Below, piece after piece: positions 1 through 64,000 of a stretch of DNA of 64,000 bases. Numbering within the stretch: position 1 is the first letter of the stretch; the number at the start of each line of letters is the position of its first letter. Both the position numbers and the translations under genes were made by a program. Below the pieces are notes generated by a model. That model was not told where the DNA came from. It did not search any database and was given only the letters and a program-made list of their open reading frames with translations. Origin of the DNA: a candidate division WOR-3 bacterium (GTDB lineage: Bacteria > Hydrothermota > Tepidihabitantia > Tepidihabitantales > JBDRVQ01); assembly GCA_039801905.1 (NCBI GenBank), contig JBDRVQ010000004.1, positions 2,332 to 66,331 on the forward strand, in the 5' to 3' direction.

Positions 1-1
1 G

Positions 2-607
2 GCATTTGGGCGGGGGGAGGATATCCACACCGCAACCGCCAAGGCGATTTTTAAGAGGGAGGAGATTGATGAGAATTTAAGGAGGATGGCGAAGGCGGTC
101 AATTACGGTATAATTTACGGGATGAGTGAGTTTGGTCTGGCGGAAGGGATGAAGATTAGTCGGGAGGAGGCGAAGAGATTTATGGAGGAATACTTTAACC
201 TCTATCCCAAGATAAAAGATTGGCGAGAGAAGATAATTAGGGAGACAAAAGAAAGGGGCTATACCAGAACCCTTTTCGGCCGGATGAGACCCATCTCGGA
301 GATTTTTTCTAATAATAAGACGGAACAAGAACTGGGACAGAGGTTGGCGATAAATTCTACGGTTCAGGGTTCGGCGGCGGATATTATTAAGAAGGCGATG
401 GTTGAGATTTACGAGGAATTGAAGGCAAGAAGATTTCGGGGCGGGATATTGGTTCAGGTGCACGACGAACTCCTTTTTGAGATTGAAGAGGAAAGGATTG
501 AGGAGGCGAAGGAAATAATTAAGGAGAAGATGGAAGGGGTGGTGAAACTAAATTGCCCCTTGGCGGTCAATATCGGTATTGGCAAAAATTGGGACTGCCA
601 CCCTTAA
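2..607 (+). CDS. polA: DNA polymerase I (family A), C-terminal fragment; the 5' end lies outside the window
   Basis: The frame is open from position 2. Family A polymerase motifs are present (DIHTATA, RRMAKAVNYGIIYGMSEFGLA, ILVQVHDELLFE). Stop TAA at 605-607. Confidence 0.9.
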   Translation, partial: AFGRGEDIHTATAKAIFKREEIDENLRRMAKAVNYGIIYGMSEFGLAEGMKISREEAKRFMEEYFNLYPKIKDWREKIIRETKERGYTRTLFGRMRPISEIFSNNKTEQELGQRLAINSTVQGSAADIIKKAMVEIYEELKARRFRGGILVQVHDELLFEIEEERIEEAKEIIKEKMEGVVKLNCPLAVNIGIGKNWDCHP

Positions 608-644
608 AATGGGCGGTTTGGGATTTTTGGAGAAGGGAGGATTT

Positions 645-1913
645 ATGTTAAAGATCTTATTTTGCTTACTATTTTTTACTTCCCTTTTTGGGGAATGGGT
701 GAAAACCACGGTCGGAAGCGGAATGGGTTGGGCATCCAGTTTGGTGATTACCCGGGGACGAAATGACGACACGAACCGGATTTATGCGGCAGGTTGGAAT
801 CGGCTTTATGAGTTCACCTGGCGGAATAATAGTTGGCAGGGTTTAGATATGGGAGTGACTTCGGGCTGGGGAGTGAGTGCGGGTATGGGAAGGAATGATG
901 GGCGGATAAGAATCTATGCCACATTTACCGTTGTCAATCCCCAATACGGTGGCGTTTACGAATATTCTTGGGAGAACGGAACCTGGCAGAGGAGTGTTGT
1001 CGCCACCTTCCCTTCCGGTCCCAGTTCTTCGGCTGGGCATGCGGTTGCCTTAGGTCCGGCAAGGAATGATGATACGATTCGGGTTTACAGTTGCGACGGC
1101 AATAACGGCCGGACCTTTGAATCAACCTGGAATGGGACAAGTTGGGTGACCAACCAGATTTTCAACTGGGCAGGAACCGATATGATTATCGCTCCGGGAC
1201 GAAATGATGGGATTTACCGAATTTATTTAACCAAGCAGGGAACGGCGATTCGGGAATATACCTGGAACGGTCAGAGTTGGGAGTATCAGGAGTTGGATAC
1301 ATTGAGGGCTTATTATGATGTTGCCGCGGGAGAAGGGAAAAACGATTCTGTTTTAAGGATCTATGCCGGTTTGGGTTCCAGTCCTTATGCGGTCTATGAA
1401 TTTACCTGGAACGGAGAGAGGTGGGAAAAGGAGCGGGTGAGAGGTTTTCCCCGGATTCCGAGGTGTGTGGTGGTGGGAGAGGCAAGGAATGACGGGAGAA
1501 AAAGGGTTTATGCCGGTGCCACGGGGATATTATCCGCTTTGGAATATACCTGGAACGGAACGGAATGGGATTCTTCTTGGGTTGATAGTTCACAAATTTC
1601 CGGTCGCACCTACGGCGATGCGATAATTGGGGACGGCCGAAATGACGGGACAAACCGGCTCTATTTTGGCTGCTCGGATGGTTATGTTTATGAGTTCACT
1701 TATTCTTCCCTGGGGATGGAAGGGGAGAAAATTAGCGGGAGAAAGGATTTTGTGAAAAGGAAAAGTCAATTCTCTTTTCCCGAAGGAGGCGGGAAGGTTT
1801 TCACAACCGCGGGACGGTTGGTGAAGGAGGTAAATGGTTTGGGGAAAGGGGTCTACTTTTTAGTAGGGGAGGAGAATGATGGGTTAAGGATAAAGAAGGT
1901 GATTTTAAGATAG
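645..1913 (+). CDS. Secreted repeat protein with seven ~50-aa repeats, probably a 7-bladed propeller, and a T9SS-type C-terminal sorting domain
   Basis: The ORF opens at 579, but the signal peptide (MLKILFCLLFFTSLFG) starts at the ATG at 645, which follows GGAGAAGGGAGG. Seven GRNDxxxRIY...TWNGxxW repeats. The C-terminus ends ...GKGVYFLVGEENDGLRIKKVILR, resembling a Por secretion tail. Confidence 0.6.
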   Translation: MLKILFCLLFFTSLFGEWVKTTVGSGMGWASSLVITRGRNDDTNRIYAAGWNRLYEFTWRNNSWQGLDMGVTSGWGVSAGMGRNDGRIRIYATFTVVNPQYGGVYEYSWENGTWQRSVVATFPSGPSSSAGHAVALGPARNDDTIRVYSCDGNNGRTFESTWNGTSWVTNQIFNWAGTDMIIAPGRNDGIYRIYLTKQGTAIREYTWNGQSWEYQELDTLRAYYDVAAGEGKNDSVLRIYAGLGSSPYAVYEFTWNGERWEKERVRGFPRIPRCVVVGEARNDGRKRVYAGATGILSALEYTWNGTEWDSSWVDSSQISGRTYGDAIIGDGRNDGTNRLYFGCSDGYVYEFTYSSLGMEGEKISGRKDFVKRKSQFSFPEGGGKVFTTAGRLVKEVNGLGKGVYFLVGEENDGLRIKKVILR

Positions 1914-1942
1914 TTGACAAAAAGAGAAAATTTTACTAAACT
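1914..1942 (+). promoter_or_regulatory. Sigma70-like promoter: TTGACA, 17-nt spacer, TAAACT, with the ATG 8 nt downstream (leaderless layout)
   Basis: ttgacaaaaagagaaaattttactaaact, then attaagtt, then the ATG at 1951. No Shine-Dalgarno sequence. Confidence 0.45.
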
Positions 1943-1950
1943 ATTAAGTT

Positions 1951-2325
1951 ATGGACAGTTTAATAAAACTTCTTCTCGCCGCACTCCTCTTCTTCAATTG
2001 TTTCTCCTATGCCCGAAAAGAAGAGAAAACTAATCCGGAAAATTTGCTCTCTCAGGAAACTGATGTCTCAGTCTTAGCAGAAAGATATTGCGAAAAGAAA
2101 AATATCTCTCAGGAACGGCTCGTCTCCTATATCCATTCTTTCATCCCGACGGTGAATACCTGGTCGGATATTAAAAAGATAAGCCCCGGAAGTTGGCCGG
2201 AGGTGGAAAAGAAGGTAGATGCTCTTTTAGCCAAAGAGGGGATGAGGCTTTTTACGGTCTTCAGCACTTGGTTTATTGGTTGGAATTTTGCCTATCTCCT
2301 CTGGCGTTTCGGGACAAAATGGTAA
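1951..2325 (+). CDS. Small secreted or membrane hypothetical protein
   Basis: 124-aa ORF with a hydrophobic N-terminal signal-like segment (LLLAALLFFNCFSYA) and a hydrophobic C-terminal tail. The start is leaderless relative to the promoter. Confidence 0.4.
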   Translation: MDSLIKLLLAALLFFNCFSYARKEEKTNPENLLSQETDVSVLAERYCEKKNISQERLVSYIHSFIPTVNTWSDIKKISPGSWPEVEKKVDALLAKEGMRLFTVFSTWFIGWNFAYLLWRFGTKW

Positions 2326-2368
2326 AAATTAACTTTTTTATTTGTCACCATAAACTTTAGGAGGCTTT

Positions 2369-3805
2369 ATGGAAAAGGAGTTAGTCACCTTAGCCTTAGA
2401 GGTGATGGATAAGGAAGGGGTCTCGTATGGTGATTGCCGGTTGGTGAGAATTGAAGAGGAGACAATTTATCAGGAGAACGGGCGGATTGCCACCTTAAAG
2501 AGAGACGAAGACCGGGGGATTGGCATTCGGGTGATTAAGAATGGTGCCTGGGGTTTTGCCGCTACTTCGCGTTTGACCAAAGGGGATGTGATAAGAACTG
2601 CCAAATTGGCAGTCCGGGTGGCGAAGGTCTCCGGTAAACTAAAGGAGAAAGATGTCATTTTGGCGCCCGCGGAGAAGGTTTCGGATACCTATACCACCCC
2701 CATCCAACGCGACCCATTTTCGTTCCCTCTGGAGGAGAAGATTAACCTTCTAATCAATTGCGATGAGATTATGAAAAAGGTGGAGGGGGTGAAGCGCCGA
2801 AGAGGGGAGTTATATTTTTATAAGAAGTTCCAAATTTTTGCCTCTACCGAAGGTTCTTTCATTGAGCAGACAATTTATCATTCCGGTGGCTACATTGAAG
2901 CCCTGGCGGTGAAAGGTAATGTCACCGGGGAGAGGTCTTATCCGGGAATGCGGGGACATTATAAAAGCGCCGGTTATGAGTTTATTGAGGGATTAAAATT
3001 TCCAGAACATGCCCTGAGGGTTGCCGAGGAGGCGGTCGCTTTAACGACCGCTCGGGATTGTCCGGAGATGGTGACCACGGTCATCCTTGATGGGTCAATG
3101 GTGGCAATTCAAGTCCATGAGACGGTTGGCCACCCAACGGAATTGGACCGGGTCTTAGGAACAGAGGTTTCCTTAGCGGGAACGAGCCATTTGACTCCGG
3201 ATAAAAAGGGGAGTTTTAAGTTTGGTAGTGAGATTGTGACAATCACCGCGGATGCGACCATCCCCGGTGGTTTGGGGACATTTGGCTATGATGACGAAGG
3301 GGTGAAGGCGAGTTCCACTTATCTGATTAAAGATGGAATTTTCACCGGTTATCTCACTTCCCGGGAAACGGCGGCGGTTTTTCAAGAGAGAAGCAACGGG
3401 ACAATGCGTGCCACTTCTTGGGCTTTTATCCCCTTAATCCGGATGACCAATATCAATCTCCTGCCCGGAAAGGGAAAATTAGAAGACCTAATTGCGGATA
3501 CGAAGGAAGGAATCTATTTTGAGTCGGCTGGCGCACCGAGTATTGACGATAAGCGATTAAATTATCATATCTCTTCGGAGGTTGGTTGGTTGATTAAAAA
3601 TGGAAAGAAGGTGGAGATGATAAGGCGGCCGGCCTATTCGGGGATTTCTTATGAGATCTGGCGGAATTGTGATGCGATATGCGGCGAAGAGGAATGGGAA
3701 GTTTGGGGTGTGCCGAACTGCGGTAAGGGTGACCCGATGCAGGTGGCTCATGTTGGTCACGGTGCCAGTCCGGCAAGATTCCGTAATATTAAAGTCGGAA
3801 AATGA
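2369..3805 (+). CDS. tldD: TldD-family metalloprotease
   Basis: 478 aa. HETVGHPTELDR HExxxH motif, the GxC...GG family architecture, and AGGAGG 8 nt upstream. Confidence 0.8.
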   Translation: MEKELVTLALEVMDKEGVSYGDCRLVRIEEETIYQENGRIATLKRDEDRGIGIRVIKNGAWGFAATSRLTKGDVIRTAKLAVRVAKVSGKLKEKDVILAPAEKVSDTYTTPIQRDPFSFPLEEKINLLINCDEIMKKVEGVKRRRGELYFYKKFQIFASTEGSFIEQTIYHSGGYIEALAVKGNVTGERSYPGMRGHYKSAGYEFIEGLKFPEHALRVAEEAVALTTARDCPEMVTTVILDGSMVAIQVHETVGHPTELDRVLGTEVSLAGTSHLTPDKKGSFKFGSEIVTITADATIPGGLGTFGYDDEGVKASSTYLIKDGIFTGYLTSRETAAVFQERSNGTMRATSWAFIPLIRMTNINLLPGKGKLEDLIADTKEGIYFESAGAPSIDDKRLNYHISSEVGWLIKNGKKVEMIRRPAYSGISYEIWRNCDAICGEEEWEVWGVPNCGKGDPMQVAHVGHGASPARFRNIKVGK

Positions 3806-3815
3806 GGGGGGAGAG

Positions 3816-5150
3816 ATGATTGACCGGATAAAAACGAAAGAATATTTAGATTTGATTATTAAGAGAAAGGATTTTGACGAGATTGAAGGGGGGCTTTATT
3901 ACTCGGAAAAAGGGACAACCCGTTTTGCCAATTCCATCATCCATCAGAATATGGTAGTGGAAGAACCTTATCTCTGGTTACGGGGAGTGGAGAAGAGAAA
4001 GGTGGCTGGAGTTTCCACCAAGGATTTCCAAAAGGAAGGGATTGAGAAGGCTCTGGTGAAATTAAAAGAGAATCTGAAAGGGATAAAACCGGATAAGGAA
4101 TTTAGGGGTTTACCAGAGCCCCCAAAAGGGATGCGGATAAAGATCACGAGAGAGCCGGAATTTATTTCCCCGGAGGAAAGGGGGAAGGCGGTAGAAAGGA
4201 TTGTTGGGGTTTGTAAAAAGTATAACCTCCAGGCATTCGGCGTGATTCACAATACCCGCATCTCTTTGGGGGTGGCGAATTCCAAAGGGATTTTTAACTA
4301 CGGAATGACGGGAATAAATTTTGTTTCGGTGACGGCAATGGGAGATTCCGCCGCTGGCTACGCGGTGGATATTAGGAAAAAGTTTTCCGAAATTGATTTT
4401 AAGGAATTGGCAGAAGTTGCCTGCGAAAAGGCTTTGCTCTCTAAGAATCCGAGAGAGATTGAGCCGGGAAGATATACTGTCCTTTTGGAAGAACCGGCGG
4501 TGGGGGAGATGCTCTCTTTCTTAGCCTGGCTGGAATTTGGTGCGAAACGTTTCCGAGAGAAGTCTTCTCTCCTTTCCAAAAAGATTGGTAAGGTAATAAC
4601 CGGCAGGAATATCACCATTTACGATGACTGGGCAGAAGAGGGAATGCCCGGTTTTGCCTTTGACTTTGAGGGTTATCCGAAAAAGCAAGTGGTCTTAATT
4701 AAAAATGGAATAGCCAAGGGAGTGGTCTTTGACTCTTTTTACGCCCAACTCCTCAAAAAGAAAAATACGGGACATTCCTTACCCCAACCTTCTCCTTGGG
4801 GACCTTTGCCGGGCAATTTAGTAATAGCAAAAGGTAAGGATAAGAAGGAGAATTTGATCAAGGAGATTGAGAAAGGGATTTTAGTGACGAGGTTTTGGTA
4901 TGTGCGGGTTGTGGATCCGGATAAGACCTTAATCACCGGCATGACCCGGGATGGGACATTTATGATTGAGAAGGGAAAGATTACCTACCCGGTTAAGAAT
5001 ATGCGGTTTGTCGTAAATATCTATGAGACCTTAAGCAAGGTGCGAAAGATTTCTTCTGAGCGGAAACTCTACGGTGAGGATATCTTCTTTGTTTTGGCAC
5101 CCGCGCTTCTGATTGACGAATTTAACTTCGCCTCCAAGACGGAATATTGA
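3816..5150 (+). CDS. pmbA: TldE/PmbA-family protein, partner of TldD
   Basis: The ORF opens at 3651 and overlaps tldD. The ATG at 3816 follows GAGGGGGGAGAG. Size and sequence are typical of the PmbA/TldE fold. Adjacent to TldD. Confidence 0.7.
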   Translation: MIDRIKTKEYLDLIIKRKDFDEIEGGLYYSEKGTTRFANSIIHQNMVVEEPYLWLRGVEKRKVAGVSTKDFQKEGIEKALVKLKENLKGIKPDKEFRGLPEPPKGMRIKITREPEFISPEERGKAVERIVGVCKKYNLQAFGVIHNTRISLGVANSKGIFNYGMTGINFVSVTAMGDSAAGYAVDIRKKFSEIDFKELAEVACEKALLSKNPREIEPGRYTVLLEEPAVGEMLSFLAWLEFGAKRFREKSSLLSKKIGKVITGRNITIYDDWAEEGMPGFAFDFEGYPKKQVVLIKNGIAKGVVFDSFYAQLLKKKNTGHSLPQPSPWGPLPGNLVIAKGKDKKENLIKEIEKGILVTRFWYVRVVDPDKTLITGMTRDGTFMIEKGKITYPVKNMRFVVNIYETLSKVRKISSERKLYGEDIFFVLAPALLIDEFNFASKTEY

Positions 5151-5166
5151 GAGAATGTTAAGACTA

Positions 5167-5194
5167 TTGACAAAAGAAAAAATTTTGCTAAAAT
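5167..5194 (+). promoter_or_regulatory. Sigma70-like promoter for the pseudopilin operon: TTGACA, 16-nt spacer, TAAAAT, with the ATG 7 nt downstream
   Basis: ttgacaaaagaaaaaattttgctaaaat, then ataagtt, then the ATG at 5202. No Shine-Dalgarno sequence. Confidence 0.5.
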
Positions 5195-5201
5195 ATAAGT
5201 T

Positions 5202-5735
5202 ATGAAAAAGAGGAAAGGGTTCACCATTTTGGAGTTAATGGTTGTCATTTTCATTCTGGGCATTCTCCTTTCTATGCAAGTCCCCAACTTCCGGCTGATA
5301 AGAGAAAGGGCAAGACAGACGGCGGTGAAGGCAAATATGCGCTATGTCCAGGTGGCGATTGAAACCTTTTTCTTAGAAAGGGGTCATTACGCGGATGATT
5401 TTTATGAGGATGGCTACGGTTATATCTTCCCGGGTGGGGTCTACGAACAAAAATTGGGAAAGTTTCCTACCAATCCTTACACCGGTCAAGAGATGACCCC
5501 AGAAGATTTTAACGAAGAGGACTACGATAGCAAAGAAGAATGTTCTGATACCCGAGAGGGTGGTCCCAACGATTTATTTGATTACGCCCCCGGTCAGATG
5601 CGCTATGGGGCATATTATCCCCCGGGGATGTCTGAGCCGTCAAATTGGGGATTAGTGGGTTTCAATGGTTTCGGCGCGAGTATTCGTTCCTACACCCCGG
5701 ATGGGGAAGTGGTGATTTTTGTCTTGCATAACTAA
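5202..5735 (+). CDS. Prepilin-type N-terminal cleavage/methylation domain protein (pseudopilin or minor pilin)
   Basis: N-terminus MKKRKGFTILELMVVIFILGIL is a class III signal with G/F cleavage and Glu at +5. Confidence 0.75.
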   Translation: MKKRKGFTILELMVVIFILGILLSMQVPNFRLIRERARQTAVKANMRYVQVAIETFFLERGHYADDFYEDGYGYIFPGGVYEQKLGKFPTNPYTGQEMTPEDFNEEDYDSKEECSDTREGGPNDLFDYAPGQMRYGAYYPPGMSEPSNWGLVGFNGFGASIRSYTPDGEVVIFVLHN

Positions 5736-5737
5736 CT

Positions 5738-6265
5738 ATGAAAAGGAAAGGGTTCACTTTGTTAGAAATTATGATCGTCATCTCCATAATTGGGACCCTC
5801 CTTGCTTTTTTCGTGCCCCCGCTCGTCTCCCGAATCCAGCAGAATGCCCGGATTACCGCGACAAAGCGGAATCTTATGGAACTGCGAAAGGCGATTGTCG
5901 GCAATCCGGAGATTATCGGCGGTGGTCAATATTTAGACTTAGGATTTAAGGGCGATGTGGGCCGTTTGCCTCGTCATTTAATTGAACTCCTTACTAACCG
6001 TCCGGATACAGTGAGAGGATTTGAATATCCAGGAAGGGAATCAATTCCGGCTTGGGACCCTTTCACTAAAAAGGGTTGGCATGGTCCTTATGTGCGGGAT
6101 GATGGCAAATTGGGTTTCTTAGAAGATGCCTGGGGTAATCCGATTCTTTATCACATCTCACCGAGTGGGGAAACGATAGGTTTAAAGAGTGCTGGTCCGG
6201 ATGGTGAGTGGTATCCACCACCAAGCGGCTCAGCCGAGAATGACGATATCATTGTCTTATTTTAA
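5738..6265 (+). CDS. Prepilin-type N-terminal cleavage/methylation domain protein (pseudopilin)
   Basis: N-terminus MKRKGFTLLEIMIVISIIGTL. Confidence 0.75.
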   Translation: MKRKGFTLLEIMIVISIIGTLLAFFVPPLVSRIQQNARITATKRNLMELRKAIVGNPEIIGGGQYLDLGFKGDVGRLPRHLIELLTNRPDTVRGFEYPGRESIPAWDPFTKKGWHGPYVRDDGKLGFLEDAWGNPILYHISPSGETIGLKSAGPDGEWYPPPSGSAENDDIIVLF

Positions 6266-6268
6266 ATA

Positions 6269-7036
6269 ATGAGGAGAGGTGTTACCCTTTTGGAACTTCT
6301 GGTGGTGATGGTGATCATTGGGATTTTGGCTACCGCTGCGGTCAGGACTTGGGATGTGACGATGGAAAAAGGTAGATATGAGGAGACCTTCCGGGAATTG
6401 GAAGAAATCTCTCGGGCGATTGTTGGTGATGAGCGGATTGTTGTTTCCGGAGAAAGGGTAGACTTCGGTTTTGTTGGTGATTGTGGGATGCTGCCGAGGA
6501 ATTTAATTGACTTAGCCCAAAGACCGGATTATGTGGATTCCGCCCTGTGGCGCGGACCCTATGTGAAACCGACCTTTGCCGAAAATCCAAGAAGTTTCCT
6601 CTTTGACGCCTGGGGCGACTCTTATATCTATATTCCGGAAAGTCTCTTCATTAGGAGTTTTGGTGGAGGAAGTGATATTGATTACCGGAGGTGGATAACC
6701 AAGAAATTCGCTACCAGAATTGGTGACCTCTTAAATAACCGAGTTGCTGGAGTTATTGAGGACGCCTTTGGTAATCGGCCCAAAAATAGTGATTTGACAC
6801 ATCTCTCCCTCTATCTCTTTTATCCCTGGCAGGGTCATACCTTAGTGGATTCTATGGAATTTGACCCTTTAAGACCGGGGGAATTTTCTTTTGAACCGGT
6901 GCCGCAGGGGAAGGTGAGATTGGTGGCGGTTTATCGGGGAAGTGTGCCATCCGATTCTATTGACCGCTACCTTACGGTCTATCCGAAGATTGGTAAGCAG
7001 GATTTGATTATTCGGTTTGGTAATGTCCTATTTTAA
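6269..7036 (+). CDS. Prepilin-type N-terminal cleavage/methylation domain protein (pseudopilin)
   Basis: N-terminus MRRGVTLLELLVVMVIIGIL. Paralog of the next gene (both share ...aatatgaggagaggYgttaccc at the start). Confidence 0.7.
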   Translation: MRRGVTLLELLVVMVIIGILATAAVRTWDVTMEKGRYEETFRELEEISRAIVGDERIVVSGERVDFGFVGDCGMLPRNLIDLAQRPDYVDSALWRGPYVKPTFAENPRSFLFDAWGDSYIYIPESLFIRSFGGGSDIDYRRWITKKFATRIGDLLNNRVAGVIEDAFGNRPKNSDLTHLSLYLFYPWQGHTLVDSMEFDPLRPGEFSFEPVPQGKVRLVAVYRGSVPSDSIDRYLTVYPKIGKQDLIIRFGNVLF

Positions 7037-7037
7037 T

Positions 7038-8138
7038 ATGAGGAGAGGCGTTACCCTTTTGGAATTAATCATTGTGATGCTCATCATTGGGGTCTTAGCG
7101 AGTGTTACCCTTTCGGCAATTGACCGGGTTCGGGAAAGAGGTCTTTTTGATGAGACGATGGCGGAGATGAAGGCGATTGTTAAGGCGATTACCGGAGATC
7201 CAGAACTATTGAGCGACGGCAAAAGGATTGATTTTGGTTATGTCGGTGACCTGGGGAAACTGCCGGATAGTTTAGGAGGTCTTATCCGTCCCGAAGGGGA
7301 ATTGTGGAAAGGTCCTTACTATAAGATTAGTTTTAGGGAAGATGAAGAGAGTTATAAGAAGGATGCCTGGGGTAGATATTACCAGTATTCCCCGGAGGAT
7401 TTAACGATAAGGAGTTTTGGTAACGGTCAAGTTACCCTCACCTACCGAATTGCCGATAGTTTATCCGACCTCTTTAATAATACCGTTTACGGTCAGGTCC
7501 TGGATCGGGAAAATACCCCACCTGGAGATTTAGCGGAAAGACTAATTTTGAAAATTACCTATCCCAGAAATGGGGAGATGAGAGAAGATTCAGTCCAGCC
7601 TAACCGGGATGGTTTTTATCAATTTAGCGGTGTACCAATTGGTAGACACTGGTTAAAACTTGTTACCCCTTATGAAACCTTGGGGAAATATGCAATAGTG
7701 ACGCCGAAGTCAAAAGTTCTCGTTGATTTTCGGGTGCCGAGATTATTTAGGGGGAACTTAATTTATCTCTCTTCGGATACCCTAACCTCCTCGGACACAG
7801 TTCTCTTTTGGGTTCATAACTGGACAAAGGATACAATTAAACTGTTTTATCTTAACGTTTTAGATGTGATGATACCCGAGACCGTAGTCTGTTATAATAA
7901 GGTCACGGCTCGGGATTCGGTTTGTTATTTGGGCGATAAGATAAAGGAGGGAGAAATTGCCCAATTTATGGGTGGTGATATTGATACCCTATTGGTCTTT
8001 CCCGAAGAGAGGTTAAAGTTTACGATCGGTAGTTTCACTGATACCTTGACGCCGCCTAATACTAAAAATATGGCAGAGAGGAGAATAAAGATTCGTTTTA
8101 GTGATGGTTCCTTAATTGATTTTAAGGTTGGGGATTAA
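7038..8138 (+). CDS. Large prepilin-type N-terminal domain protein (minor pilin-like, 366 aa)
   Basis: The ORF opens at 7017. The conserved MRRGVTLLELIIVMLIIGVL begins at the ATG at 7038. Confidence 0.65.
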   Translation: MRRGVTLLELIIVMLIIGVLASVTLSAIDRVRERGLFDETMAEMKAIVKAITGDPELLSDGKRIDFGYVGDLGKLPDSLGGLIRPEGELWKGPYYKISFREDEESYKKDAWGRYYQYSPEDLTIRSFGNGQVTLTYRIADSLSDLFNNTVYGQVLDRENTPPGDLAERLILKITYPRNGEMREDSVQPNRDGFYQFSGVPIGRHWLKLVTPYETLGKYAIVTPKSKVLVDFRVPRLFRGNLIYLSSDTLTSSDTVLFWVHNWTKDTIKLFYLNVLDVMIPETVVCYNKVTARDSVCYLGDKIKEGEIAQFMGGDIDTLLVFPEERLKFTIGSFTDTLTPPNTKNMAERRIKIRFSDGSLIDFKVGD

Positions 8139-8163
8139 TATGTTTTATTGTGGGGGAGGATAA

Positions 8164-9774
8164 ATGGCTGATTTTAATATTAAGAAGATTTTTAAACCAG
8201 AAGGTAGAGGCGAGTTAAGTATTGATATCGGAACCGGTTCGGTTAAATTCGTTTTGATGGATAAAGGAAGGGTTGTTGATTACGGTTTACGGGAGATTAC
8301 AGAGGTGACCGATGTGCCGGGAGTGATCCGGGATTTATTACGAGATATAAAACCTTCTCAGGTCTATACCTTCGTCTCGGGCCCGGCAGTGAGTATGCGG
8401 CAGGCGCCATTCCCCAGGATGTCAAGGAAAGAGTTGAGAGATTCCATCCTTTTGCGTCTTGACCGCTATTCACCATTTTCTTTAGATGAGGCGATTTTAG
8501 ATTTCCACCCCTTAGGTGTGGTGATGGAAGCAGGCGCTCCACGGGATAATGTGATGGTGATTGCCGCCCGAAAGGATGTGATCTCCGACCACATCTCAAC
8601 GGTGAGGAAGGTTGGTTTGGAGCCGACCGCGATCTCGGTTGTGCCTTTCGCCCTGGCGGGAGCGGTGAGGCAATTTGTGAAACCCCGACGGGAAGAGGTG
8701 ATTTGCGTTTTGGACATCGGCTCGGAATTCACCGATATCGTCTTTATGCGTGGGGAGAATATTGAACTCGCCCGGACGGTGACCGTGGCCGGCAAGAGTA
8801 TTACCGAGGCGATGACCATTTCTATTGCCACAGAGGAAGGGCAACTTTTCCTCACCGCCGAAGAGGCAGAAAGATATAAAAGAGAATACGGTATACCGCC
8901 GGAAGATTCCGAAGACCGCTTACCTTCAGGAATTAAGGTGAAGAGAATTTTCGCGGTGCAGAGGACCGCCTTGGAGCGATTGATCGCGGAATTGGACCGG
9001 AGTATTGATTTCTACAAACGGGAGTTTTCGGTTCCAACCATCTCCCGGATTCTTTTGTGCGGAGGCGGTGCGCTGATGCGGGGATTGCGAGAATATATGG
9101 AAGCTAACCTAAAAATTCCCACTGAGATTTTTGACCCGTTTAAAGCCTATAACCTTTATAAACCCGGGACGAAAGAAGAGATTGGTCCCCGTTTGGTCGC
9201 GGCCCTCGGTTTACACTTTGACCACCGGGCAATTAATCTCTTACCAACCGAACTGAAGGCAAAACGTTATCAGAAGCGGGATATCGCCTTAGTGGTAGGG
9301 ATGATGGTTATCGCCATTCCCATTTTTATCCTTATCTATCTCTTTTTAACAACCCAAGAGGTTGTGGATAAAGGGAAGTTGCGGAGGGTGGAAAAAGAAT
9401 TGAGGGAAGAGGAGAAAATTGCCCAGGAACACCTTGCCCTTTCCAAAAGAGTTTCAGACTTAGAGGCAGAAGGTAAACTTTTACGGAGCATCGTGGGTGA
9501 AGAGGAGATCACCGTTCCTTTCCTAAAATATATCAGTCGAGCTATTCCGAGTAATATCCAACTGACCAGCCTCACTTTTACCGGATTGAAAACAGTGAAG
9601 ATGAAGGGGATTGTGACCGGCTTACCAGAATTTCAGGAGATTGATTTAGCCTCCTTTATGGTTAACCTGGAATTGGGGAAGGAGATGAAAGGGGTAAAAC
9701 TGGTAAGTAAGACGAAGACGATTCTGGAAGGGGAAGAGGTATTGGAATTTGAATTGGAATGTGAAAAGGAGTAG
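8164..9774 (+). CDS. pilM: Type IV pilus assembly protein PilM fused to a PilN-like transmembrane/coiled-coil C-terminal region
   Basis: Actin-like N-terminus (SIDIGTGSVKFVLMD). The C-terminal ~170 aa has one transmembrane helix (ALVVGMMVIAIPIFILIYLF) and a coiled coil. AGGAGGA lies upstream. Confidence 0.7.
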   Translation: MADFNIKKIFKPEGRGELSIDIGTGSVKFVLMDKGRVVDYGLREITEVTDVPGVIRDLLRDIKPSQVYTFVSGPAVSMRQAPFPRMSRKELRDSILLRLDRYSPFSLDEAILDFHPLGVVMEAGAPRDNVMVIAARKDVISDHISTVRKVGLEPTAISVVPFALAGAVRQFVKPRREEVICVLDIGSEFTDIVFMRGENIELARTVTVAGKSITEAMTISIATEEGQLFLTAEEAERYKREYGIPPEDSEDRLPSGIKVKRIFAVQRTALERLIAELDRSIDFYKREFSVPTISRILLCGGGALMRGLREYMEANLKIPTEIFDPFKAYNLYKPGTKEEIGPRLVAALGLHFDHRAINLLPTELKAKRYQKRDIALVVGMMVIAIPIFILIYLFLTTQEVVDKGKLRRVEKELREEEKIAQEHLALSKRVSDLEAEGKLLRSIVGEEEITVPFLKYISRAIPSNIQLTSLTFTGLKTVKMKGIVTGLPEFQEIDLASFMVNLELGKEMKGVKLVSKTKTILEGEEVLEFELECEKE

Positions 9775-9777
9775 AAT

Positions 9778-10353
9778 ATGAATATTAAAGAGAGGGGTGT
9801 TTTGTTAATCGGCATAATCGTTATTATTCTGATCTTTCTTTTCTTTGTCTTTGTCCTCTACCGACCACGCATCAGTTCGCGGATGGCGGTGAATGCGAAA
9901 ATTAAGGAGATGCAGAAAAGGATAAGTGAAATTCGTGCCCTGGCTCGGGAGATTGAGAGATTAAGAATGAAGATTGAGGAGTTGGAGGAGGCAAATCGGA
10001 CCTTTATGGAAAAGGTGGCACCGCGGCGGGCAACCTTAGAATTGGGAAAGAGATTGGCGGAAGAGGCAAAGAGATATAATGTTCGTTTTATCGCGGTTCG
10101 GCCACCTGGACTTGATACCCTTTTAACCCAAGAAACCCCGGAAGTCCCGATCCGACCTCTTCCTTTAGAAGTTACCTGTCAAGGGAAGTATCTGGATATC
10201 GGACATTTTATTGAATCACTAAAAGACTTCCCGTTTTATGTGAAGGTTCACGAATTGGATATGACAAGTAAAGCGGAGTTACGGCCGGAGATTGAAGCGA
10301 AATTACTAATTAATATCTATACCTCCAGTCTCTTGGATAGGAGGGAGATGTGA
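9778..10353 (+). CDS. pilO: PilO-like pilus assembly protein
   Basis: N-terminal transmembrane helix, a coiled coil, and a C-terminal GxY..IG.FIESL...PFYV segment. Position between pilMN and the secretin. Confidence 0.5.
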   Translation: MNIKERGVLLIGIIVIILIFLFFVFVLYRPRISSRMAVNAKIKEMQKRISEIRALAREIERLRMKIEELEEANRTFMEKVAPRRATLELGKRLAEEAKRYNVRFIAVRPPGLDTLLTQETPEVPIRPLPLEVTCQGKYLDIGHFIESLKDFPFYVKVHELDMTSKAELRPEIEAKLLINIYTSSLLDRREM

Positions 10354-10874
10354 GACGCGGTATCGTTCTTTTAATCATCATTGGCCTCCTTATTTTCCTC
10401 GGCTACCGGGTTCTTTCCAAACCGTCAAGACGACCCGCAACCTCTCGCCGGACCACTACCGATACCGTAGCGACCCGAAGACGAACTGGTCGTCGGGCTG
10501 GAACTTTGGAAAGAAAGAGAACCTCTCGGGAAGAAAGACGGTTAGAGAGGCAAAAGAGGAAAGAGGAGAAGAAGAGATTAAGAGAGGAGAGGAGACGGAG
10601 AAGATTAGAAGAGAAGATGCGGAAGCGAGCAATGCGCCAGAGAAAGGGAAAGAGGGTCGGTTATAACTTGCTCCAGGCAATTTTTTATAGTGAAAGCGGC
10701 AGTTATGTGATTATTGATGGCAAAACCTATAAGGTTGGAGATGAGATTAGCGGTCGCCGGATTGTGAAGATTGAGAAAGATAAAATTATTGTTGAATACC
10801 ATGGGGCACAAAAGTCTGTGAAAGTGGGAGAAAGTATTACCCCACTTTCTCTAACTCCGACGAGAAGGAGGTGA
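10350..10874 (+). CDS. PilP/GspC-like protein with an extremely basic K/R/E-rich low-complexity linker
   Basis: One transmembrane helix, a ~90-aa RRRTGRR...REERRRRRLEEKMRKR region, and a C-terminal beta-domain (YVIIDGKTYKVGDEISGRRIVKIEKDKIIVEY) paralogous to the next gene. Confidence 0.35.
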   Translation: MRRGIVLLIIIGLLIFLGYRVLSKPSRRPATSRRTTTDTVATRRRTGRRAGTLERKRTSREERRLERQKRKEEKKRLREERRRRRLEEKMRKRAMRQRKGKRVGYNLLQAIFYSESGSYVIIDGKTYKVGDEISGRRIVKIEKDKIIVEYHGAQKSVKVGESITPLSLTPTRRR

Positions 10875-11341
10875 GGAAGATGAGGCAGAGAATAATTATC
10901 ATTTTAGTAATTATCATTGCGGTAGTTCTTATTTTAACCCTCACCCGGGGAAAACCCGAAAGGAAAAGGGTGGCGGAAAGAAAAACAACTTCTCTCACCG
11001 CCAAGCCGAAGGAAGAATTGGCAAAGCCGGTACCCGAGGTGAAGGAGGAAAAGAGAAAAGAAGAGAGGAAACCGGCTACCACCTTAATCCCGGCGGAGAA
11101 AGAGGTGAGTGAAGGATGGGGAGAGGATCCATTCGTGCGCGATTTCTCTTTTTTAACAGAGATTAAAGACCTCCGTTTAACGGCGATTACCATTTCCGAA
11201 AGTAAATCCTATGCTCTGATTAATAATATGATTGTGAGCGTGGGCGATGAGATTGCCGGGAAAAGGATTGTGGCAATTGATAAGGATAAGGTAGTGGTGG
11301 AAAAAGGTGGTAGAAAATTTGAAGTCTACTTAGGTCAGTAA
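10871..11341 (+). CDS. PilP/GspC-like protein, paralog of the preceding gene
   Basis: Transmembrane helix, a KE-rich linker, and a C-terminal YALINNMIVSVGDEIAGKRIVAIDKDKVVVEKGG domain. Confidence 0.35.
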   Translation: MRKMRQRIIIILVIIIAVVLILTLTRGKPERKRVAERKTTSLTAKPKEELAKPVPEVKEEKRKEERKPATTLIPAEKEVSEGWGEDPFVRDFSFLTEIKDLRLTAITISESKSYALINNMIVSVGDEIAGKRIVAIDKDKVVVEKGGRKFEVYLGQ

Positions 11342-11353
11342 AAGGAGAGGAAG

Positions 11354-12934
11354 ATGAAGAAATTAGGAAAAATACTTTTTATTTTCACACTTCTTTTTGC
11401 CGCCTCTTTTCTCTGGGCGATAGAGAAAGAGGTAAAGAGAATAAGTATTGACCGACTTTTAGAAGGCACACGCGTTACCGTGCAGACGATCGGTTCTCCC
11501 AACATCGGTACCTTCTATCAGGAGGAACCGCCTGCGGTGGTGATGGATATTTTTGATGCTGTGAATAAGATTGAGCCGGAGACGATGAAATCAGAGATTC
11601 CCCCTGTGAGGAAGGTAATTGTGAAGCAATGGAAGGAAGAGCCCAAAATTGTTCGGGTGACAGTTGAATTGGACCGTCTCTACCGTTATCGGGTAGGAAG
11701 GGAGAAGGATTTTATCTATTTGGAGATTACTGATGAACCTTTTGAGATGAGACCGGAGAAGAAGGAAGAGGAAAAGACAGTGAGTCTGGATGTGAAGAAT
11801 GCGGATATTATTGATGTCTTAAGAATGCTGGCGAGTCTCTTCCAGGTTAATTTTGTTTCCTCCCCAGAAGTGAAAGGAACAATTACTATGCGCTTAGAGA
11901 GAGTTCCCTTTCCCATCGCCCTTGATGCTATCTTAAAAGCGGTGGAATGTAATGCGGTTGATTTGGGGGGAGGGGTGATTATGGTGAAACCACGGAAGAG
12001 GGAGATGGAAGGAGAGTTGGCAACGCGGATTTACTTCTTAAACGATGTGGAAGCGGATGATGCCAAAAAAACTGCGGAAAGACTCCTTTCCGAAAAGGGT
12101 AAAGCGGAACTCTCTTACCGCCGAGTTGGAGAAGGTGGTGGTTCCAAGAGGGCGTCCATTTTAGTGGTTACTGATATTCCCGAAAGGTTGGCGAAAATTG
12201 ATGAGGTGATGCGGGAATTAGATAAGCCTTCTCCCCAGATTACGATTGAGGCAAAATTTATTGAAACAACTTTGAATGCCGATGATATCTATGGGGTTGA
12301 CTGGTCAATTCGCGCCGCGGCAACAACGGAACCACCGGAGATTGGTAAAGAAGCGGCATTGCCCATTATGATGAACGAGATGGTTTTGGGTAAAATCACA
12401 TTTGCCCAAATGTCGGCGGCTCTTGATTTAATCCGGAGCCGGGGGAAGGCAAAACTTTTGGCTAACCCGAAGACCTTGACCCTTGATAACCAGACATCAG
12501 AGATTACGATGGGGGTAGAAATTCCGATTCTGCAAGTAAAAGTTGACCCGGAGACCAGAGAGCGGACCTATACTTGGCAGGAGAGGTATATACCAATCGC
12601 CCTCTCGGTAACGCCTCATCTCACGGAGGACGGTCGGATTAACATGGAGATTAAGACGCGTATTGAAGCAATCACCGGTTGGAAGATTGCCCAGGAACAG
12701 GAACTACCGATCGTCGCCAAACGTGAGGCAAGAACTCAGATTAGTGTTCGGGATGGCGAGGTGATTGTGATTGGTGGCTTGGTTAAAGAGCAGGAGACCC
12801 AATCTGTAACCAAGGTGCCAATTTTGGGTGATATCCCACTTTTGGGTAATCTCTTTACCCACCGCAGTACCAAGAAAGAGAAGAATGAGTTGATAATCTT
12901 TATCATTCCAAGGGTTTTACCAGCAGAAGGATAA
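11354..12934 (+). CDS. pilQ: Secretin (PilQ/GspD family) with an N-terminal AMIN-like domain
   Basis: C-terminus ...ISVRDGEVIVIGGL...VPILGDIPLLGNLF...ELIIFIIPRVL is the secretin signature. Signal peptide present. AGGAGAGG lies upstream. Confidence 0.8.
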   Translation: MKKLGKILFIFTLLFAASFLWAIEKEVKRISIDRLLEGTRVTVQTIGSPNIGTFYQEEPPAVVMDIFDAVNKIEPETMKSEIPPVRKVIVKQWKEEPKIVRVTVELDRLYRYRVGREKDFIYLEITDEPFEMRPEKKEEEKTVSLDVKNADIIDVLRMLASLFQVNFVSSPEVKGTITMRLERVPFPIALDAILKAVECNAVDLGGGVIMVKPRKREMEGELATRIYFLNDVEADDAKKTAERLLSEKGKAELSYRRVGEGGGSKRASILVVTDIPERLAKIDEVMRELDKPSPQITIEAKFIETTLNADDIYGVDWSIRAAATTEPPEIGKEAALPIMMNEMVLGKITFAQMSAALDLIRSRGKAKLLANPKTLTLDNQTSEITMGVEIPILQVKVDPETRERTYTWQERYIPIALSVTPHLTEDGRINMEIKTRIEAITGWKIAQEQELPIVAKREARTQISVRDGEVIVIGGLVKEQETQSVTKVPILGDIPLLGNLFTHRSTKKEKNELIIFIIPRVLPAEG

Positions 12935-12949
12935 AGTTATAGGATAAAG

Positions 12950-13708
12950 ATTTCTTTTCTCTTCTTCCTCTTTGGTCTAATTATCGGTAGTTTCCTTAAT
13001 GTTTGTATTTATCGGATACCGAGGAAAATCTCAATAGCCTTTCCTCCTTCCTTCTGTCCGAATTGTAAAAAGAGGATAAGACCTTATGACAATATTCCGG
13101 TATTAAGTTATCTCTTATTGGGAGGTAGGTGTCGCTATTGTCGGAAGAGGATTTCTCCAATTTATCCAATCGTTGAATTCTTAACTGGAATTACTTTCTA
13201 TCTTTTATACTTAAAACTTTCCCTTTCCTTTTCCCTCTTTATCTCCTTGGTCTATTTTTCCCTATTACTGCTCACCGCCTTTTTGGATTGGCAGGAGAAA
13301 GCAACTTATGACCTAATCATCTACTTGGGCGTAATCTTCGGTTTTCTCTTTAACCTCAAAAACCCAATTTTTTCCCTTATTGGAATACTGGTGGGTGCTT
13401 TCACGATTTTTCTCTTTCGACTCTTGGGGTTTCTCTGGCGCAAAAAGGAGATGATGGGAACCGGTGATATATTTTTAGGGGGGATGATTGGTTCTTTATT
13501 GGGTTGGCAATTTACCTTACTGGTAATCTTCCTGGGTGCCTTTTTCGGGGTTTTAATCTCTTCAATCCTTATCGCCTTGAAGGTCTGGAAAAGGGATAGT
13601 TATATACCGTTTTGTAGTTTCTTATCTTTGGCTACTGGTTTGGTCTTTTTCTTTGGGGATAAGATATTAGATCTTTATCTCAATTTTTTTCGCTTCCGGG
13701 CTGGATGA
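12950..13708 (+). CDS. pilD: Prepilin peptidase (A24 family). The start is uncertain because no ATG/GTG/TTG lies in frame between the secretin stop and the conserved N-terminus
   Basis: The translation in the secretin frame continues ...ISFLFFLFGLIIGSFLNVCIYRIP...CPNCKKRIRPYDNIPVLSYLLLGGRCRYC, which is the canonical PilD N-terminus with its zinc-binding CxxC pairs. The ORF caller finds the first ATG only at 13118. Confidence 0.65.
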   Translation: MSFLFFLFGLIIGSFLNVCIYRIPRKISIAFPPSFCPNCKKRIRPYDNIPVLSYLLLGGRCRYCRKRISPIYPIVEFLTGITFYLLYLKLSLSFSLFISLVYFSLLLLTAFLDWQEKATYDLIIYLGVIFGFLFNLKNPIFSLIGILVGAFTIFLFRLLGFLWRKKEMMGTGDIFLGGMIGSLLGWQFTLLVIFLGAFFGVLISSILIALKVWKRDSYIPFCSFLSLATGLVFFFGDKILDLYLNFFRFRAG

Positions 13709-13718
13709 AGTTTCTCTT

Positions 13719-16478
13719 TTAGAATTTAATCACCTTCTGCCAAAGGCTACCTTCCTTGGTCTTAATCCGGACGAAGTAGACACCAGCGTTATTTGCCTGC
13801 CAGACGAAGTGGTAGTTTCCCGGATTAGAAATCCCTTCCTGCAATTGGGCAATCTGCCGACCCGTAGCATCATGGATGGAGAGAGAGACTTCGCTTCTCT
13901 TTTTCAATTCGTAGGCGATATTTAAGGATTGGTTAAAGGGATTAGGATAGCAGGAGATTTGGGTTAAATTCTTTAAGGGTGTCTTCTCTTCTTCCATCCC
14001 GACCATTTCGTGGAAGCCGGCATATTTGGCGATATAGTTATTAGGACCGCCTGCCGCCAGTTCCATTATCGTGACCCAGAGGGTAGCATTTCTTGGGTCG
14101 TATTCCACACCGCGGGCGTTATAGAGTTCGGGAATTAAGAAGCGTTGGAGGATGGTGAGATTATCTCGGTTCATCTCGTAGACACCAACACTGTCAAGGG
14201 CGGTGCCTTGGGAGTTGAAGGAGGTATAAACATGGATGAGGGTTGGGAGATTGGGGTTGGAAGGGGTTCTTTCTAAGGCGAGACAGCGGGGACCATAATT
14301 GGCACTTAAAGGAACATTCATTCTTCTTATCTGATTTCCTAAGGTGTCAGTAACATAGATATAACCGGGTAGGGCACCCAAAGCACTTCTGCGGTCTGCC
14401 AGATATAAGATGCGGTTATTCTCATCCCAGGCAAGTCCGGTTGGATAGTCATTAGCCGGGTTACTGAAATATCTGAGAACCGAACCAGTAGCGGATATTT
14501 TATAAACTCTTTTTGTCTGATTGGAAGCAACCCAGAAGGTATTGTCATAGGCACAGTATTTGATATCGGTGCAGGCACTTTCGTTATTTGGGGTTGGGAT
14601 GGTGCCTAAGGGGGTGAGGAGAGAATCGGAGGAGAACATATAGATATTTCTCGCTCGGAAATGGCAGACATAGATTCGGTTATTGGTCGGGTTGTAGGCG
14701 ATACCATAAAGACCAGCAGTGCTCGGCACACCAGATACCTGGGTTGGACCCCATAATCTGGTTCCTGGTTGCTGAACGGGTTGACCAATGGTTAAGGTGA
14801 AGGTTCTGGTCCAGGATGTTTCATTACAGACTAAATAGAGGGTTAAATTGGCGGTATAGCCTCGCGGTGTAGAAGAACTGGCACTTAAAACAAATGGGTC
14901 GGAAAGGTTATTGGTGCTATCATTACCCGGCACATTACCGAAATTGGCAAGAGAGTCAGAGATAGTAAGATATGGGTCATTTTCTCTTAGTGTTCCCCTC
15001 AGATTGGTTGCTTGGATCGCGGTGGTATTTTTTAAGTAGGTGATTAGATTGCCGGTTTCACCTGGGTCAAGCCGACCATTGCCATTTTCACCAGTAATCG
15101 CGGTGCGGGCGAGGATGATATTTGGTTTATTGGCGGGCACCATCGCATCTAAGATCTTCTTGCAATTTAACCTTCCCCAGCCGTAGTTATTATTAGGATA
15201 GGTGCCGCCTTGGGAAGGGCGGTCGGCATTATTGGTGATATAATTAAATGCCTGGTCTGGGGTTAAACTGGGCATCTTTTCCAGCATTAAGGCGACTGCG
15301 CCACCAACATGGGGAGAAGCCATTGAGGTTCCGGACATTGTACCATAACTACCACCAGGAAGAGCGGAACGGACTGTGCCCGGAGCGGAAATCGCGGGAT
15401 TGATTAAGTTCCAATCGCTTCTGGGCCAGTTGGCGGGATTGTTCCAGGGGTCTTGGTTTGGTGCCGGTCCACGGCTGGAATAACTTTCAATATCATCATT
15501 GGAGTTGGTGGCACCAACGCCAATCACGATGGGATAACTCCCTGGAGCATTAGAAGTTCCGGAGGAAGGACCGCTATTGCCAATGGAGGCAACAACAATA
15601 ATGCCAAGATTTCGCAAATTGACAATATAACTCCACCAGGTGGTTGTCGTTCGGCCACTTCCCCAAGAGTTGGAGATGACATTGGGACGACCGGTATTGG
15701 CAAACCAGTTAAAGCAAGCACTTATCCAGGATGCTTGACCAGAACCATTAGCATCAAATGCCTTGGCGCAGATGAAAGTAGCACCCGGGGCAACACCGAT
15801 GTCGTTGGCGAAAGGTCCTAAACCATCACCCCCGGTCATTGTGCCCATGGTGTGGGTGCCGTGACCATTGTCATCATAAGGGGAACTTTGACCATTGACC
15901 GCATCGTACCAGCCATTGGTGGAGCGCCAGCGACCACCAAATGCCGGATGGGTAACTTCAACTCCGGTATCCATATTGGCAACAACCACCCCTTGACCGG
16001 TATAGCCATCCATCCAGCAGGTATCCGCTCTCACTTTGGTGATGTTCCATTCCGGGGTTTCGGTGGCATCTTGCTCGGTTGTCTCCCCGAGCCAGACATC
16101 ATCAAGTTTGACAATGAAGTCATCCATCACAAAGTCAACATCTTCCCGATTGGCTAACTCTCTAATCACTTCTGGGGTTGTCTTTAAGGCGATATCAGAA
16201 ACCAAAGAAAAACATCTTATATCTTCGGCTTTTACAGTTTTGAGATATTCCAAGATGCCTTTCTGCGCTCTTTCGGCAACAAATTTTAAGTATTCAATCT
16301 TTTCGTCATAGGTGGCATCGGGAGGTAAGAGAGAAAGGTCGGCTTGTTCTTTGGTTCGCACGATGATGCCGATCATATCCGAAGGGGAAGCGTTTTTTAA
16401 GATTGCCTCAAGTTCTGGGACAATCCTCCCTGCCCAGAGGCAGGCGGCTAAGAAGAAAAGGATAAATAGCCTTTTCAT
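13719..16478 (-). CDS. S8 subtilisin-family serine peptidase with a T9SS C-terminal sorting domain
   Basis: Catalytic triad motifs DTGVEVTHPAF, HGTHTMGTMTG and GTSMASPHVGG. Signal peptide MKRLFILFFLAACLWAG. C-terminus ...GVYFVRIKTKEGSLWQKVIKF. GGAGG lies upstream. Confidence 0.85.
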   Translation of the reverse strand: MKRLFILFFLAACLWAGRIVPELEAILKNASPSDMIGIIVRTKEQADLSLLPPDATYDEKIEYLKFVAERAQKGILEYLKTVKAEDIRCFSLVSDIALKTTPEVIRELANREDVDFVMDDFIVKLDDVWLGETTEQDATETPEWNITKVRADTCWMDGYTGQGVVVANMDTGVEVTHPAFGGRWRSTNGWYDAVNGQSSPYDDNGHGTHTMGTMTGGDGLGPFANDIGVAPGATFICAKAFDANGSGQASWISACFNWFANTGRPNVISNSWGSGRTTTTWWSYIVNLRNLGIIVVASIGNSGPSSGTSNAPGSYPIVIGVGATNSNDDIESYSSRGPAPNQDPWNNPANWPRSDWNLINPAISAPGTVRSALPGGSYGTMSGTSMASPHVGGAVALMLEKMPSLTPDQAFNYITNNADRPSQGGTYPNNNYGWGRLNCKKILDAMVPANKPNIILARTAITGENGNGRLDPGETGNLITYLKNTTAIQATNLRGTLRENDPYLTISDSLANFGNVPGNDSTNNLSDPFVLSASSSTPRGYTANLTLYLVCNETSWTRTFTLTIGQPVQQPGTRLWGPTQVSGVPSTAGLYGIAYNPTNNRIYVCHFRARNIYMFSSDSLLTPLGTIPTPNNESACTDIKYCAYDNTFWVASNQTKRVYKISATGSVLRYFSNPANDYPTGLAWDENNRILYLADRRSALGALPGYIYVTDTLGNQIRRMNVPLSANYGPRCLALERTPSNPNLPTLIHVYTSFNSQGTALDSVGVYEMNRDNLTILQRFLIPELYNARGVEYDPRNATLWVTIMELAAGGPNNYIAKYAGFHEMVGMEEEKTPLKNLTQISCYPNPFNQSLNIAYELKKRSEVSLSIHDATGRQIAQLQEGISNPGNYHFVWQANNAGVYFVRIKTKEGSLWQKVIKF

Positions 16479-16899
16479 TTAAGACCTCCAAAAGGCTTTT
16501 TAATATAAAGCATTTTTTCCTCATCCAGCCCGGAAGCTGGATTGGTTAATTTTAATTGAGGAATGGAAAAAGTCAAGGATACACTTGGCTATAATGTTCC
16601 TAAATAGTCTATAGACCATTCAGGCTTAGATCGGAAGAAGATTGTGGCTAAAGCAAAGGTATTATGGAGACAGAATATAAAATTTATGTTAAAAAACTAT
16701 TCGCTCAAATTAAGAAGGTAAGTATTTATGGCAATCGTCCTCTCTCAATCTTATGCTCAAAAAACAGACTTCCCCAATACGCCCGACAAGTCCTTTTAGA
16801 AAACCTATTAAGAAGGGTGGTGTGATTAAATATAAAGTAAAAAAGGTTTTGCTTTTTTAGAGCCGCTTAAAACTATTCAGAATTATCTTGACCAGGACT

Positions 16900-17300
16900 A
16901 AATTTCGCAAGTTTTTCATAATTTTTATTATTCCATCCTAATTAAATTAGGCGACATAAAAGTCGCCTAACAAGAAAAGCCCTTTCTTTTTAAGTCTTTT
17001 ATTCTCAACAATTTATTGCTTTTGAGATAAATTTTAAGTGAGCCCTACCACCGCCTCCTTTATTACCTCCCCTCCCACCTTTTATCCACGCTTCGGACGA
17101 TGCTTTCGGGAGTAATTTTTCCGGGAGTTAGATCTCTAATTTTTCCCCTAATTTCTTTCGGAAAGAGATGCCTGGTTTTCTCACTGGTTTCTTCTTTCGG
17201 AAAAGGCATATGAAAATTTCTAATTTCTTACCTAATCCCCGGACTAATTTTGAAAGGGGAGGAATGGGTAGCGAGATATTCGGTTTTTTAAATCTCTTCT
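16900..17300 (+). repeat. Copy A of a ~400-bp repeated upstream element, containing a GGCGAC-ataaaa-GTCGCC hairpin, a second hairpin with a T-run, and about four TCTAATTT boxes
   Basis: Aligns over its whole length with 38545-38945. Shared blocks include ggcgacataaaagtcgcct, ctttcttttaagt, accaccgcctcc, ctaattt repeated several times, ccggactaattttg and gagatattcggtttttt. Confidence 0.7.
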
Positions 17301-17302
17301 GT

Positions 17303-17331
17303 TTGACAAAGCCTCAAATGTCAAGTAAAAT
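17303..17331 (+). promoter_or_regulatory. Sigma70-like promoter: TTGACA, 17-nt spacer, TAAAAT, with the ATG 6 nt downstream
   Basis: ttgacaaagcctcaaatgtcaagtaaaat, then agatt, then the ATG at 17337. Confidence 0.5.
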
Positions 17332-17336
17332 AGATT

Positions 17337-18686
17337 ATGAAATCATTTTTGGCCGAGATTTTTACCGGTTTAGATATTGACTATGGTGATATCCGAGTTG
17401 AGGAGAGCGCGGTCTCAAGTATTGTCTTTCGGGGCAAGGAGTTGGACGAATGCCGGCAGAATTTTGAAAAGGGTGGCATCTTACGGCTTTTTAAGAATGG
17501 GAATTGGGTCTCTGCCAGTTTCAATCGGATTGATGAGGGCTTAAAAGAATTGGCGAAGAAGAAGGCAAAGGAGTTAGAACTCTTGCCGCCAAAACGGCTT
17601 TCGCTTTCCCTTCTTCCCAGAATTGAAATTTATGCGGAAAAGCAAAGGGAAGATTCTCTCCCCTTAACGGCAAAGGTAGAATTATTAAGGGGTTATAATG
17701 AGATTCTCCTTCGCTTTCCGGGAATTGTCTCTACTCTTTCTGGTTATGGCGAGCGGGATAAGAAGATTTATTTCTATTCTACGGAGGATAGATACATTGA
17801 AGAGGTAAGTAGATACTTTCGGATTTTTTTACAGGCGATTGCCCGGGATGGCACAAATATCCAGGACTATGCCGAATCTTTTGCCTCCCGAAGAGGGATT
17901 GCGGATTTACAAGGGAAGGAAGAGGTGGTGGAGAAGATTGCCAAGATGGCATTGGATTTATTGAAGGCGGAAAAGGTTGATGCCGGAGTCTATACCTGTG
18001 TCATTGACCCACGCCTGGCTGGAGTTTTTGCCCATGAGGCGTTCGGTCACCTTTCGGAAGCGGACTTTCTCTACACAAACGAAAGGCTGAAGGAGTTATT
18101 GAAGATTGGCACGACCTATGGGGTTTCGGAACTGGCAATTGTTGATGACCCAACGATAAAAGATGAGTGGGGGAGTTATCAATTTGATGATGAAGGGGTA
18201 GAAAGTAGAAGAACTTCTCTCATTCGGGAAGGGAAGATCTCTTCCCATCTCCATTCCAAAGAGACCGCCTCCGCAATGGGTGAGGATTTAACCGGGAATG
18301 CGAGGGCAGTTAGTTATCGCTTCCCACCGATTGTCCGGATGTCTAATACCTTTATTGAACCCCGGGATAAGAAATTGGAGGAGATGATTGGGGAGATTGA
18401 CAATGGGCTCTATGTGGCCGGGACCAGAGGCGGAACGACCGAATTGGAGTTTTTCACCTTCTCTTCCCAATTTGCTTATAAGATTGAGAAGGGAAAGAAG
18501 ACAAAGTTGGTACGCGATGTGATAATTCAGGGGAATATCTTTGAGACTTTAAGGAATATTGATATGATTGGCAATGATTTGATTTTCTGGCCCGGGGGTT
18601 GTGGTAAGGGGGGACAATCGCCTCTGCCCGTCGCGACCGGTGGTCCTCACATCCGGATTAAAAATTGTCTGATTGGAGGAAAATGA
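17337..18686 (+). CDS. TldD-family metalloprotease (second copy)
   Basis: 449 aa. AHEAFGHLSEADFLY HExxxH motif. Same layout as the 2369 gene. Confidence 0.75.
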   Translation: MKSFLAEIFTGLDIDYGDIRVEESAVSSIVFRGKELDECRQNFEKGGILRLFKNGNWVSASFNRIDEGLKELAKKKAKELELLPPKRLSLSLLPRIEIYAEKQREDSLPLTAKVELLRGYNEILLRFPGIVSTLSGYGERDKKIYFYSTEDRYIEEVSRYFRIFLQAIARDGTNIQDYAESFASRRGIADLQGKEEVVEKIAKMALDLLKAEKVDAGVYTCVIDPRLAGVFAHEAFGHLSEADFLYTNERLKELLKIGTTYGVSELAIVDDPTIKDEWGSYQFDDEGVESRRTSLIREGKISSHLHSKETASAMGEDLTGNARAVSYRFPPIVRMSNTFIEPRDKKLEEMIGEIDNGLYVAGTRGGTTELEFFTFSSQFAYKIEKGKKTKLVRDVIIQGNIFETLRNIDMIGNDLIFWPGGCGKGGQSPLPVATGGPHIRIKNCLIGGK

Positions 18687-19987
18687 TGGAAGAGGTTATT
18701 GAGAAATTGAAAGGAAAGGTTGAAGGTTTTGAGATCTTAAAAGACGAAACCTTAACCACCCTCTGTGAATTTCGGGGAGATGAGCCCTATTCCTTGGCGA
18801 CAAAAGAGGAGGAAGGTTTGGGTTTGAGGGTGATCAAGGATGGAAAGTTGGGTTTTGCCAGCACTACGGATGGAAGCCGAATTTCGGAACTGGTGGCATC
18901 CGCGATCCAGACTGCCAATTACGGAGAGAAGGTGAATTTTACTTTTCCGAAGGAAGTTCCTCCGGGAAAGTGCCGACTGGTTAACGAGAAAGTTAAGAAG
19001 ATCTCTTCGGAACAAATCTTCTCTTTGGGAAGGGAGATTATCGCCGAGACGAAAACACGATTTCCCCAATTTAAGATTGACTTAAACTTACACCATACTA
19101 TCTTCCGGCGCCGACTTGTCAACTCCTCCGGATTTATTGGGGAATACGAAAGGGTCTTTTACTCCCTTTCTTTTAGCGGGTTGATTGTGGCAGACGATGG
19201 TTTGATTTGGATTTATGACTATAAGAATCTCTCTTCGGGCGAACCTTTCTCCCTTTCCGAGTTTGTTGATCAGCAGGTCTTTTTAGCCCAGAATTCTTTG
19301 AAGAAGGGGCGCTTAGCGACCAAGACCTATCCGGTAATCTTTGCCCCTTCTTATGGTCTGGTACAATTCTTTTTGCCACTTTTGGTGGGGGTGAACGGGA
19401 AGAATTTTCAGAAGAGGATCACACCCCTCTTGGGTCAGGAAGGGAAAGAGATCGCTTCCCCTTTGCTTTCGGTTTATGATGATGGTCTTTTGGATTACGC
19501 TTCTGGCTCTGCCCCTTTTGATGGGGAAGGGATAGCCAAAAGACAGACGCCTTTAATAGAAAAAGGGGTTTTTAAGAATTTCCTTTTTGACTTGAAGACC
19601 GCTCACCACTCGGGTCGGCAAAGCACCGGGAATGGGGAACGCCATTATAGTAGCGAACCCAACCCCGGTTTGAATAATCTCTTCGTGGCGCCGGGAAAAG
19701 ACGAACTTTCCGAGGCGTTGCGGGAAGTTCAGGAAGGGCTTCTCGTTTATGAGGTAGTAGGGGGAGGGCAGTCAAATCTCCGGGCGGGGGATTTCTCTTT
19801 TAGTGTCGGTTTGGGCTTTAAGATTGAAGATGGGGAGATTAAAGGACGGGTGAAGGATTGTATGCTCGCCGGTAATTTTTATGAGGCACTAAGGAGGATC
19901 TCCCGAGTCGGGAAGGATTTGAAGGATCTGGGCAATTTCTATCTTCCCTTTATCAAATTGGAAGATATGAAAGTGACTACCAAATAA
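18683..19987 (+). CDS. TldE/PmbA-family protein (second copy)
   Basis: The ATG at 18683 overlaps the upstream stop (ATGA), and GGAGGA lies upstream. The ORF opens at a TTG at 18665. Sequence is PmbA-like. Confidence 0.7.
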   Translation: MMEEVIEKLKGKVEGFEILKDETLTTLCEFRGDEPYSLATKEEEGLGLRVIKDGKLGFASTTDGSRISELVASAIQTANYGEKVNFTFPKEVPPGKCRLVNEKVKKISSEQIFSLGREIIAETKTRFPQFKIDLNLHHTIFRRRLVNSSGFIGEYERVFYSLSFSGLIVADDGLIWIYDYKNLSSGEPFSLSEFVDQQVFLAQNSLKKGRLATKTYPVIFAPSYGLVQFFLPLLVGVNGKNFQKRITPLLGQEGKEIASPLLSVYDDGLLDYASGSAPFDGEGIAKRQTPLIEKGVFKNFLFDLKTAHHSGRQSTGNGERHYSSEPNPGLNNLFVAPGKDELSEALREVQEGLLVYEVVGGGQSNLRAGDFSFSVGLGFKIEDGEIKGRVKDCMLAGNFYEALRRISRVGKDLKDLGNFYLPFIKLEDMKVTTK

Positions 19988-20000
19988 ATTTGGAGGATTT

Positions 20001-22403
20001 ATGGATTTAGACCGTTATCGGATAGCACCGGAAAGATTAAGAATTAATGTTGACCCAAAAATTTTAGGTTTTGGGACCACGGAAGAGATTCCTTTCTGTG
20101 AGGAGATTGTTGGTCAGGACCGGGCGGTGGCGGCATTGCGGATGGGATTAGAGATTGAGAGTATCGGTTATAATATCTACGTCACGGGACCGGTTGGTAC
20201 CGGAAGGACAACGACGGTGAAGTGTCTCTTAGCGGAGGCGGAAAAGGGGAAGAAGGTTCCGGATGATAAGTTGTATGTGAATAATTTCAAGGATCCGGAT
20301 TCCCCAAGATTGATTCGGTTGCCCGCGGGAAAGGGTAAGGAGTTTAAGAAGGATATGGAGGATTTTATTGAGCATCTGCAGAAGAACATCCCCTTGGTCT
20401 TTGAAGGCGAATCTTATCAGAAGAGGCGAAATCGGTTAGTTGAGAGTTTTAAGGAGTGGAGTTCTAAAAAGACGATGGATTTTGAAAAGAAATTGGAGAA
20501 GGAGGGTTTTGCAATTGTGCAGCCCACACCCTTTGTCCGGCCGGAGATTGTCTATAAGTTGGGCGAGAGTTTAGTGAAGATTACCGATCTGATTTATGCG
20601 GTGGAAGAAGGGAAAATAAGTCAAGAAGAATACGAAAGGATTAGAGGGCGGTATCAGGAATTGGTGGAGGAGTTGAACAATATCTTTAAGGAGTTGCGGG
20701 ATAAGGAGAAAGAGACGAGGGAGAAGTTAGCCAATATGGACCGGGAAGAGGTGAAACCTTTACTTTTAGACCACATCCAGGAAATGAAAGAGAAATACAA
20801 AAACGAAAAGATTTCTCTCTATTTAGATGAGGTTTACGAATCAATCCTTAATAATCTCTCCCTCTTTCGGGAGAAGAAGGAGGAGGTTCCTTCCGTTGAC
20901 CCATTTTTGGAATACCGGGTTAATTTATTGGTTGATAATTCCGAAGAGAAAAATGCCCCGGTCATTTTTGAGACTTCCCCTACTTACAAGAATCTCTTCG
21001 GGGTAATTGAAAGGGTTTGGGATGCCCGGGGGCAATGGCGTACCGATTTCACTAAGATTAAGGCGGGTTCTTTGGTTAAAGCCGATGGTGGATTTTTGGT
21101 CCTCAATGCCTTAGATACTTTAATTGAACCTGGGGTCTGGAATACCTTAAAACGGACTTTAAGAAACCGGAAGGTGGAGATTCAGAACTACGACTTGTAT
21201 TCTCTATTTTACTATTCCGCCCTGAAACCGGAGCCGATTGATATTGATGTGAAGGTGATTATGATTGGTGACCCAATATTATACTCCCTTTTAGCCACCT
21301 ACGATGAGGACTTCAAGAAGGTTTTTAAAATCCGGGCGGATTTTGATTGGCAGATGCCTTTTGACGAGAAGATGGCAAAGGAATACGCCAAGGTGATAAA
21401 GGCAATTATTGTCAAGGAAGGACTCTTACCTTTTGACAATACCGGGGTTAGCGAGATAATGAATTTCGGCATCCGTTTGGCCGGAAGGAAGAATAAAATT
21501 TCTGCCCGTTTTAATGTCATCGCTGATCTCTTAAAGGAGGCATCCTACTGGGCAAAGAAGGGGGGGAAGGATAAGGTTTCAGCCGAAGATGTGAAAAAGG
21601 CGATTGAACAACGACAATTCCGTTCCCGGTTGATTGAAGAGAAGATTCAAGAGATGATTGATGAGGGGACTTTACTGATTGATACCGAAGGGAAAGTTAT
21701 CGGTCAGGTTAATGGGCTTTCCATTTATGATACCGGGGAATATGCCTTCGGTCGGCCCACCCGCATCACCGCCCGCACCGCGGTGGGCAGTCAGGGGATA
21801 ATTGATATTGAGCGGGAGGCAGAACTATCAGGTAAGATTCATAGTAAAGGGGTTTTAATCCTTTCGGGCTATTTAAGATACAAATACGCTCAGGACCATC
21901 CCTTAATTATTAGTGCCAGTATCTGCTTTGAACAGTCCTATTCCGGGGTGGAAGGTGACTCGGCTTCTTCGGCGGAACTGTGTTGTCTCCTTTCTGCCTT
22001 GTCAGGACTTCCTCTCCGTCAGGACCTCGCCATTACCGGTTCGGTGAATCAGAAGGGTGAGATTCAACCAATCGGTGGGGTGAATGAGAAGATCGAAGGT
22101 TTCTTTGAGGTCTGCAAGAAGAGAGGATTGAAGGGGACGGAAGGGGTGATCATTCCGGAAAGGAATATTGAGGATCTGATGTTAAAGGATGAGGTGATTT
22201 CTGCCTGTCGGGAAGGGAAGTTTCATATTTATGCGGTAAAGACGATTGACGAGGCGATTGAGATCTTGACCGGAGTGCCGGCGGGAGAGAAGGACGAAAA
22301 GGGAAATTATCCCGAAGGGACGGTTAATTACTTAGTAGCAAAGAAGTTGAGGGAATACGCCTTAAAATATAAGGAATTTATCGGGGAAGAGAAGCCGGTC
22401 TAA
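20001..22403 (+). CDS. Lon-like ATP-dependent protease (LonB/COG1067 type): AAA+ domain followed by an S16 proteolytic domain
   Basis: Walker A GPVGTGRTT. C-terminal S16 domain (...EGDSASSAELCCLLSALSGLPLRQDLAITGSVNQKGEIQPIGGV...). GGAGGA lies upstream. Confidence 0.75.
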   Translation: MDLDRYRIAPERLRINVDPKILGFGTTEEIPFCEEIVGQDRAVAALRMGLEIESIGYNIYVTGPVGTGRTTTVKCLLAEAEKGKKVPDDKLYVNNFKDPDSPRLIRLPAGKGKEFKKDMEDFIEHLQKNIPLVFEGESYQKRRNRLVESFKEWSSKKTMDFEKKLEKEGFAIVQPTPFVRPEIVYKLGESLVKITDLIYAVEEGKISQEEYERIRGRYQELVEELNNIFKELRDKEKETREKLANMDREEVKPLLLDHIQEMKEKYKNEKISLYLDEVYESILNNLSLFREKKEEVPSVDPFLEYRVNLLVDNSEEKNAPVIFETSPTYKNLFGVIERVWDARGQWRTDFTKIKAGSLVKADGGFLVLNALDTLIEPGVWNTLKRTLRNRKVEIQNYDLYSLFYYSALKPEPIDIDVKVIMIGDPILYSLLATYDEDFKKVFKIRADFDWQMPFDEKMAKEYAKVIKAIIVKEGLLPFDNTGVSEIMNFGIRLAGRKNKISARFNVIADLLKEASYWAKKGGKDKVSAEDVKKAIEQRQFRSRLIEEKIQEMIDEGTLLIDTEGKVIGQVNGLSIYDTGEYAFGRPTRITARTAVGSQGIIDIEREAELSGKIHSKGVLILSGYLRYKYAQDHPLIISASICFEQSYSGVEGDSASSAELCCLLSALSGLPLRQDLAITGSVNQKGEIQPIGGVNEKIEGFFEVCKKRGLKGTEGVIIPERNIEDLMLKDEVISACREGKFHIYAVKTIDEAIEILTGVPAGEKDEKGNYPEGTVNYLVAKKLREYALKYKEFIGEEKPV

Positions 22404-22404
22404 T

Positions 22405-25400
22405 TTATCTTTTGAGGTAGAAGTTAAAAGGGATGGAAACCCAAACCCGAACGGGAATATCCTTTTGCCGGGCGGGACTAAATTTTGCCTGCCGAGCGGC
22501 AACTAATGCCGCCTCATCCAAGGCATCGTTACCCGAAGATTTTAAGATTTGGGCATCAATCACTGAGCCATCAACCTCAACTAATACCTTAACAATTGTC
22601 TGTCCTTCAATCCTTGCCCGGCGAGCCATCTCCGGATATTCGGGTTTGGGAATAGAAATGGGGTTCGGTTTTATCTCCACTTTGGCATAAGGGACAATCT
22701 GGGGTGTGGTCTCTTCTTTTGGGGGAGGGGTTGTCTCAACCGGTGGTTGGGAAACGACCGTTTCCGGTTTTGGTTTTACCGCTGGAATTGTCTCGGTTCT
22801 TCGGGCTAAGGTTTCCGCTCTTGGTCTTTGGGCAAGAGTTTCCGGTTTGATCCTCTCTTCTGGAGGAGTTAATGTCTCTTGGGGAACGAGAGTGGCTTGG
22901 GTTGTACTCTCTGGTTTAGTCGCCGCATAAGATATCTTCTTGGGTTTCGGTCGGGAGGAGAGAGCCAGAAAGAGGGATAATGCCAATACTAAAACTATCC
23001 CTACGCCAATTAAAGCGGTTTTCGGAATTTTTGGCAGTTTCTTTATCTTAGGATAAGCAACTTTTACCTTTTCTTCTTTCACCGGGATTAACTCTTTCCC
23101 TTTACTCAAGATGACTTTTACAACTTCGCCTTCTTTTAAGGTCTCACCAGGCAGGGGGGATTGTTGAATGATAGAATCTTTGGCATAAGTTTCAGAATAC
23201 TCTTCCCCTTCAATAAGCAGTTTAAGGTTCAGGTCCCAAATAATTTTTTCGGCTTCCTTTCTCTTTTTCCCCAATAATGACGGGACAACAATTATCTTTC
23301 TCTCAATCGGTTTTTTTCCTTTACTCAAAATTACCCGAATCGTGCTTCCCTCGGGTAATTCTTCACCCGGGTCTGGGGTTTGACTCAAAATGCAATCTTT
23401 GGGAATTTTCTCGGAGAAGTCCTCCCATTCTATAACCAACTTTAATCCGAGTTTACTTAGTTCTTTTTCCGCCTCGGAAATTGTCTTACCGATGAGGTTG
23501 GGAGATCGGACCGGCTCTTTGCCTTTACTTAATACCACCCGGATCAAGCCCTCAGTCACTACTGCTTCGGGTTCGGGTGACTGCTTGACGATTCTCCCTT
23601 TCGGAATAACGTTATGATATTCCCAAGATTCAGTAACTAACTTTAAGCCTAAATTAGAAACAATCTTTTCCGCCTCGGATAGGGTCTTGTCAATCAGGAC
23701 TGGGGCTTTAAGTGGTCTTTTCCCTTTGCTGATGACGACCTTTACTTCTTCTCCTAATTTCAATTTCGCTCCCGCGGCTGGAGTTTGGCTCATCACTACC
23801 CCGGGAGGCAATTCTGAGAATTCTTCCCCCTCTATTTTAATTTTTAGTCCCAAGGAGGATAGAATCTTTTCTGCCGATTTTTTCTCTTCGTTGATTAAAA
23901 GGGGAACTCTCACCAACTCCGGTCCTTTACTCTCAATGATTTTGAGAATATCACCTTCTTTCAATTCGGCACCGGCTTCGGGGATCTGCTTAAAGATTAT
24001 TCCGGCCGGAAATTCATTGGCGTACTCTTCTTCTATGATTAACCTTAAATTGAGGTCGGCGATAATTTTTTCTGCCTCTTCCTTCTTCTTTCCGATAAGG
24101 GGAGGGACTTTAATAATTTTCACCACCGCTGGTTTCTTGCCTTTACTGAGCACCACTTCCACCACCCCTCCCGCTTTTAAGTTTTTGCCGGACGGTGGAT
24201 TCTGGTCTACGACGGCATTAGCCGGGATATTTTCCGAGAAATCTTCCCTTTCAATTTTTATTTTAAGTCCGAGGCTATTAAGGGTTCTTTCTGCTTCTTT
24301 TAATTCCTTACCGATGAGGTTGGGGACGGCAATTAGTTTTTCCCCTTTACTTAAAATCACTTTTACTGTTTCTCCCTTTCTTAGAGATTCGTTTGGAGAT
24401 GGGGATTGGCGGAGGATTCTTCCCAGGGGGATATCTGGGGAATAATCTTCTCCGGCTACGACCAGTTTCAGTCCTAAGGGGTAGAGGATTTTTATCGCCT
24501 CGCCTTCGGTCTTTTCGGTCAGGTCGGGGACTTTAATGAGGGGGAGACCCTTGCTTAGGGTCACCTTTACACTTTCTCCCTCTTTCAATTGGGTTTCGGC
24601 AGGGGGCGATTGTTTTAGGACGCATCCCTCTTCAATGGTTTCGGAATAGTCTTGATTTTCAACCAGTAATTTTAAGCCCAAATTCTGAAGGAGGCTTTCC
24701 GCTTCCTCCTTTTTCCTGCGGACTAATGATGGGACCTTGACGACTTTCACGACAGGTGGTTTCTTCCCCTTACTCAAAATGACCTTCACCGCCTCCCCGG
24801 ATTTCACTTCCGTCCCCCCGGCTGGCTTCTGGTTAATGATACTATTGGCGGGAACTGTCTCCGAGAAATCTTCCCTTTCAATTTTTATTTTGAGTCCGAG
24901 GCTATTAAGGGTTCTTTCTGCTTCTTTTAATTCCTTACCGATGAGGTTGGGGACGGCAATTAGTTTTTCCCCTTTACTTAAAATCACTTTTACTGTTTCT
25001 CCCTTTCTTAGAGATTCGTTTGGAGATGGGGATTGGCGGAGGATTCTTCCCAGGGGGATATCTGGGGAATAATCTTCTCCGGCTACGACCAGTTTCAGTC
25101 CCAAGGGGTAGAGGATTTTTATCGCCTCGCCTTCGGTCTTTTCGGTCAGGTCGGGGACTTTAATGAGGGGGAGACCCTTGCTCAATATTATCTTTATCGT
25201 TTCCCCTTCTCTCAATTGGGTATTAGGCGCGGGAGTCTGTTTTAAGACCATACCCTCCGGTATCTCTTCGGAATATTCCTCACCTTCAAAGATGATTGTC
25301 AATTTATTTCTTTTTGCTTCCGCTTCCGCTTCCGCTTTTCTTTTGCCGACCAGATTGGGACAAAAGACTAATCTTTTTCCTTTACTTAAAATAACCTTTA

Positions 25401-26877
25401 CACTTTCTCCTTCTTTCAATTGGGTGTTAGGTTCGGGCGACTGTTTTATGATAGAGCCTTCGGGGATGGTTTCGGAATAATCTTCTTTTTCGATCATTAA
25501 TTTCAGGCCCAAGTTAGTTAAGGTCAATTCCGCTTCCTTTTTTGCTTTGCCCACCAGAGGAGGGACCTTAACGATTTTGACGAGCGGAGGTCTCTTTCCT
25601 TTGCTGAGAATAACTTTAATCACCTCCCCGAATTTCACTTCCGTACCCACGGCTGGCTTCTGACTGATGATACTATTGGCGGGAACTGTATCTGAGAAAT
25701 CTTCCCCTTCAATCTTCAGTTTTAAACCCAGAGGAGCAAGGAGTCTCTCCGCTTCCTCTTTCCCCTTACCGATAAGGAGGGGCACGGGGATTGGTTTTAA
25801 CGCCTTCCCTTTGCTGACGATTATCTTTACCGCTTCCCCTTCTCCCATCAATGTCCCGGGTTCCGGGGTTTGGTAGAGGATTAAACCTTCGGGGGTGATT
25901 TCTGAGGATTCCTCCCCTTCCAGAAGGATATTTAATTTCTGGGCATTGGCGATCGCTTCCGCTTCCTTTTTCGTTTTTCCAACCAAGGCTGGGCAGGGAA
26001 TGGTTTTTACCTTTTCCACGATCGGTATCTTTTCCTCGGGGGGTTGGGTTAAGGCGGCGAGAAATTCTTCGCAGGTCTGGAAGCGTTCGTTGGGCTTTTT
26101 GGCTAATGCCTTTTCCACTATCTTTTCCCAGGCGAGAGGGATTTTGGGATTTTTCTCCCTAATTTTCGGGGGTGGGGAGAAGAGGTGCTGCTCTTCTACC
26201 GAAGAGGTCTCGGTCCTCTTGAAAGGTACTTCCCCGGTAGCCATTTCGTAAAGGGTAATTCCCAAAGAATAGATGTCGGAGGATTTATTTAGCGGTTTAT
26301 TTAATATCTGCTCCGGGGACATATAAGGGGTAGTGCCCACCCGAATTTCTGAGGCGAGACCCACTCTTTCCCCACTAATAATCCGGGCGATGCCAAAATC
26401 GGTGACCTTAACCTCCCCCGTGGAGGTGAAGAGGATATTGGATGGTTTTAAGTCAAGATGGAGAACGCCCAGGTTGTGGGCATAACCAACCGCTTCTAAG
26501 ACTTGGCGAAAGATAGAAAGAATCTGCTCTTCGGGTAGCGGTCCTTTTTTAATCAAATCGCTTAGCGTTCTTATTCTTTGCCCATCGGGAAGCGTCATCC
26601 CTTCCAGGTATTCCATTACGATATAATAGACTCCTTCCTCCTGGAAGAAATTATGGATGAGGACGATATGGGGATGTTTTAATTTTGCTTGGGTTTCCGC
26701 TTCTTTGAAGAAACGTTCCTTAAATTTTGGTTCTTTGGTTAAGAAGGTGTGGAGGGTCTTTAAGGCAACCGGTTGTTCTAAGACGCGGTGGATCGCTTTG
26801 TAAACGGTGCCAAAACCACCCTCACCGATTTCTTCAACGATTTTATAATAACCAAAGCCCACAATCCTTTCCGCCAT
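22405..26877 (-). CDS. Ser/Thr protein kinase fused to 14 PASTA repeats, one transmembrane helix, a Pro/Thr-rich spacer and a TonB C-terminal domain
   Basis: Kinase subdomains (GEGGFGTVYKA, HLDLKPSNILF, DFGIA, TTPYMSPE). Fourteen ~70-aa units each ending VILSKG. TM TALIGVGIVLVLALSLFLALSS. P/T/E-rich linker. C-terminal PKPEYPEMARRARIEGQTIVKVLVEVDGSV...SSGNDALDEAALVAARQAKFSPA...PVRVWVSIPFNF matches the TonB_C consensus. Confidence 0.8.
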   Translation of the reverse strand: MAERIVGFGYYKIVEEIGEGGFGTVYKAIHRVLEQPVALKTLHTFLTKEPKFKERFFKEAETQAKLKHPHIVLIHNFFQEEGVYYIVMEYLEGMTLPDGQRIRTLSDLIKKGPLPEEQILSIFRQVLEAVGYAHNLGVLHLDLKPSNILFTSTGEVKVTDFGIARIISGERVGLASEIRVGTTPYMSPEQILNKPLNKSSDIYSLGITLYEMATGEVPFKRTETSSVEEQHLFSPPPKIREKNPKIPLAWEKIVEKALAKKPNERFQTCEEFLAALTQPPEEKIPIVEKVKTIPCPALVGKTKKEAEAIANAQKLNILLEGEESSEITPEGLILYQTPEPGTLMGEGEAVKIIVSKGKALKPIPVPLLIGKGKEEAERLLAPLGLKLKIEGEDFSDTVPANSIISQKPAVGTEVKFGEVIKVILSKGKRPPLVKIVKVPPLVGKAKKEAELTLTNLGLKLMIEKEDYSETIPEGSIIKQSPEPNTQLKEGESVKVILSKGKRLVFCPNLVGKRKAEAEAEAKRNKLTIIFEGEEYSEEIPEGMVLKQTPAPNTQLREGETIKIILSKGLPLIKVPDLTEKTEGEAIKILYPLGLKLVVAGEDYSPDIPLGRILRQSPSPNESLRKGETVKVILSKGEKLIAVPNLIGKELKEAERTLNSLGLKIKIEREDFSETVPANSIINQKPAGGTEVKSGEAVKVILSKGKKPPVVKVVKVPSLVRRKKEEAESLLQNLGLKLLVENQDYSETIEEGCVLKQSPPAETQLKEGESVKVTLSKGLPLIKVPDLTEKTEGEAIKILYPLGLKLVVAGEDYSPDIPLGRILRQSPSPNESLRKGETVKVILSKGEKLIAVPNLIGKELKEAERTLNSLGLKIKIEREDFSENIPANAVVDQNPPSGKNLKAGGVVEVVLSKGKKPAVVKIIKVPPLIGKKKEEAEKIIADLNLRLIIEEEYANEFPAGIIFKQIPEAGAELKEGDILKIIESKGPELVRVPLLINEEKKSAEKILSSLGLKIKIEGEEFSELPPGVVMSQTPAAGAKLKLGEEVKVVISKGKRPLKAPVLIDKTLSEAEKIVSNLGLKLVTESWEYHNVIPKGRIVKQSPEPEAVVTEGLIRVVLSKGKEPVRSPNLIGKTISEAEKELSKLGLKLVIEWEDFSEKIPKDCILSQTPDPGEELPEGSTIRVILSKGKKPIERKIIVVPSLLGKKRKEAEKIIWDLNLKLLIEGEEYSETYAKDSIIQQSPLPGETLKEGEVVKVILSKGKELIPVKEEKVKVAYPKIKKLPKIPKTALIGVGIVLVLALSLFLALSSRPKPKKISYAATKPESTTQATLVPQETLTPPEERIKPETLAQRPRAETLARRTETIPAVKPKPETVVSQPPVETTPPPKEETTPQIVPYAKVEIKPNPISIPKPEYPEMARRARIEGQTIVKVLVEVDGSVIDAQILKSSGNDALDEAALVAARQAKFSPARQKDIPVRVWVSIPFNFYLKR
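24232..25197. repeat. Near-identical tandem direct repeat (period 627 bp, ~335 bp nearly identical) inside the kinase gene, duplicating three PASTA units
   Basis: Sequence 24232-24570 matches 24859-25197 with only 2-3 mismatches. The antisense ORFs 23687-24445 and 24737-25072 end in an identical 70 aa. Confidence 0.8.
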
Positions 26878-26999
26878 AATCTTATCCTACGGAAAGAGTA
26901 GTGAAAAAATTAAAAATGTCAACTATAATTTTCTTTTAATATATTATAATATGAAAAGGGTAAAAATGAAAGTGAAAGAGAAAAAGAGCGGGATAGGGC

Positions 27000-28420
27000 A
27001 AGAGTTAAAAAGTCTACATAAAAGTTTCCACTTGATTCTCACCCTATCCCGGTTTCTTCCTCCCCCAAGGGTAATAGAGAAATCCCATTTAATGGGTATA
27101 GTTGACTCCCAGGAGAGGAAAATACCAAAGAGGAGGGATTTATGCTTAACTTAAATCCCAATAACATAATCCCCTTTGGCGTCGACCCTTCAAGGGCCGA
27201 GTTAGCCATAGTGAGTATAAACGAAAGACCCACCCTTTTCAAGATAAGAAATAACCAAGATGGCCATAGGGAATTCTTGAAGAGAGTGGTGAAGATGAAA
27301 GAAGAGACAGGAAAGACTCCGGTCTTTGCCATTGAAGGAAACTCCCCCTTTGTTCTTGGTTTTACATTCCAGGCTTATCGTCTTGAATTCCCTACTTATG
27401 AAATAACGCCTTATCATCTTCATGAAGTAAGAAACCTTCTCCTCGGAGAAGACCAAAACGATTATCGGGATGCCAAGGCCGCAGCAATGGCAATAACCCA
27501 ATTACCTCAATTGTTAAAACCGGTAAAAAATGATTTGCTCTGGTTCGCCTTGAAAGTTTTAGTTTCTACCCGCCTCCGCTTAGTAAGAGACCAAACAAGG
27601 GACATTAACCTCCTTCATAACCATTTGAGCCAAATCTGGGGACCAGTTTATAAAAAGTTCTTTCCCATCCTTAACTCACCCCAAGCCCTTACCTTTTTTT
27701 CCACCTTTCCCACCCCGGTTGGCGTTTACGGAGCAGAAGAAGAGGTCTTAAATCTACTACAGGCGCAAGGATTACTTTACTATCGGGTAAAATGGGGTAA
27801 AAAGAAGGTAAAAGAGATAAAGGCAGAAGTTAAAGAGATGGACTGGAAAAGAGATGAGTATTTAACCGAACTTGGTCTAATAGTTAAGTCCTTTGCCACT
27901 GATGCCTTAAAGAGACTTCGGAGGATTAAAGAGATTGAAGAGAGGTTAAAAGAAAAGGCGAAGGGATGGAAAGAGGGAGAGATTTCTTTACTGAGGACAA
28001 TTCCTGGTTTTGACTGGGTTTTAGCCTGTTCGGTGGTGGTATTGATTGGTGATTTATCTCGGTTTGAGAGGAAAGCGGATTTTATTGCTTATTGCGGATT
28101 AGTCCTTTGTAGTAAAGAGAGTGGGAAAAAGAAAGGGAAGAAGAAGAGGAAGCGAAGGAATAAATTACTCTCCCATCTTTTTTACCAGGCGGCATTGGCT
28201 TCTTTGCGGAGTAGCGAGTTATCAAGGAAGTATTACCAGAAGAAGTTACAGGAAGGAAAGAAAGGGAAGCAAGCGATTAGGGCATTAGCAAAAAAGTTAG
28301 CAGAGATTACTTATGCGGTTCTTAAAAATAAGGAGCCCTATGATGAAACAAGGCTCCTGAATTAACTATTGACTTTACATAGAGAATCAAGGAGAAGAAT
28401 CTATTAATCGGACAGAATGA
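27000..28420 (+). mobile_element. IS110-family insertion sequence; boundaries approximate
   Basis: Contains an IS110-type DEDD transposase. The family lacks terminal inverted repeats, so the ends cannot be set from this copy alone. Confidence 0.4.
27142..28365 (+). CDS. IS110-family transposase
   Basis: N-terminus FGVDPSRAELAIVSI resembles the DEDD_Tnp_IS110 GIDVSK motif. C-terminus TIPGFDWVLACSVVVLIGDLSRFERKADFIAYCGLVL is the IS116/IS110/IS902 domain. GAGGAGGG lies upstream. Confidence 0.75.
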   Translation: MLNLNPNNIIPFGVDPSRAELAIVSINERPTLFKIRNNQDGHREFLKRVVKMKEETGKTPVFAIEGNSPFVLGFTFQAYRLEFPTYEITPYHLHEVRNLLLGEDQNDYRDAKAAAMAITQLPQLLKPVKNDLLWFALKVLVSTRLRLVRDQTRDINLLHNHLSQIWGPVYKKFFPILNSPQALTFFSTFPTPVGVYGAEEEVLNLLQAQGLLYYRVKWGKKKVKEIKAEVKEMDWKRDEYLTELGLIVKSFATDALKRLRRIKEIEERLKEKAKGWKEGEISLLRTIPGFDWVLACSVVVLIGDLSRFERKADFIAYCGLVLCSKESGKKKGKKKRKRRNKLLSHLFYQAALASLRSSELSRKYYQKKLQEGKKGKQAIRALAKKLAEITYAVLKNKEPYDETRLLN

Positions 28421-28520
28421 TTAAAATCTATCCAACTTTTAGTAAAAAATCTCTTGCTATTTTCTTTTGTTTAATTAGAATAGTAAATAAACCTTTTGGT
28501 TAATTTTTTGTCTAAATATT

Positions 28521-29804
28521 ATGGATAAGGAAAAGAAAAGGTTTTTCTTATTAAAGAAGGCGCTATTCCTCTTCACTACTTTTTCTTTTATTTCTTTGGG
28601 GGCAGAAACTTTAACGCTTGATGAATGTATTGCTTGGGCAAAGGCAAATAACTTACAACTTTTGGTATCCCGGATGGCAGTGGAACGGGCAAGAAAGGAT
28701 TTGACTTTAGCCCGGGCGGATTATTACCCCACTCTTGGTCTATCCAGTAGTTATCGTTACAGTAGTAGTTCGGCTCCTGAGGAGAGAGATTGGTTATCTT
28801 CTGGGAGGGGAAGTTTTGCCACGGGATTGAGTCTCCAATATCCGCTCTATAAAGGGGGGGCGATTAGAACCGGAGAGAAGATTGCGGAGATTAAGTTAAA
28901 GATTGCCGAAGAGAATTACCGGCAGACAGAAAATGAAGTTATTTATTCCTTGAAGCAAGTTTTTTTTAAGATTCTCCAGATGGCAGAACAGATTTCTCTA
29001 ATGGAGGAGGTTCTCAAAAGGCGCCAGGAAAATTTAATTTTGATTCGGTTAAATTATAATGTTGGTAGAGAGAACGAACCGGATGTGAAGCAGGCGGCTG
29101 CCAATTTAGAAGAGACGGAATACGAATACTTAAAAGCCCAGAAGAATCTCTCTTTGGCGAAAAAGGAACTCGCTCAGATTCTCAATCGTCCCGGAGAGGA
29201 GATAGAGATTTTTTATGAAGATAGAGAAAAAAGTTTCCCTTCGCTTGATAGTTTATTAAAAGAAGCGGAGGCGAGAAGGCCGGAGATGATTGTTGCCCAA
29301 AAGAATCGGGAGATTGCTCAAAACCAGGTTAAATTAGCGAAGAGTGCTTATTTTCCGACTCTCTCTTTCTCTTCTTCTTATGGTTGGCAGGGAAGTAAAA
29401 TTACCGACCAAAAAGACAATTGGGGATTAGGGGTCAACCTTTCTTTACCCCTCTTCAATGGCTTTGCCACTAAGGCGAAGGTGGCGGAGGCAAAAATTTC
29501 CTTAAAGCAAGAGGATTGGCAAATGTCAAATTTGAGATTAAAAATCAGACAGGAGGTGGAGGAGGCATATACGAATTGGCAATTAAGCGAAAAGAACGTA
29601 GCGGTGAGGAAGAAGATGTTGGCGGTGGTGCGTTCTGCTTACCAACTAACAAAATTACAATACGAACAAGGCAGAACCACTTATTTCTTTTTACAACAAA
29701 AGGAAGGAGAATTGACCCAGGCGGAGAATAATTATCTTAATGCCCTTTATAATTTCCGCCTGGCGATTGCCACCTTAGAAAAGGTTTTGGGAAGGAGTGA
29801 TTGA
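28521..29804 (+). CDS. TolC-like outer membrane efflux protein
   Basis: Signal peptide. Two repeated halves carrying the YYPTLGLSSSY and YFPTLSFSSSYGWQG outer-membrane-factor motifs. Confidence 0.7.
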   Translation: MDKEKKRFFLLKKALFLFTTFSFISLGAETLTLDECIAWAKANNLQLLVSRMAVERARKDLTLARADYYPTLGLSSSYRYSSSSAPEERDWLSSGRGSFATGLSLQYPLYKGGAIRTGEKIAEIKLKIAEENYRQTENEVIYSLKQVFFKILQMAEQISLMEEVLKRRQENLILIRLNYNVGRENEPDVKQAAANLEETEYEYLKAQKNLSLAKKELAQILNRPGEEIEIFYEDREKSFPSLDSLLKEAEARRPEMIVAQKNREIAQNQVKLAKSAYFPTLSFSSSYGWQGSKITDQKDNWGLGVNLSLPLFNGFATKAKVAEAKISLKQEDWQMSNLRLKIRQEVEEAYTNWQLSEKNVAVRKKMLAVVRSAYQLTKLQYEQGRTTYFFLQQKEGELTQAENNYLNALYNFRLAIATLEKVLGRSD

Positions 29805-30814
29805 TGAAGAAGTTTTTTATCTTTATTTTAATTTTAATAGTGATAGTGGTGGGTTTTTTCTTTATCCGCAGACGCTCAGTAAAACCGAAGGAGGAGATAT
29901 CTTCCGTTTTGGAAGTGAAGAGAGGGGATATTGAGGTTAAGGTTTTGGCGACCGGAACCATTCAACCCTATACCCGAGTGGAGATTCGTTCCCCGGTGAG
30001 CGGTCGGGTGGAAAGGGTGGAAGTAGACGAAGGGGATTTGGTGAAGAGCGGTGACATTTTGGCTTGGATTTCCAGTGAGGACCGGATTGCTTTAATTGAT
30101 GCGGCCCGCTCCGCCTTAGAGACGGCACAGAAAAGTAAAAACGAGGAAGCGATAAAAGAGGCAAAAGTTGCTTACGAAATTGCCGAAAAGGCTTATAAAC
30201 CAGTTCCTTTGACTAATTCCCTAGCAGGAGAGGTGATTAGTCGTGCCTGTGAACCGGGTCAGAATGTGACACCCCAGACTGTGCTTTTTGTCATTTCCGA
30301 CCGACTGGTGGCGAAGGTTCGGGTTGATGAGGCAGATATTGGTAAGATCACCATAGGCCAATCGGCAATCATTACCCTTGATGCCTTCCCCAATGAGCCG
30401 GTTGCCGCCCGGGTAGCAAAAATCGCTCGGGAGGCACAGGTGGTCTCGGATGTGGTGGTCTATGATGTTCTGGTTGAGCCAATAAGTGTGCCGGCACGTT
30501 GGGCATCGGGTATGACCGCTAATGTCTCCTTTATGGTGATGAGTAAGAAAGGGGTTTTAACTTTACCGAATGCGGCAATAAGGGAAAGAGAAGGTGAAAA
30601 GTTTGTGATGGTGATGAGGGAAAATCGGCCGGAGCCAAGAAGGATTGAAACCGGCGCTACCGATGGGAAGTTGACCGAAATTTTAGCGGGATTGGAGGAA
30701 GGGGAGAAGGTTCTAATAGGTGGTAGTTTCCCTGGAAGGGGGGAGAGGAGAAGTGAGGCGGAGCGTCGTTTCCGGCAGATGATGAGGCAGATGCCGCCAG
30801 GAGGCTTCCGTTGA
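29801..30814 (+). CDS. macA: Efflux periplasmic adaptor (HlyD/MacA membrane fusion protein)
   Basis: N-terminal transmembrane helix, a coiled coil, and beta-barrel and lipoyl-like segments. Overlaps tolC by 4 bp and precedes macB. Confidence 0.7.
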   Translation: MMKKFFIFILILIVIVVGFFFIRRRSVKPKEEISSVLEVKRGDIEVKVLATGTIQPYTRVEIRSPVSGRVERVEVDEGDLVKSGDILAWISSEDRIALIDAARSALETAQKSKNEEAIKEAKVAYEIAEKAYKPVPLTNSLAGEVISRACEPGQNVTPQTVLFVISDRLVAKVRVDEADIGKITIGQSAIITLDAFPNEPVAARVAKIAREAQVVSDVVVYDVLVEPISVPARWASGMTANVSFMVMSKKGVLTLPNAAIREREGEKFVMVMRENRPEPRRIETGATDGKLTEILAGLEEGEKVLIGGSFPGRGERRSEAERRFRQMMRQMPPGGFR

Positions 30815-32751
30815 TTGAGTTAAGAAACATCACCAAGATTTACCGGTTGGGTAAGGTTGAGTTACGCGCCTTAAATAATATCTCTTTTTCTATTACCGAT
30901 GGTGAATTCATTGCCATTATGGGTCCTTCGGGTTCGGGAAAATCAACCCTCCTTAATATCCTCGGTTGTCTTGATGTGCCCACGGAAGGGGCATATTTAA
31001 TTGATGGGGTGGAGGTGAGCAAACTTTCGGATAGGCAATTGGCGCAGATTCGGAACGAGAAATTTGGTTTCGTCTTCCAAAATTATAACCTCCTTCCCCG
31101 CCTCAATGCCTGGGCTAATGTGGAATTGCCTCTCATCTATTCGGGGAATTATCATCGGCGGAAGGAGAAAGTTTTCCGCGCCTTAGAGGTGGTGAATCTG
31201 AGAGAACGGGCGTTTCACCGGCCGAGTGAACTATCCGGTGGGGAGCAGCAGAGGGTGGCAATCGCCCGGGCTTTGATTAATGAGCCGTCAATTATTCTGG
31301 CTGATGAGCCAACCGGCAACCTTGATTCCAAAACCGGGAAGGAGATAATGGAGATTTTGACCGGATTGAATGAGAAGGGGATTACGATTGTGATGGTCAC
31401 CCACGATAATAACATTGCCAATTATGCCCAAAGGATAATTCGTTTACGCGACGGCGAGATTATTGAGGACGAAAGAAGAAAAGAGATGGTTTCTCTTCCC
31501 AAAAAACCGAGCCCCACCTTTCAGCGTAAGAGAAAATTTTCTCTGGCGGAATTGAAAGAGAGTGTTAAGATGGCAATCTTTTCTATCTTAGCAAATAAAC
31601 TGCGTAGTTTCCTAACGATGCTCGGGATTATCGTTGGCGTTGCCGCGGTGATTACAATGATTGCTCTTGGGCAGGGTGCCAGCGCCCAAATCACCCAACG
31701 GATTAAACAGATGGGTTCAAATTTAGTGATGGTCAATCAGTTCCGGCGGATGGTCGGTGGGGGGAGTGTCACTCCCCTTTCTTATAGCGATGCCTTGGCA
31801 ATTAAGGAAAAGATTACTTCAGTTGCCCGGATTGATGCCTCCTTCCGGCAGCGGGCGCCGGTGGTTTATGGCAACTTAAATGTCAATACCGAAATAAATG
31901 GCGTGACGCCCAATTTCCCTATCGTCCGAAACTTTCCCGTAGAAAGGGGTTCTTTCTTTACGGAAGAGGATAATCAATTGATGCGCCGGGTGGCGGTTTT
32001 GGGCAAGACCGTGGTGAAGAAACTCTTCGGCGAGGAAGACCCGATTGGGCAGTACATAAAGATTAGGAGGGTGATCTTCCAGGTGATTGGGGTGATGAGT
32101 GAGAAAGGGAGTAGTGGATTTCGGGATGAGGATGATGTGGTCTTTATCCCTCTGCGCACCGCCCAGAAGAGGTTATTCGGTTTAGATCGGGACCGGGTGA
32201 TGGAGATAAATATTGAAGTGAAGAATGAGAAGATGATTGATACCACTATCAAAGAGGTTACTCAACTTCTAAGGGAGCGGCACCGGATCCGGGAAGGAGA
32301 AGAAGATGATTTTAATGTCCGCTCCCAGGCGGAGATTCTTTCTACGGTGCAGGAGACGAGTCGCACCTTTACCTTACTTCTGGCGGGAATTGCGATTGTC
32401 AGTCTCATCGTTGGGGGAATTGGGATTATGAACATTATGTTTGTTTCGGTTACCGAGAGAACCAGGGAGATTGGGATTCGCAAGGCGATCGGCGCCCAGC
32501 GGATTGATATCTTAGGGCAGTTTTTGATTGAGGCGGTGATTGTCTCTCTGTCCGGTGGGATAATCGGGATTCTCTTGGGTATTGGCGCGAGTAAATTGGT
32601 CAGCCGGTTTGCCGGTTGGACAACAATTATTACCCCGACTTCTATTTTATTATCCTTCTTCTTTGCCTTTCTCGTGGGATTTTTCTTTGGGGTCTATCCG
32701 GCACGGAAGGCTTCGCTTCTCAATCCGATTGAAGCCCTCCGCTACGAATAG
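30811..32751 (+). CDS. macB: MacB-type ABC transporter: ATPase fused to an FtsX-like permease
   Basis: Walker [13 protein letters not shown], signature [15 protein letters not shown], and a C-terminal four-helix FtsX/MacB permease. Confidence 0.85.
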
Positions 32752-32794
32752 AAATTTTTTTGGGAAGAGAAACGTCTCTTATTTTCCCTATGCT

Positions 32795-32995
32795 GATGAG
32801 TCTTAAAATTAGTCCGCCGATGAGAAATTTTATCATTTCCCTCCCTGGACCTTTTTCCCCCACCTTTCTTTTTCCCTTTCCCTTGCCATTGATTGGGCGT
32901 TTCATTCTTCCTTTTATTAAACTATAAATTAGGTCATTTAAAAGAGGAGAAAGGGCTGGGAGGTGGTGGTAGGGGGGATAACCTTTGAAAGGTGA
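32795..32995 (-). repeat. Diverged, truncated, inverted copy (C) of the repeated upstream element
   Basis: The reverse complement carries ccccctaccaccacctccc, gataaaatttctcat and cggactaatttt in the same order, and at similar spacing, as copies A and B. Confidence 0.4.
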
Positions 32996-33001
32996 TATCT
33001 C

Positions 33002-33646
33002 CTATGATACAACCCAACCAATCACTTTCTTAATCTCTTCTATCCCAATCGCCCCTTCCCGTAAGATGCGGGGTGGGGTTTGGGTGAGGTCAACAATAGT
33101 TGACTCTTTACCGATTTCGGTCTTTCCGCCATCAAGGATTAAATCAATCTCTTCCCCAATACTTTTTATCACATCCTCAGCGGTTAAGGGGCTTTTCTCA
33201 CCATGGCGGTTAGCGGAGGTGAGGGTGAGAAAGGTTTTACTTCTTTCTATTATCTTTAAGGCAACGGGCGAACGGGGAATTCTCACTGCGATATTATCTC
33301 GGTGACCGCTCAAAGTTAAAGAGAGGGAAGGTTTTTTCTTTAAGATACAGGTGATTGGACCCGGGGAGTATCTTTTGAATAGTTCTATTGCCAAAGCGGG
33401 TATCTCCTCACAGATTTGGTAAAGGTCACTAATATCTTTTATCCCAACTATTAAACCTTCGCTCAAAGGACGTCGTTTCACCAAAAAGACCTGGCGCACC
33501 GCGGATTCGTTTTTAATATCACAGGCAAGGCCATAAACGGTTTCCGTTGGTAAGGCGACTAGACCCCCTTCTTTAATAATTCTTACCGCCTCTTCTATTA
33601 CCGTCTCTTCGGGCTCTTTCGGATTTATTTTAATTATTTTCGCCAT
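33002..33646 (-). CDS. tsaC: L-threonylcarbamoyladenylate synthase (TsaC/YrdC family)
   Basis: YrdC fold motifs LPTETVYGLACD and VFLVKRRP. 214 aa. Confidence 0.75.
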   Translation of the reverse strand: MAKIIKINPKEPEETVIEEAVRIIKEGGLVALPTETVYGLACDIKNESAVRQVFLVKRRPLSEGLIVGIKDISDLYQICEEIPALAIELFKRYSPGPITCILKKKPSLSLTLSGHRDNIAVRIPRSPVALKIIERSKTFLTLTSANRHGEKSPLTAEDVIKSIGEEIDLILDGGKTEIGKESTIVDLTQTPPRILREGAIGIEEIKKVIGWVVS

Positions 33647-35486
33647 CCGTTTTCAGACCTTCCACGGCGATGATTTCGTAATCCTCCCCTTCCCAATTTA
33701 TTCTCTCGCCCGTGCGCTTTCCCAAAAGGGAGCGACCGAAGGGGGATTGGTAGGAGATGATATTCTTTTCTAAGTCAATATCCCAGGGACCGAGGATGGT
33801 CCATTCCTTAATCTCATTGGTCAATAAATTTCTTATCCTTACTCGGCTCCCGATTTCTACTTCGGTCAAATCTCCTTTGGGGAAGGTTATCGGCACCGCC
33901 TTGGCTAAATCTTCCTCCAATTTCTTTATCCGGTTCATTAACCGGTTCCTCTCTTCCTTGGCGATTTTGTATTCGTAATTCTCCGAAAGGTCGCCATAAC
34001 TGCGGGCTCGGGCTAAGGCTTCGGCATTCTTCTTCAACTCAACCTGCAAAAGGCGCTTTAACTCCTCCTCCATTCTCTTTATCCCTTCTTCGGTATTATA
34101 AATGACATCTTTCTCCTCTTTAAGACCACTCAACTCTTTGATCGTCCTCTCCATTTCCCCCTTTTCGTAATCAAGGAGGGAAGGGAGAAAAGGGAGGGAG
34201 GAGAGGATTCTTCTCCGCTCTTCCTCATTCATCTCCCGAATCGCCTCTTTAACAAATTCTTTATCCTTTAGGAGTCTTTTATGGTAGCGCCAGAACTCTT
34301 TATATTTTTTATTACCCAAAAGTTCGTAAAGCCGGAGGAAGAGCGCTTTAGTGATAAATCGCCCTTTGTAGTTTTTTACTAGCCAATAGAAGTGGAAGGG
34401 ATAAAAGTGATAAGAGGTGAAGACTTCATAAAGGATAGTTTCCAAGTCCGATTCTTCCATATTTTGGGCTAAAAGATTAAAGAGTTTCTCTTCCCTTGTG
34501 GCGAAGAATATCTTAAAGAAAATCTCCGACCAGTTTTCCCTCTCCTCTTTTATCTTTTGGAGAAATTCCTTCCGTAAGGGATGGGTTAAGTTCTCTATCA
34601 TTTTTATCATCTCCTCTTCCCTTTCCGGAATTTCCCCAAGAGAGAAAATTACCTTCTCTTCTTTCTTCTCCTCTTTGGCTTGGAGTTGGTCGGTCCATTC
34701 GTAAACCCTTTCTTTTTCCTGTTTGCTTTGGATTTGAGGATGGGCATTGATTTCCGTTTTCACCTTTTTCCAAAAGTTTTCCCAGTCGGTGACAATCCCT
34801 GAGAGGTGGGATTTGATTTCGGAAAGTCTTAACTTCTTAAAACTTTTCAGGAGGAGGAGGAATAAGGCGCCGGGGTCGGTTTCGGATAATCTTTTTAACT
34901 CTTCCGGGTTCGTTTCCTTTTGCACTAAATAATGCTCAAAAGGAAGGGGGGTAAAATTTTTGAAGAGGTAGGCGATGGGGATTTTCTTTTCTTCCTGGGC
35001 AAATTTCACTAAGACCTGCTCCAAAAGGAAATCGTATCCTTTTATCCTTCCCAACCCCTCTTTATTAGAAAAGATGAAATTCCCAACGGTAAAACGGGCA
35101 AAGTTCTCCACCGTCTCAATCCCTTCTTTAATATCCTCGTCACCATCAAGATGGCTCTGGGAGATGTAATCTTCAATCTCGGGAATTGGGTAGGCAACTT
35201 TTAATAGGTTAATTGCCTCCTTTCGCAGATTGAAGTCCTTTGGCAGATACTGGGATTGCATCTTTAAGATGGTTAAGGCAGAGGGGTAGTCTTTTTTCTC
35301 TTTTAAGTAGTCAAGGATTAAGGAGAAGAGAGAAGAAGGGAGGGGCAATTGATTTTCCTTTTGGAGAAAGGAGAAGATTTCTAAAATTAAATTGGCAGGC
35401 GGGTTTTTCTCTAAGACCGAGAGCAAGAAATCTTCTAAGTTTCCCCGTTTTATCTCTCTCCTTAATGGTTTTATTATCTCTTCCAT
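33630..35486 (-). CDS. GreA/GreB-family transcript cleavage factor with a ~450-aa N-terminal extension
   Basis: The C-terminal 160 aa carry the Gre coiled-coil tip (SYGDLSENYEYK) and an FKBP-like domain (SYQSPFGRSLLGKRTGERINWEGEDYEIIAVE). The N-terminal 450 aa are K/E-rich with no recognisable domain. Confidence 0.6.
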   Translation of the reverse strand: MEEIIKPLRREIKRGNLEDFLLSVLEKNPPANLILEIFSFLQKENQLPLPSSLFSLILDYLKEKKDYPSALTILKMQSQYLPKDFNLRKEAINLLKVAYPIPEIEDYISQSHLDGDEDIKEGIETVENFARFTVGNFIFSNKEGLGRIKGYDFLLEQVLVKFAQEEKKIPIAYLFKNFTPLPFEHYLVQKETNPEELKRLSETDPGALFLLLLKSFKKLRLSEIKSHLSGIVTDWENFWKKVKTEINAHPQIQSKQEKERVYEWTDQLQAKEEKKEEKVIFSLGEIPEREEEMIKMIENLTHPLRKEFLQKIKEERENWSEIFFKIFFATREEKLFNLLAQNMEESDLETILYEVFTSYHFYPFHFYWLVKNYKGRFITKALFLRLYELLGNKKYKEFWRYHKRLLKDKEFVKEAIREMNEEERRRILSSLPFLPSLLDYEKGEMERTIKELSGLKEEKDVIYNTEEGIKRMEEELKRLLQVELKKNAEALARARSYGDLSENYEYKIAKEERNRLMNRIKKLEEDLAKAVPITFPKGDLTEVEIGSRVRIRNLLTNEIKEWTILGPWDIDLEKNIISYQSPFGRSLLGKRTGERINWEGEDYEIIAVEGLKTDGENN

Positions 35487-35487
35487 A

Positions 35488-36534
35488 TTAAGGGAGGGAG
35501 GAGAAGGGAAATGGGGTGAAGGTTAAAATTAAGATGAGGAGGGCGATCAGGGCAAAGATCTTTTCTCTTCTCTCTAAGCCGGTTATCTCGTCTTGGACTG
35601 GTGGGTGACGGAGACCTAAGACAAAGACTAAGAAGATCCAGAAATACCATCCGGGCCAGCGGATACCCAAAAGCGCCATAAGACCAATGATAATAAGCAT
35701 CACGATTTTCATCTTCTTATAAAATACGGCGTAGGCGATATGACCACCATCCAACTGCCCTAAGGGCAAAAGGTTCATTGCGGTAACGAAAAATCCGAGC
35801 CAACCGGCAAATGCCATGGGATGGAGAAGGATATCGGTTTTTGGTGGGATCTGGGGGAAGAAGATCTTAGAAAGGAGGGTGAAGATCAGGGAAGAACCGA
35901 GTCCGATTCCTCCTTTTAATTCTTCAGAGGAGACAATTTTTGAATATTTAAGTCCGATGATGGTGATGGGGATGGCAATTAAGAAACCAGTCAAAGGACC
36001 AGCGAGCCCAACTTGGATTAAAGCCTTGCGGGAAGGGATTACCGATTTTATCCGGATGAAGGCACCCATCGTACCAATTAGGGGATGGGGGACAGGAAGG
36101 AAATGGGGTAAGGTAGCCGAAACCCCGTGCCGGCGGGCAGTTAAATAATGTCCCAATTCGTGACCACCGAGGATGGTTAAAAGGGAGAAGGAGAAGGGTA
36201 AGCCCAAAATTAAATCTTTTGGCGAGGCGAATGGATTGCCACCCCGATTGAGGGAGCCGATAAGAATGGTAGAAAAAATTGTTAAAAGGAGGAGGATGAG
36301 CGGTAAGAGGTATTCGGTCTTCTCTTCCTTGGGGACAAAACCGGAGACCAATCTAATTACTTCCTTCTCTCCTTCCTTCCGGAAGAAAGGGAAATAGCCT
36401 GCTCTTTGCAAAATCTCTTTTAAGGAACGGATACTCTCTTCTTTTGGTTCTAAGATCTTGCCCGAGATTTCATTCTCATCCCAGGTTTCAATTAAGAAAA
36501 ATCTTTCCAGTTCTTTAAGAAGTTTCTCTTCCAT
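35488..36534 (-). CDS. M50-family (site-2 protease-like) membrane metalloprotease
   Basis: HELGHYLTARRHG HExxH motif within a transmembrane helix, the second motif LLPLGQLDGGHI, and multiple transmembrane helices. Confidence 0.6.
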   Translation of the reverse strand: MEEKLLKELERFFLIETWDENEISGKILEPKEESIRSLKEILQRAGYFPFFRKEGEKEVIRLVSGFVPKEEKTEYLLPLILLLLTIFSTILIGSLNRGGNPFASPKDLILGLPFSFSLLTILGGHELGHYLTARRHGVSATLPHFLPVPHPLIGTMGAFIRIKSVIPSRKALIQVGLAGPLTGFLIAIPITIIGLKYSKIVSSEELKGGIGLGSSLIFTLLSKIFFPQIPPKTDILLHPMAFAGWLGFFVTAMNLLPLGQLDGGHIAYAVFYKKMKIVMLIIIGLMALLGIRWPGWYFWIFLVFVLGLRHPPVQDEITGLERREKIFALIALLILILTFTPFPFSSLP

Positions 36535-37156
36535 TTTCCCTCCGGCTCAATACCACCCTGGTGATTACTTCTTTCACTTCATTCATCTCCACTCTTTTCC
36601 CTAAGATATTTTCCATTGCGGTCATTGGCAAATTCTTTTTGCCGCAAGGATGAATGAAGGAGAAGGGTTTTAAGTCATTTAAGACATTGAGGGCAATCCC
36701 GTGATAGGTGACCTTATCTTTGAGGGCAAAGCCGAAGGAGGCAATCTTTTTCCCTTGGACATAAATTCCGATATTCCTTTCGTCCGCGGTCGCAGCAATG
36801 CCAAAGATTTTTAAGGTTTGGATTATCACCCCTTCCCAATAGTTAATAAATCTTCTAATCCCAGCCATCCCTTCCTTTAAGAAGAAGATGGGATAGATTA
36901 AGAGTTGACCGAACCCGTGGTAGGTGATATCACCACCCCTTTCGGTGCGGTAGAAAGAGATTCCCATCGCCTGCAACTTTTCTACTGAGACCAAAAGATT
37001 TTCCATCTTCCCATTCTTTCCTAAGGTAATTACCGGAGGATGGATGACAAAAATTAAGGTATCGGGAATCTCGTCCCTTACCCTTTGCTGATGAATCTCC
37101 TTTTGGAAATCTTCTGCCAGTTTATATTCACAAACTCCTAAGTCAATAATCTTCAT
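36515..37156 (-). CDS. lipB: Octanoyltransferase (lipoyl(octanoyl) transferase) LipB
   Basis: RGGDITYHGFGQLLIYPI and the catalytic-Cys region HPCGKK. 213 aa. Adjacent to lpd. Confidence 0.75.
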   Translation of the reverse strand: MKIIDLGVCEYKLAEDFQKEIHQQRVRDEIPDTLIFVIHPPVITLGKNGKMENLLVSVEKLQAMGISFYRTERGGDITYHGFGQLLIYPIFFLKEGMAGIRRFINYWEGVIIQTLKIFGIAATADERNIGIYVQGKKIASFGFALKDKVTYHGIALNVLNDLKPFSFIHPCGKKNLPMTAMENILGKRVEMNEVKEVITRVVLSRRENGRETS

Positions 37157-38559
37157 AAGGTATGGATACTCTTTCCTAAAATTTTTTCTAAGGTCTCGGA
37201 GATGATTTCGGAAAGGGTGGGATGGGGGTGAATTAAGTTCTCAGTCTCTTCTACCTTTATCTTATTCGATAAGAAAAGGGTAATCTCACTAATTAACTCC
37301 GAGGCAAGAGGGGAGAGGAGAGAGAAGCCTAAGATTTCCCCGGTTTCAGAGAGAACCACCTTGGCGAAACCTTCGGTCCGGCCCAAGGTATAGGCGCGAC
37401 CGATAGCACTTAAAGGAACTCGGTAGACTCTTGGGTTTAACCCTTTTTCTTTTGCCTCCCTTTCCGAAAGACCAACTACCGCCACTTCGGGGTCGGTATA
37501 GATGCAATTGGGAATGAATCGCTTATAATCTTTGGGAAAACTTCTCCTTCCCAAGGCGATAATCTCCGCTAATTTTTTTCCTTCAAACATCGCCTTATGG
37601 GCTAAAAGGGGTGGAGAAGAGCAATCACCAATCGCAAAGACATTCTTTAAGTTGGTCTGAAAATTCTCATCGGTGATGATAAATCCCCGGGCATCTTTTT
37701 CTATACCAACTTTTTCTAAGCCTTCGGTATTCGGCTTTCTGCCGATTGCGACCAGGACCTTTTCCGCCTCAAGGCGCAGTTTTTTCCCTTCCCTATCTTT
37801 TATTAAAAAAAGTTTCTCATCTTCTCTGCCCAAAATCTGAGAGGAGAGATAGAATTTTATCCCTTCTTGCTCTAAGATTTTTTGGAGGCGCTGGGCAATC
37901 TCCTCATCAATTCCGGGGAGGATTTGATTTGTAATCTCAATAACTATCACCTCACTTCCCAATCGGGAATAGATGGTTGCCATCTCCAAGCCAATTGCCC
38001 CGGCGCCAACCACCAAAAGGCTCTTAGGAATCTCTTCGGGCTGGAGAAGGAAGTCGGAATTGACTACGCTTTTGCCATCAAAGGGAATTTCTTTTAAGGC
38101 ACTTGGGAGAGAACCGAGGGCTAAGACGATATTTTGGGCGGAGATTACCTCTTTACTATTTTTTAATCTAACCTTCCCTTCACTAATAATCTCTCCCTCT
38201 TCCCGAATCACCTCACAATTTCTCTTTTTTAAGAGGTATTCAATGCCATTGGTGAGCCGATTCACATTTTTGAAGACCCAGCCTCTCATCATCGGGATAT
38301 CAATTGCCGGCGGGGAGAATTTAATACCCGCAGAATCTAACTCCGCACTCCGTCTTAAAATCTCAGTTAAGTGGAGATAGGCTTTGGTTGGGATACAGCC
38401 TAAATTGAGACAGACGCCACCAATCTTTTCCTTTTCAATCAGGGCGACCTTTTTCCCCAATTGACCGGCACGGAGGGCGCAGGTATAACCCGCTGGTCCA
38501 CTCCCGATAATGAGAATATCAAACATAATGAATATTAACGAGAAATTAAAAAGTTGCAA
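37153..38559 (-). CDS. lpdA: Dihydrolipoyl dehydrogenase
   Basis: FAD motif IIGSGPAGY, redox-active disulfide GGVCLNLGCIPTK, NAD motif VVGAGAIGLE, and the C-terminal HPHPTLSE interface. Confidence 0.85.
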   Translation of the reverse strand: MQLFNFSLIFIMFDILIIGSGPAGYTCALRAGQLGKKVALIEKEKIGGVCLNLGCIPTKAYLHLTEILRRSAELDSAGIKFSPPAIDIPMMRGWVFKNVNRLTNGIEYLLKKRNCEVIREEGEIISEGKVRLKNSKEVISAQNIVLALGSLPSALKEIPFDGKSVVNSDFLLQPEEIPKSLLVVGAGAIGLEMATIYSRLGSEVIVIEITNQILPGIDEEIAQRLQKILEQEGIKFYLSSQILGREDEKLFLIKDREGKKLRLEAEKVLVAIGRKPNTEGLEKVGIEKDARGFIITDENFQTNLKNVFAIGDCSSPPLLAHKAMFEGKKLAEIIALGRRSFPKDYKRFIPNCIYTDPEVAVVGLSEREAKEKGLNPRVYRVPLSAIGRAYTLGRTEGFAKVVLSETGEILGFSLLSPLASELISEITLFLSNKIKVEETENLIHPHPTLSEIISETLEKILGKSIHTL

Positions 38560-38945
38560 GATTATTTTTAAGGCGACATAAAAGTCGCCTATTAAAAGAA
38601 GGGTCTTTCTTTTAAGTTTCGCATTTCCAATAACTTAATTATTTTAGGTTAAATTGAAGTGCACCCCACCACCGCCTCCTTCACCACCCCCCTACCCACT
38701 TCTTATCCGGCATTTTATCCCTAATTTAAGGGGGGATTTTATCTCCAATTAAAGGTCCAATCTCTTCCCCAATTTCTTCCCGGAAAAAAGGGATGGTTTT
38801 ATCCCCAATCTCTTCTCCTGAAAAAGGGAGAAGAAAATCTCTAATTACCTTCCCAATTTCCGGTCTAATTTTGGGCGGGAAAGAATTGGGAGTGAAGTAT
38901 TGAGTTTTTTGGTTTTCCTGCCTCACGTCGAGCGCGTATTAGGTC
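38545..38945 (+). repeat. Copy B of the ~400-bp repeated upstream element
   Basis: GGCGAC-ataaaa-GTCGCC at 38572-38589. TCTCCAATT, CCCCAATTTC, TCTCTAATT and GGTCTAATTTTG boxes. TCTTCTCC-tgaaaaag-GGAGAAGA hairpin. Aligns with copy A. Confidence 0.7.
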
Positions 38946-38947
38946 TC

Positions 38948-38975
38948 TTGACAAAAGACTTTTCTTGGGTATAAT
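38948..38975 (+). promoter_or_regulatory. Sigma70-like promoter: TTGACA, 16-nt spacer, TATAAT, with the ATG 7 nt downstream
   Basis: ttgacaaaagacttttcttgggtataat, then agaagt, then the ATG at 38982. Confidence 0.5.
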
Positions 38976-38981
38976 AGAAGT

Positions 38982-39782
38982 ATGAAAGATAAAGAGATAA
39001 AAGGAGGGGAGATGCTTAAAAAACTATCTTCAATTTTTATATTGCTATTAGTAAATAGCCGATACCTCTTGGCAAATCCTCAACATCCGAGAACCCGGGA
39101 GCAGGTAAAAGTACCTTTTGATGTCAATGAAGTTATTGAGCGGGTTTCCCACAATAAGATGAGGGAAAGGGAGGCTCTGAACGGTGAATTTCTGATTGAT
39201 ACCACTATCGTTTATGGTTCAGCACCGTATGAGCAACGTTCTCCTTCAGTTGCCTTTGATGGCACAAACTATCTTGTGGTTTGGCAAGACACCCGGAGGG
39301 GTGAGTATGACATTTATGGTGCCAGAGTAAATCCGTCTGGAATTGTTATTGATTCGTTTGCGGTATCCGTGCAGACTGGAGACCAATATTCCCCAGCATT
39401 AGCCAGAGGCTTAGGAAATCAAGTTCTCATAACCTATTCCGGTTGGACTGGTGAATATCAAGGTAGAACTTATAACACCTATCGCATCTGGGGCAAGTTC
39501 TATCCATTTATTGGAATTGAACAGGACCGCTATCCGCCTTTATCTGGCCGCTCACCACTAAAAATCTATCCCAATCCGGCAAGTTCCGTTCTCTGTGTCC
39601 ATTGCCCGTTTTCCGTGAAAGGGATAGAAATCTATGATGTTTCCGGAAAGTTAATATCTGTTTACCGCTCTCCGTTCTCCCTTAAAGAAAAAGAGGTCAA
39701 AATCTCACTTAAAGGAATTAAGGACGGGGTCTATTTTATAAAAATTGGTAAAGAGGCTAAAAAGTTAATAGTGAAGAGGTAA
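38982..39782 (+). CDS. Secreted hypothetical protein with a T9SS C-terminal sorting domain
   Basis: Signal peptide LKKLSSIFILLLVNS. C-terminus LKIYPNPASSVLCV...IEIYDVSGKLI...DGVYFIKIGKEAKKLIVKR. Confidence 0.5.
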   Translation: MKDKEIKGGEMLKKLSSIFILLLVNSRYLLANPQHPRTREQVKVPFDVNEVIERVSHNKMREREALNGEFLIDTTIVYGSAPYEQRSPSVAFDGTNYLVVWQDTRRGEYDIYGARVNPSGIVIDSFAVSVQTGDQYSPALARGLGNQVLITYSGWTGEYQGRTYNTYRIWGKFYPFIGIEQDRYPPLSGRSPLKIYPNPASSVLCVHCPFSVKGIEIYDVSGKLISVYRSPFSLKEKEVKISLKGIKDGVYFIKIGKEAKKLIVKR

Positions 39783-39972
39783 TAGAGGCAGCTAATCTCT
39801 CTTTTTTCTGCTTTCCTTATTAAAGACTCAAAGGTGAGGTTACTCTTTCTTGACTATTTCTCCATTCGGAACCGACCCATCCTGGTGAGCGGCGTAAGCA
39901 CTTCCGATGTTTATTTTGTCGCTGTGGGAGAGGGATAAAGAGAAAATAAGGATTTGCTTTTTGATGTTCTCT

Positions 39973-39999
39973 TGACAAGAAGAAAAAAAGGTTTAAGAT
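39973..39999 (+). promoter_or_regulatory. Sigma70-like promoter: TTGACA, 15-nt spacer, TAAGAT, with the ATG 6 nt downstream
   Basis: ttgacaagaagaaaaaaaggtttaagat, then aagtt, then the ATG at 40005. Confidence 0.35.
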
Positions 40000-40004
40000 A
40001 AGTT

Positions 40005-41699
40005 ATGGAGGTGTGTATGCGGCGGCATTTCATTTCATTTCTTTTTTTCTCTCTGCTCTTTGCTTACCGCTACGCGGTGGTGGTAAGTGAGGCAACTTAT
40101 AATCTGCCGGAATGGCGAATGGTGGTTGATTCTCTCGCAAATAAACATTCCGCAGCGGTATTCCGTTGGACTTCCAGTCCCCGGGATCTCTTACCCCAAC
40201 TTGTTTCTTATTTTCCCGATTATGTTGCCTTTGTCGCCCGCCCAGTAAGTGAGGTGAATGCCAATTTCGTCCGGACTTGTCATCAGATGACCAGGGAGTT
40301 TGATTCCGACCCTTATGGGGATGCGGTTTGGGGGATAATCACTGGTTATACTGCGGATGATGCCTTAAGGGTCATCCGGTTTGACAGTCTCCTGATAAGA
40401 ACCTTTCTCGGAGGGACAAATTGCACCTGGGGTGACTGGCTTGAGAAGGGAATCGCTACTTATGAGGCGGAATATAACCGAATTCGGTTCCATTTTCCGG
40501 ACCGGAGAATTCTTGACACCATCTGGCCGGAGAGATGTCCTACTGATAGATGTACCCTTTTGGTCAATTATTTGAATTCCGGATTTAACGACTCGGTTCC
40601 GGGTAGGCCCAGGATTTCCGGACCGGTTGATATATTCGTCACCAGTGGCCATGCCGACCAACATACCTGGCAACTCCATTATCCATCTTCTGGTTCGGAG
40701 GGTTTTTTCCGTTCTTCTCTTGGTCAATTGCGCGGTGACCCTTACAGTGGCAGTTCCCGCAATGTCAATTCTTCTAATCCGAAAATTTACTTTCCGGTGG
40801 GAAATTGTCTGATGGGCGATGTCTCGGATATGGACTGTATGGTCTTAGCCTGGTTCCATTCCGCCGGGGCGATTCAGATGACCGGTTATATTGTGACGAC
40901 CTGGTATGGTTATATGCTCTGGGGACTCCCGGCTTATTTCCATTTGCTCCAAAATCGCCATAATTATGCTCAGGCTTTCTATCTCAATAATCAGGCGTTA
41001 ATCTTTGACCGGATTAATAATACTCCCGGAACCAATCCCTCTGGTCTAGACTATGATAAGGATAATGTGGCTTTTTATGGGGACCCAGCCTGTCAGGTAA
41101 AAATCTATCCGGTGCGTGAACCTTGGTATTCGGAATCAATTGCGGTGCGACCCGGAGAAAGGGTGGATACCTTTTTGGTTAAAATCCGAGCCAACTACGA
41201 CTCTTCTGCCTTGGGTTTCAGTGGAGTATCGGGAAATCGCCATCCGATTGTCTTCTTACCGGTGAGGGTGGAAAGTGTTTATGTGGAAACGACCGATGCC
41301 CACCAGGTAGTGATTACGGATAATTTTGTCCTTCTTTATGTCTGGTATCAGGGGCAGAGGAGATTTTTGCGGGGCGAAGAGAGGTTTGTCCGATTCACCG
41401 CTAAGCCGATTCCTGTTGCCTTAGCCGAGAGAAGGGATGAGGGGAAGGTTTTCTGGATCACCTCAGGAAAATTCCTTTTTGGTGAAGAGCCGAAACTCTC
41501 TTTTCTTTTAGCCAAAGATGGGGTTTACCATCTGGCGGTTTATAACCAAGAGGGGAGACTCCTTTGGCAGAAAAGGGAAAAGAAGAGAAGGGGTCTTTAT
41601 TCCCTTTCCCTGCCTGAGGGATTAAAATCCGGTGTCTACTTCTTAATCGGGAGGTTTGGTAAGGAAGTGATAAGAGAGAAGTTTCTCCGGCTGCGATGA
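40005..41699 (+). CDS. Secreted protein with a T9SS CTD; possible clan CD-like cysteine peptidase
   Basis: Signal peptide. Possible His and Cys motifs (DIFVTSGHADQH and PVGNCLMGD). C-terminus LKSGVYFLIGRFGKEVIREKFLRLR. The peptidase assignment is weak. Confidence 0.45.
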   Translation: MEVCMRRHFISFLFFSLLFAYRYAVVVSEATYNLPEWRMVVDSLANKHSAAVFRWTSSPRDLLPQLVSYFPDYVAFVARPVSEVNANFVRTCHQMTREFDSDPYGDAVWGIITGYTADDALRVIRFDSLLIRTFLGGTNCTWGDWLEKGIATYEAEYNRIRFHFPDRRILDTIWPERCPTDRCTLLVNYLNSGFNDSVPGRPRISGPVDIFVTSGHADQHTWQLHYPSSGSEGFFRSSLGQLRGDPYSGSSRNVNSSNPKIYFPVGNCLMGDVSDMDCMVLAWFHSAGAIQMTGYIVTTWYGYMLWGLPAYFHLLQNRHNYAQAFYLNNQALIFDRINNTPGTNPSGLDYDKDNVAFYGDPACQVKIYPVREPWYSESIAVRPGERVDTFLVKIRANYDSSALGFSGVSGNRHPIVFLPVRVESVYVETTDAHQVVITDNFVLLYVWYQGQRRFLRGEERFVRFTAKPIPVALAERRDEGKVFWITSGKFLFGEEPKLSFLLAKDGVYHLAVYNQEGRLLWQKREKKRRGLYSLSLPEGLKSGVYFLIGRFGKEVIREKFLRLR

Positions 41700-43633
41700 A
41701 AGAGAAATCTTTTCTTTTAGGGAGTTTCATTTTTATCTCTCTTCTTTTTGCCGCGGATTGGGAACTGATTGATTCGGTTAAGTTGCGGACAATCATTCCC
41801 CCAAAGAAAGGCTTTTATATCGTTTTTGACGACCCGATTGAGAGCCTTCTTGTCTATCTTCCTTATGATTCCTTAACCCCTCGGGCAAAGGAGGCGGTGG
41901 CAAGGTCTCCTTCCTGGTTGAAAAGTGATTTGGCGGATAACCTCCGGCGTCTCAGCCCGGAGCGGCAGGATCTTTATGCCAATCTCATTCTTTCGGCTTC
42001 CTCTCCCTTTGTTGACGAGATTTCCTTTCAGGTTGCCCATATCCCTTTTTCTATCTTAGGTTCTGACAATTTCTATCCCCAACTTTTAATTGAGAATGTA
42101 ACCGACCTTTATAAGATTGATTCCCTCTTAGATTACGCCGAGATTTTAGACTATGGGGTTCCGGGTCTGGATACCGATTACTATTCCACAATTCGTTATC
42201 GGATAAGAAACGAATCCGGTGATACGATAGAAGTTATTCAACCAAAGGAGATTTACTATTGGTATATTTTACACCCCAAAATTTCCCGCGAGTTTTCAAC
42301 ATATGTTGATTCTCTAACCGGTGAACCATTACCCCCTCCCCGGGGTAAATTCTGGCGGAACTATCTTTTTTATCATAGTGATCCGGGTTATCCAATCTTA
42401 AAGGACTATCTCTTAGGAATTAGAACCCTTTGGAATTCTTTGAGGAATGATACCGCCAATAACGGGGCGATTGGGGCGATAAATAATTGGCTGAGGCGGG
42501 TGATGGAGTTCCGGAGTCCCCAGCGCCGAACTTATCAGCCGGTGCAAATCTATACCCAACACCACGGGACTTGCACCGAATGGGGAATCTTGACCCCAGC
42601 CGTTGCCCGCGCCGGTTTAATCCCTTGTGTTCAGACCCGAGCCTACGGCAATAATCACTGCTGGAATGAGTTCTACGAAAGGCGCTGGGTGCAGTGGGAA
42701 CCGGTGAATAAGATGATCAATGATACAACGAGATACGATCCGGCGTGGTGGAATTTGGCAGTCGCTAATAACTGGCGGGGTGATGGTTTTTGGTGGACGG
42801 TGAGTGAAAGATATACCCCTCATTGCACATTGACGGTAAAGGTTTTGGACCGGGATAGTTCTCCGGTTGACGGCGCCCGGGTTCTGATTGCTGGTGGTCC
42901 CCAGCCGGTGAATTGGTTCTGTGCCTTTGCTTATACCAACCAAAATGGGGAAGTGAGATTCACCCTTGGTGACACCAATAGTTATGATTGTGCGATTGAG
43001 AGTGAATTGGGTAATATCTCCTTTACCCGGGTGATTAATCAGGCAAGAGCGAATACCCATTACCAAATAGTTTTTAACCTTTCTGGTTCAATGCCCCACT
43101 TAAACCTCACTTCCGATACCTTGCCCCAGAATCCACTCAACCGCTACCGGGTGGAGATTTCTCTTCGGGTGGAGAACGAGATAATTTTTGGTTTTCATCC
43201 GGATGATAATTCTTTCTTTGCCCAGAGAGGCGAATTGGGTAATGTTCACTTTTTTATCGCTGATTCTTCAAACTTCTTTCGCTATTTAAGGGGTGAAAAT
43301 TTCCGAGCATTTCTCATTTCCGAGGGCATCAGGCAACTTGATACCTCTTTTATCTTTCCTACTGACCAACCTTATTATTTAATCTTCGCTAATGACGAGC
43401 GGATTGGCAATGGTGTTGCCTTAACGCTCACGGTGCGATTATACCGAGTAGTAAGCGGCGCGGAAGAGAGAAAGGAGAGTTCTATTCCTCCTCACTTCCC
43501 ATTTTCCTTAAGGAAAGGTTTAAAGGTTTTTAATATTTTGGGGAAGCGGGTCAAGAATCCCGAAGAAATCCGGACCGGGATTTATTTTATATTAGAGAAA
43601 GGGGGAAGGTGGAAAAAGATAATTTTGCGCTGA
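41696..43633 (+). CDS. Secreted transglutaminase-like domain protein with a T9SS CTD
   Basis: The Cys-His core GTCTEWGILTPAVARAGLIPCVQTRAYGNNHCWNEFY fits the transglutaminase-like superfamily. C-terminus ...TGIYFILEKGGRWKKIILR. The start overlaps the upstream stop (ATGA). Confidence 0.55.
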   Translation: MKEKSFLLGSFIFISLLFAADWELIDSVKLRTIIPPKKGFYIVFDDPIESLLVYLPYDSLTPRAKEAVARSPSWLKSDLADNLRRLSPERQDLYANLILSASSPFVDEISFQVAHIPFSILGSDNFYPQLLIENVTDLYKIDSLLDYAEILDYGVPGLDTDYYSTIRYRIRNESGDTIEVIQPKEIYYWYILHPKISREFSTYVDSLTGEPLPPPRGKFWRNYLFYHSDPGYPILKDYLLGIRTLWNSLRNDTANNGAIGAINNWLRRVMEFRSPQRRTYQPVQIYTQHHGTCTEWGILTPAVARAGLIPCVQTRAYGNNHCWNEFYERRWVQWEPVNKMINDTTRYDPAWWNLAVANNWRGDGFWWTVSERYTPHCTLTVKVLDRDSSPVDGARVLIAGGPQPVNWFCAFAYTNQNGEVRFTLGDTNSYDCAIESELGNISFTRVINQARANTHYQIVFNLSGSMPHLNLTSDTLPQNPLNRYRVEISLRVENEIIFGFHPDDNSFFAQRGELGNVHFFIADSSNFFRYLRGENFRAFLISEGIRQLDTSFIFPTDQPYYLIFANDERIGNGVALTLTVRLYRVVSGAEERKESSIPPHFPFSLRKGLKVFNILGKRVKNPEEIRTGIYFILEKGGRWKKIILR

Positions 43634-43641
43634 ATAAAGAA

Positions 43642-45153
43642 CTATTTCCCTTCCAAAATGGCTAAGGGTAAGAGCATCTCTTCTAAGGAGATGCCGCCGT
43701 GCTGGTAGGTTGCCTTATAGGTCTTTTCGTATTCGGTCGGTTTGGTGGGGTAGATGAAGTAAAAGTCGGATTTGGCAATGGCAATTTTCACATCCGGTGC
43801 CTCCTTGGGTAGTTTTAATTTCTCCGGGGGAAAGAGGAAGGCATTCCGACTCTCAATTCTCAATGCCGAACCGTATTTGTAGCGGAGGTTAGGAGAGATT
43901 TCCATCCCGCCGTAAATGACCGTTGGCCTTTTCACTTTGATGAAGCCGTGGTCCGAGGTGATGACCACTCGGCAGTCGCGCCTTGAGAGTTCTTTTAGGA
44001 ATTGATAAAATGGGGAGGATAAAAACCAGGTCCTTGTTAATTGGAGGAGGCTAAATTCGTTCTCTAAGATTTCATCCAAGATTTTACCGGAATGGGCGGA
44101 GTGGATGAGAAAGTCAAGGAAGTTGATAATGATACAAGCAAACCTTAAATCCTTCCGCAGAAGCATCCCCCGGTTTTCTTCCAAATCACTACTCTTTAAG
44201 GCTTTGAGGTAACACCAATTGCCCCCAACCCTTTCCCTTTCTAATAGTTTTTGGAGGAGTTCCTTTTCGTAGCGGTTCTGACCGGTATCATCAAATACCC
44301 AATAGTGAGGATACTTCTCGTAGATGGTTAAGGGTAAAAGGCCCGAGAGTAAGGCGTTACGGGAATAGGGGGTAGCGGAGGGTAAAAGGGAGAGGTAGTA
44401 AAACTGGCGGAGGTTAAAGTCTTCCCGCAAGAGAGGAACTAAGAGTTGCCATTGGTCAAGGCGCATAGAATCAAAGATGAAGAAATAAAGGGGTTTATCT
44501 TTTAAGTTGGGTAAGAGGAAATGGTGGAAGACCTGATGGGAGATAACCGGTGGGTCTTCCTTTCCTTCCAGCCAGAGGGGATAGGTTTCTGAGATGAATT
44601 CACCAAAACTTTCATCCGCTTTCCGGATGAGGTCATTTATGGTCTCCTTCAAGCCTTCTTCCCCAAATCTTTCCAAGAGGAATCGCCACTGGATGAGATT
44701 GAGATAATAGTCAAGCCATCCGGTAAAATCTTTTGGTTCCCTCTCTTCTCTCAGGAATTGGAGATAATCCCTTTGCAGCCTTTCGCTAAAAATCTCTTTC
44801 TTCTCCAAGAGCCTTTTCAGTAAGGAAACAATTTGGGTCGGGGAGAAGGGCTTGACAATAAAATCGTCAACCAGTTTGGCATAAGCCTCTTCCATCAGTT
44901 CCTCTTCGCTCCGCTTTGTCACCATCACGACGAAGATGGAAGGGTCAAAGTTTTTAATCTCAGAAACAACTCTTATCCCATCCATCCCCGGCATCATCTG
45001 GTCAACTAAAATTAGGTCGTAACTATTCTCTTTTGCTAACCTTAACCCATCCGGACCATTGGCGGCGGTATCAACCGCATAACCCTTTTCTCTTAAAAGA
45101 TAGATATAGGGTCTTAAGGTTTCAATCTCGTCATCAATCCAAAGAATTCTCAT
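43642..45153 (-). CDS. porX: PorX-like response regulator: CheY-like receiver plus PglZ (alkaline-phosphatase-like) domain
   Basis: Receiver MRILWIDDEIETLRPYIYLL...LILVDQMMPGMDG...VVMVTKRSEEELMEEA...VKPFSPTQI. C-terminal PglZ motifs (ITSDHGF, TYQHGGISLEE). Confidence 0.75.
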   Translation of the reverse strand: MRILWIDDEIETLRPYIYLLREKGYAVDTAANGPDGLRLAKENSYDLILVDQMMPGMDGIRVVSEIKNFDPSIFVVMVTKRSEEELMEEAYAKLVDDFIVKPFSPTQIVSLLKRLLEKKEIFSERLQRDYLQFLREEREPKDFTGWLDYYLNLIQWRFLLERFGEEGLKETINDLIRKADESFGEFISETYPLWLEGKEDPPVISHQVFHHFLLPNLKDKPLYFFIFDSMRLDQWQLLVPLLREDFNLRQFYYLSLLPSATPYSRNALLSGLLPLTIYEKYPHYWVFDDTGQNRYEKELLQKLLERERVGGNWCYLKALKSSDLEENRGMLLRKDLRFACIIINFLDFLIHSAHSGKILDEILENEFSLLQLTRTWFLSSPFYQFLKELSRRDCRVVITSDHGFIKVKRPTVIYGGMEISPNLRYKYGSALRIESRNAFLFPPEKLKLPKEAPDVKIAIAKSDFYFIYPTKPTEYEKTYKATYQHGGISLEEMLLPLAILEGK

Positions 45154-46340
45154 TTCGGAAGGGGCAAAAGGATTGAGAAGGTTGTTTTCCCTTTTTTGCT
45201 TTCTATCAGTGATAATTTCCCTTTGTGATACTCTTCAATAATTCTCTTTGCTAAGGCGAGCCCAATCCCCCAGCCGTGTCTTTTTGTGGTCACACCCGGC
45301 TTAAAGATATCTTTTATCTTCTCCCTCGGGATGCCTTCCCCGGTATCCGTGACCAGAATTTGATAATAGGAGAGGTTATCTGCCTTTTGGCCCGTAAGGA
45401 TGATTGTGCCCACTTCCTGACCGATGGCATCAATACTATTCTTTAAGATATTTTCTAAACTCCAGGAGAGGAGGATTTCGTCTAAGGGAAGGGTGGCGTC
45501 TTCTTTTATTTCAAGGGTCATTTTGATATTCTGGGGGGCGCGTTTCTGTAAGAAAAAGAAGGCGGATTCAATCACTCCCTTGATGGAAGTGGGAGATAAC
45601 TTTGGTGGTTGACCAATCCGGGAGAAGCGCTCTAAGACCTTTTCCATCTTTAAGACATCTTCCGCCATCTCTCTTAAGATTTTCTCTTTGGCGGGTGGGT
45701 TCAATTCTTGAATGGAGCGAAGCGTTTCCAACCAGCCGGCAAAGGAAGAGATGGGGGTCGCTAATTGATGGGCGGACTCTTTAGCCAGAAATGCCCAGAC
45801 CTTTTCCTCTTCCCCCCTTTTGTAAACCAGAATTGACCAGGCACCAATTAAAAGGAAAAAGATGAGGAAACCAATTTGGAGGTAGGGGAAGACGGAGACG
45901 AAACGGGCGGTTTGGGAGACACCGTAATAGATTTCCCCCAATACCTGTTGGTTACCATTCTCATCGGTAAAGGTGAGGAGGATGGGTTTCTTCTCCCGCC
46001 GCAACCTTTCTTTTATCTTTTTTAATTTCTCCGGGTTTAAGTTCTTCCCTAAATTCCGATAGCCAACAATCTCCCCTTTCTCATCGGTGATGATGATGGG
46101 GAAGTCAATCTTTTTAATCACCTCTTCAAAGATAATGTCTAAGGCTGGGGAACTGGTCTCTTCGGTTTCGGTGACCCGGGACATATATTCCGCATAGATG
46201 CGGGAACGCACCTCAGTTTCCTCAGCCAGTTTGCGCAAGAGGAAGGAGGAGAAGAGAAACCAGAAGATGGCTAAAAGGAAGGAACCAAAGATGAAGTAAA
46301 CGATGATAAACTTCTTCCCGAAACGGATTTGATTTTTCAT
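45150..46340 (-). CDS. porY: Sensor histidine kinase (PorY-like), translationally coupled to the RR-PglZ gene
   Basis: Two N-terminal transmembrane helices, H-box HQLATPISSFAGWLETL, and HATPase N and G boxes (ILKNSIDAI, DTGEGIP, GWGIGLALAKRII). The stop overlaps the porX start. Confidence 0.75.
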   Translation of the reverse strand: MKNQIRFGKKFIIVYFIFGSFLLAIFWFLFSSFLLRKLAEETEVRSRIYAEYMSRVTETEETSSPALDIIFEEVIKKIDFPIIITDEKGEIVGYRNLGKNLNPEKLKKIKERLRREKKPILLTFTDENGNQQVLGEIYYGVSQTARFVSVFPYLQIGFLIFFLLIGAWSILVYKRGEEEKVWAFLAKESAHQLATPISSFAGWLETLRSIQELNPPAKEKILREMAEDVLKMEKVLERFSRIGQPPKLSPTSIKGVIESAFFFLQKRAPQNIKMTLEIKEDATLPLDEILLSWSLENILKNSIDAIGQEVGTIILTGQKADNLSYYQILVTDTGEGIPREKIKDIFKPGVTTKRHGWGIGLALAKRIIEEYHKGKLSLIESKKGKTTFSILLPLPK

Positions 46341-46343
46341 ACC

Positions 46344-47615
46344 TCAATAAGCCCCCCGCTGGGAAAGCACGGCGGGGATCGTTTTCAGGATGATTTTGAT
46401 ATCCATAAGGAGGTGCCAGTTGTGGCAGTACTTTTCGTCTAAGGCGACCCTCTGGGCATAAGAGGTATCGGTGCGACCTGAGACCTGCCAAAGACCAGTC
46501 ACCCCGGGGAAAAACTTAAAAGGCAGGCGGGAGGCATTCTCGTAATATTTAATTTCATCTTCCACAATCGGCCTCGGTCCGACGAGACTCATCTCTCCCT
46601 TTAAGACATTAAAGAGTTGGGGAAGTTCATCAATACTTAAAGAGCGGAGAAATTTACCCAAGGTTGTGACCCGAGGGTCATTTTTTAATTTATAGGTCCG
46701 GGCGAATTCTTCCCGCAGTTTTGGGTTAGACGCTAAGATGGCGGCTAATCTCTTATCCGCATCCTTCACCATCGTCCGGAATTTAAGGAGATAAAAACTC
46801 CTCCCTTTCCGACCAATCCTTTTATGGCGATAGAAAATCGGTCCCGGGGAATCAAGTTTGATGCAAAGGATAATGAAGAGAAGAAAGGGGGCAAGGAGGG
46901 TGATGATGCAGAGGCTCAAAAGAAAATCAATCACCCTTTTGAGGCGCATCGTCAGAGTGAAAAAGGGGAAGTCCTCTACCCTTTTTAAGGGACAGCCGGC
47001 AAAATAAGAGAAGAGACGACAGGATTTTAAGAGGAAAAAATCGGCTAAATAATTTTTCATCAGGTTCTTAATTTCCGTATCCACCTCCTCCAGGATTAAG
47101 GCACGGAACTCTTTAATCCGGCCTAATCGGTCAGCAATGGTCGGTAGATAATTCTTCATCTCTTCTTTTGTGATTACTTTTACTGGTTCTAACCGACACC
47201 AATCCAGAATTTTGGGGTAGGGATTACTTTGGTGATTTGTTACTAAAAGAATGGGAATTTTTCTTTGCGGCCGAAGGATTAAATTTAAGACCGGTTCCAA
47301 AATATTTAGCGAAAGCCATAAGATAAGCCAGGAGAGAAATGGGACACTCCCTAAATTTAACCCTTTGCCTAAAAAGAAAGAAAGGAAGATTAGCAGAAGG
47401 AAGATAATTTGGGTCTTAGGGTTTGTCCCATAGAAGGGGGGTAGCACTGATTCAAAGATCCCAAAAAGATAACTGAAGAAGAGAAAGGAGAAATAGAGGA
47501 TGATTAGTAGAATAAAGGGAATCCGGAAGATTATCCCGGGTAGAAAAAAGAAAAGGAAAGAAAGAATAAATATAAAAGACAAGGAACTTTTTAAACTCTC
47601 TTCCTTCTCTGCCAT
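46344..47615 (-). CDS. Polyprenyl-phosphate sugar phosphotransferase (WbaP/WcaJ bacterial sugar transferase family)
   Basis: The C-terminal domain LLKFRTM...[10 protein letters not shown]...[12 protein letters not shown] is the PF02397 signature. N-terminal transmembrane helices. Start chosen at MAEKEE; the upstream part of the ORF overlaps a divergent gene and is not hydrophobic. Confidence 0.65.
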
Positions 47616-47706
47616 TTTCTTTTTAAGGATACCCGAAAAATCGTTTTTGTCAATTCCGATTGACTTTTCCCTTTTTCCCTTTATAATTAAAAAGACAGGA
47701 GGGAAT

Positions 47707-48108
47707 ATGTATTGCCGATCTTGTGGTAAGGAAGTAGCAGAAACCGCGGAGATCTGTGTCCAATGCGGGAGTAAACCCTTAGCCGGTAATAGATACTGCC
47801 AGAACTGCGGCGCGGAAGTTGATCCGAAAGCCGAAGTCTGTATTAAATGCGGGGTGCGATTGACAAAGGCAAAGGCAATCCCTGAGGGACAGAAGGATTG
47901 GCTCACCGCCTTACTCCTATCCATCTTTTTGGGCTATTTGGGTGTTGACCGCTTCTATTTGGGTTATATCGGACTCGGTATCCTAAAACTCTTCATCTCC
48001 CTTGTCACCTTAGGTTTTGCCGCTTGGATTTGGTGGATTATTGATATCATCTTAATCGCTACCGGTCGGTTAAAGGACGCGGAAGGCAGGGAACTTTATA
48101 GGAAATAA
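47707..48108 (+). CDS. Zinc-ribbon plus TM2-domain membrane protein
   Basis: Two CxxC...CxxC ribbons (CRSCGK...CVQCG; CQNCGA...CIKCG) and the TM2 motif LLSIFLGYLGVDRFYLG. The ORF opens earlier at 47500; the Met at 47707 precedes the ribbon. Confidence 0.5.
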   Translation: MYCRSCGKEVAETAEICVQCGSKPLAGNRYCQNCGAEVDPKAEVCIKCGVRLTKAKAIPEGQKDWLTALLLSIFLGYLGVDRFYLGYIGLGILKLFISLVTLGFAAWIWWIIDIILIATGRLKDAEGRELYRK

Positions 48109-48138
48109 GCACCATACCCCTTTTTGATAAAGGTCGCT

Positions 48139-48639
48139 TCACCTCTCGGTGAAAATCCAAAAGATTTTTTGGCAATTCTGGCAGAGGAGAAACTCTCTCT
48201 TCCCATTTCGGGAATGGGCAACATAGGTGAAGTTGATAATGGGTGCCGAGAACTGGCAATAGGGGCAGAGGGCAAAATCTCTTACCGCTTCCCCTCTTTT
48301 ATAAGAATAGGGATTTTTTTCTCTTACCGCCAGGGCTTCCGGGACAGTGATGGGCATCTTATCCTTTTCCGGAGAAGGGGTAGGGGTTATTCGGTATAAA
48401 GAGATTCTTCCTGGATAATGTTCGTCTTGGATAATCCCTTTCTTTTTTAGCGATTGAATTGCCCGATTGACGGCAATCCTCCCTTTTTTAATCACGGCAC
48501 TGATTCTCCTCTGGGGGAGATAACACCGATTCTGGTTTAGAGACCGGAGGAGAAAGATTAGGACCTTAAGTTCCGTCTCCTTAAAATCTGCTAATTGGTC
48601 AATGAGATGGTTGGGAAACTTGGTCCAACCCTTAGACAT
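48139..48639 (-). CDS. Winged-helix DNA-binding protein with a C-terminal Cys4 zinc finger
   Basis: The LKVLIFLLRS...ISAVIKKGRIAVNRAIQSLKKKGII pattern suggests a wHTH. CPYC...CQNC lies at the C-terminus. Confidence 0.35.
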   Translation of the reverse strand: MSKGWTKFPNHLIDQLADFKETELKVLIFLLRSLNQNRCYLPQRRISAVIKKGRIAVNRAIQSLKKKGIIQDEHYPGRISLYRITPTPSPEKDKMPITVPEALAVREKNPYSYKRGEAVRDFALCPYCQFSAPIINFTYVAHSRNGKREFLLCQNCQKIFWIFTER

Positions 48640-49126
48640 CTTTTCCCCCTTTTAGGCGAAGGGCAAAGAATGGTTTTAGTGAATGCTGGGGAAGTTCAAA
48701 ATGGAGAACTGGGGGCAAGTCGGGATATAAGACGATGCGAGAGATCCCGATGAGGAGAAGTTGTTTAATTAAGAAGAATCTTTCTTCGGGACTTTTGACC
48801 AGTAAATCAACCGCTAACCCTTTGAGATGGGGGGAATTTTTTTCGCCCCCAACCTTTTTGTTATAATTCTCACAGCGATAACCGGAGAGGATGATTAAAG
48901 GAAAAGGTGAGGAGCGGGCTAAACGGAGCAAAATCCTTTTCAAGGCAATAAGGTTTTTTAAGTATGCCGCCGGAATCTCCTGGCAGCACCGGCAAAATAA
49001 AGAGTCAATTTTAGTGAAGGAGATTTCTAACTCCTTCCCTTCTTTTAAGATCGTTTCTTTCATAAATTCCTCCATTTTAATAAACTTGTGGAAGGGGGAA
49101 CTTCTTCCCCCTTCCATTCCCCTCAT
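48632..49126 (-). CDS. Peptidase M15A-like (YcbK/DUF882) zinc hydrolase
   Basis: SGYRCENYNKKVGGEKNSPHLKGLAVD matches the M15 zinc-binding region (SxxR...H...D). Confidence 0.5.
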   Translation of the reverse strand: MRGMEGGRSSPFHKFIKMEEFMKETILKEGKELEISFTKIDSLFCRCCQEIPAAYLKNLIALKRILLRLARSSPFPLIILSGYRCENYNKKVGGEKNSPHLKGLAVDLLVKSPEERFFLIKQLLLIGISRIVLYPDLPPVLHFELPQHSLKPFFALRLKGGKDV

Positions 49127-49572
49127 TACGGCACCGGTGGGAGAGTGAGGCCGAAGATGTCAACCCGGATTCTTTCTAAGACCGCAGCAGAGAGGGCACG
49201 GGCAATCCACTTATTTTCCGCAATCCGGACCTCGTTATAGAGGACATCGCCACCAAAGTTATTGACCAATCGCCAGATTTCCCGGGCATAAGAGAGATAC
49301 ATCGGATAGAGGGTAATCGGTACCCCTTCGGCGTCTAAGACCGTCTTCGCCGCTTCTTCTAAGGCAACAAGATTCGGGAAGATATCCGCCACTTGCTCCA
49401 CCATCTTCTCCTTCTGGCCGCTGAAGCGCTGTCTTACGACATCCGGGTCTACTTTCACCTCGTATTTCTCCTTTCGCCTTAAAGCATTTCTAACTGCCAT
49501 ACCTTTCACCCCCTTTCCCACCCAGGATTTGTCCTTTTCCGGACCGAGTGGGAAACACTTACCAATTTTCAA
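49126..49572 (-). CDS. Hypothetical protein
   Basis: 148-aa ORF with no recognisable motifs, packed between neighbours (start and stop overlaps). Confidence 0.3.
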   Translation of the reverse strand: MKIGKCFPLGPEKDKSWVGKGVKGMAVRNALRRKEKYEVKVDPDVVRQRFSGQKEKMVEQVADIFPNLVALEEAAKTVLDAEGVPITLYPMYLSYAREIWRLVNNFGGDVLYNEVRIAENKWIARALSAAVLERIRVDIFGLTLPPVP

Positions 49573-49674
49573 AGAGCCTTGAGGTTTTTACCCCTCTATA
49601 ATAAATACGGAAATGACCCTAAAAAAAGGACACTAAATTTTTCCTTATTTTATAAGTTTTTGAAAATGAAGGAC

Positions 49675-50499
49675 CTAAAAATTAGGGGTTTCTTTAAGCT
49701 TTTTAATTTTCTGCCAGACCTTTGACTTATTTTGATATTCCGGGTAATTATGGTAGATATATTCTAATAGAGTTAAGAGGGGATATTTACCATATTTTAA
49801 TTTAATTTCTTCAATCCCCTTAATAATCTCTTTATCCACACCTTTTATTAACCCCTTAGCAAATTTTATCCCTTTTTCGGTTAATCGGTATTCAGTGAGG
49901 GTTTTATCCGGTTCAAAGAAGTCGGTAATCTCTTTTTCCATTAGAGAGAGGCGGGTCTTTTTCGCCACCTTTTCTATGAAACCCTCTTCCTGGAGGAGGT
50001 TTAGGTCTTCGTATAACCTTTTATCAAAAGGACCGAGCCGGTGGGGGGTAAAGGAATAGAATTCCTTGAAATAATGGGAGAGTTGTTTCTCCTTTGCCAA
50101 TAAGAAGAGGTATTTCATCAATCGGGTAATACCCATTATCTTCTTTCCCAGGGCAAAGAGGAGGAGGATTAAGAAATCTGCTCTGCGGGTTAGAGGGAGG
50201 ACGACTTTCTCCTCCACCTTCTTTTGCTTTAACTCCGCCAATTTCTTTTCTATCCTCTGCCAGACCCTCTTTTTAGTATCTTCGGGCATTGGGGGCGAGG
50301 AAAAAGTTTGCCATAAGAAGAGAGAGAATTTAATCTCTTCTTTCAATCTTTCCTTTTCCTTTTTGGTCAATTTTGGATATCGGGCAAGGAACTTTTCTAC
50401 CAAAACCTGGTCCGTTAATCTCTTTTTCTCTTTCTTATAAAACCTATCAAACTCCCCAACCAGTGAAGATAGCCAATCACTTTTCATCTTTCCCTCCAA
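49675..50499 (-). CDS. Hypothetical protein with a DUF4065/Panacea-like (SocA-type antitoxin) C-terminal region
   Basis: GITRLMKYLFLLAKE...FTPHRLGPFDKRLYEDL resembles the LQKLLYFA...GP..VY pattern. Weak. Confidence 0.3.
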   Translation of the reverse strand: MEGKMKSDWLSSLVGEFDRFYKKEKKRLTDQVLVEKFLARYPKLTKKEKERLKEEIKFSLFLWQTFSSPPMPEDTKKRVWQRIEKKLAELKQKKVEEKVVLPLTRRADFLILLLFALGKKIMGITRLMKYLFLLAKEKQLSHYFKEFYSFTPHRLGPFDKRLYEDLNLLQEEGFIEKVAKKTRLSLMEKEITDFFEPDKTLTEYRLTEKGIKFAKGLIKGVDKEIIKGIEEIKLKYGKYPLLTLLEYIYHNYPEYQNKSKVWQKIKKLKETPNF

Positions 50500-51067
50500 T
50501 AAAGTTATACCTCTTTCTTAACCAGGGGGAATTTTTTAAGGCATTTCGGAATTCCTTTTTTGCTCGGAATAAAATCTTTTTCACATTCTCTTCTCTTTTC
50601 CCTAACTTCTGGGCAATCTCTTTTATCTCGTAACCTTCTAAATAATATAAAATTAAGACGGTCCCGTAATTCTTGGGTAATTTTGAGAGTGCCTTAATCA
50701 ATTCTTCCCAATCCCTTTTCTGCCCGAGTGAATCTTCGGGGTTGGGATTATCCCTGGCTAAGGAGAATGCTTCTTTGGGAGATTTTTCTATTGCCTCTAA
50801 ACTTTCTCCCTTTGTCCTTTCCCGGTGGATTTCCGTGATTTCATTCCTGGCGACAATAAAGAGCCAACCGGCCAGAGTGCCACTTCTTAGTGTGGGGAGG
50901 AGGGAGAGGAACTTTTCAAAGGTGCGGGCGACAACCTCTTCGGCATCGTCTTGATTTTTGAAGACCTTGAAGGCATAGGCATAGATTAGCGAGCGGTAGT
51001 GCTCATAGATTTTAGCGATAGCGGATTCGTCCCCTTCTTTCGCCCTTTCTAATAAATCATCCGGCAT
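50477..51067 (-). CDS. ECF-type sigma-70 family RNA polymerase sigma factor
   Basis: Region 2 (IYEHYRSLIYAYAFKVFKNQDDAEEVVARTFEKF) and region 4 (LPKNYGTVLILYYLEGYEIKEIAQKLGKREENVKKILFRAKKEF). Confidence 0.7.
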   Translation of the reverse strand: MPDDLLERAKEGDESAIAKIYEHYRSLIYAYAFKVFKNQDDAEEVVARTFEKFLSLLPTLRSGTLAGWLFIVARNEITEIHRERTKGESLEAIEKSPKEAFSLARDNPNPEDSLGQKRDWEELIKALSKLPKNYGTVLILYYLEGYEIKEIAQKLGKREENVKKILFRAKKEFRNALKNSPWLRKRYNFIGGKDEK

Positions 51068-51069
51068 CT

Positions 51070-51372
51070 TTAAGTGAAATCAATTCTTTGGTAGTCTTCT
51101 TCGGTTAAGCCGTAGCGTTTTAATATCTCAAAATTCTTCAAGAGGGTTGCCCTTTCCTGGTGATGGTCTTCGGGGTGATAGATAATAAGAGAATCCGCAT
51201 AGGTATTTAATAGAGTTAAGAGTTCTTCTTTTTTCATCTTCTCAATTTTGAGATTAAGGGCGTATTCTTCAATTAACTCTAAGAGATTATTAAGTGCCTC
51301 GGCGGCAGTGATTAAAAGGATTGGCTTGTCGGGGTTAATCCCTAAATTTTTCAAAAAATTTTTGGTATCCAT
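51070..51372 (-). CDS. Hypothetical small protein
   Basis: 100-aa ORF between the REase and the sigma factor. No motifs. Confidence 0.3.
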   Translation of the reverse strand: MDTKNFLKNLGINPDKPILLITAAEALNNLLELIEEYALNLKIEKMKKEELLTLLNTYADSLIIYHPEDHHQERATLLKNFEILKRYGLTEEDYQRIDFT

Positions 51373-51393
51373 CTAAATTGCCCCCTAATTCCT

Positions 51394-51996
51394 TTAAGTT
51401 AGAAAATACCTCTTAGACCTGGTCTTTAATAATCCTTTTTTCCAGTAGAGGATATCCTTAGGTAAATCGGTGATAAATTTTACTATTCCCCCTAATTTCG
51501 TCTTCTCATTTGTGGTATAAAGGGAATCCAAGAAGGTGGAAGATAGTTCTCTCTCCTTTGTTGGTTTCTCTTCACTACCCAATTCTGATTGCCACTTTTC
51601 CTTCTGTCCCCGACCCGCATCCGAAGTGACAAGAACAAATTTTATTCGGGTGAGAATCCGGAAGAGCAAACTATGGAAAAGTGTTTCGGTAAGTCTTCCG
51701 TGAAAACTTGTCTTACAACTTATCACTACTATCGGATAATTATCACTAGCGTCAACGGCGACTAAATCAATATCTCCCCATATCCTCTCCTCCTTTGATT
51801 CCTTGGTAGGGATTGAGAGATATTTATAGAGTTCTGGATATCTTTGGGGGTTATTTTCAATCTCTTTCCCCCATAAGACCTTTACGCCATCTTTTTCTAA
51901 TTCTCTATTAAGATAGTTAGCCACCCAATTCTCCAACTCCTTGCCACTTTTTGTGACAAAACTTTGCCTCTCTTCTACGGTTTTATAAGGTTTCAT
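51394..51996 (-). CDS. Putative type II restriction endonuclease (PD-(D/E)xK-like)
   Basis: Immediately downstream of the MTase with a 4-bp overlap. GDIDLVAVDASDNYPIVVISCK resembles a PD...D/ExK core. Confidence 0.4.
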   Translation of the reverse strand: MKPYKTVEERQSFVTKSGKELENWVANYLNRELEKDGVKVLWGKEIENNPQRYPELYKYLSIPTKESKEERIWGDIDLVAVDASDNYPIVVISCKTSFHGRLTETLFHSLLFRILTRIKFVLVTSDAGRGQKEKWQSELGSEEKPTKERELSSTFLDSLYTTNEKTKLGGIVKFITDLPKDILYWKKGLLKTRSKRYFLT

Positions 51997-52847
51997 AAAA
52001 CTTTGACCGTTTCTAATATCAGTTGATTTATTTTCGCTTCCTTGATCAGTCTCTGTTTGGCAATTTTACAATAATTTTCGTCAATCTCTACCCCAATTCC
52101 TTTTCTCTTCGTTAAGACACAGGCGATGAGGGTTGTGCCACTGCCTAAAAATGGGTCAAGGACGGTGTCACCAATAAAACTGAATAGTTTGATACACCTT
52201 TTTGGCAATTCCAAAGGGAAAGGGGCGGGATGGCCAACTCGTTTTTTGCTCTCACCGGAAAAATTCCAGACGCCATTGGTCCAAGATAAAAACTCCTCTT
52301 TCGTGATATCGGTCTTACCGTGATTTTTCTTCTTCCATTTCTCTTTATAAAGAATGACAATCACCTCTACGGGGGCGATGACATAGGGGGCACTTGGTGA
52401 AAGCCAAGAACCCCAAGCGGTACGGCGGGAAATATTCCCTTCGTTCCAGATGATGGTGGAATGATACTTAAAACCAATTCTTTTTGCCAAGGTGGTAATA
52501 TCGGCATAGACCGATTGCTGTCCCCCCTTATTTTTATCTAAGGGGATATTTAAACAAAATCGCCCATCATCCTTTAACACCTCGTAGCATCTTTTGAGCC
52601 ATTTCTCGGTCCATTGGAGATAGTCCTCATAAGAGATTTTGTCGTCATAGAAGTTATAACTGATGTCAACATTATAGGGGGGAGAGGTGATAATCAAGTC
52701 AATCGTTTCTTCTTTCAGGTAAGTAGTTTTCAGAAAATCATCGTGGTAAATGGTCACTTCTGGGGTTTGGAAATAAATGGGAGAACTGAGATCTCGGATT
52801 AGAGATTTTTTTCTCTTTCCAGAAGAAGAATAATTTTTCTTTTTCAT
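51993..52847 (-). CDS. DNA methyltransferase of the amino-methyltransferase beta class (N4-cytosine or N6-adenine)
   Basis: Motif IV TSPPYN is near the N-terminus and motif I LDPFLGSGTT is near the C-terminus, the circular-permuted beta order. Confidence 0.8.
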   Translation of the reverse strand: MKKKNYSSSGKRKKSLIRDLSSPIYFQTPEVTIYHDDFLKTTYLKEETIDLIITSPPYNVDISYNFYDDKISYEDYLQWTEKWLKRCYEVLKDDGRFCLNIPLDKNKGGQQSVYADITTLAKRIGFKYHSTIIWNEGNISRRTAWGSWLSPSAPYVIAPVEVIVILYKEKWKKKNHGKTDITKEEFLSWTNGVWNFSGESKKRVGHPAPFPLELPKRCIKLFSFIGDTVLDPFLGSGTTLIACVLTKRKGIGVEIDENYCKIAKQRLIKEAKINQLILETVKVL

Positions 52848-52910
52848 TATTTTACTTAATTATAATCCCTAACTGGGCTCTGTCAAGATAAATAGAAGAT
52901 TTTTGGGTGG

Positions 52911-54419
52911 TTATGGTTTCTTAATTATCTTTTTGCTGTTAGGATAAGAGATGGGAAAACTATTCAGCGAATTGCCACTGGCATCGGTTTTGATTAGATA
53001 GACATCCGCTTCCCCGGCGCCGAAGGAGTAAGTTATGCCGGTGATGATGTATCCACCATCTGCGGTCTGTTGCAGTGAAAAACCGTAGTCGTAGAGTGAG
53101 CCCCCAAATGTCTTTTCCCACTGGGGATTACCAGTAGCATCGGTCTTGATTAAATAGACATCACTTCCCCCGGCACCCAAGGAATAGGTTGCGCCCGCAA
53201 TGATGTATCCACCGTCTGAGGTCTTTTCTACCGAATAGCCATAATCCTCATCCGAGCCACCAAAGGTCTTTTGCCATTGGAGAATGCCTTGGGCATCGGT
53301 TTTGATTAAATAGATATCATTTCTCCCCGCACCATAGGAACGGGTATAGCCAGCGATGATATATCCACTGTCTGAGGTTTGCTGGATGGAATAGCCAATA
53401 TCATTAAATAATGAGTCACCAAAGATTCCAATCCATTGCTCATTACCCAAGGCATCGGTTTTTATTAGATAGACATCCCTTTCCTCAGGACCGAAGAGTT
53501 CAGTATAGCCCGCGATGATATAGCCACCATCCGAAGTTTGCTGAACCGAATGACCACCATCTTCAAAGAAACTGCCGAAGGTCTTTTGCCATTGGAGATT
53601 GCCTTGGGCATCGGTTTTGATTAGATAGACGTCACTCTCCCCGATACCAAAGGAATAGGTTAAGCCGGTGATGATATATCCACCATCTGCGGTCTTTTGT
53701 ACCGAATAGCCGTAATCATCATCCGAGCCACCGAAGGTCTTTTGCCATTGGAGATTGCCTTGGGCGTCGGTCTTGATTAGATAGACATCACTTCCTCCGG
53801 CACCAAGGGAATAGGTTAACCCGGTGATGATGTATCCCCCATCTGATGTCTGTTGGACCGAATAACCTTCATCTCCTTGTTGACCACCAAAGGTCTTTTG
53901 CCATTGGAGATTACCTCGGGCATCGGTTTTGATTAGATAGACATCATACCAACCAGCGCCAAAGGAATAGGTTGAGCCGGTGATGATATATCCACCATCC
54001 GCGGTCTTTTGGATTGAATAACTTCCATCCCATTCCGGACCACCAAAGGTCTTAGTCCAGCCACCCCAAATCGTGATTCGCCGACCATCCGACCAATCTG
54101 AGGTGAGCCCGTTTATATCTTTCGCTTGTGCTTTCACATAATAAGTGCCGATCTGTGTCCAAGAGTGGCTCATTGAAACCGAATCGCCACTTGCGACCCA
54201 GGGACTCCAATCTGAGGTATCGCCATCACCCCAATCAAACCGATAAGAGAGGCTATCATTATTAGGGTCGGTAGTCATTGTCTTGAAAATATATAAACTG
54301 TCTATCCGGCCGGTTAGAGGTCCGGCTGGGACTCTTGGGGTATGGGGTGGGTTGTTTCTCTTTTTACAATTAGCCCCCAGGATTAGGAGAATAGATATTA
54401 TGGTTAAGGTTCGCCTCAT
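52911..54419 (-). CDS. Lipoprotein with a PKD-like domain and about seven SBBP beta-propeller repeats
   Basis: Lipobox ILLILGANC. PKD-like segment YRFDWGDGDTS. Repeated WQKTFGGSxxDYGYSVQKTADGGYIITGxTYSFGAGxSDVYLIKTDAxGNLQ units. The ATG at 54419 follows AGGAGG. No CTD. Confidence 0.6.
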   Translation of the reverse strand: MRRTLTIISILLILGANCKKRNNPPHTPRVPAGPLTGRIDSLYIFKTMTTDPNNDSLSYRFDWGDGDTSDWSPWVASGDSVSMSHSWTQIGTYYVKAQAKDINGLTSDWSDGRRITIWGGWTKTFGGPEWDGSYSIQKTADGGYIITGSTYSFGAGWYDVYLIKTDARGNLQWQKTFGGQQGDEGYSVQQTSDGGYIITGLTYSLGAGGSDVYLIKTDAQGNLQWQKTFGGSDDDYGYSVQKTADGGYIITGLTYSFGIGESDVYLIKTDAQGNLQWQKTFGSFFEDGGHSVQQTSDGGYIIAGYTELFGPEERDVYLIKTDALGNEQWIGIFGDSLFNDIGYSIQQTSDSGYIIAGYTRSYGAGRNDIYLIKTDAQGILQWQKTFGGSDEDYGYSVEKTSDGGYIIAGATYSLGAGGSDVYLIKTDATGNPQWEKTFGGSLYDYGFSLQQTADGGYIITGITYSFGAGEADVYLIKTDASGNSLNSFPISYPNSKKIIKKP

Positions 54420-54625
54420 ATTACCTCCTGTCATTTAGTATAATGAGAAAGTTAAACTTGTCAACCATCGCTTTTTATTTATAAAACTCAGTCCTTCTCT
54501 TTGGCGATAGATTTTCCGCAGGGGAAATAAGAATTGATACCTTCTTTTTAAGAAAGGATTTTTCGGAAAATTAAAAATAATTAAAGTATTTAATTAGGAA
54601 ATTTTTATCTTTTTATCTCTCTAAC

Positions 54626-54973
54626 TTAATCCTCCTCATACTCCTCAATTTTGGGTGATTTCTGCCGAGATTCAAAAAGGGTATAGACTCCGCTGTATAG
54701 CATTCGTCGGCTTCGCTCCCTTGCCGCTTTCCTTCTTTCCAGCAAATCTTCAGTTAAACCGTAGGTTAAGAGTTCCCCTTCCACTGTCTCCCTCACCTCT
54801 TTGACGAAGGATTTTATATCTTCTTTTGCAATCCCATTTTCACGCGCCCATTTTTCCACCAGTTCGCTGGGACGGAAGGAAGAGAGAGATTTATCATCTT
54901 TCCAGGCTTTTACTAATTCCTCTAAGCAATAATCAGCACACTCTACTACTTTTGCGTAATCATAATTAGCCAT
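54626..54973 (-). CDS. Hypothetical protein
   Basis: 115-aa acidic ORF. AGGAGGA lies upstream. Confidence 0.3.
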   Translation of the reverse strand: MANYDYAKVVECADYCLEELVKAWKDDKSLSSFRPSELVEKWARENGIAKEDIKSFVKEVRETVEGELLTYGLTEDLLERRKAARERSRRMLYSGVYTLFESRQKSPKIEEYEED

Positions 54974-55073
54974 ATATCCTCCTTAACACATTAAGCATAT
55001 CTTTTCTCTGTCTATAAAGATACGAAAAAACAGGGAAAAAGTAACTTTACTTTCTCTTCTTAGCGGCTGCTCT

Positions 55074-56144
55074 TTAATCGGGTCTAAAAACTTCACCGAA
55101 CATTTCCCATCCATAACCCATTTCTGCCAGTATTTCCCGCATCTTCTTCGCCATCCGATACTTACATTCTTTTGCTGCTGCTTCAGTAGGATGGCCGGTG
55201 ATTTTAATTATCTCTTTGTAAGATAGGTCAGGAAATAGGGTGATGAGTAAAAGCATCTCCCTCTCTTTAATGCTCATCCGAGACATCGCTTCAATTAGGA
55301 TTTCGTGAGCCCGTTTCTGGCGATAGGCCTCAATCGGTGTCGGTGAATTAAAATCAGGAGGTTCATAGGGCTCTTTTACCCCCTCTTCAGTCCATACAAG
55401 TTTAGAGAGGGATTCTATTTTGATTTTATGGGTTCGGCAATAGTCTATTATGGCGTGGTCAACGATGGTCATAAGCCAAGAAAATGGGTTTTTTGCCTTT
55501 TCGGGCTCATAAGAAGGGAGGGCCTTTCCTATTTTCTGGAATACCTTTTCCATAATTTCCTCTACCTCTGTTTCGCTCCAATTGTGGAAGCGATTAATTC
55601 GTTCGCGGATTAAATTTTCCGTAAGAGCTCTTAAATTTTCAAAATTTTGGATTAATTCACTTTCTTCCCTCACCCTCCGCAGAGCGATTTCTGCATTTTC
55701 TCTTCTTCTCTTCTCCTCTTCGCAATAGATAAACTTTGCCTTTTCTGAGATATCAAAGAGAGACATTGTGAGAGCAGAACGGAGCATAAAAGATTCTCGC
55801 CGGTACTGCGGATTGATGGTAAAGACACCACCCCGAGGGTGAAAATAGGAGAATGGCTTTTTGGAAATTTTGGATTTATCTGGATTCCCATCCCTGTCAA
55901 TAGGAAGAATATTTTTATTTTCCTTTACTTCTGCTTTCTTCATAAGGAGGGAAAGGTATGCTCGTAAAAGACCGACTACATCACAGAAGTCAAACCAACG
56001 GTCAAGGTCATAAGGATAGTCTATATTTCTTTCCTTGGCGAAATTCCTAATGTTTTGCCTCATCCATCCAGCAGGATAAGTTTCTCCCATTTCTAAACAT
56101 TCCAAGGCCTTTTTATAAGCCCGGTTCAAATCACCGCAAACCAA
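55074..56144 (-). CDS. Sigma-70-family-like protein with a ~190-aa N-terminal extension
   Basis: Region-2-like PFSWLMTIVDHAIIDYCR and region-4-like MSIKEREMLLLITLFPDLSYKEIIKITGHPTEAAAKECKYRMAKKMR. Confidence 0.45.
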   Translation of the reverse strand: MVCGDLNRAYKKALECLEMGETYPAGWMRQNIRNFAKERNIDYPYDLDRWFDFCDVVGLLRAYLSLLMKKAEVKENKNILPIDRDGNPDKSKISKKPFSYFHPRGGVFTINPQYRRESFMLRSALTMSLFDISEKAKFIYCEEEKRRRENAEIALRRVREESELIQNFENLRALTENLIRERINRFHNWSETEVEEIMEKVFQKIGKALPSYEPEKAKNPFSWLMTIVDHAIIDYCRTHKIKIESLSKLVWTEEGVKEPYEPPDFNSPTPIEAYRQKRAHEILIEAMSRMSIKEREMLLLITLFPDLSYKEIIKITGHPTEAAAKECKYRMAKKMREILAEMGYGWEMFGEVFRPD

Positions 56145-56306
56145 AAAGGCGTATCTGTCATATTCCTCGGGAGGTGAGAGGGACTAAAAGAGCCTTTTCC
56201 TATTTATAAGTTTTTCCAGTTTCCTCCAAATAAAAAATTAAGCGAGAGATTAGGGTTTGTCAAGGAATCTCTTCTCCCAATAGGAAACTCGGCAGATAAA
56301 ATCTGC

Positions 56307-57471
56307 CTACGGAATGATAGCCTTTTCTCCTTGTAAGTAATAAATCCCGCTGGGTAATTCTTTTACCGGAATAGAGTTATCACCTTCCTTTAATCTCAAA
56401 TCCTTCACCTTCTTGCCCAATGAGTTATAGAGGGAAATCTTCTTTGCCTTTTGTGGATTCTTTATAAGAAGTGTTTTATCCTTTATCGGGTTTGCGACGA
56501 TTCTTAAATCAACCTTTCCGGTTTCTCTCTTCTGATTATCTTCTATACCCGGGCCATAAAACTGGTAGATTCCTAAACCACTCCCACTCTCAGCAACATA
56601 GGCATAAGAAGAAACATAAACGCCGCAAGCATAGCCTGGTGTCTCATAATAACCAACCTCATGGAGATTTCGGGGGTTTGAAACATCAATCACCCTTAAA
56701 CCAGCACTATAATCGGCAACATAGGCAGAGGGAGAAGAAACATAAACCTCATGAGCCTCGCCTGGTGTATCATAAGAGTCCACCTCGCGGGGATTAGTGG
56801 GGTCGGAAATGTCTATCACCCTTAAACCAGACCTTCCAGCAGCAACATAGGCATGAGGAAAAGAAATGTAAACATCCCAAGCATAGTCCGGTGTATTATG
56901 AGAGCCCACCTCCCGGGGATTAGTTGGATTGGAAATGTCTATCACCCTCAAACCACCCCCAAAGTCGGCAACATAGGCATGAGAAGAACAAACATAAACA
57001 CCACAAGCCCCGCCTGGTGTATCATAATAACCGACTTCCTGCGGATTAGTAGGATTTGAAATATCAATCACCCTTAGACCAGCATAACCATCAGCAACAT
57101 AGGCATAGGAAGAGGAAACATAAACATCAGAAGCCTCACCTGGTGTATCATAGTAGCCGACCTCCTGCGGATTAGTTGGGTTTGAAACATCTATCACCCT
57201 TAAACCAGAATCTCTATCAGCTACATAGGCATAAGGGAAAGAAACATAAACCTTATAAGCCTCGCCTGGTGTTTCATAAGAGCCGACTTCATGGGGATTT
57301 CTTGGGTCGGAGACATCTATCACCCTTAACGCTCCATCGGCAACATAGGCATAGGAAGAAAAAAGATAAACACCATAAGCCAAGCCTGGTGTATCATAAG
57401 AGCCAATTGAACGAACGTTCAATGAGCCACCAAAAGAGAGGGTGAAAATGAATAAAAGGATATTTCTCATA
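56307..57471 (-). CDS. LVIVD-repeat protein with a T9SS CTD
   Basis: About eight repeats of ...YAYVADGYAGLRVIDISNPTNPQEVGYYDTPG.... Signal peptide MRNILLFIFTLSFG after AAGGAGGT. C-terminus ...SGIYYLQGEKAIIP. Confidence 0.6.
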
Positions 57472-57589
57472 ATGACCTCCTTCATTCCATTTATTTTGTA
57501 TAAACAACAAAATCTCAAAAAGCCTGCCTATAATTACTAAATATAATGATAAATTTTATCTTGTCAATAGTGCTTATATTCAATATTTA

Positions 57590-57900
57590 AACCTAAAAAT
57601 TTTTAAGTATTTTTATTAGGAGAGAAATTGGTAGGTGAAGGCGAAAGGGGTGGGGAAGGAATTTCTGAGATGTTTCCCCTCGCTTTTTCCCGCCTTTCTC
57701 TTTTCGTTTCTCTATTCCCTTTTTTCGGGCTTAGTGGCGACCTTTCTTTGGGGATATTTTCTATCCGGAATTTTCCCTTTTTAACCCTTCCTCAAGGTCA
57801 TCGGGAGGGTGGTCGGGGGGATAACCAAAGAAAACCAGTATCTTTCCTGATACAACCTTGTATCGGAGAAGAGACAGGTATGTATCTTGGGCGATACATC
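57590..57900 (-). repeat. Inverted diverged copy (D) of the repeated upstream element, lying 5' of the LVIVD gene
   Basis: The reverse complement carries ccccccgaccaccctccc, cccgaaaaaagggaat and ggaaaaagcgaggggaaacatctcagaaatt, collinear with copy B. A TTGACA-16-TATATT promoter sits between it and the gene. Confidence 0.45.
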
Positions 57901-58103
57901 CGAAAAATTAATCTCCGTCTTGATAGTCAAGGGCAGGAATAACTTTTGGCCGCTTCTTAAGACTTATTAATATAAGACTTATTAAAAAAGAAGAAGATTT
58001 CTCTATTATTTTCTTCACCCACTTAGAAAAGCAAACTTGGCGACCGCGGCATGGGATCCGGAATAAGAACTGGGAGCGGCTCGGGGTAATCGCGATAAAG
58101 AAG

Positions 58104-58759
58104 GTGATAAATACTAAAAAGAAAAACGGACCCTTTTATAAATTTTCCCAACTTTCCTACTCTATATTCTATTTCAAAATTACTAATTTTTTTTACTCCT
58201 TTTTCGGTCTCTATAAAGTAGATACCTTTTTTCAGTTCGTTTTCTTTTATGAGTCTGCCGGTTGCGTCATAGACTTTTGCCTTCTCCAGGGATATTTCTT
58301 ATCCCTTTTGTTATCTCCTTCTCTTCATTTATACCTGTGCCATAAAATTGATAAATTCCTAAACCAAAATCTTCATCAGCAACATAGGTATGAGAACTTG
58401 AAACATAAACACCATGAGCCCAGCCCGGTGTATCATAATAGCCGACCTCTTGTGGATTTTTTGGCTCGGAAACGTCTATCACCCTTAAACCAGCATCTCT
58501 ATCAGCAACATAGGTATAAGGACTTAAAATATAAACACCAGAAGCATAGTCCGGTGTATCATAAGAACCGACTTCCTGCGGATTGGTAGGATTTGAAATA
58601 TCAATCACCCTTAGACCAGCATAACCATCAGCAACATAGGCATAGGGAGAGGAAACATAAACACCATAAGCCAAGCCCGGTGTATTATAAGAGCCAATTA
58701 AACGAACGTTCAATGAGTCACCCAGAGAGAGTGAAAATGAGTAAAAAGATATTTCTCAT
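58104..58759 (-). pseudogene. Frameshifted, shortened paralog of the LVIVD-repeat CTD protein
   Basis: The ATG at 58759 (after GGAGGAGGT) gives MRNIFLLIFTLSG then a stop. A 1-bp difference from the intact paralog (ctctctctgggtga versus ctctcttttggtggc) shifts the frame. The LVIVD repeats resume in another frame (58267-58713). The CTD (KVYDATGRLIKENELKKGIYFIETEKG) lies in a third frame near 58110-58260. Confidence 0.55.
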
Positions 58760-58901
58760 AATGACCTCCTCCTTAAATTTATGTCAATATCTTATCCAAT
58801 TAGGAAACTCTGGGAATAATTACTTGACTTTTTTTTAATTCTTATTATAATATTATAGTCGCCCCCAGAAATAGATTAAGGGGCGAAAAGGAGAAGAGGT
58901 T

Positions 58902-60572
58902 ATGGTTAAATACTTTATTCTATTTTTAAGCCTGAGTGGGCTTATTTTTGCCCAAAATTTAGTCCTCCCCCCATACCGAGAACCAGGAAGGGGGATAACC
59001 TCCGAGAATAAAGAGGTTTCCGAAATCGTCATTCCGGAGATTAAAGAACCGGTCGGCTTCTCCAATTCTCTGGAAGGCTATATCCCAGCACGAGAGGTCC
59101 CTTGTGAAATTGAACCGCAGGTGGAATTTGTTAATCAAGAAGTCCCCTCCATTTTGGATTGGGGAACCGATGTGGCGATTGATACTTCTTATATCGCCAG
59201 TTATGATGTTGACTACGATATGACAACTGGTTATCTCTATGCCGCGGTTGCGCCGATGTTAGACTCTGTGGTTCGGATCTATCGCTCAACGGATAATGGA
59301 AGGCATTGGACTTATATAGGCTGGATGGGACACACCCCAAGAAGTATCTATTGGAATGTGGGTTTGATTGTTGCCCGGGGCGATTCCAATTTCATCTATG
59401 TCTTTATGAAGCATAGTAGAAATAATGGTGAGATCTATCTCTACCGCTGGACATTTGATTTTTCCCAATGGACTCATTATGCGGTTGCTACTGGTGCTGA
59501 TACGATTGATGAGTTTTCTGTTTGTCGGGATTACCGGTCCAACTATGGGTTATATTGTGAATGGCAAAACGAAAACCGCGGTGGCATTAACGCAAGACTC
59601 CATCGCTCCTTTACCTACGGTAGAACCTGGGATTCACAATTGGGTGGGAATGTAATTGATGCTCATATTTCCTTTGGTGCTACTTCCTATTTACTTTTAA
59701 CCTGGACCACCCCCGACCGAAATGGGGTTTACTTTCAAGACAATCGGTCCTACGGAGACCCCCTCTCTTGGCGTAATTTCTATAATGTCTCTTTTGATAC
59801 CTTTAACCATTATCGGCCAAGGGTTGCTTCGGTCCTAACTACTCCGGATAGTCAAGCCACAACCTGGGTTTTGTATGAGTATAACTGGCGCAATACCGGG
59901 GATTACGATGTTTGGTATGCGGTTCGGAGTCATGCTTGGGCGGATACCTGGCGCAGACGATATGGACTTAGTGTACGGTCCACACATGACGAATTCGCTC
60001 CGGATATAAAACACTATAAGTCTCTTAATTATCGTTGGGTCTGTGCTACCTATATGGCAGCGGATTCTGGTTGGGATGATTCGGTAAATGTCTACTGGAC
60101 CTATACCAATAAAGATACCCCTTATGTCTGGACAAGTCACCTTCGGGTCAATGATAGTTTATGGAATGAAGCCGGTTACCTGGGTCCAAAGATTATCTGG
60201 AATCCAACGGCAGCAGGTATTGGTGCGGTTGTCTTCTGCCGTGGTGGCTTCTTCCTATTCCCGCATGGTCTTTATATGGATGCGGTAATCTTCTCTGACA
60301 TCGCGGATAAGAATCTCAATAAGGCAACCGGTCTAAGAATCTCTTCTAATCCGGCAATCGGTCAGGTGAGATTCTATCCCACTTCAGGGACGAAATCGTT
60401 AGAAATCTATGATGCTACGGGCAAAATGATAAAATCCTTTACTAACCCTAAGAGTTCTATCTTGTGGAATGGTAGAGACGAAAGAGGGAAGATGGTCAAT
60501 TCCGGAATCTATATTATCAAGGCGAAGACGGAGCAAGGGGAAAGGAGCGAGAAACTTCTCTTCTTGCGCTAA
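58902..60572 (+). CDS. Secreted hypothetical protein with a T9SS CTD
   Basis: Signal peptide MVKYFILFLSLSGLIFA. C-terminus LRISSNPAIGQVRFYP...LEIYDATGKMI...NSGIYIIKAKTEQGERSEKLLFLR. AAAGGAG lies upstream. Confidence 0.5.
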   Translation: MVKYFILFLSLSGLIFAQNLVLPPYREPGRGITSENKEVSEIVIPEIKEPVGFSNSLEGYIPAREVPCEIEPQVEFVNQEVPSILDWGTDVAIDTSYIASYDVDYDMTTGYLYAAVAPMLDSVVRIYRSTDNGRHWTYIGWMGHTPRSIYWNVGLIVARGDSNFIYVFMKHSRNNGEIYLYRWTFDFSQWTHYAVATGADTIDEFSVCRDYRSNYGLYCEWQNENRGGINARLHRSFTYGRTWDSQLGGNVIDAHISFGATSYLLLTWTTPDRNGVYFQDNRSYGDPLSWRNFYNVSFDTFNHYRPRVASVLTTPDSQATTWVLYEYNWRNTGDYDVWYAVRSHAWADTWRRRYGLSVRSTHDEFAPDIKHYKSLNYRWVCATYMAADSGWDDSVNVYWTYTNKDTPYVWTSHLRVNDSLWNEAGYLGPKIIWNPTAAGIGAVVFCRGGFFLFPHGLYMDAVIFSDIADKNLNKATGLRISSNPAIGQVRFYPTSGTKSLEIYDATGKMIKSFTNPKSSILWNGRDERGKMVNSGIYIIKAKTEQGERSEKLLFLR

Positions 60573-60588
60573 AAGGGAAAATAGGAGA

Positions 60589-60618
60589 GGGGCGGAGTTT
60601 TCTCCGCCCCTTTTTATT
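60589..60618 (+). terminator. Rho-independent terminator
   Basis: GGGGCGGAG-tttt-CTCCGCCCC followed by TTTTTATT. Confidence 0.7.
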
Positions 60619-60626
60619 ATTTGCCT

Positions 60627-61154
60627 ATGGAGAAAAGAATAATAACTGATTTGAAAGAGATAACAAGAATCTTTGTTGCCTTTCCCGCGGTTTTGGTCTC
60701 ATCTTCTTATGAAGGCAAGGATAATATCATCAGTATCGGGATGGTTCACATCTTCTCTTTTAATCCCCCTCTGATTGGCATTGGTGTGGCACCCAGCCGC
60801 TATTCTTATTCTTTAATCAAGAATTCAAAAGAGTTTGTGGTCAATATCCCGAATAGAGATATGGTGGAAGTGGTCAATTTCTGTGGCGAAAAGAGCGGTC
60901 GGGAGATTGATAAGTTCCAGGAGGCGAAACTGACCAAGGAGAAAGGGGAAAAGGTAAATTGTCCATTGATTAAGGAATGTCCGGTCAATTTGGAGTGTCG
61001 GGTGAAGTTTGAGTTGGCAACTGGTGACCATACCTGGTTTATTGGTGAGGTCTTGGCTTGCCATCGGCATCAAGATTACAATAAAGAAGAAAATCTTTTG
61101 TATTGGGGCGGGAGGTATTATTCAATTGGGAAGGTCTTAAAGGAGCGTTATTAA
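60627..61154 (+). CDS. Flavin reductase-like domain protein
   Basis: PF01613-like pattern (VLVSSSYEGKDNIISIGMV...IGIGVAPSRYSYSLIKNSKEFVVNIP...GDHTWFIGEV). Confidence 0.6.
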   Translation: MEKRIITDLKEITRIFVAFPAVLVSSSYEGKDNIISIGMVHIFSFNPPLIGIGVAPSRYSYSLIKNSKEFVVNIPNRDMVEVVNFCGEKSGREIDKFQEAKLTKEKGEKVNCPLIKECPVNLECRVKFELATGDHTWFIGEVLACHRHQDYNKEENLLYWGGRYYSIGKVLKERY

Positions 61155-61203
61155 AAACCCTTGAAAAAAATTCTGTTTTTCTTATATTAACTTTGGAGGA
61201 GAT

Positions 61204-61599
61204 ATGAAAAACTTTGCCGAACTATTCCAGTCCGCGGACTGGAAGAAAGAAAAGCATACGCCGGTGATTGAGATACCGGAGAAGATAAGAAAGGGTGAAG
61301 AGATAAAGGTGACAGTGAGCGTCGGTAAGGAGATTCCCCATCCCAATACGACCGAGCACCATATCAGTTGGCTTGATATCTATTTTCTTCCCGAAGGCGA
61401 GAAGTTTCCTTATCATCTGGGTCGGTTTGAATTCTTGTCTCACGGGGCATCAGTGCAGGGACCGAATACCAGTTCGGTCTATACGAGTCCGGTCGTCAAC
61501 TTCTCCTTTAAGACCGAAAAACCAGGAATCCTTTATGCCCACTCCTACTGCAATATCCACGGTTTATGGGTGAACTCCTTGGAAATTAAGTTAGAGTAA
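61204..61599 (+). CDS. sor: Superoxide reductase (neelaredoxin-type desulfoferrodoxin family)
   Basis: EKHTPVIEI, HPNTTEHHISWLDIY and CNIHGLW are the iron-ligand motifs. GGAGGAG lies upstream. Confidence 0.8.
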   Translation: MKNFAELFQSADWKKEKHTPVIEIPEKIRKGEEIKVTVSVGKEIPHPNTTEHHISWLDIYFLPEGEKFPYHLGRFEFLSHGASVQGPNTSSVYTSPVVNFSFKTEKPGILYAHSYCNIHGLWVNSLEIKLE

Positions 61600-61610
61600 T
61601 GGGAGGGAAT

Positions 61611-62114
61611 ATGAAAAAGATGACCGAAAAGGCATTGCAAGAAGCCTTTGCTGGGGAGTCAATGGCTCATATGAAATATCTCATCTTTGGGGAGGTTGCG
61701 GAAAAAGAAGGATTTCCGAATATCGCGCGCCTCTTTCGGGCGATTGCCTATGCGGAATTGGTTCATGCCCAAAATCATGGCAAAAACTTAGGTTTGATTG
61801 GCAAAACGGTTGAGAACATTGAGAGTGGAATTAGGGGTGAGACTTATGAGATTGAGGAGATGTATCCGGCATTCCAGGCGGTCGCCATTTTGCAAGGAGA
61901 GAAAGAGGCGAATTTAGGAATTCAATATGCCTTAGCCGCCGAAAAGATTCACGCCCAACTCTATAAGGAAGCGAAAGAGAAAGTGGAGAAAGGTCAAGAT
62001 CTCAGTATTGATGAGATTTATATCTGTCCGGTCTGCGGTTATACCCATATCGGTCCGCCACCCGAGAGGTGTCCGGTCTGTAATGTGCCGAAGGAGAAGT
62101 TTAAGAAGTTTTAG
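61611..62114 (+). CDS. rbr: Rubrerythrin
   Basis: The di-iron four-helix ExxH motifs (EAFAGESMAHMKY, YAELVHAQNH, two copies) and a C-terminal rubredoxin-like CPVCGY...CPVCN. Confidence 0.85.
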   Translation: MKKMTEKALQEAFAGESMAHMKYLIFGEVAEKEGFPNIARLFRAIAYAELVHAQNHGKNLGLIGKTVENIESGIRGETYEIEEMYPAFQAVAILQGEKEANLGIQYALAAEKIHAQLYKEAKEKVEKGQDLSIDEIYICPVCGYTHIGPPPERCPVCNVPKEKFKKF

Positions 62115-62126
62115 GAGATAAAAGAG

Positions 62127-62588
62127 ATGAGCACCCTTCTTGGCCGAAAGGCACCGATTTTTACCCTTAAAGACCATAAGGGAGATGATTTCTCTTTGAA
62201 AGACCTTAAAGGGAAAAAAATTCTTCTTTCTTTCCATCCTCTGGCTTGGACGAAGGTCTGTGCGGACCAGATGAAGTCCTTGGAAAAAAATTATGATAAA
62301 TTCTTATCGCTCAATATCGTGCCGGTGGGGATAAATGTTGACCCGCTCCCTTCCAAAAAGGCTTGGGCGAAGGTTTTGGGGATAAAGAAACTCCGGCTCC
62401 TTTCTGACTTTTGGCCCCACGGGGCGGTTGCCAAACGTTACCGAATTTTTCGCCAGGCAGATGGTTTTTCTGAGAGAGCGAATATCCTTATTGACGAAAA
62501 GGGTAAGGTAATCTTCTTTAAGGTTTATCCCATTCCCGAAGTACCGTCGGTAGCGGAGATATTAGATTTTGTCAAAAAAGGGGGATAA
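62127..62588 (+). CDS. Peroxiredoxin (AhpC/TSA-Bcp family)
   Basis: FHPLAWTKVC peroxidatic-Cys motif. 153 aa. Confidence 0.7.
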   Translation: MSTLLGRKAPIFTLKDHKGDDFSLKDLKGKKILLSFHPLAWTKVCADQMKSLEKNYDKFLSLNIVPVGINVDPLPSKKAWAKVLGIKKLRLLSDFWPHGAVAKRYRIFRQADGFSERANILIDEKGKVIFFKVYPIPEVPSVAEILDFVKKGG

Positions 62589-62589
62589 G

Positions 62590-63144
62590 ATGGAAGTGAG
62601 GGAGGCAATAAAAACCCGGCGGGCTTATCGGTCTCTGGACCCAGTAGTGATTAGGGAAGAAATGATTGAGGAACTCATTGAGGCTGTCCGGTTAGCCCCT
62701 TCCTGTTTCAATAATCAGCCCTGGCGATTTGTCTTTGTCACCGAAAAGGCGGTTTTGCAAGAAATTTTTAAGACCCTTTCTAAGGGCAACGAGTGGGCGA
62801 CAAAGGCTTCTTTGGTCATTGCGGTTTTCAGTGAGAAGCAATTGGATTGTGAGATAAAGGGTCGGGAGTATTACCTTTTTGATACCGGAATGGCAACCGC
62901 TTTTTTAATTTTGCAAGCGACGGAATCGGGACTTGTTGCCCACCCCATCGCCGGCTATGACGAGGAGAAGGTGAAGGAAGTGTTAAATATACCCAAAGAG
63001 ATGAAGGTTATCACATTGGTGATTGTGGGTAAGCACTCCGATGAAATTGGGGAACTTCTAACCGATAAGCAGAAGGAGATAGAGAAAGAGAGACCGGAAA
63101 GGCTGCCGAAAGATAAGTTTATTTATTTCAATCGCCTTCCCTAA
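62590..63144 (+). CDS. Nitroreductase-family protein
   Basis: RRAYRSL...APSCFNNQPWRFVFV is the nitroreductase family signature. The ATG at 62590 follows GGGGGATAAG. Confidence 0.65.
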   Translation: MEVREAIKTRRAYRSLDPVVIREEMIEELIEAVRLAPSCFNNQPWRFVFVTEKAVLQEIFKTLSKGNEWATKASLVIAVFSEKQLDCEIKGREYYLFDTGMATAFLILQATESGLVAHPIAGYDEEKVKEVLNIPKEMKVITLVIVGKHSDEIGELLTDKQKEIEKERPERLPKDKFIYFNRLP

Positions 63145-64000
63145 GCGGTTTGCCAACTAAACGCTCATAGGCGGTAAGATATTTCTCCTTGGTCTTTTCT
63201 ACAATCTCTGCGGGCAATTCCGGGGCCGGTGGTTTTTTATCCCAACCGATTTTAATTAGATAGTCCCGAACGAATTGCTTATCAAAACTCGGCGGAGAAG
63301 AACCAATTTGGTAGGTCTCTTTATCCCAGAAACGGGAAGAATCCGGGGTGAAGACTTCGTCAATAAGAATAATCTTTCCGTTATCTTCGCCGAATTCAAA
63401 TTTGGTATCGGCAATGATAATCCCTTTCTCTTCGGCGTAACGTGTCGCCTTTTTGTAAAGACGGAGACTTGTCTCTTTAAGATAGGCGGCATTTCCTTCG
63501 CCAACAATCTTTGCCATTTCCGAGAAGGTGATATTAATATCGTGCCCTTCTTCTGCTTTGGTGGCTGGGGTGAAGATGGGTTCGGGTAGTTTCTCGGCTT
63601 CCTTTAACCCTTTTGGTAATTTTATTCCGGAGATTTCACCTTTCTCTTGATACTCCTGCCAGGCAGAACCGGCAAGATAACCCCGGACCACACATTCCAC
63701 TGGTAATGGCTTTGCCTTCTTCGCCAGGATGCTTCTTCCTCTTAAGATTTCGTAATAGGGCTTTAAGGAAGGGGGGAAGAGTTCAATATCTCCGGTTAGG
63801 AAATGGGAAGGGATAATATCTTTTAAGAAATTGAACCAGAAGATAGAAAGTCCGGTTAAGACTTTGCCCTTTAATGGGATGGGGGTTGGTAGGACATAGT
63901 CAAAGGCGGAGATGCGGTCGGTGGCGATGATCAAGAGTTTATCTTCAAGGTCATAGATATCCCGCACCTTTCCCCTTTTGAAGAGTTTAACTTCGCCTAA
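63128..64000 (-). CDS. purC: Phosphoribosylaminoimidazole-succinocarboxamide synthase (SAICAR synthetase); the N-terminus lies outside the window
   Basis: ...GKVRDIYDLEDKLLIIATDRISAFDYVLPT... is the PurC signature. The frame stays open to position 64000. Confidence 0.85.
   Translation of the reverse strand, partial: LGEVKLFKRGKVRDIYDLEDKLLIIATDRISAFDYVLPTPIPLKGKVLTGLSIFWFNFLKDIIPSHFLTGDIELFPPSLKPYYEILRGRSILAKKAKPLPVECVVRGYLAGSAWQEYQEKGEISGIKLPKGLKEAEKLPEPIFTPATKAEEGHDINITFSEMAKIVGEGNAAYLKETSLRLYKKATRYAEEKGIIIADTKFEFGEDNGKIILIDEVFTPDSSRFWDKETYQIGSSPPSFDKQFVRDYLIKIGWDKKPPAPELPAEIVEKTKEKYLTAYERLVGKPLREGD

Follow-up and report, generated by a model that had tools for sequence, protein, structure and literature searches.

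Modules of 12-nt units in a WOR-3 genome

The stretch of DNA analysed here (the window; 64,000 nt of a candidate division WOR-3 genome) encodes on its minus strand an LVIVD-repeat protein with a T9SS sorting domain. The earlier note had placed a promoter facing this gene, and this promoter is real (Table 1). Ahead of it lies copy D, a non-coding stretch with a full module layout, and the polarity from module to promoter to gene is kept, as had been claimed. Copy C sits where macB (stop at 32751) and tsaC (stop at 33002) converge, and its only promoter-like match is weak (9/12). Copies A and B, on the plus strand, are followed by the promoters of tldD and of a T9SS-cargo gene, respectively.

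Table 1. Modules, promoters and the LVIVD gene, by position in the window.
Feature	Positions	Strand	Remarks
Copy A	16950-17289	+	head GGCGAC-ATAAAA-GTCGCC at 16950-16967; TAAATT box of spacer at 17028-17033
Copy A, units 0-19	17048-17287	+	T-run at 17284-17289
tldD promoter, downstream of copy A	17303-17331	+	TTGACA-17-TAAAAT
Copy C, array	32787-32960	-	about 14 twelve-nt units in one coherent phase; includes CGGACTAATTTT at 32805-32816
Copy C, units AGGTTATCCCCC and CTACCACCACCT	32961-32984	-	second is the C-rich start unit, in family register
Copy C, head hairpin GTATC-ATAGGA-GATAT	32995-33010	-	overlaps the tsaC stop codon
Copy B	38572-38910	+	head at 38572-38589; TAAATT box at 38650-38655
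Copy B, units 0-19	38669-38908	+	T-run at 38904-38910
T9SS-cargo gene promoter, downstream of copy B	38948-38975	+	TTGACA-16-TATAAT
LVIVD-repeat protein with T9SS sorting domain	56307-57470	-	likely start ATG at 57470, after AGGAGG
LVIVD gene promoter	57540-57567	-	TTGACA-16-TATATT; 11/12 consensus positions
Copy D, array	57612-57803	-	about 16 further degenerate 12-nt units in a single coherent phase; ends CCTACCAATTTC TCTCCTAATAAA
Copy D, units TGGTTATCCCCC and CGACCACCCTCC	57804-57827	-	CGACCACCCTCC is the C-rich start unit and shares the register of family unit 0
Copy D, head hairpin 2, GTATC-AGGAAA-GATAC	57838-57853	-	followed by TGGTTTTCTTT; same head motif in C and L102
Copy D, head hairpin 1, ATGTATC-GCCCAA-GATACAT	57880-57899	-	read directly off the sequence

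The modules of this family are 250-350 nt long and share the order of their parts. They begin with a short palindromic head, which in some subfamilies is followed by an AT-rich spacer that contains a conserved TAnAnT box. Next come a C-rich start unit (C.ACC.CC.CC.), the 12-nt array, a G-richer end and usually a T-run (6 of 8 copies). In most copies the sigma-70-type promoter of the downstream gene itself comes after the module. The array consists of about 15-20 degenerate 12-nt units in a single unbroken register, with a consensus of approximately nGGyCTAATTTy and a Y-C at unit positions 4-5 (frequencies 0.83 for Y at position 4 and 0.82 for C at position 5); CYAAT motifs are spaced by exact multiples of 12. 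Copies A and B, which are 66% identical over 360 nt, have a core of about 20 degenerate units following the C-rich unit. The start unit is in register with the array in C (CTACCACCACCT), D (CGACCACCCTCC), A and B (CCACCGCCTCCT) and L231 (CTACCGCCTCCT). In C and D it coincides with a unit boundary of the phase derived independently for each copy. Where present, the TAnAnT box lies about 7 nt before GTGAGCCC (7/7 copies). Homology boundaries are sharp, running from 1 nt before the head to the T-run.

Heads differ by subfamily. Those of A and B are GGCGAC-N6-GTCGCC, those of C and D are GTATC-N6-GATAC followed by a T-rich stretch, and a third type, GGGACA-N4-5-TGTCC with a T-run, occurs in the more distant genome GCA_900174595.1. 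The loop is conserved along with the stem as a 6-N6-6 palindrome and is flipped in L010. CTAAT is a conserved word in subfamilies 1 and 3 and also in C; the L104 array lacks it while keeping the period and the periodic pyrimidine/C.

Membership of copies C and D

The earlier note had described C and D as diverged, inverted copies of the same module as A and B, on the basis of shared words. These words are in place: the reverse complement of 57590-57900 holds CCCGAAAAAAGGGAAT and GGAAAAAGCGAGGGGAAACATCTCAGAAATT, C contains TTAAAATTAGTCCGCC, gagaaattttatc and GGGAGGTGGTGGTAGGGGGGATAACC, and GGGGGGATAACC occurs exactly twice, at 32972-32983 and 57815-57826. They are mostly recurrences of the 12-nt unit, however, and not position-by-position homology. 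The test proposed in the note asks that C and D align significantly with A and B. It failed with nhmmer models based on A and B: searches with an A+B model or a six-copy model listed C at E = 1.5 and did not list D. This standard search misses them because what the arrays retain is the period and not the sequence at each position. The defining property of the modules, their phase-locked 12-nt periodicity, had been overlooked.

This periodicity is found in both copies. The z-scores of the lag-12 autocorrelation were 4.4 in A, 5.3 in B, 3.0-3.7 in C and 5.3 in D, with no such signal in the flanks. When the whole window was scanned for 12/24/36-nt periodicity, the top three regions were B, A and C, and the highest raw lag-12 value in the window was that of D (0.415-0.431). 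Each array holds one coherent phase over at least 150 nt (about 170 nt in C and about 200 nt in D). We further scored the copies with a periodic 12-nt matrix trained solely on copies from another species. The units of both C and D matched the periodic consensus on the gene-facing strand, C clearly so (z = 9.3 for the reverse complement versus 1.2 forward, with controls near 0) and D with a weak strand preference (z = 7.2 versus 5.2). Window-wide, C ranked third and D fifth in this matrix scan, D just above the coding-sequence background.

Alignment evidence is more uneven. Compared with dinucleotide shuffles, local alignments supported C with D (1/300; score 36 versus 21.5 +/- 2.7 in shuffles), B with the reverse complement of D (2/300) and A with that of C (6/300); B-C and A-D were not significant. 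A broader, nine-copy sequence model (R1, filters off) made C significant, matching 32787-32982 on the minus strand without gaps over 196 nt at 24.1 bits, against 11.7 bits for the best background match. D stayed within background, its best match reaching 8.5 bits on the wrong strand, and was not significant with any of the A+B, six-copy or nine-copy models. D could then be an independent, low-complexity purine/pyrimidine stretch that shares words with C, A and B by chance, and the failure of every alignment-based model to find it, its scores on both strands of the periodic matrix and its modest rank in the matrix scan agree with that. We nevertheless regard this as quite improbable. Chance would have to account for the top raw lag-12 value of the window in one coherent phase, for an independent phase that sets TGGTTATCCCCC | CGACCACCCTCC just as the phase of C sets AGGTTATCCCCC | CTACCACCACCT, both in the register of family unit 0, for about 60 nt of head motif that D has in common with L102 and with the formal member C, and for the family's order of head, C-rich unit, array, promoter and gene. 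There is also a precedent in another genome, where L231 and L104 have clearly homologous heads and unalignable arrays.

By its periodicity, its register, the head motif common with C and its overall layout, D qualifies as a family member, although alignment fails. We conclude that C and D are diverged, inverted members of a lineage-specific non-coding module family of candidate division WOR-3, the membership of these two copies being very likely; this family of 12-nt array modules is previously undescribed. C and D are modules of the same kind as A and B in periodicity and register, as the note had it, but are better described as a second subfamily, with a different head at the 5' boundary (TTGTATC-N6-GATAC, in the subfamily-specific form GTATC-N6-GATA(C/T), T-rich, with GGTTATCCCCCC) and without the 75-nt AT-rich spacer.

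Distribution and insertion history

The suggestion that the four copies belong to a genome-wide family was borne out: the sister-species MAG JBDRVU contains at least seven copies, and further variants occur in GCA_900174595.1. Searching with the 18-nt head returned six matches in one WOR-3 MAG and otherwise chance matches only. A metagenome scan with the same head gave 53 matches, all of them chance occurrences of the hairpin alone, and three scans of viral contigs yielded nothing related.

The modules are present in multiple copies and polymorphic in presence. B and C are missing from L103 and L104 at the same junctions. The region upstream of lpd measures 86-127 nt in relatives versus about 450 nt in the window, and the tsaC|macB spacer measures 0-4 nt in relatives versus 250 nt. 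In the very close relative L232, C is accumulating substitutions and out-of-phase deletions, and its two head-side units (32961-32984) are deleted there. The earlier description of C as a promoter-less relic is thus apt, because C is an insertion undergoing decay. The B ortholog of the same genome pair does not decay (5 differences in 365 nt and no indels). A comparison of D with its ortholog (L235) was uninformative, since the whole LVIVD region is about 99% identical between the two genomes.

In eight of 11 independent copies, a co-oriented sigma-70-type promoter follows at a distance of 0-40 nt; at L010, L231 and C the downstream promoter is absent. The corresponding orientation bias toward the downstream gene (8/11) is not significant (p = 0.11). 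Around half of the copies (A, B, L007, L013, L034 and L010) have no co-oriented gene upstream.

Two consequences for genome data were observed. Short-read contigs break at the modules (L102, L230 and L233), and annotation pipelines call spurious genes of about 57-105 aa across the arrays (L235 2931-3245, L231 9428-9745 and L236 9797-9970). The open reading frame at 57628-57942 of the window is likewise a spurious gene call across an array.

Conservation of the array

Across the core of seven copies from two species, indels occur only in multiples of 12, in contrast to the AT-rich spacer, which has indels of 1-2 nt. Even copies differing at 30% of sites preserve the register, with no out-of-phase indels. 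Between the sister species, the core of A differs at 6 of 249 sites (2.4%), compared with 23 of 257 sites (8.9%) in flanking non-coding DNA (p = 0.0018) and 92 of 450 third codon positions (20%) in tldD (p = 5e-13). Purifying selection on this core is at least as strong as on codon positions 1 and 2 of tldD. Orthologous copies are conserved also at positions outside the consensus, and conservation between orthologs is copy-specific.

Coding, structured RNA and other known classes

Conservation shows no 3-nt periodicity (p = 0.49) and does show 12-nt periodicity (p = 0.01). A protein-coding or tetrapeptide-repeat gene or pseudogene was rejected on the lack of a 3-nt period and on two further grounds: three of seven copies contain stop codons in their best frames, and whichever open frame is considered, all six ortholog substitutions are non-synonymous. 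Owing to the repeat, stops are largely missing from four of the six frames, and the opposite strand would read, for example, (E/K)I(R/G)x.

At the RNA level, Rfam returned nothing at gathering score and only noise at E <= 1, and no tRNA genes were found. Single-sequence folds suggest a large structured RNA in which the C-rich start pairs with the G-rich end; RNAalifold and pair counts did not support it. RNAalifold gave no net covariation (term +1.21) and weak consensus folding. What remains is the invariant head and a 3' helix with weak support; this helix is modest, rich in G-U pairs, fits the module strand only and shows some covariation. Compared with shuffled sequences, B folds better (z = -4.4) and A no better (z = -1.9). 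The head was also rejected as an intrinsic terminator, which calls for a GC-rich stem of at least 5 bp with a T-run directly behind it: the scan picked out no such site at any of the four heads in the window, no T-run comes after the A/B head, and in C and D a T-rich stretch follows 3 nt after a 5-bp stem having only two G-C pairs.

CRISPR arrays consist of near-identical 23-50 nt repeats with unique spacers, unlike the contiguous, degenerate 12-nt units seen here, and were rejected. A DnaA-box/oriC assignment (TTATCCAC in A and L008) was dropped because the motif occurs in only two of seven copies. A-tracts phased with the helix form 10-12 bp clusters (PMC3820752). We kept this idea solely as part of a DNA-level explanation, since a 12.0-bp period without drift misfits the helical repeat. 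As for MITEs, the 5' head does not recur in inverted form at the 3' end (GGTATTnGGTTTTT), and the flanks of eight copies contain no target-site duplication.

Possible readers of the array

Rho loading sites are richer in C than in G and unstructured, with cytosines every 11-13 nt. The explanation that we tentatively favour is that the phase-locked array would be a track for an oligomeric protein, one protomer per 12 nt, and that this protein would read it in nascent RNA transcribed in the same direction as the module. Transcription would begin either at a gene upstream or at the -10-like box within the module, the putative reader would be the termination factor Rho, and the module would stop or attenuate transcription before the promoter of the next gene. 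By the published definition, a RUT spans 78 nt, has more C than G and carries a C at intervals of 11-13 nt (PMC6407284). Copies of the A/B type have these sequence properties (at least 78 nt, C>G, periodic C), while C and D have them only in their first two or three units. Consistent with Rho as the reader, the C/G ratio of the first 80-100 nt of the array is 3-5, in the top 1-5% of the window, Y-C recurs at unit positions 4-5, no RNA structure is conserved apart from the head, the G-U pairs of the 3' helix fit the module strand only, and the L104 array keeps its periodic pyrimidine/C in the absence of CTAAT. Several observations point the other way. CTAAT is conserved across subfamilies although Rho needs only Y-C, and ortholog conservation extends beyond the consensus. 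Copies without a co-oriented upstream gene would require an unproven internal promoter, for which there is a good -10-like box and no convincing -35. The arrays of C and D hold long purine/G-rich runs on the module strand, the conserved head loop, flipped in L010, resembles a DNA-level palindrome, and hairpins of 5-6 bp would be weak in a hot-spring organism. Counting also the lack of a significant alignment for D, the explanation as a whole is the best we have and is held with less than even confidence.

Alternatively, the array may act as a scaffold in DNA. The 12-bp units would then be direct-repeat sites along which a sequence-specific protein polymerises on the duplex, one protomer per 12 bp, from an operator-like nucleation site in the head, and the resulting filament upstream of promoters would activate, silence or insulate. 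The position of most copies just upstream of a co-oriented promoter, the conserved CTAAT, the strict, indel-free register, the head palindrome with its conserved spacer, flipped in L010, the decay of the promoter-less C but not of B, and the ortholog conservation beyond consensus positions are all consistent with this. On the other hand, 12 bp is not the helical repeat, so the sites would spiral round the helix, and the varying distance of 0-40 nt between array and -35 leaves no fixed phasing with RNA polymerase. Three copies lack a downstream promoter, the orientation bias is not significant, the L104 array keeps its period without CTAAT, a candidate binding protein is not known, and the strand asymmetry, C-rich at the start and G-rich at the end, would have no role. 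We consider such a scaffold possible, and less probable than reading by Rho.

Two further explanations appear improbable. The modules could be selfish, non-autonomous mobile elements, that is, old MITE-like or recombinase-dependent insertions whose head and array bind a transposase or recombinase and have no host function, with C and D simply being older, more decayed copies. Their sharp boundaries, the empty syntenic junctions of B and C in relatives, the lineage-specific heads, the contig breaks at modules and the rapid decay of C would fit such an origin. Terminal inverted repeats and target-site duplications were not found, however, and about 300 kb of clade sequence contained no copy adjoining a gene for a transposase or recombinase. 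Mobility would explain the spread of the family but not its constraint, namely the purifying selection on the A core and a register that persists between copies differing at nearly a third of sites. Least probable of all is that each module is the gene for a small RNA of about 250 nt with its own -10 box, a 5' region that is C-rich, single-stranded and similar to an anti-Shine-Dalgarno sequence (CCGCCUCCU), a phased body that binds a chaperone, and a 3' hairpin with a U-run, and that this RNA acts in trans on mRNAs. The invariably placed TAnAnT box, the terminal T-run of most copies, the G-U-rich 3' helix with its covariation, the folding of B and a copy-specific ortholog conservation typical of RNA genes point in this direction. 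Against it stand the lack of net covariation and the weak consensus folding, a U-run 8-11 nt from any stem with no terminator-like site called, the absence of an Rfam match, a fold of A no better than that of shuffles, and a second subfamily (C and D) that has neither spacer nor -10 box.

Whether Rho or a DNA-binding protein is the reader, it is conceivable, though less likely than not, that the modules form a new class of cis-element: a dispersed, phase-locked 12-nt track acting as a portable, oriented transcription insulator or attenuator before promoters. The track would then represent an ideal form of loading platform, with one protomer on each unit, for a protein that forms rings or filaments, either Rho on nascent RNA or a CTAAT-reading, polymerising protein. 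Should the reader be a DNA-binding protein, the modules would mark a new regulon-wide promoter architecture in an uncultured phylum.

Comparison with known systems

Dispersed intergenic repeats are usually viewed as selfish or structural filler. The present family departs from that view in its exact 12-nt register over about 240 nt, its lack of out-of-phase indels and its core, which between sister species is better conserved than the replacement sites of the adjacent tldD gene. Together, these three properties suggest a cooperative interaction with one protomer per 12 nt, which to our knowledge has not been described for chromosomal repeat families.

REP/BIME, Correia, ERIC and RUP elements are short, non-coding, multi-copy, intergenic and sharp-edged. 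They include a palindrome, frequently lie near promoters and may be present in one relative and absent from another. The modules resemble them in all of these traits, but have no terminal inverted repeats, target-site duplication or REP-type GTAG palindrome, and we know of no phase-locked 12-nt array body under purifying selection among these elements. Like the cyanobacterial STRR heptamers and mycobacterial MIRU, the modules are intergenic tandem arrays of short units scattered round the genome. STRR and MIRU units are near-identical and variable in copy number, whereas each unit position of a module keeps an identity of its own from copy to copy, unit number hardly varies, and the array comes with a head and a C-rich start unit.

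Head-to-tail repeats of 7-12 bp that nucleate a cooperative filament, often near promoters, are known from parC/ParR, from tubC/TubR with its 12-bp repeats and from the omega heptads. Such iteron- or centromere-like arrays are single-copy, have 4-12 units and adjoin the partition or replication genes that they serve, unlike the modules, which occur in many chromosomal copies beside unrelated genes and have no associated protein gene. Small RNAs of the RsaE/RoxS type have an unpaired C-rich motif complementary to the Shine-Dalgarno sequence and exist as several paralogs per genome; their length is about 100 nt, and their hairpins and terminators are clear. The modules differ from them in their length of at least 250 nt, their lack of conserved structure and their 12-nt register.

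With rut sites, the modules have in common that one strand is C-rich and G-poor and free of stable structure, with a cytosine roughly every 12 nt for 78 nt or more (PMC6407284). Natural rut sites have a looser periodicity, do not form dispersed repeats and lack a conserved word. The modules, in which termination is putative, have an exact period over 200-240 nt, the word CTAAT and a palindromic head, and form a multi-copy family. If Rho is indeed their reader, they would be the most regular natural rut sites known and the first terminator module spread as a repeat family. They would then offer a natural, sequence-defined test of the long-standing model of a C every 12 nt in rut sites, and possibly a portable terminator or insulator part from a thermophile.

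Architecture of the module family

Going by their sequences, the forward-strand module copies A and B are unquestionably related (66% identity over 360 nt, nhmmer E ~1e-112). An exact search of one genome per species for their hairpin, GGCGACATAAAAGTCGCC, returned six matches in the WOR-3 MAG JBDRVU01, which represents a sister species, and 36 scattered chance matches elsewhere; as MAGs are fragmentary, such copy numbers are lower bounds. Five of the six JBDRVU01 matches are full copies with their parts in the same order, and the sixth (contig 2, L010) is a full copy with a flipped hairpin loop. Its head at 1929-1946 reads GGCGAC-TTTTAT-GTCGCC in place of the usual -ATAAAA- loop, with the stem and the remainder of the module unchanged, which suggests that the palindrome behaves independently at the DNA level, or that it underwent an internal inversion or recombination. 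Downstream of this module, at ~2405-2425 on the plus strand, lies a sigma-54-type promoter motif, TTGGCACGATTTTTGCT, after which no ORF of at least 60 aa was found in the plus direction. In this clade, short-read contigs (Logan, MAG) repeatedly have an end at or close to a module head (both ends of L102; the starts of L230, L233 and L004-L006), a pattern that a multi-copy repeat would produce by interrupting assembly.

In the alignment, homology among the copies extends from one base before the hairpin to the T-run. The decisive observation was that CYAAT motifs are spaced at exact multiples of 12 nt, so that the core can be read as rows of 12. It then resolves into ~20 degenerate units, from CCACCGCCTCCT through GTATTnGGTTTT, typical ones being AGGTCTAATTTT, TCCCCTAATTTC, TTGCCTAATCCC and TTCCCGAAAAAA. 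Every unit position has its own identity, kept across copies. Seven copies, diverged from one another at 24-38% of sites, show no core indel beyond deletions of 24 and 12 nt in one of them (L046). The AT-rich spacer, 77 columns of the same alignment, has about six small indels, a rate at which ~18 would be expected in the core.

A protein-coding origin of this conservation was rejected: it lacks 3-nt periodicity (p = 0.49) and has 12-nt periodicity (p = 0.01), stop codons break each frame in some copies, and all six ortholog substitutions are non-synonymous in every open frame. Hypothetical proteins of 57-105 aa are called over arrays in the window (57628-57942, plus strand), in the close relative JBDRVT (L235, 2931-3245), in L231 (9428-9745) and in L236 (9797-9970). 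None of these calls has a Pfam match, and all are almost certainly spurious, the repeat unit keeping their frames open.

Membership of C and D

The earlier note had proposed C and D as diverged inverted copies of the module. All words that it quoted were found in the sequence, and a promoter scan detected its TTGACA-16-TATATT promoter of the LVIVD gene on the minus strand (57567-57540). Its proposed nhmmer test was negative, as models built from A and B and later from six copies did not recover D and scored C on the minus strand at noise level (E = 1.5 and 8.5). Local alignment against dinucleotide shuffles gave a mixed outcome: the real score was reached by 1 of 300 shuffles for C-D, by 2 of 300 for B-D(rc) and by 6 of 300 for A-C(rc), while B-C and A-D were not significant.

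Periodicity offers a test of membership without recourse to alignment. D (0.415, z = 5.3) and C (z = 3.0-3.7) equal A and B in the strength of their lag-12 autocorrelation, and the flanks have none. A scan of the 64 kb for 12/24/36 periodicity ranked B, A and C as the top three, with the highest raw lag-12 value in D. A periodic 12-column matrix trained on the JBDRVU copies only detected A (z = 11.7) and B (z = 15.3) on the forward strand, C on the reverse strand only (z = 9.3; forward 1.2) and D on both strands, more strongly in reverse (7.2 versus 5.2); control intergenic regions scored ~0. A single phase is held over 170-200 nt in C and D. With these independently derived phases, the sequence xGGTTATCCCCC and the C-rich unit (CTACCACCACCT in C, CGACCACCCTCC in D) fall on unit boundaries, in the register of the family's C-rich start unit, unit 0 (CCACCGCCTCCT in A and B, CTACCGCCTCCT in L231). 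The unit before the C-rich unit of C, AGGTTATCCCCC, has one further occurrence within the gene for a 556-aa T9SS protein, in its coding sequence (58990-59001, minus strand), which we judged a chance match.

With filters off, a sequence-only model of nine copies (R1) gave C a minus-strand score of 24 bits, in a gap-free alignment of 196 model positions, against 11.7 bits for the best background match; its E-values are rough and too optimistic, so we relied on this bit-score gap instead. D scored within the background of R1, and its membership rests on architecture, not alignment. C, its ortholog in L102 and D have a common head, TTGTATC-N6-GATA(C/T), followed by a T-rich stretch and GGTTATC. 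Because this head differs from that of A and B and adjoins the C-rich unit directly, without an AT-rich spacer, we assigned C and D to a second subfamily. Accepting D is supported by a parallel in GCA_900174595.1 (tldD 73% identical), where two modules (L231 and L104) have a head of a third type (GGG(G)ACATATnTGTCC with a T-run) and are clearly homologous in their spacer and C-rich tract. Their arrays are unalignable, with AAGSCTAATnnn units in L231 versus pyrimidine-rich nCCCTTAnCC in L104, and both are 12-periodic. L104 also has a headless array of ~8 units (GGTCTAACTTAA AGGCTGAGGAAA AGCCTAATCCAA ...) at 19269-19370, located after a classic intrinsic terminator (18978-19015) and ahead of a TTGACA box that precedes a DUF3108 gene. 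It scores 17 bits with R1 and may represent the element in a third, truncated form.

Genomic context and constraint

Module copies in the window and the LVIVD genes flanking D
Feature	Position	Strand	Context
A	16950-17289		precedes tldD
B	38572-38910		between lpd and T9SS-cargo gene
C	32752-33001		between converging macB and tsaC stops
D	57590-57900		flanked by two minus-strand LVIVD genes
Full LVIVD gene	56307-57470	minus	with T9SS sorting domain
Truncated LVIVD paralog	58267-58757 (58770 with RBS)	minus	without T9SS sorting domain

The window belongs to a candidate-division WOR-3 bacterium, and proteins identical to those of the window are present in several MAGs, including GCA_039801945.1 and GCA_039801865.1. 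The truncated LVIVD gene is probably a decaying tandem duplicate: it shares 94% identity with the main gene across the RBS, start codon and signal peptide (58724-58770 versus 57435-57481), and its frame seems broken after the signal peptide. In JBDRVT, 21 nt (ATTTTTCCTTTCATATTTTAG) are inserted into the 5' UTR of the LVIVD gene, between the -10 box and the RBS (window 57538/57539), the remainder of the region being ~99% identical. Elsewhere in the window, repeats of 201-219 nt (families D3-D10) lie within the minus-strand gene of a PASTA/TonB_C Ser/Thr kinase (22405-26877), and the protein varies in length among related genomes (1490 aa in the window, 1281 aa in L001, 1329 aa in L236).

In the syntenic relatives L103 and L104, the tsaC-macB gap measures 4 and 0 nt and the region upstream of lpd 127 and 86 nt, respectively; these short junctions indicate that C and B are insertions specific to this lineage. 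Some 350 nt 5' of A (16479-16830) are unalignable with the sister species (L229/L236), where the upstream neighbour is a phosphoribosyltransferase gene in place of an S8 peptidase gene, so a synteny break ends ~120 nt 5' of the A head. A terminator-like hairpin lies upstream of A at 16523-16542.

The sister species JBDRVU, whose tldD protein is 92% identical (80% at third codon positions), holds an ortholog of A. Differences between the two species affect 6 of 249 sites in the A array core, against 23 of 257 in the adjoining non-coding DNA (Fisher p = 0.0018), 40 of 900 at tldD codon positions 1+2 and 92 of 450 at third positions (p = 5e-13). Purifying selection on the array is thus no weaker than that on amino-acid replacement sites, an estimate that applies to one locus (A) and one species pair. 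A very close relative (L232; tsaC third positions 98.1% identical) has 5 differences over 365 nt and no indel in B, against 13 over 190 nt and deletions of 45 and 17 nt in C (p = 0.0014). Neither deletion is a multiple of 12, and the longer one removes the C-rich tract. C is a decaying relic, in agreement with the earlier description of it as a relic. The neighbourhood of D is ~99% identical in the one available relative, which makes its conservation uninformative.

Possible function

The array may be bound cooperatively by an oligomer, with one protomer per 12-nt unit, as argued by a register kept over 240 nt. Internal indels are excluded, and the spacing between array and following promoter is unconstrained (0-40 nt). 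Such a track could be read in RNA or in DNA. The two fit about equally, and we would place the former ahead with the latter close behind.

Our tentative preference, held at somewhat less than even confidence, is that the track would be read in nascent RNA as a Rho loading site. Rho loading sites are described as spanning 78 nt, with C in excess of G and a C every 11-13 nt (PMC6407284). The start of the module strand is richer in C than in G (C/G 3-5), the strand is poor in conserved structure, and the unit has fixed Y (0.83) and C (0.82) positions. A transcript could start at a conserved TAnAnT box ~7 nt before GTGAGCCC in the A/B subfamily, and could be supplied by upstream co-oriented genes in C, D and the copies in L008, L046 and L104. 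Three features led us to prefer this account: a period of 12 nt, the asymmetry between the strands, and the periodic pyrimidines of the L104 array, which lacks CTAAT. That the track is instead read in DNA is a possibility to which we give a little less credence. The CTAAT word is kept beyond the needs of Rho, the head is a 6-N6-6 palindrome whose spacer is conserved too and is flipped in L010, 8 of 11 copies abut a promoter, and the copy without a promoter decays. A purely selfish element would account for the spread of the family but would leave the constraint unexplained, and we consider it improbable. Slightly less probable still is a family of small-RNA genes, given the weak structural support. 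The module is neither a known RNA nor one with strong structure. It had no match in Rfam, and the RNAalifold covariation term was positive, which is no support. The only structures recovered are the hairpin of the head, which is invariant, and a 3' helix with weak support (87% paired; covariation score reached by 13 of 500 shuffles), rich in G-U pairs that suit the module strand only.

Relation to known elements

The family belongs to the broad kind of dispersed intergenic repeat elements; a description of it was not found in the literature searched. Assignment to REP/BIME, CRISPR or an Rfam family was rejected, as was a MITE, because the module has neither terminal inverted repeats nor a target-site duplication. 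In composition and period it is like rut sites, in its head-to-tail repeats like iteron or centromere arrays, and as an interspersed tandem repeat like STRR and MIRU. Unlike all of these, it unites an array of differentiated, phase-locked units with a head, a C-rich start unit and strong purifying selection. With a probability short of even but far from negligible, it may represent a new class of cis-acting protein-loading track.
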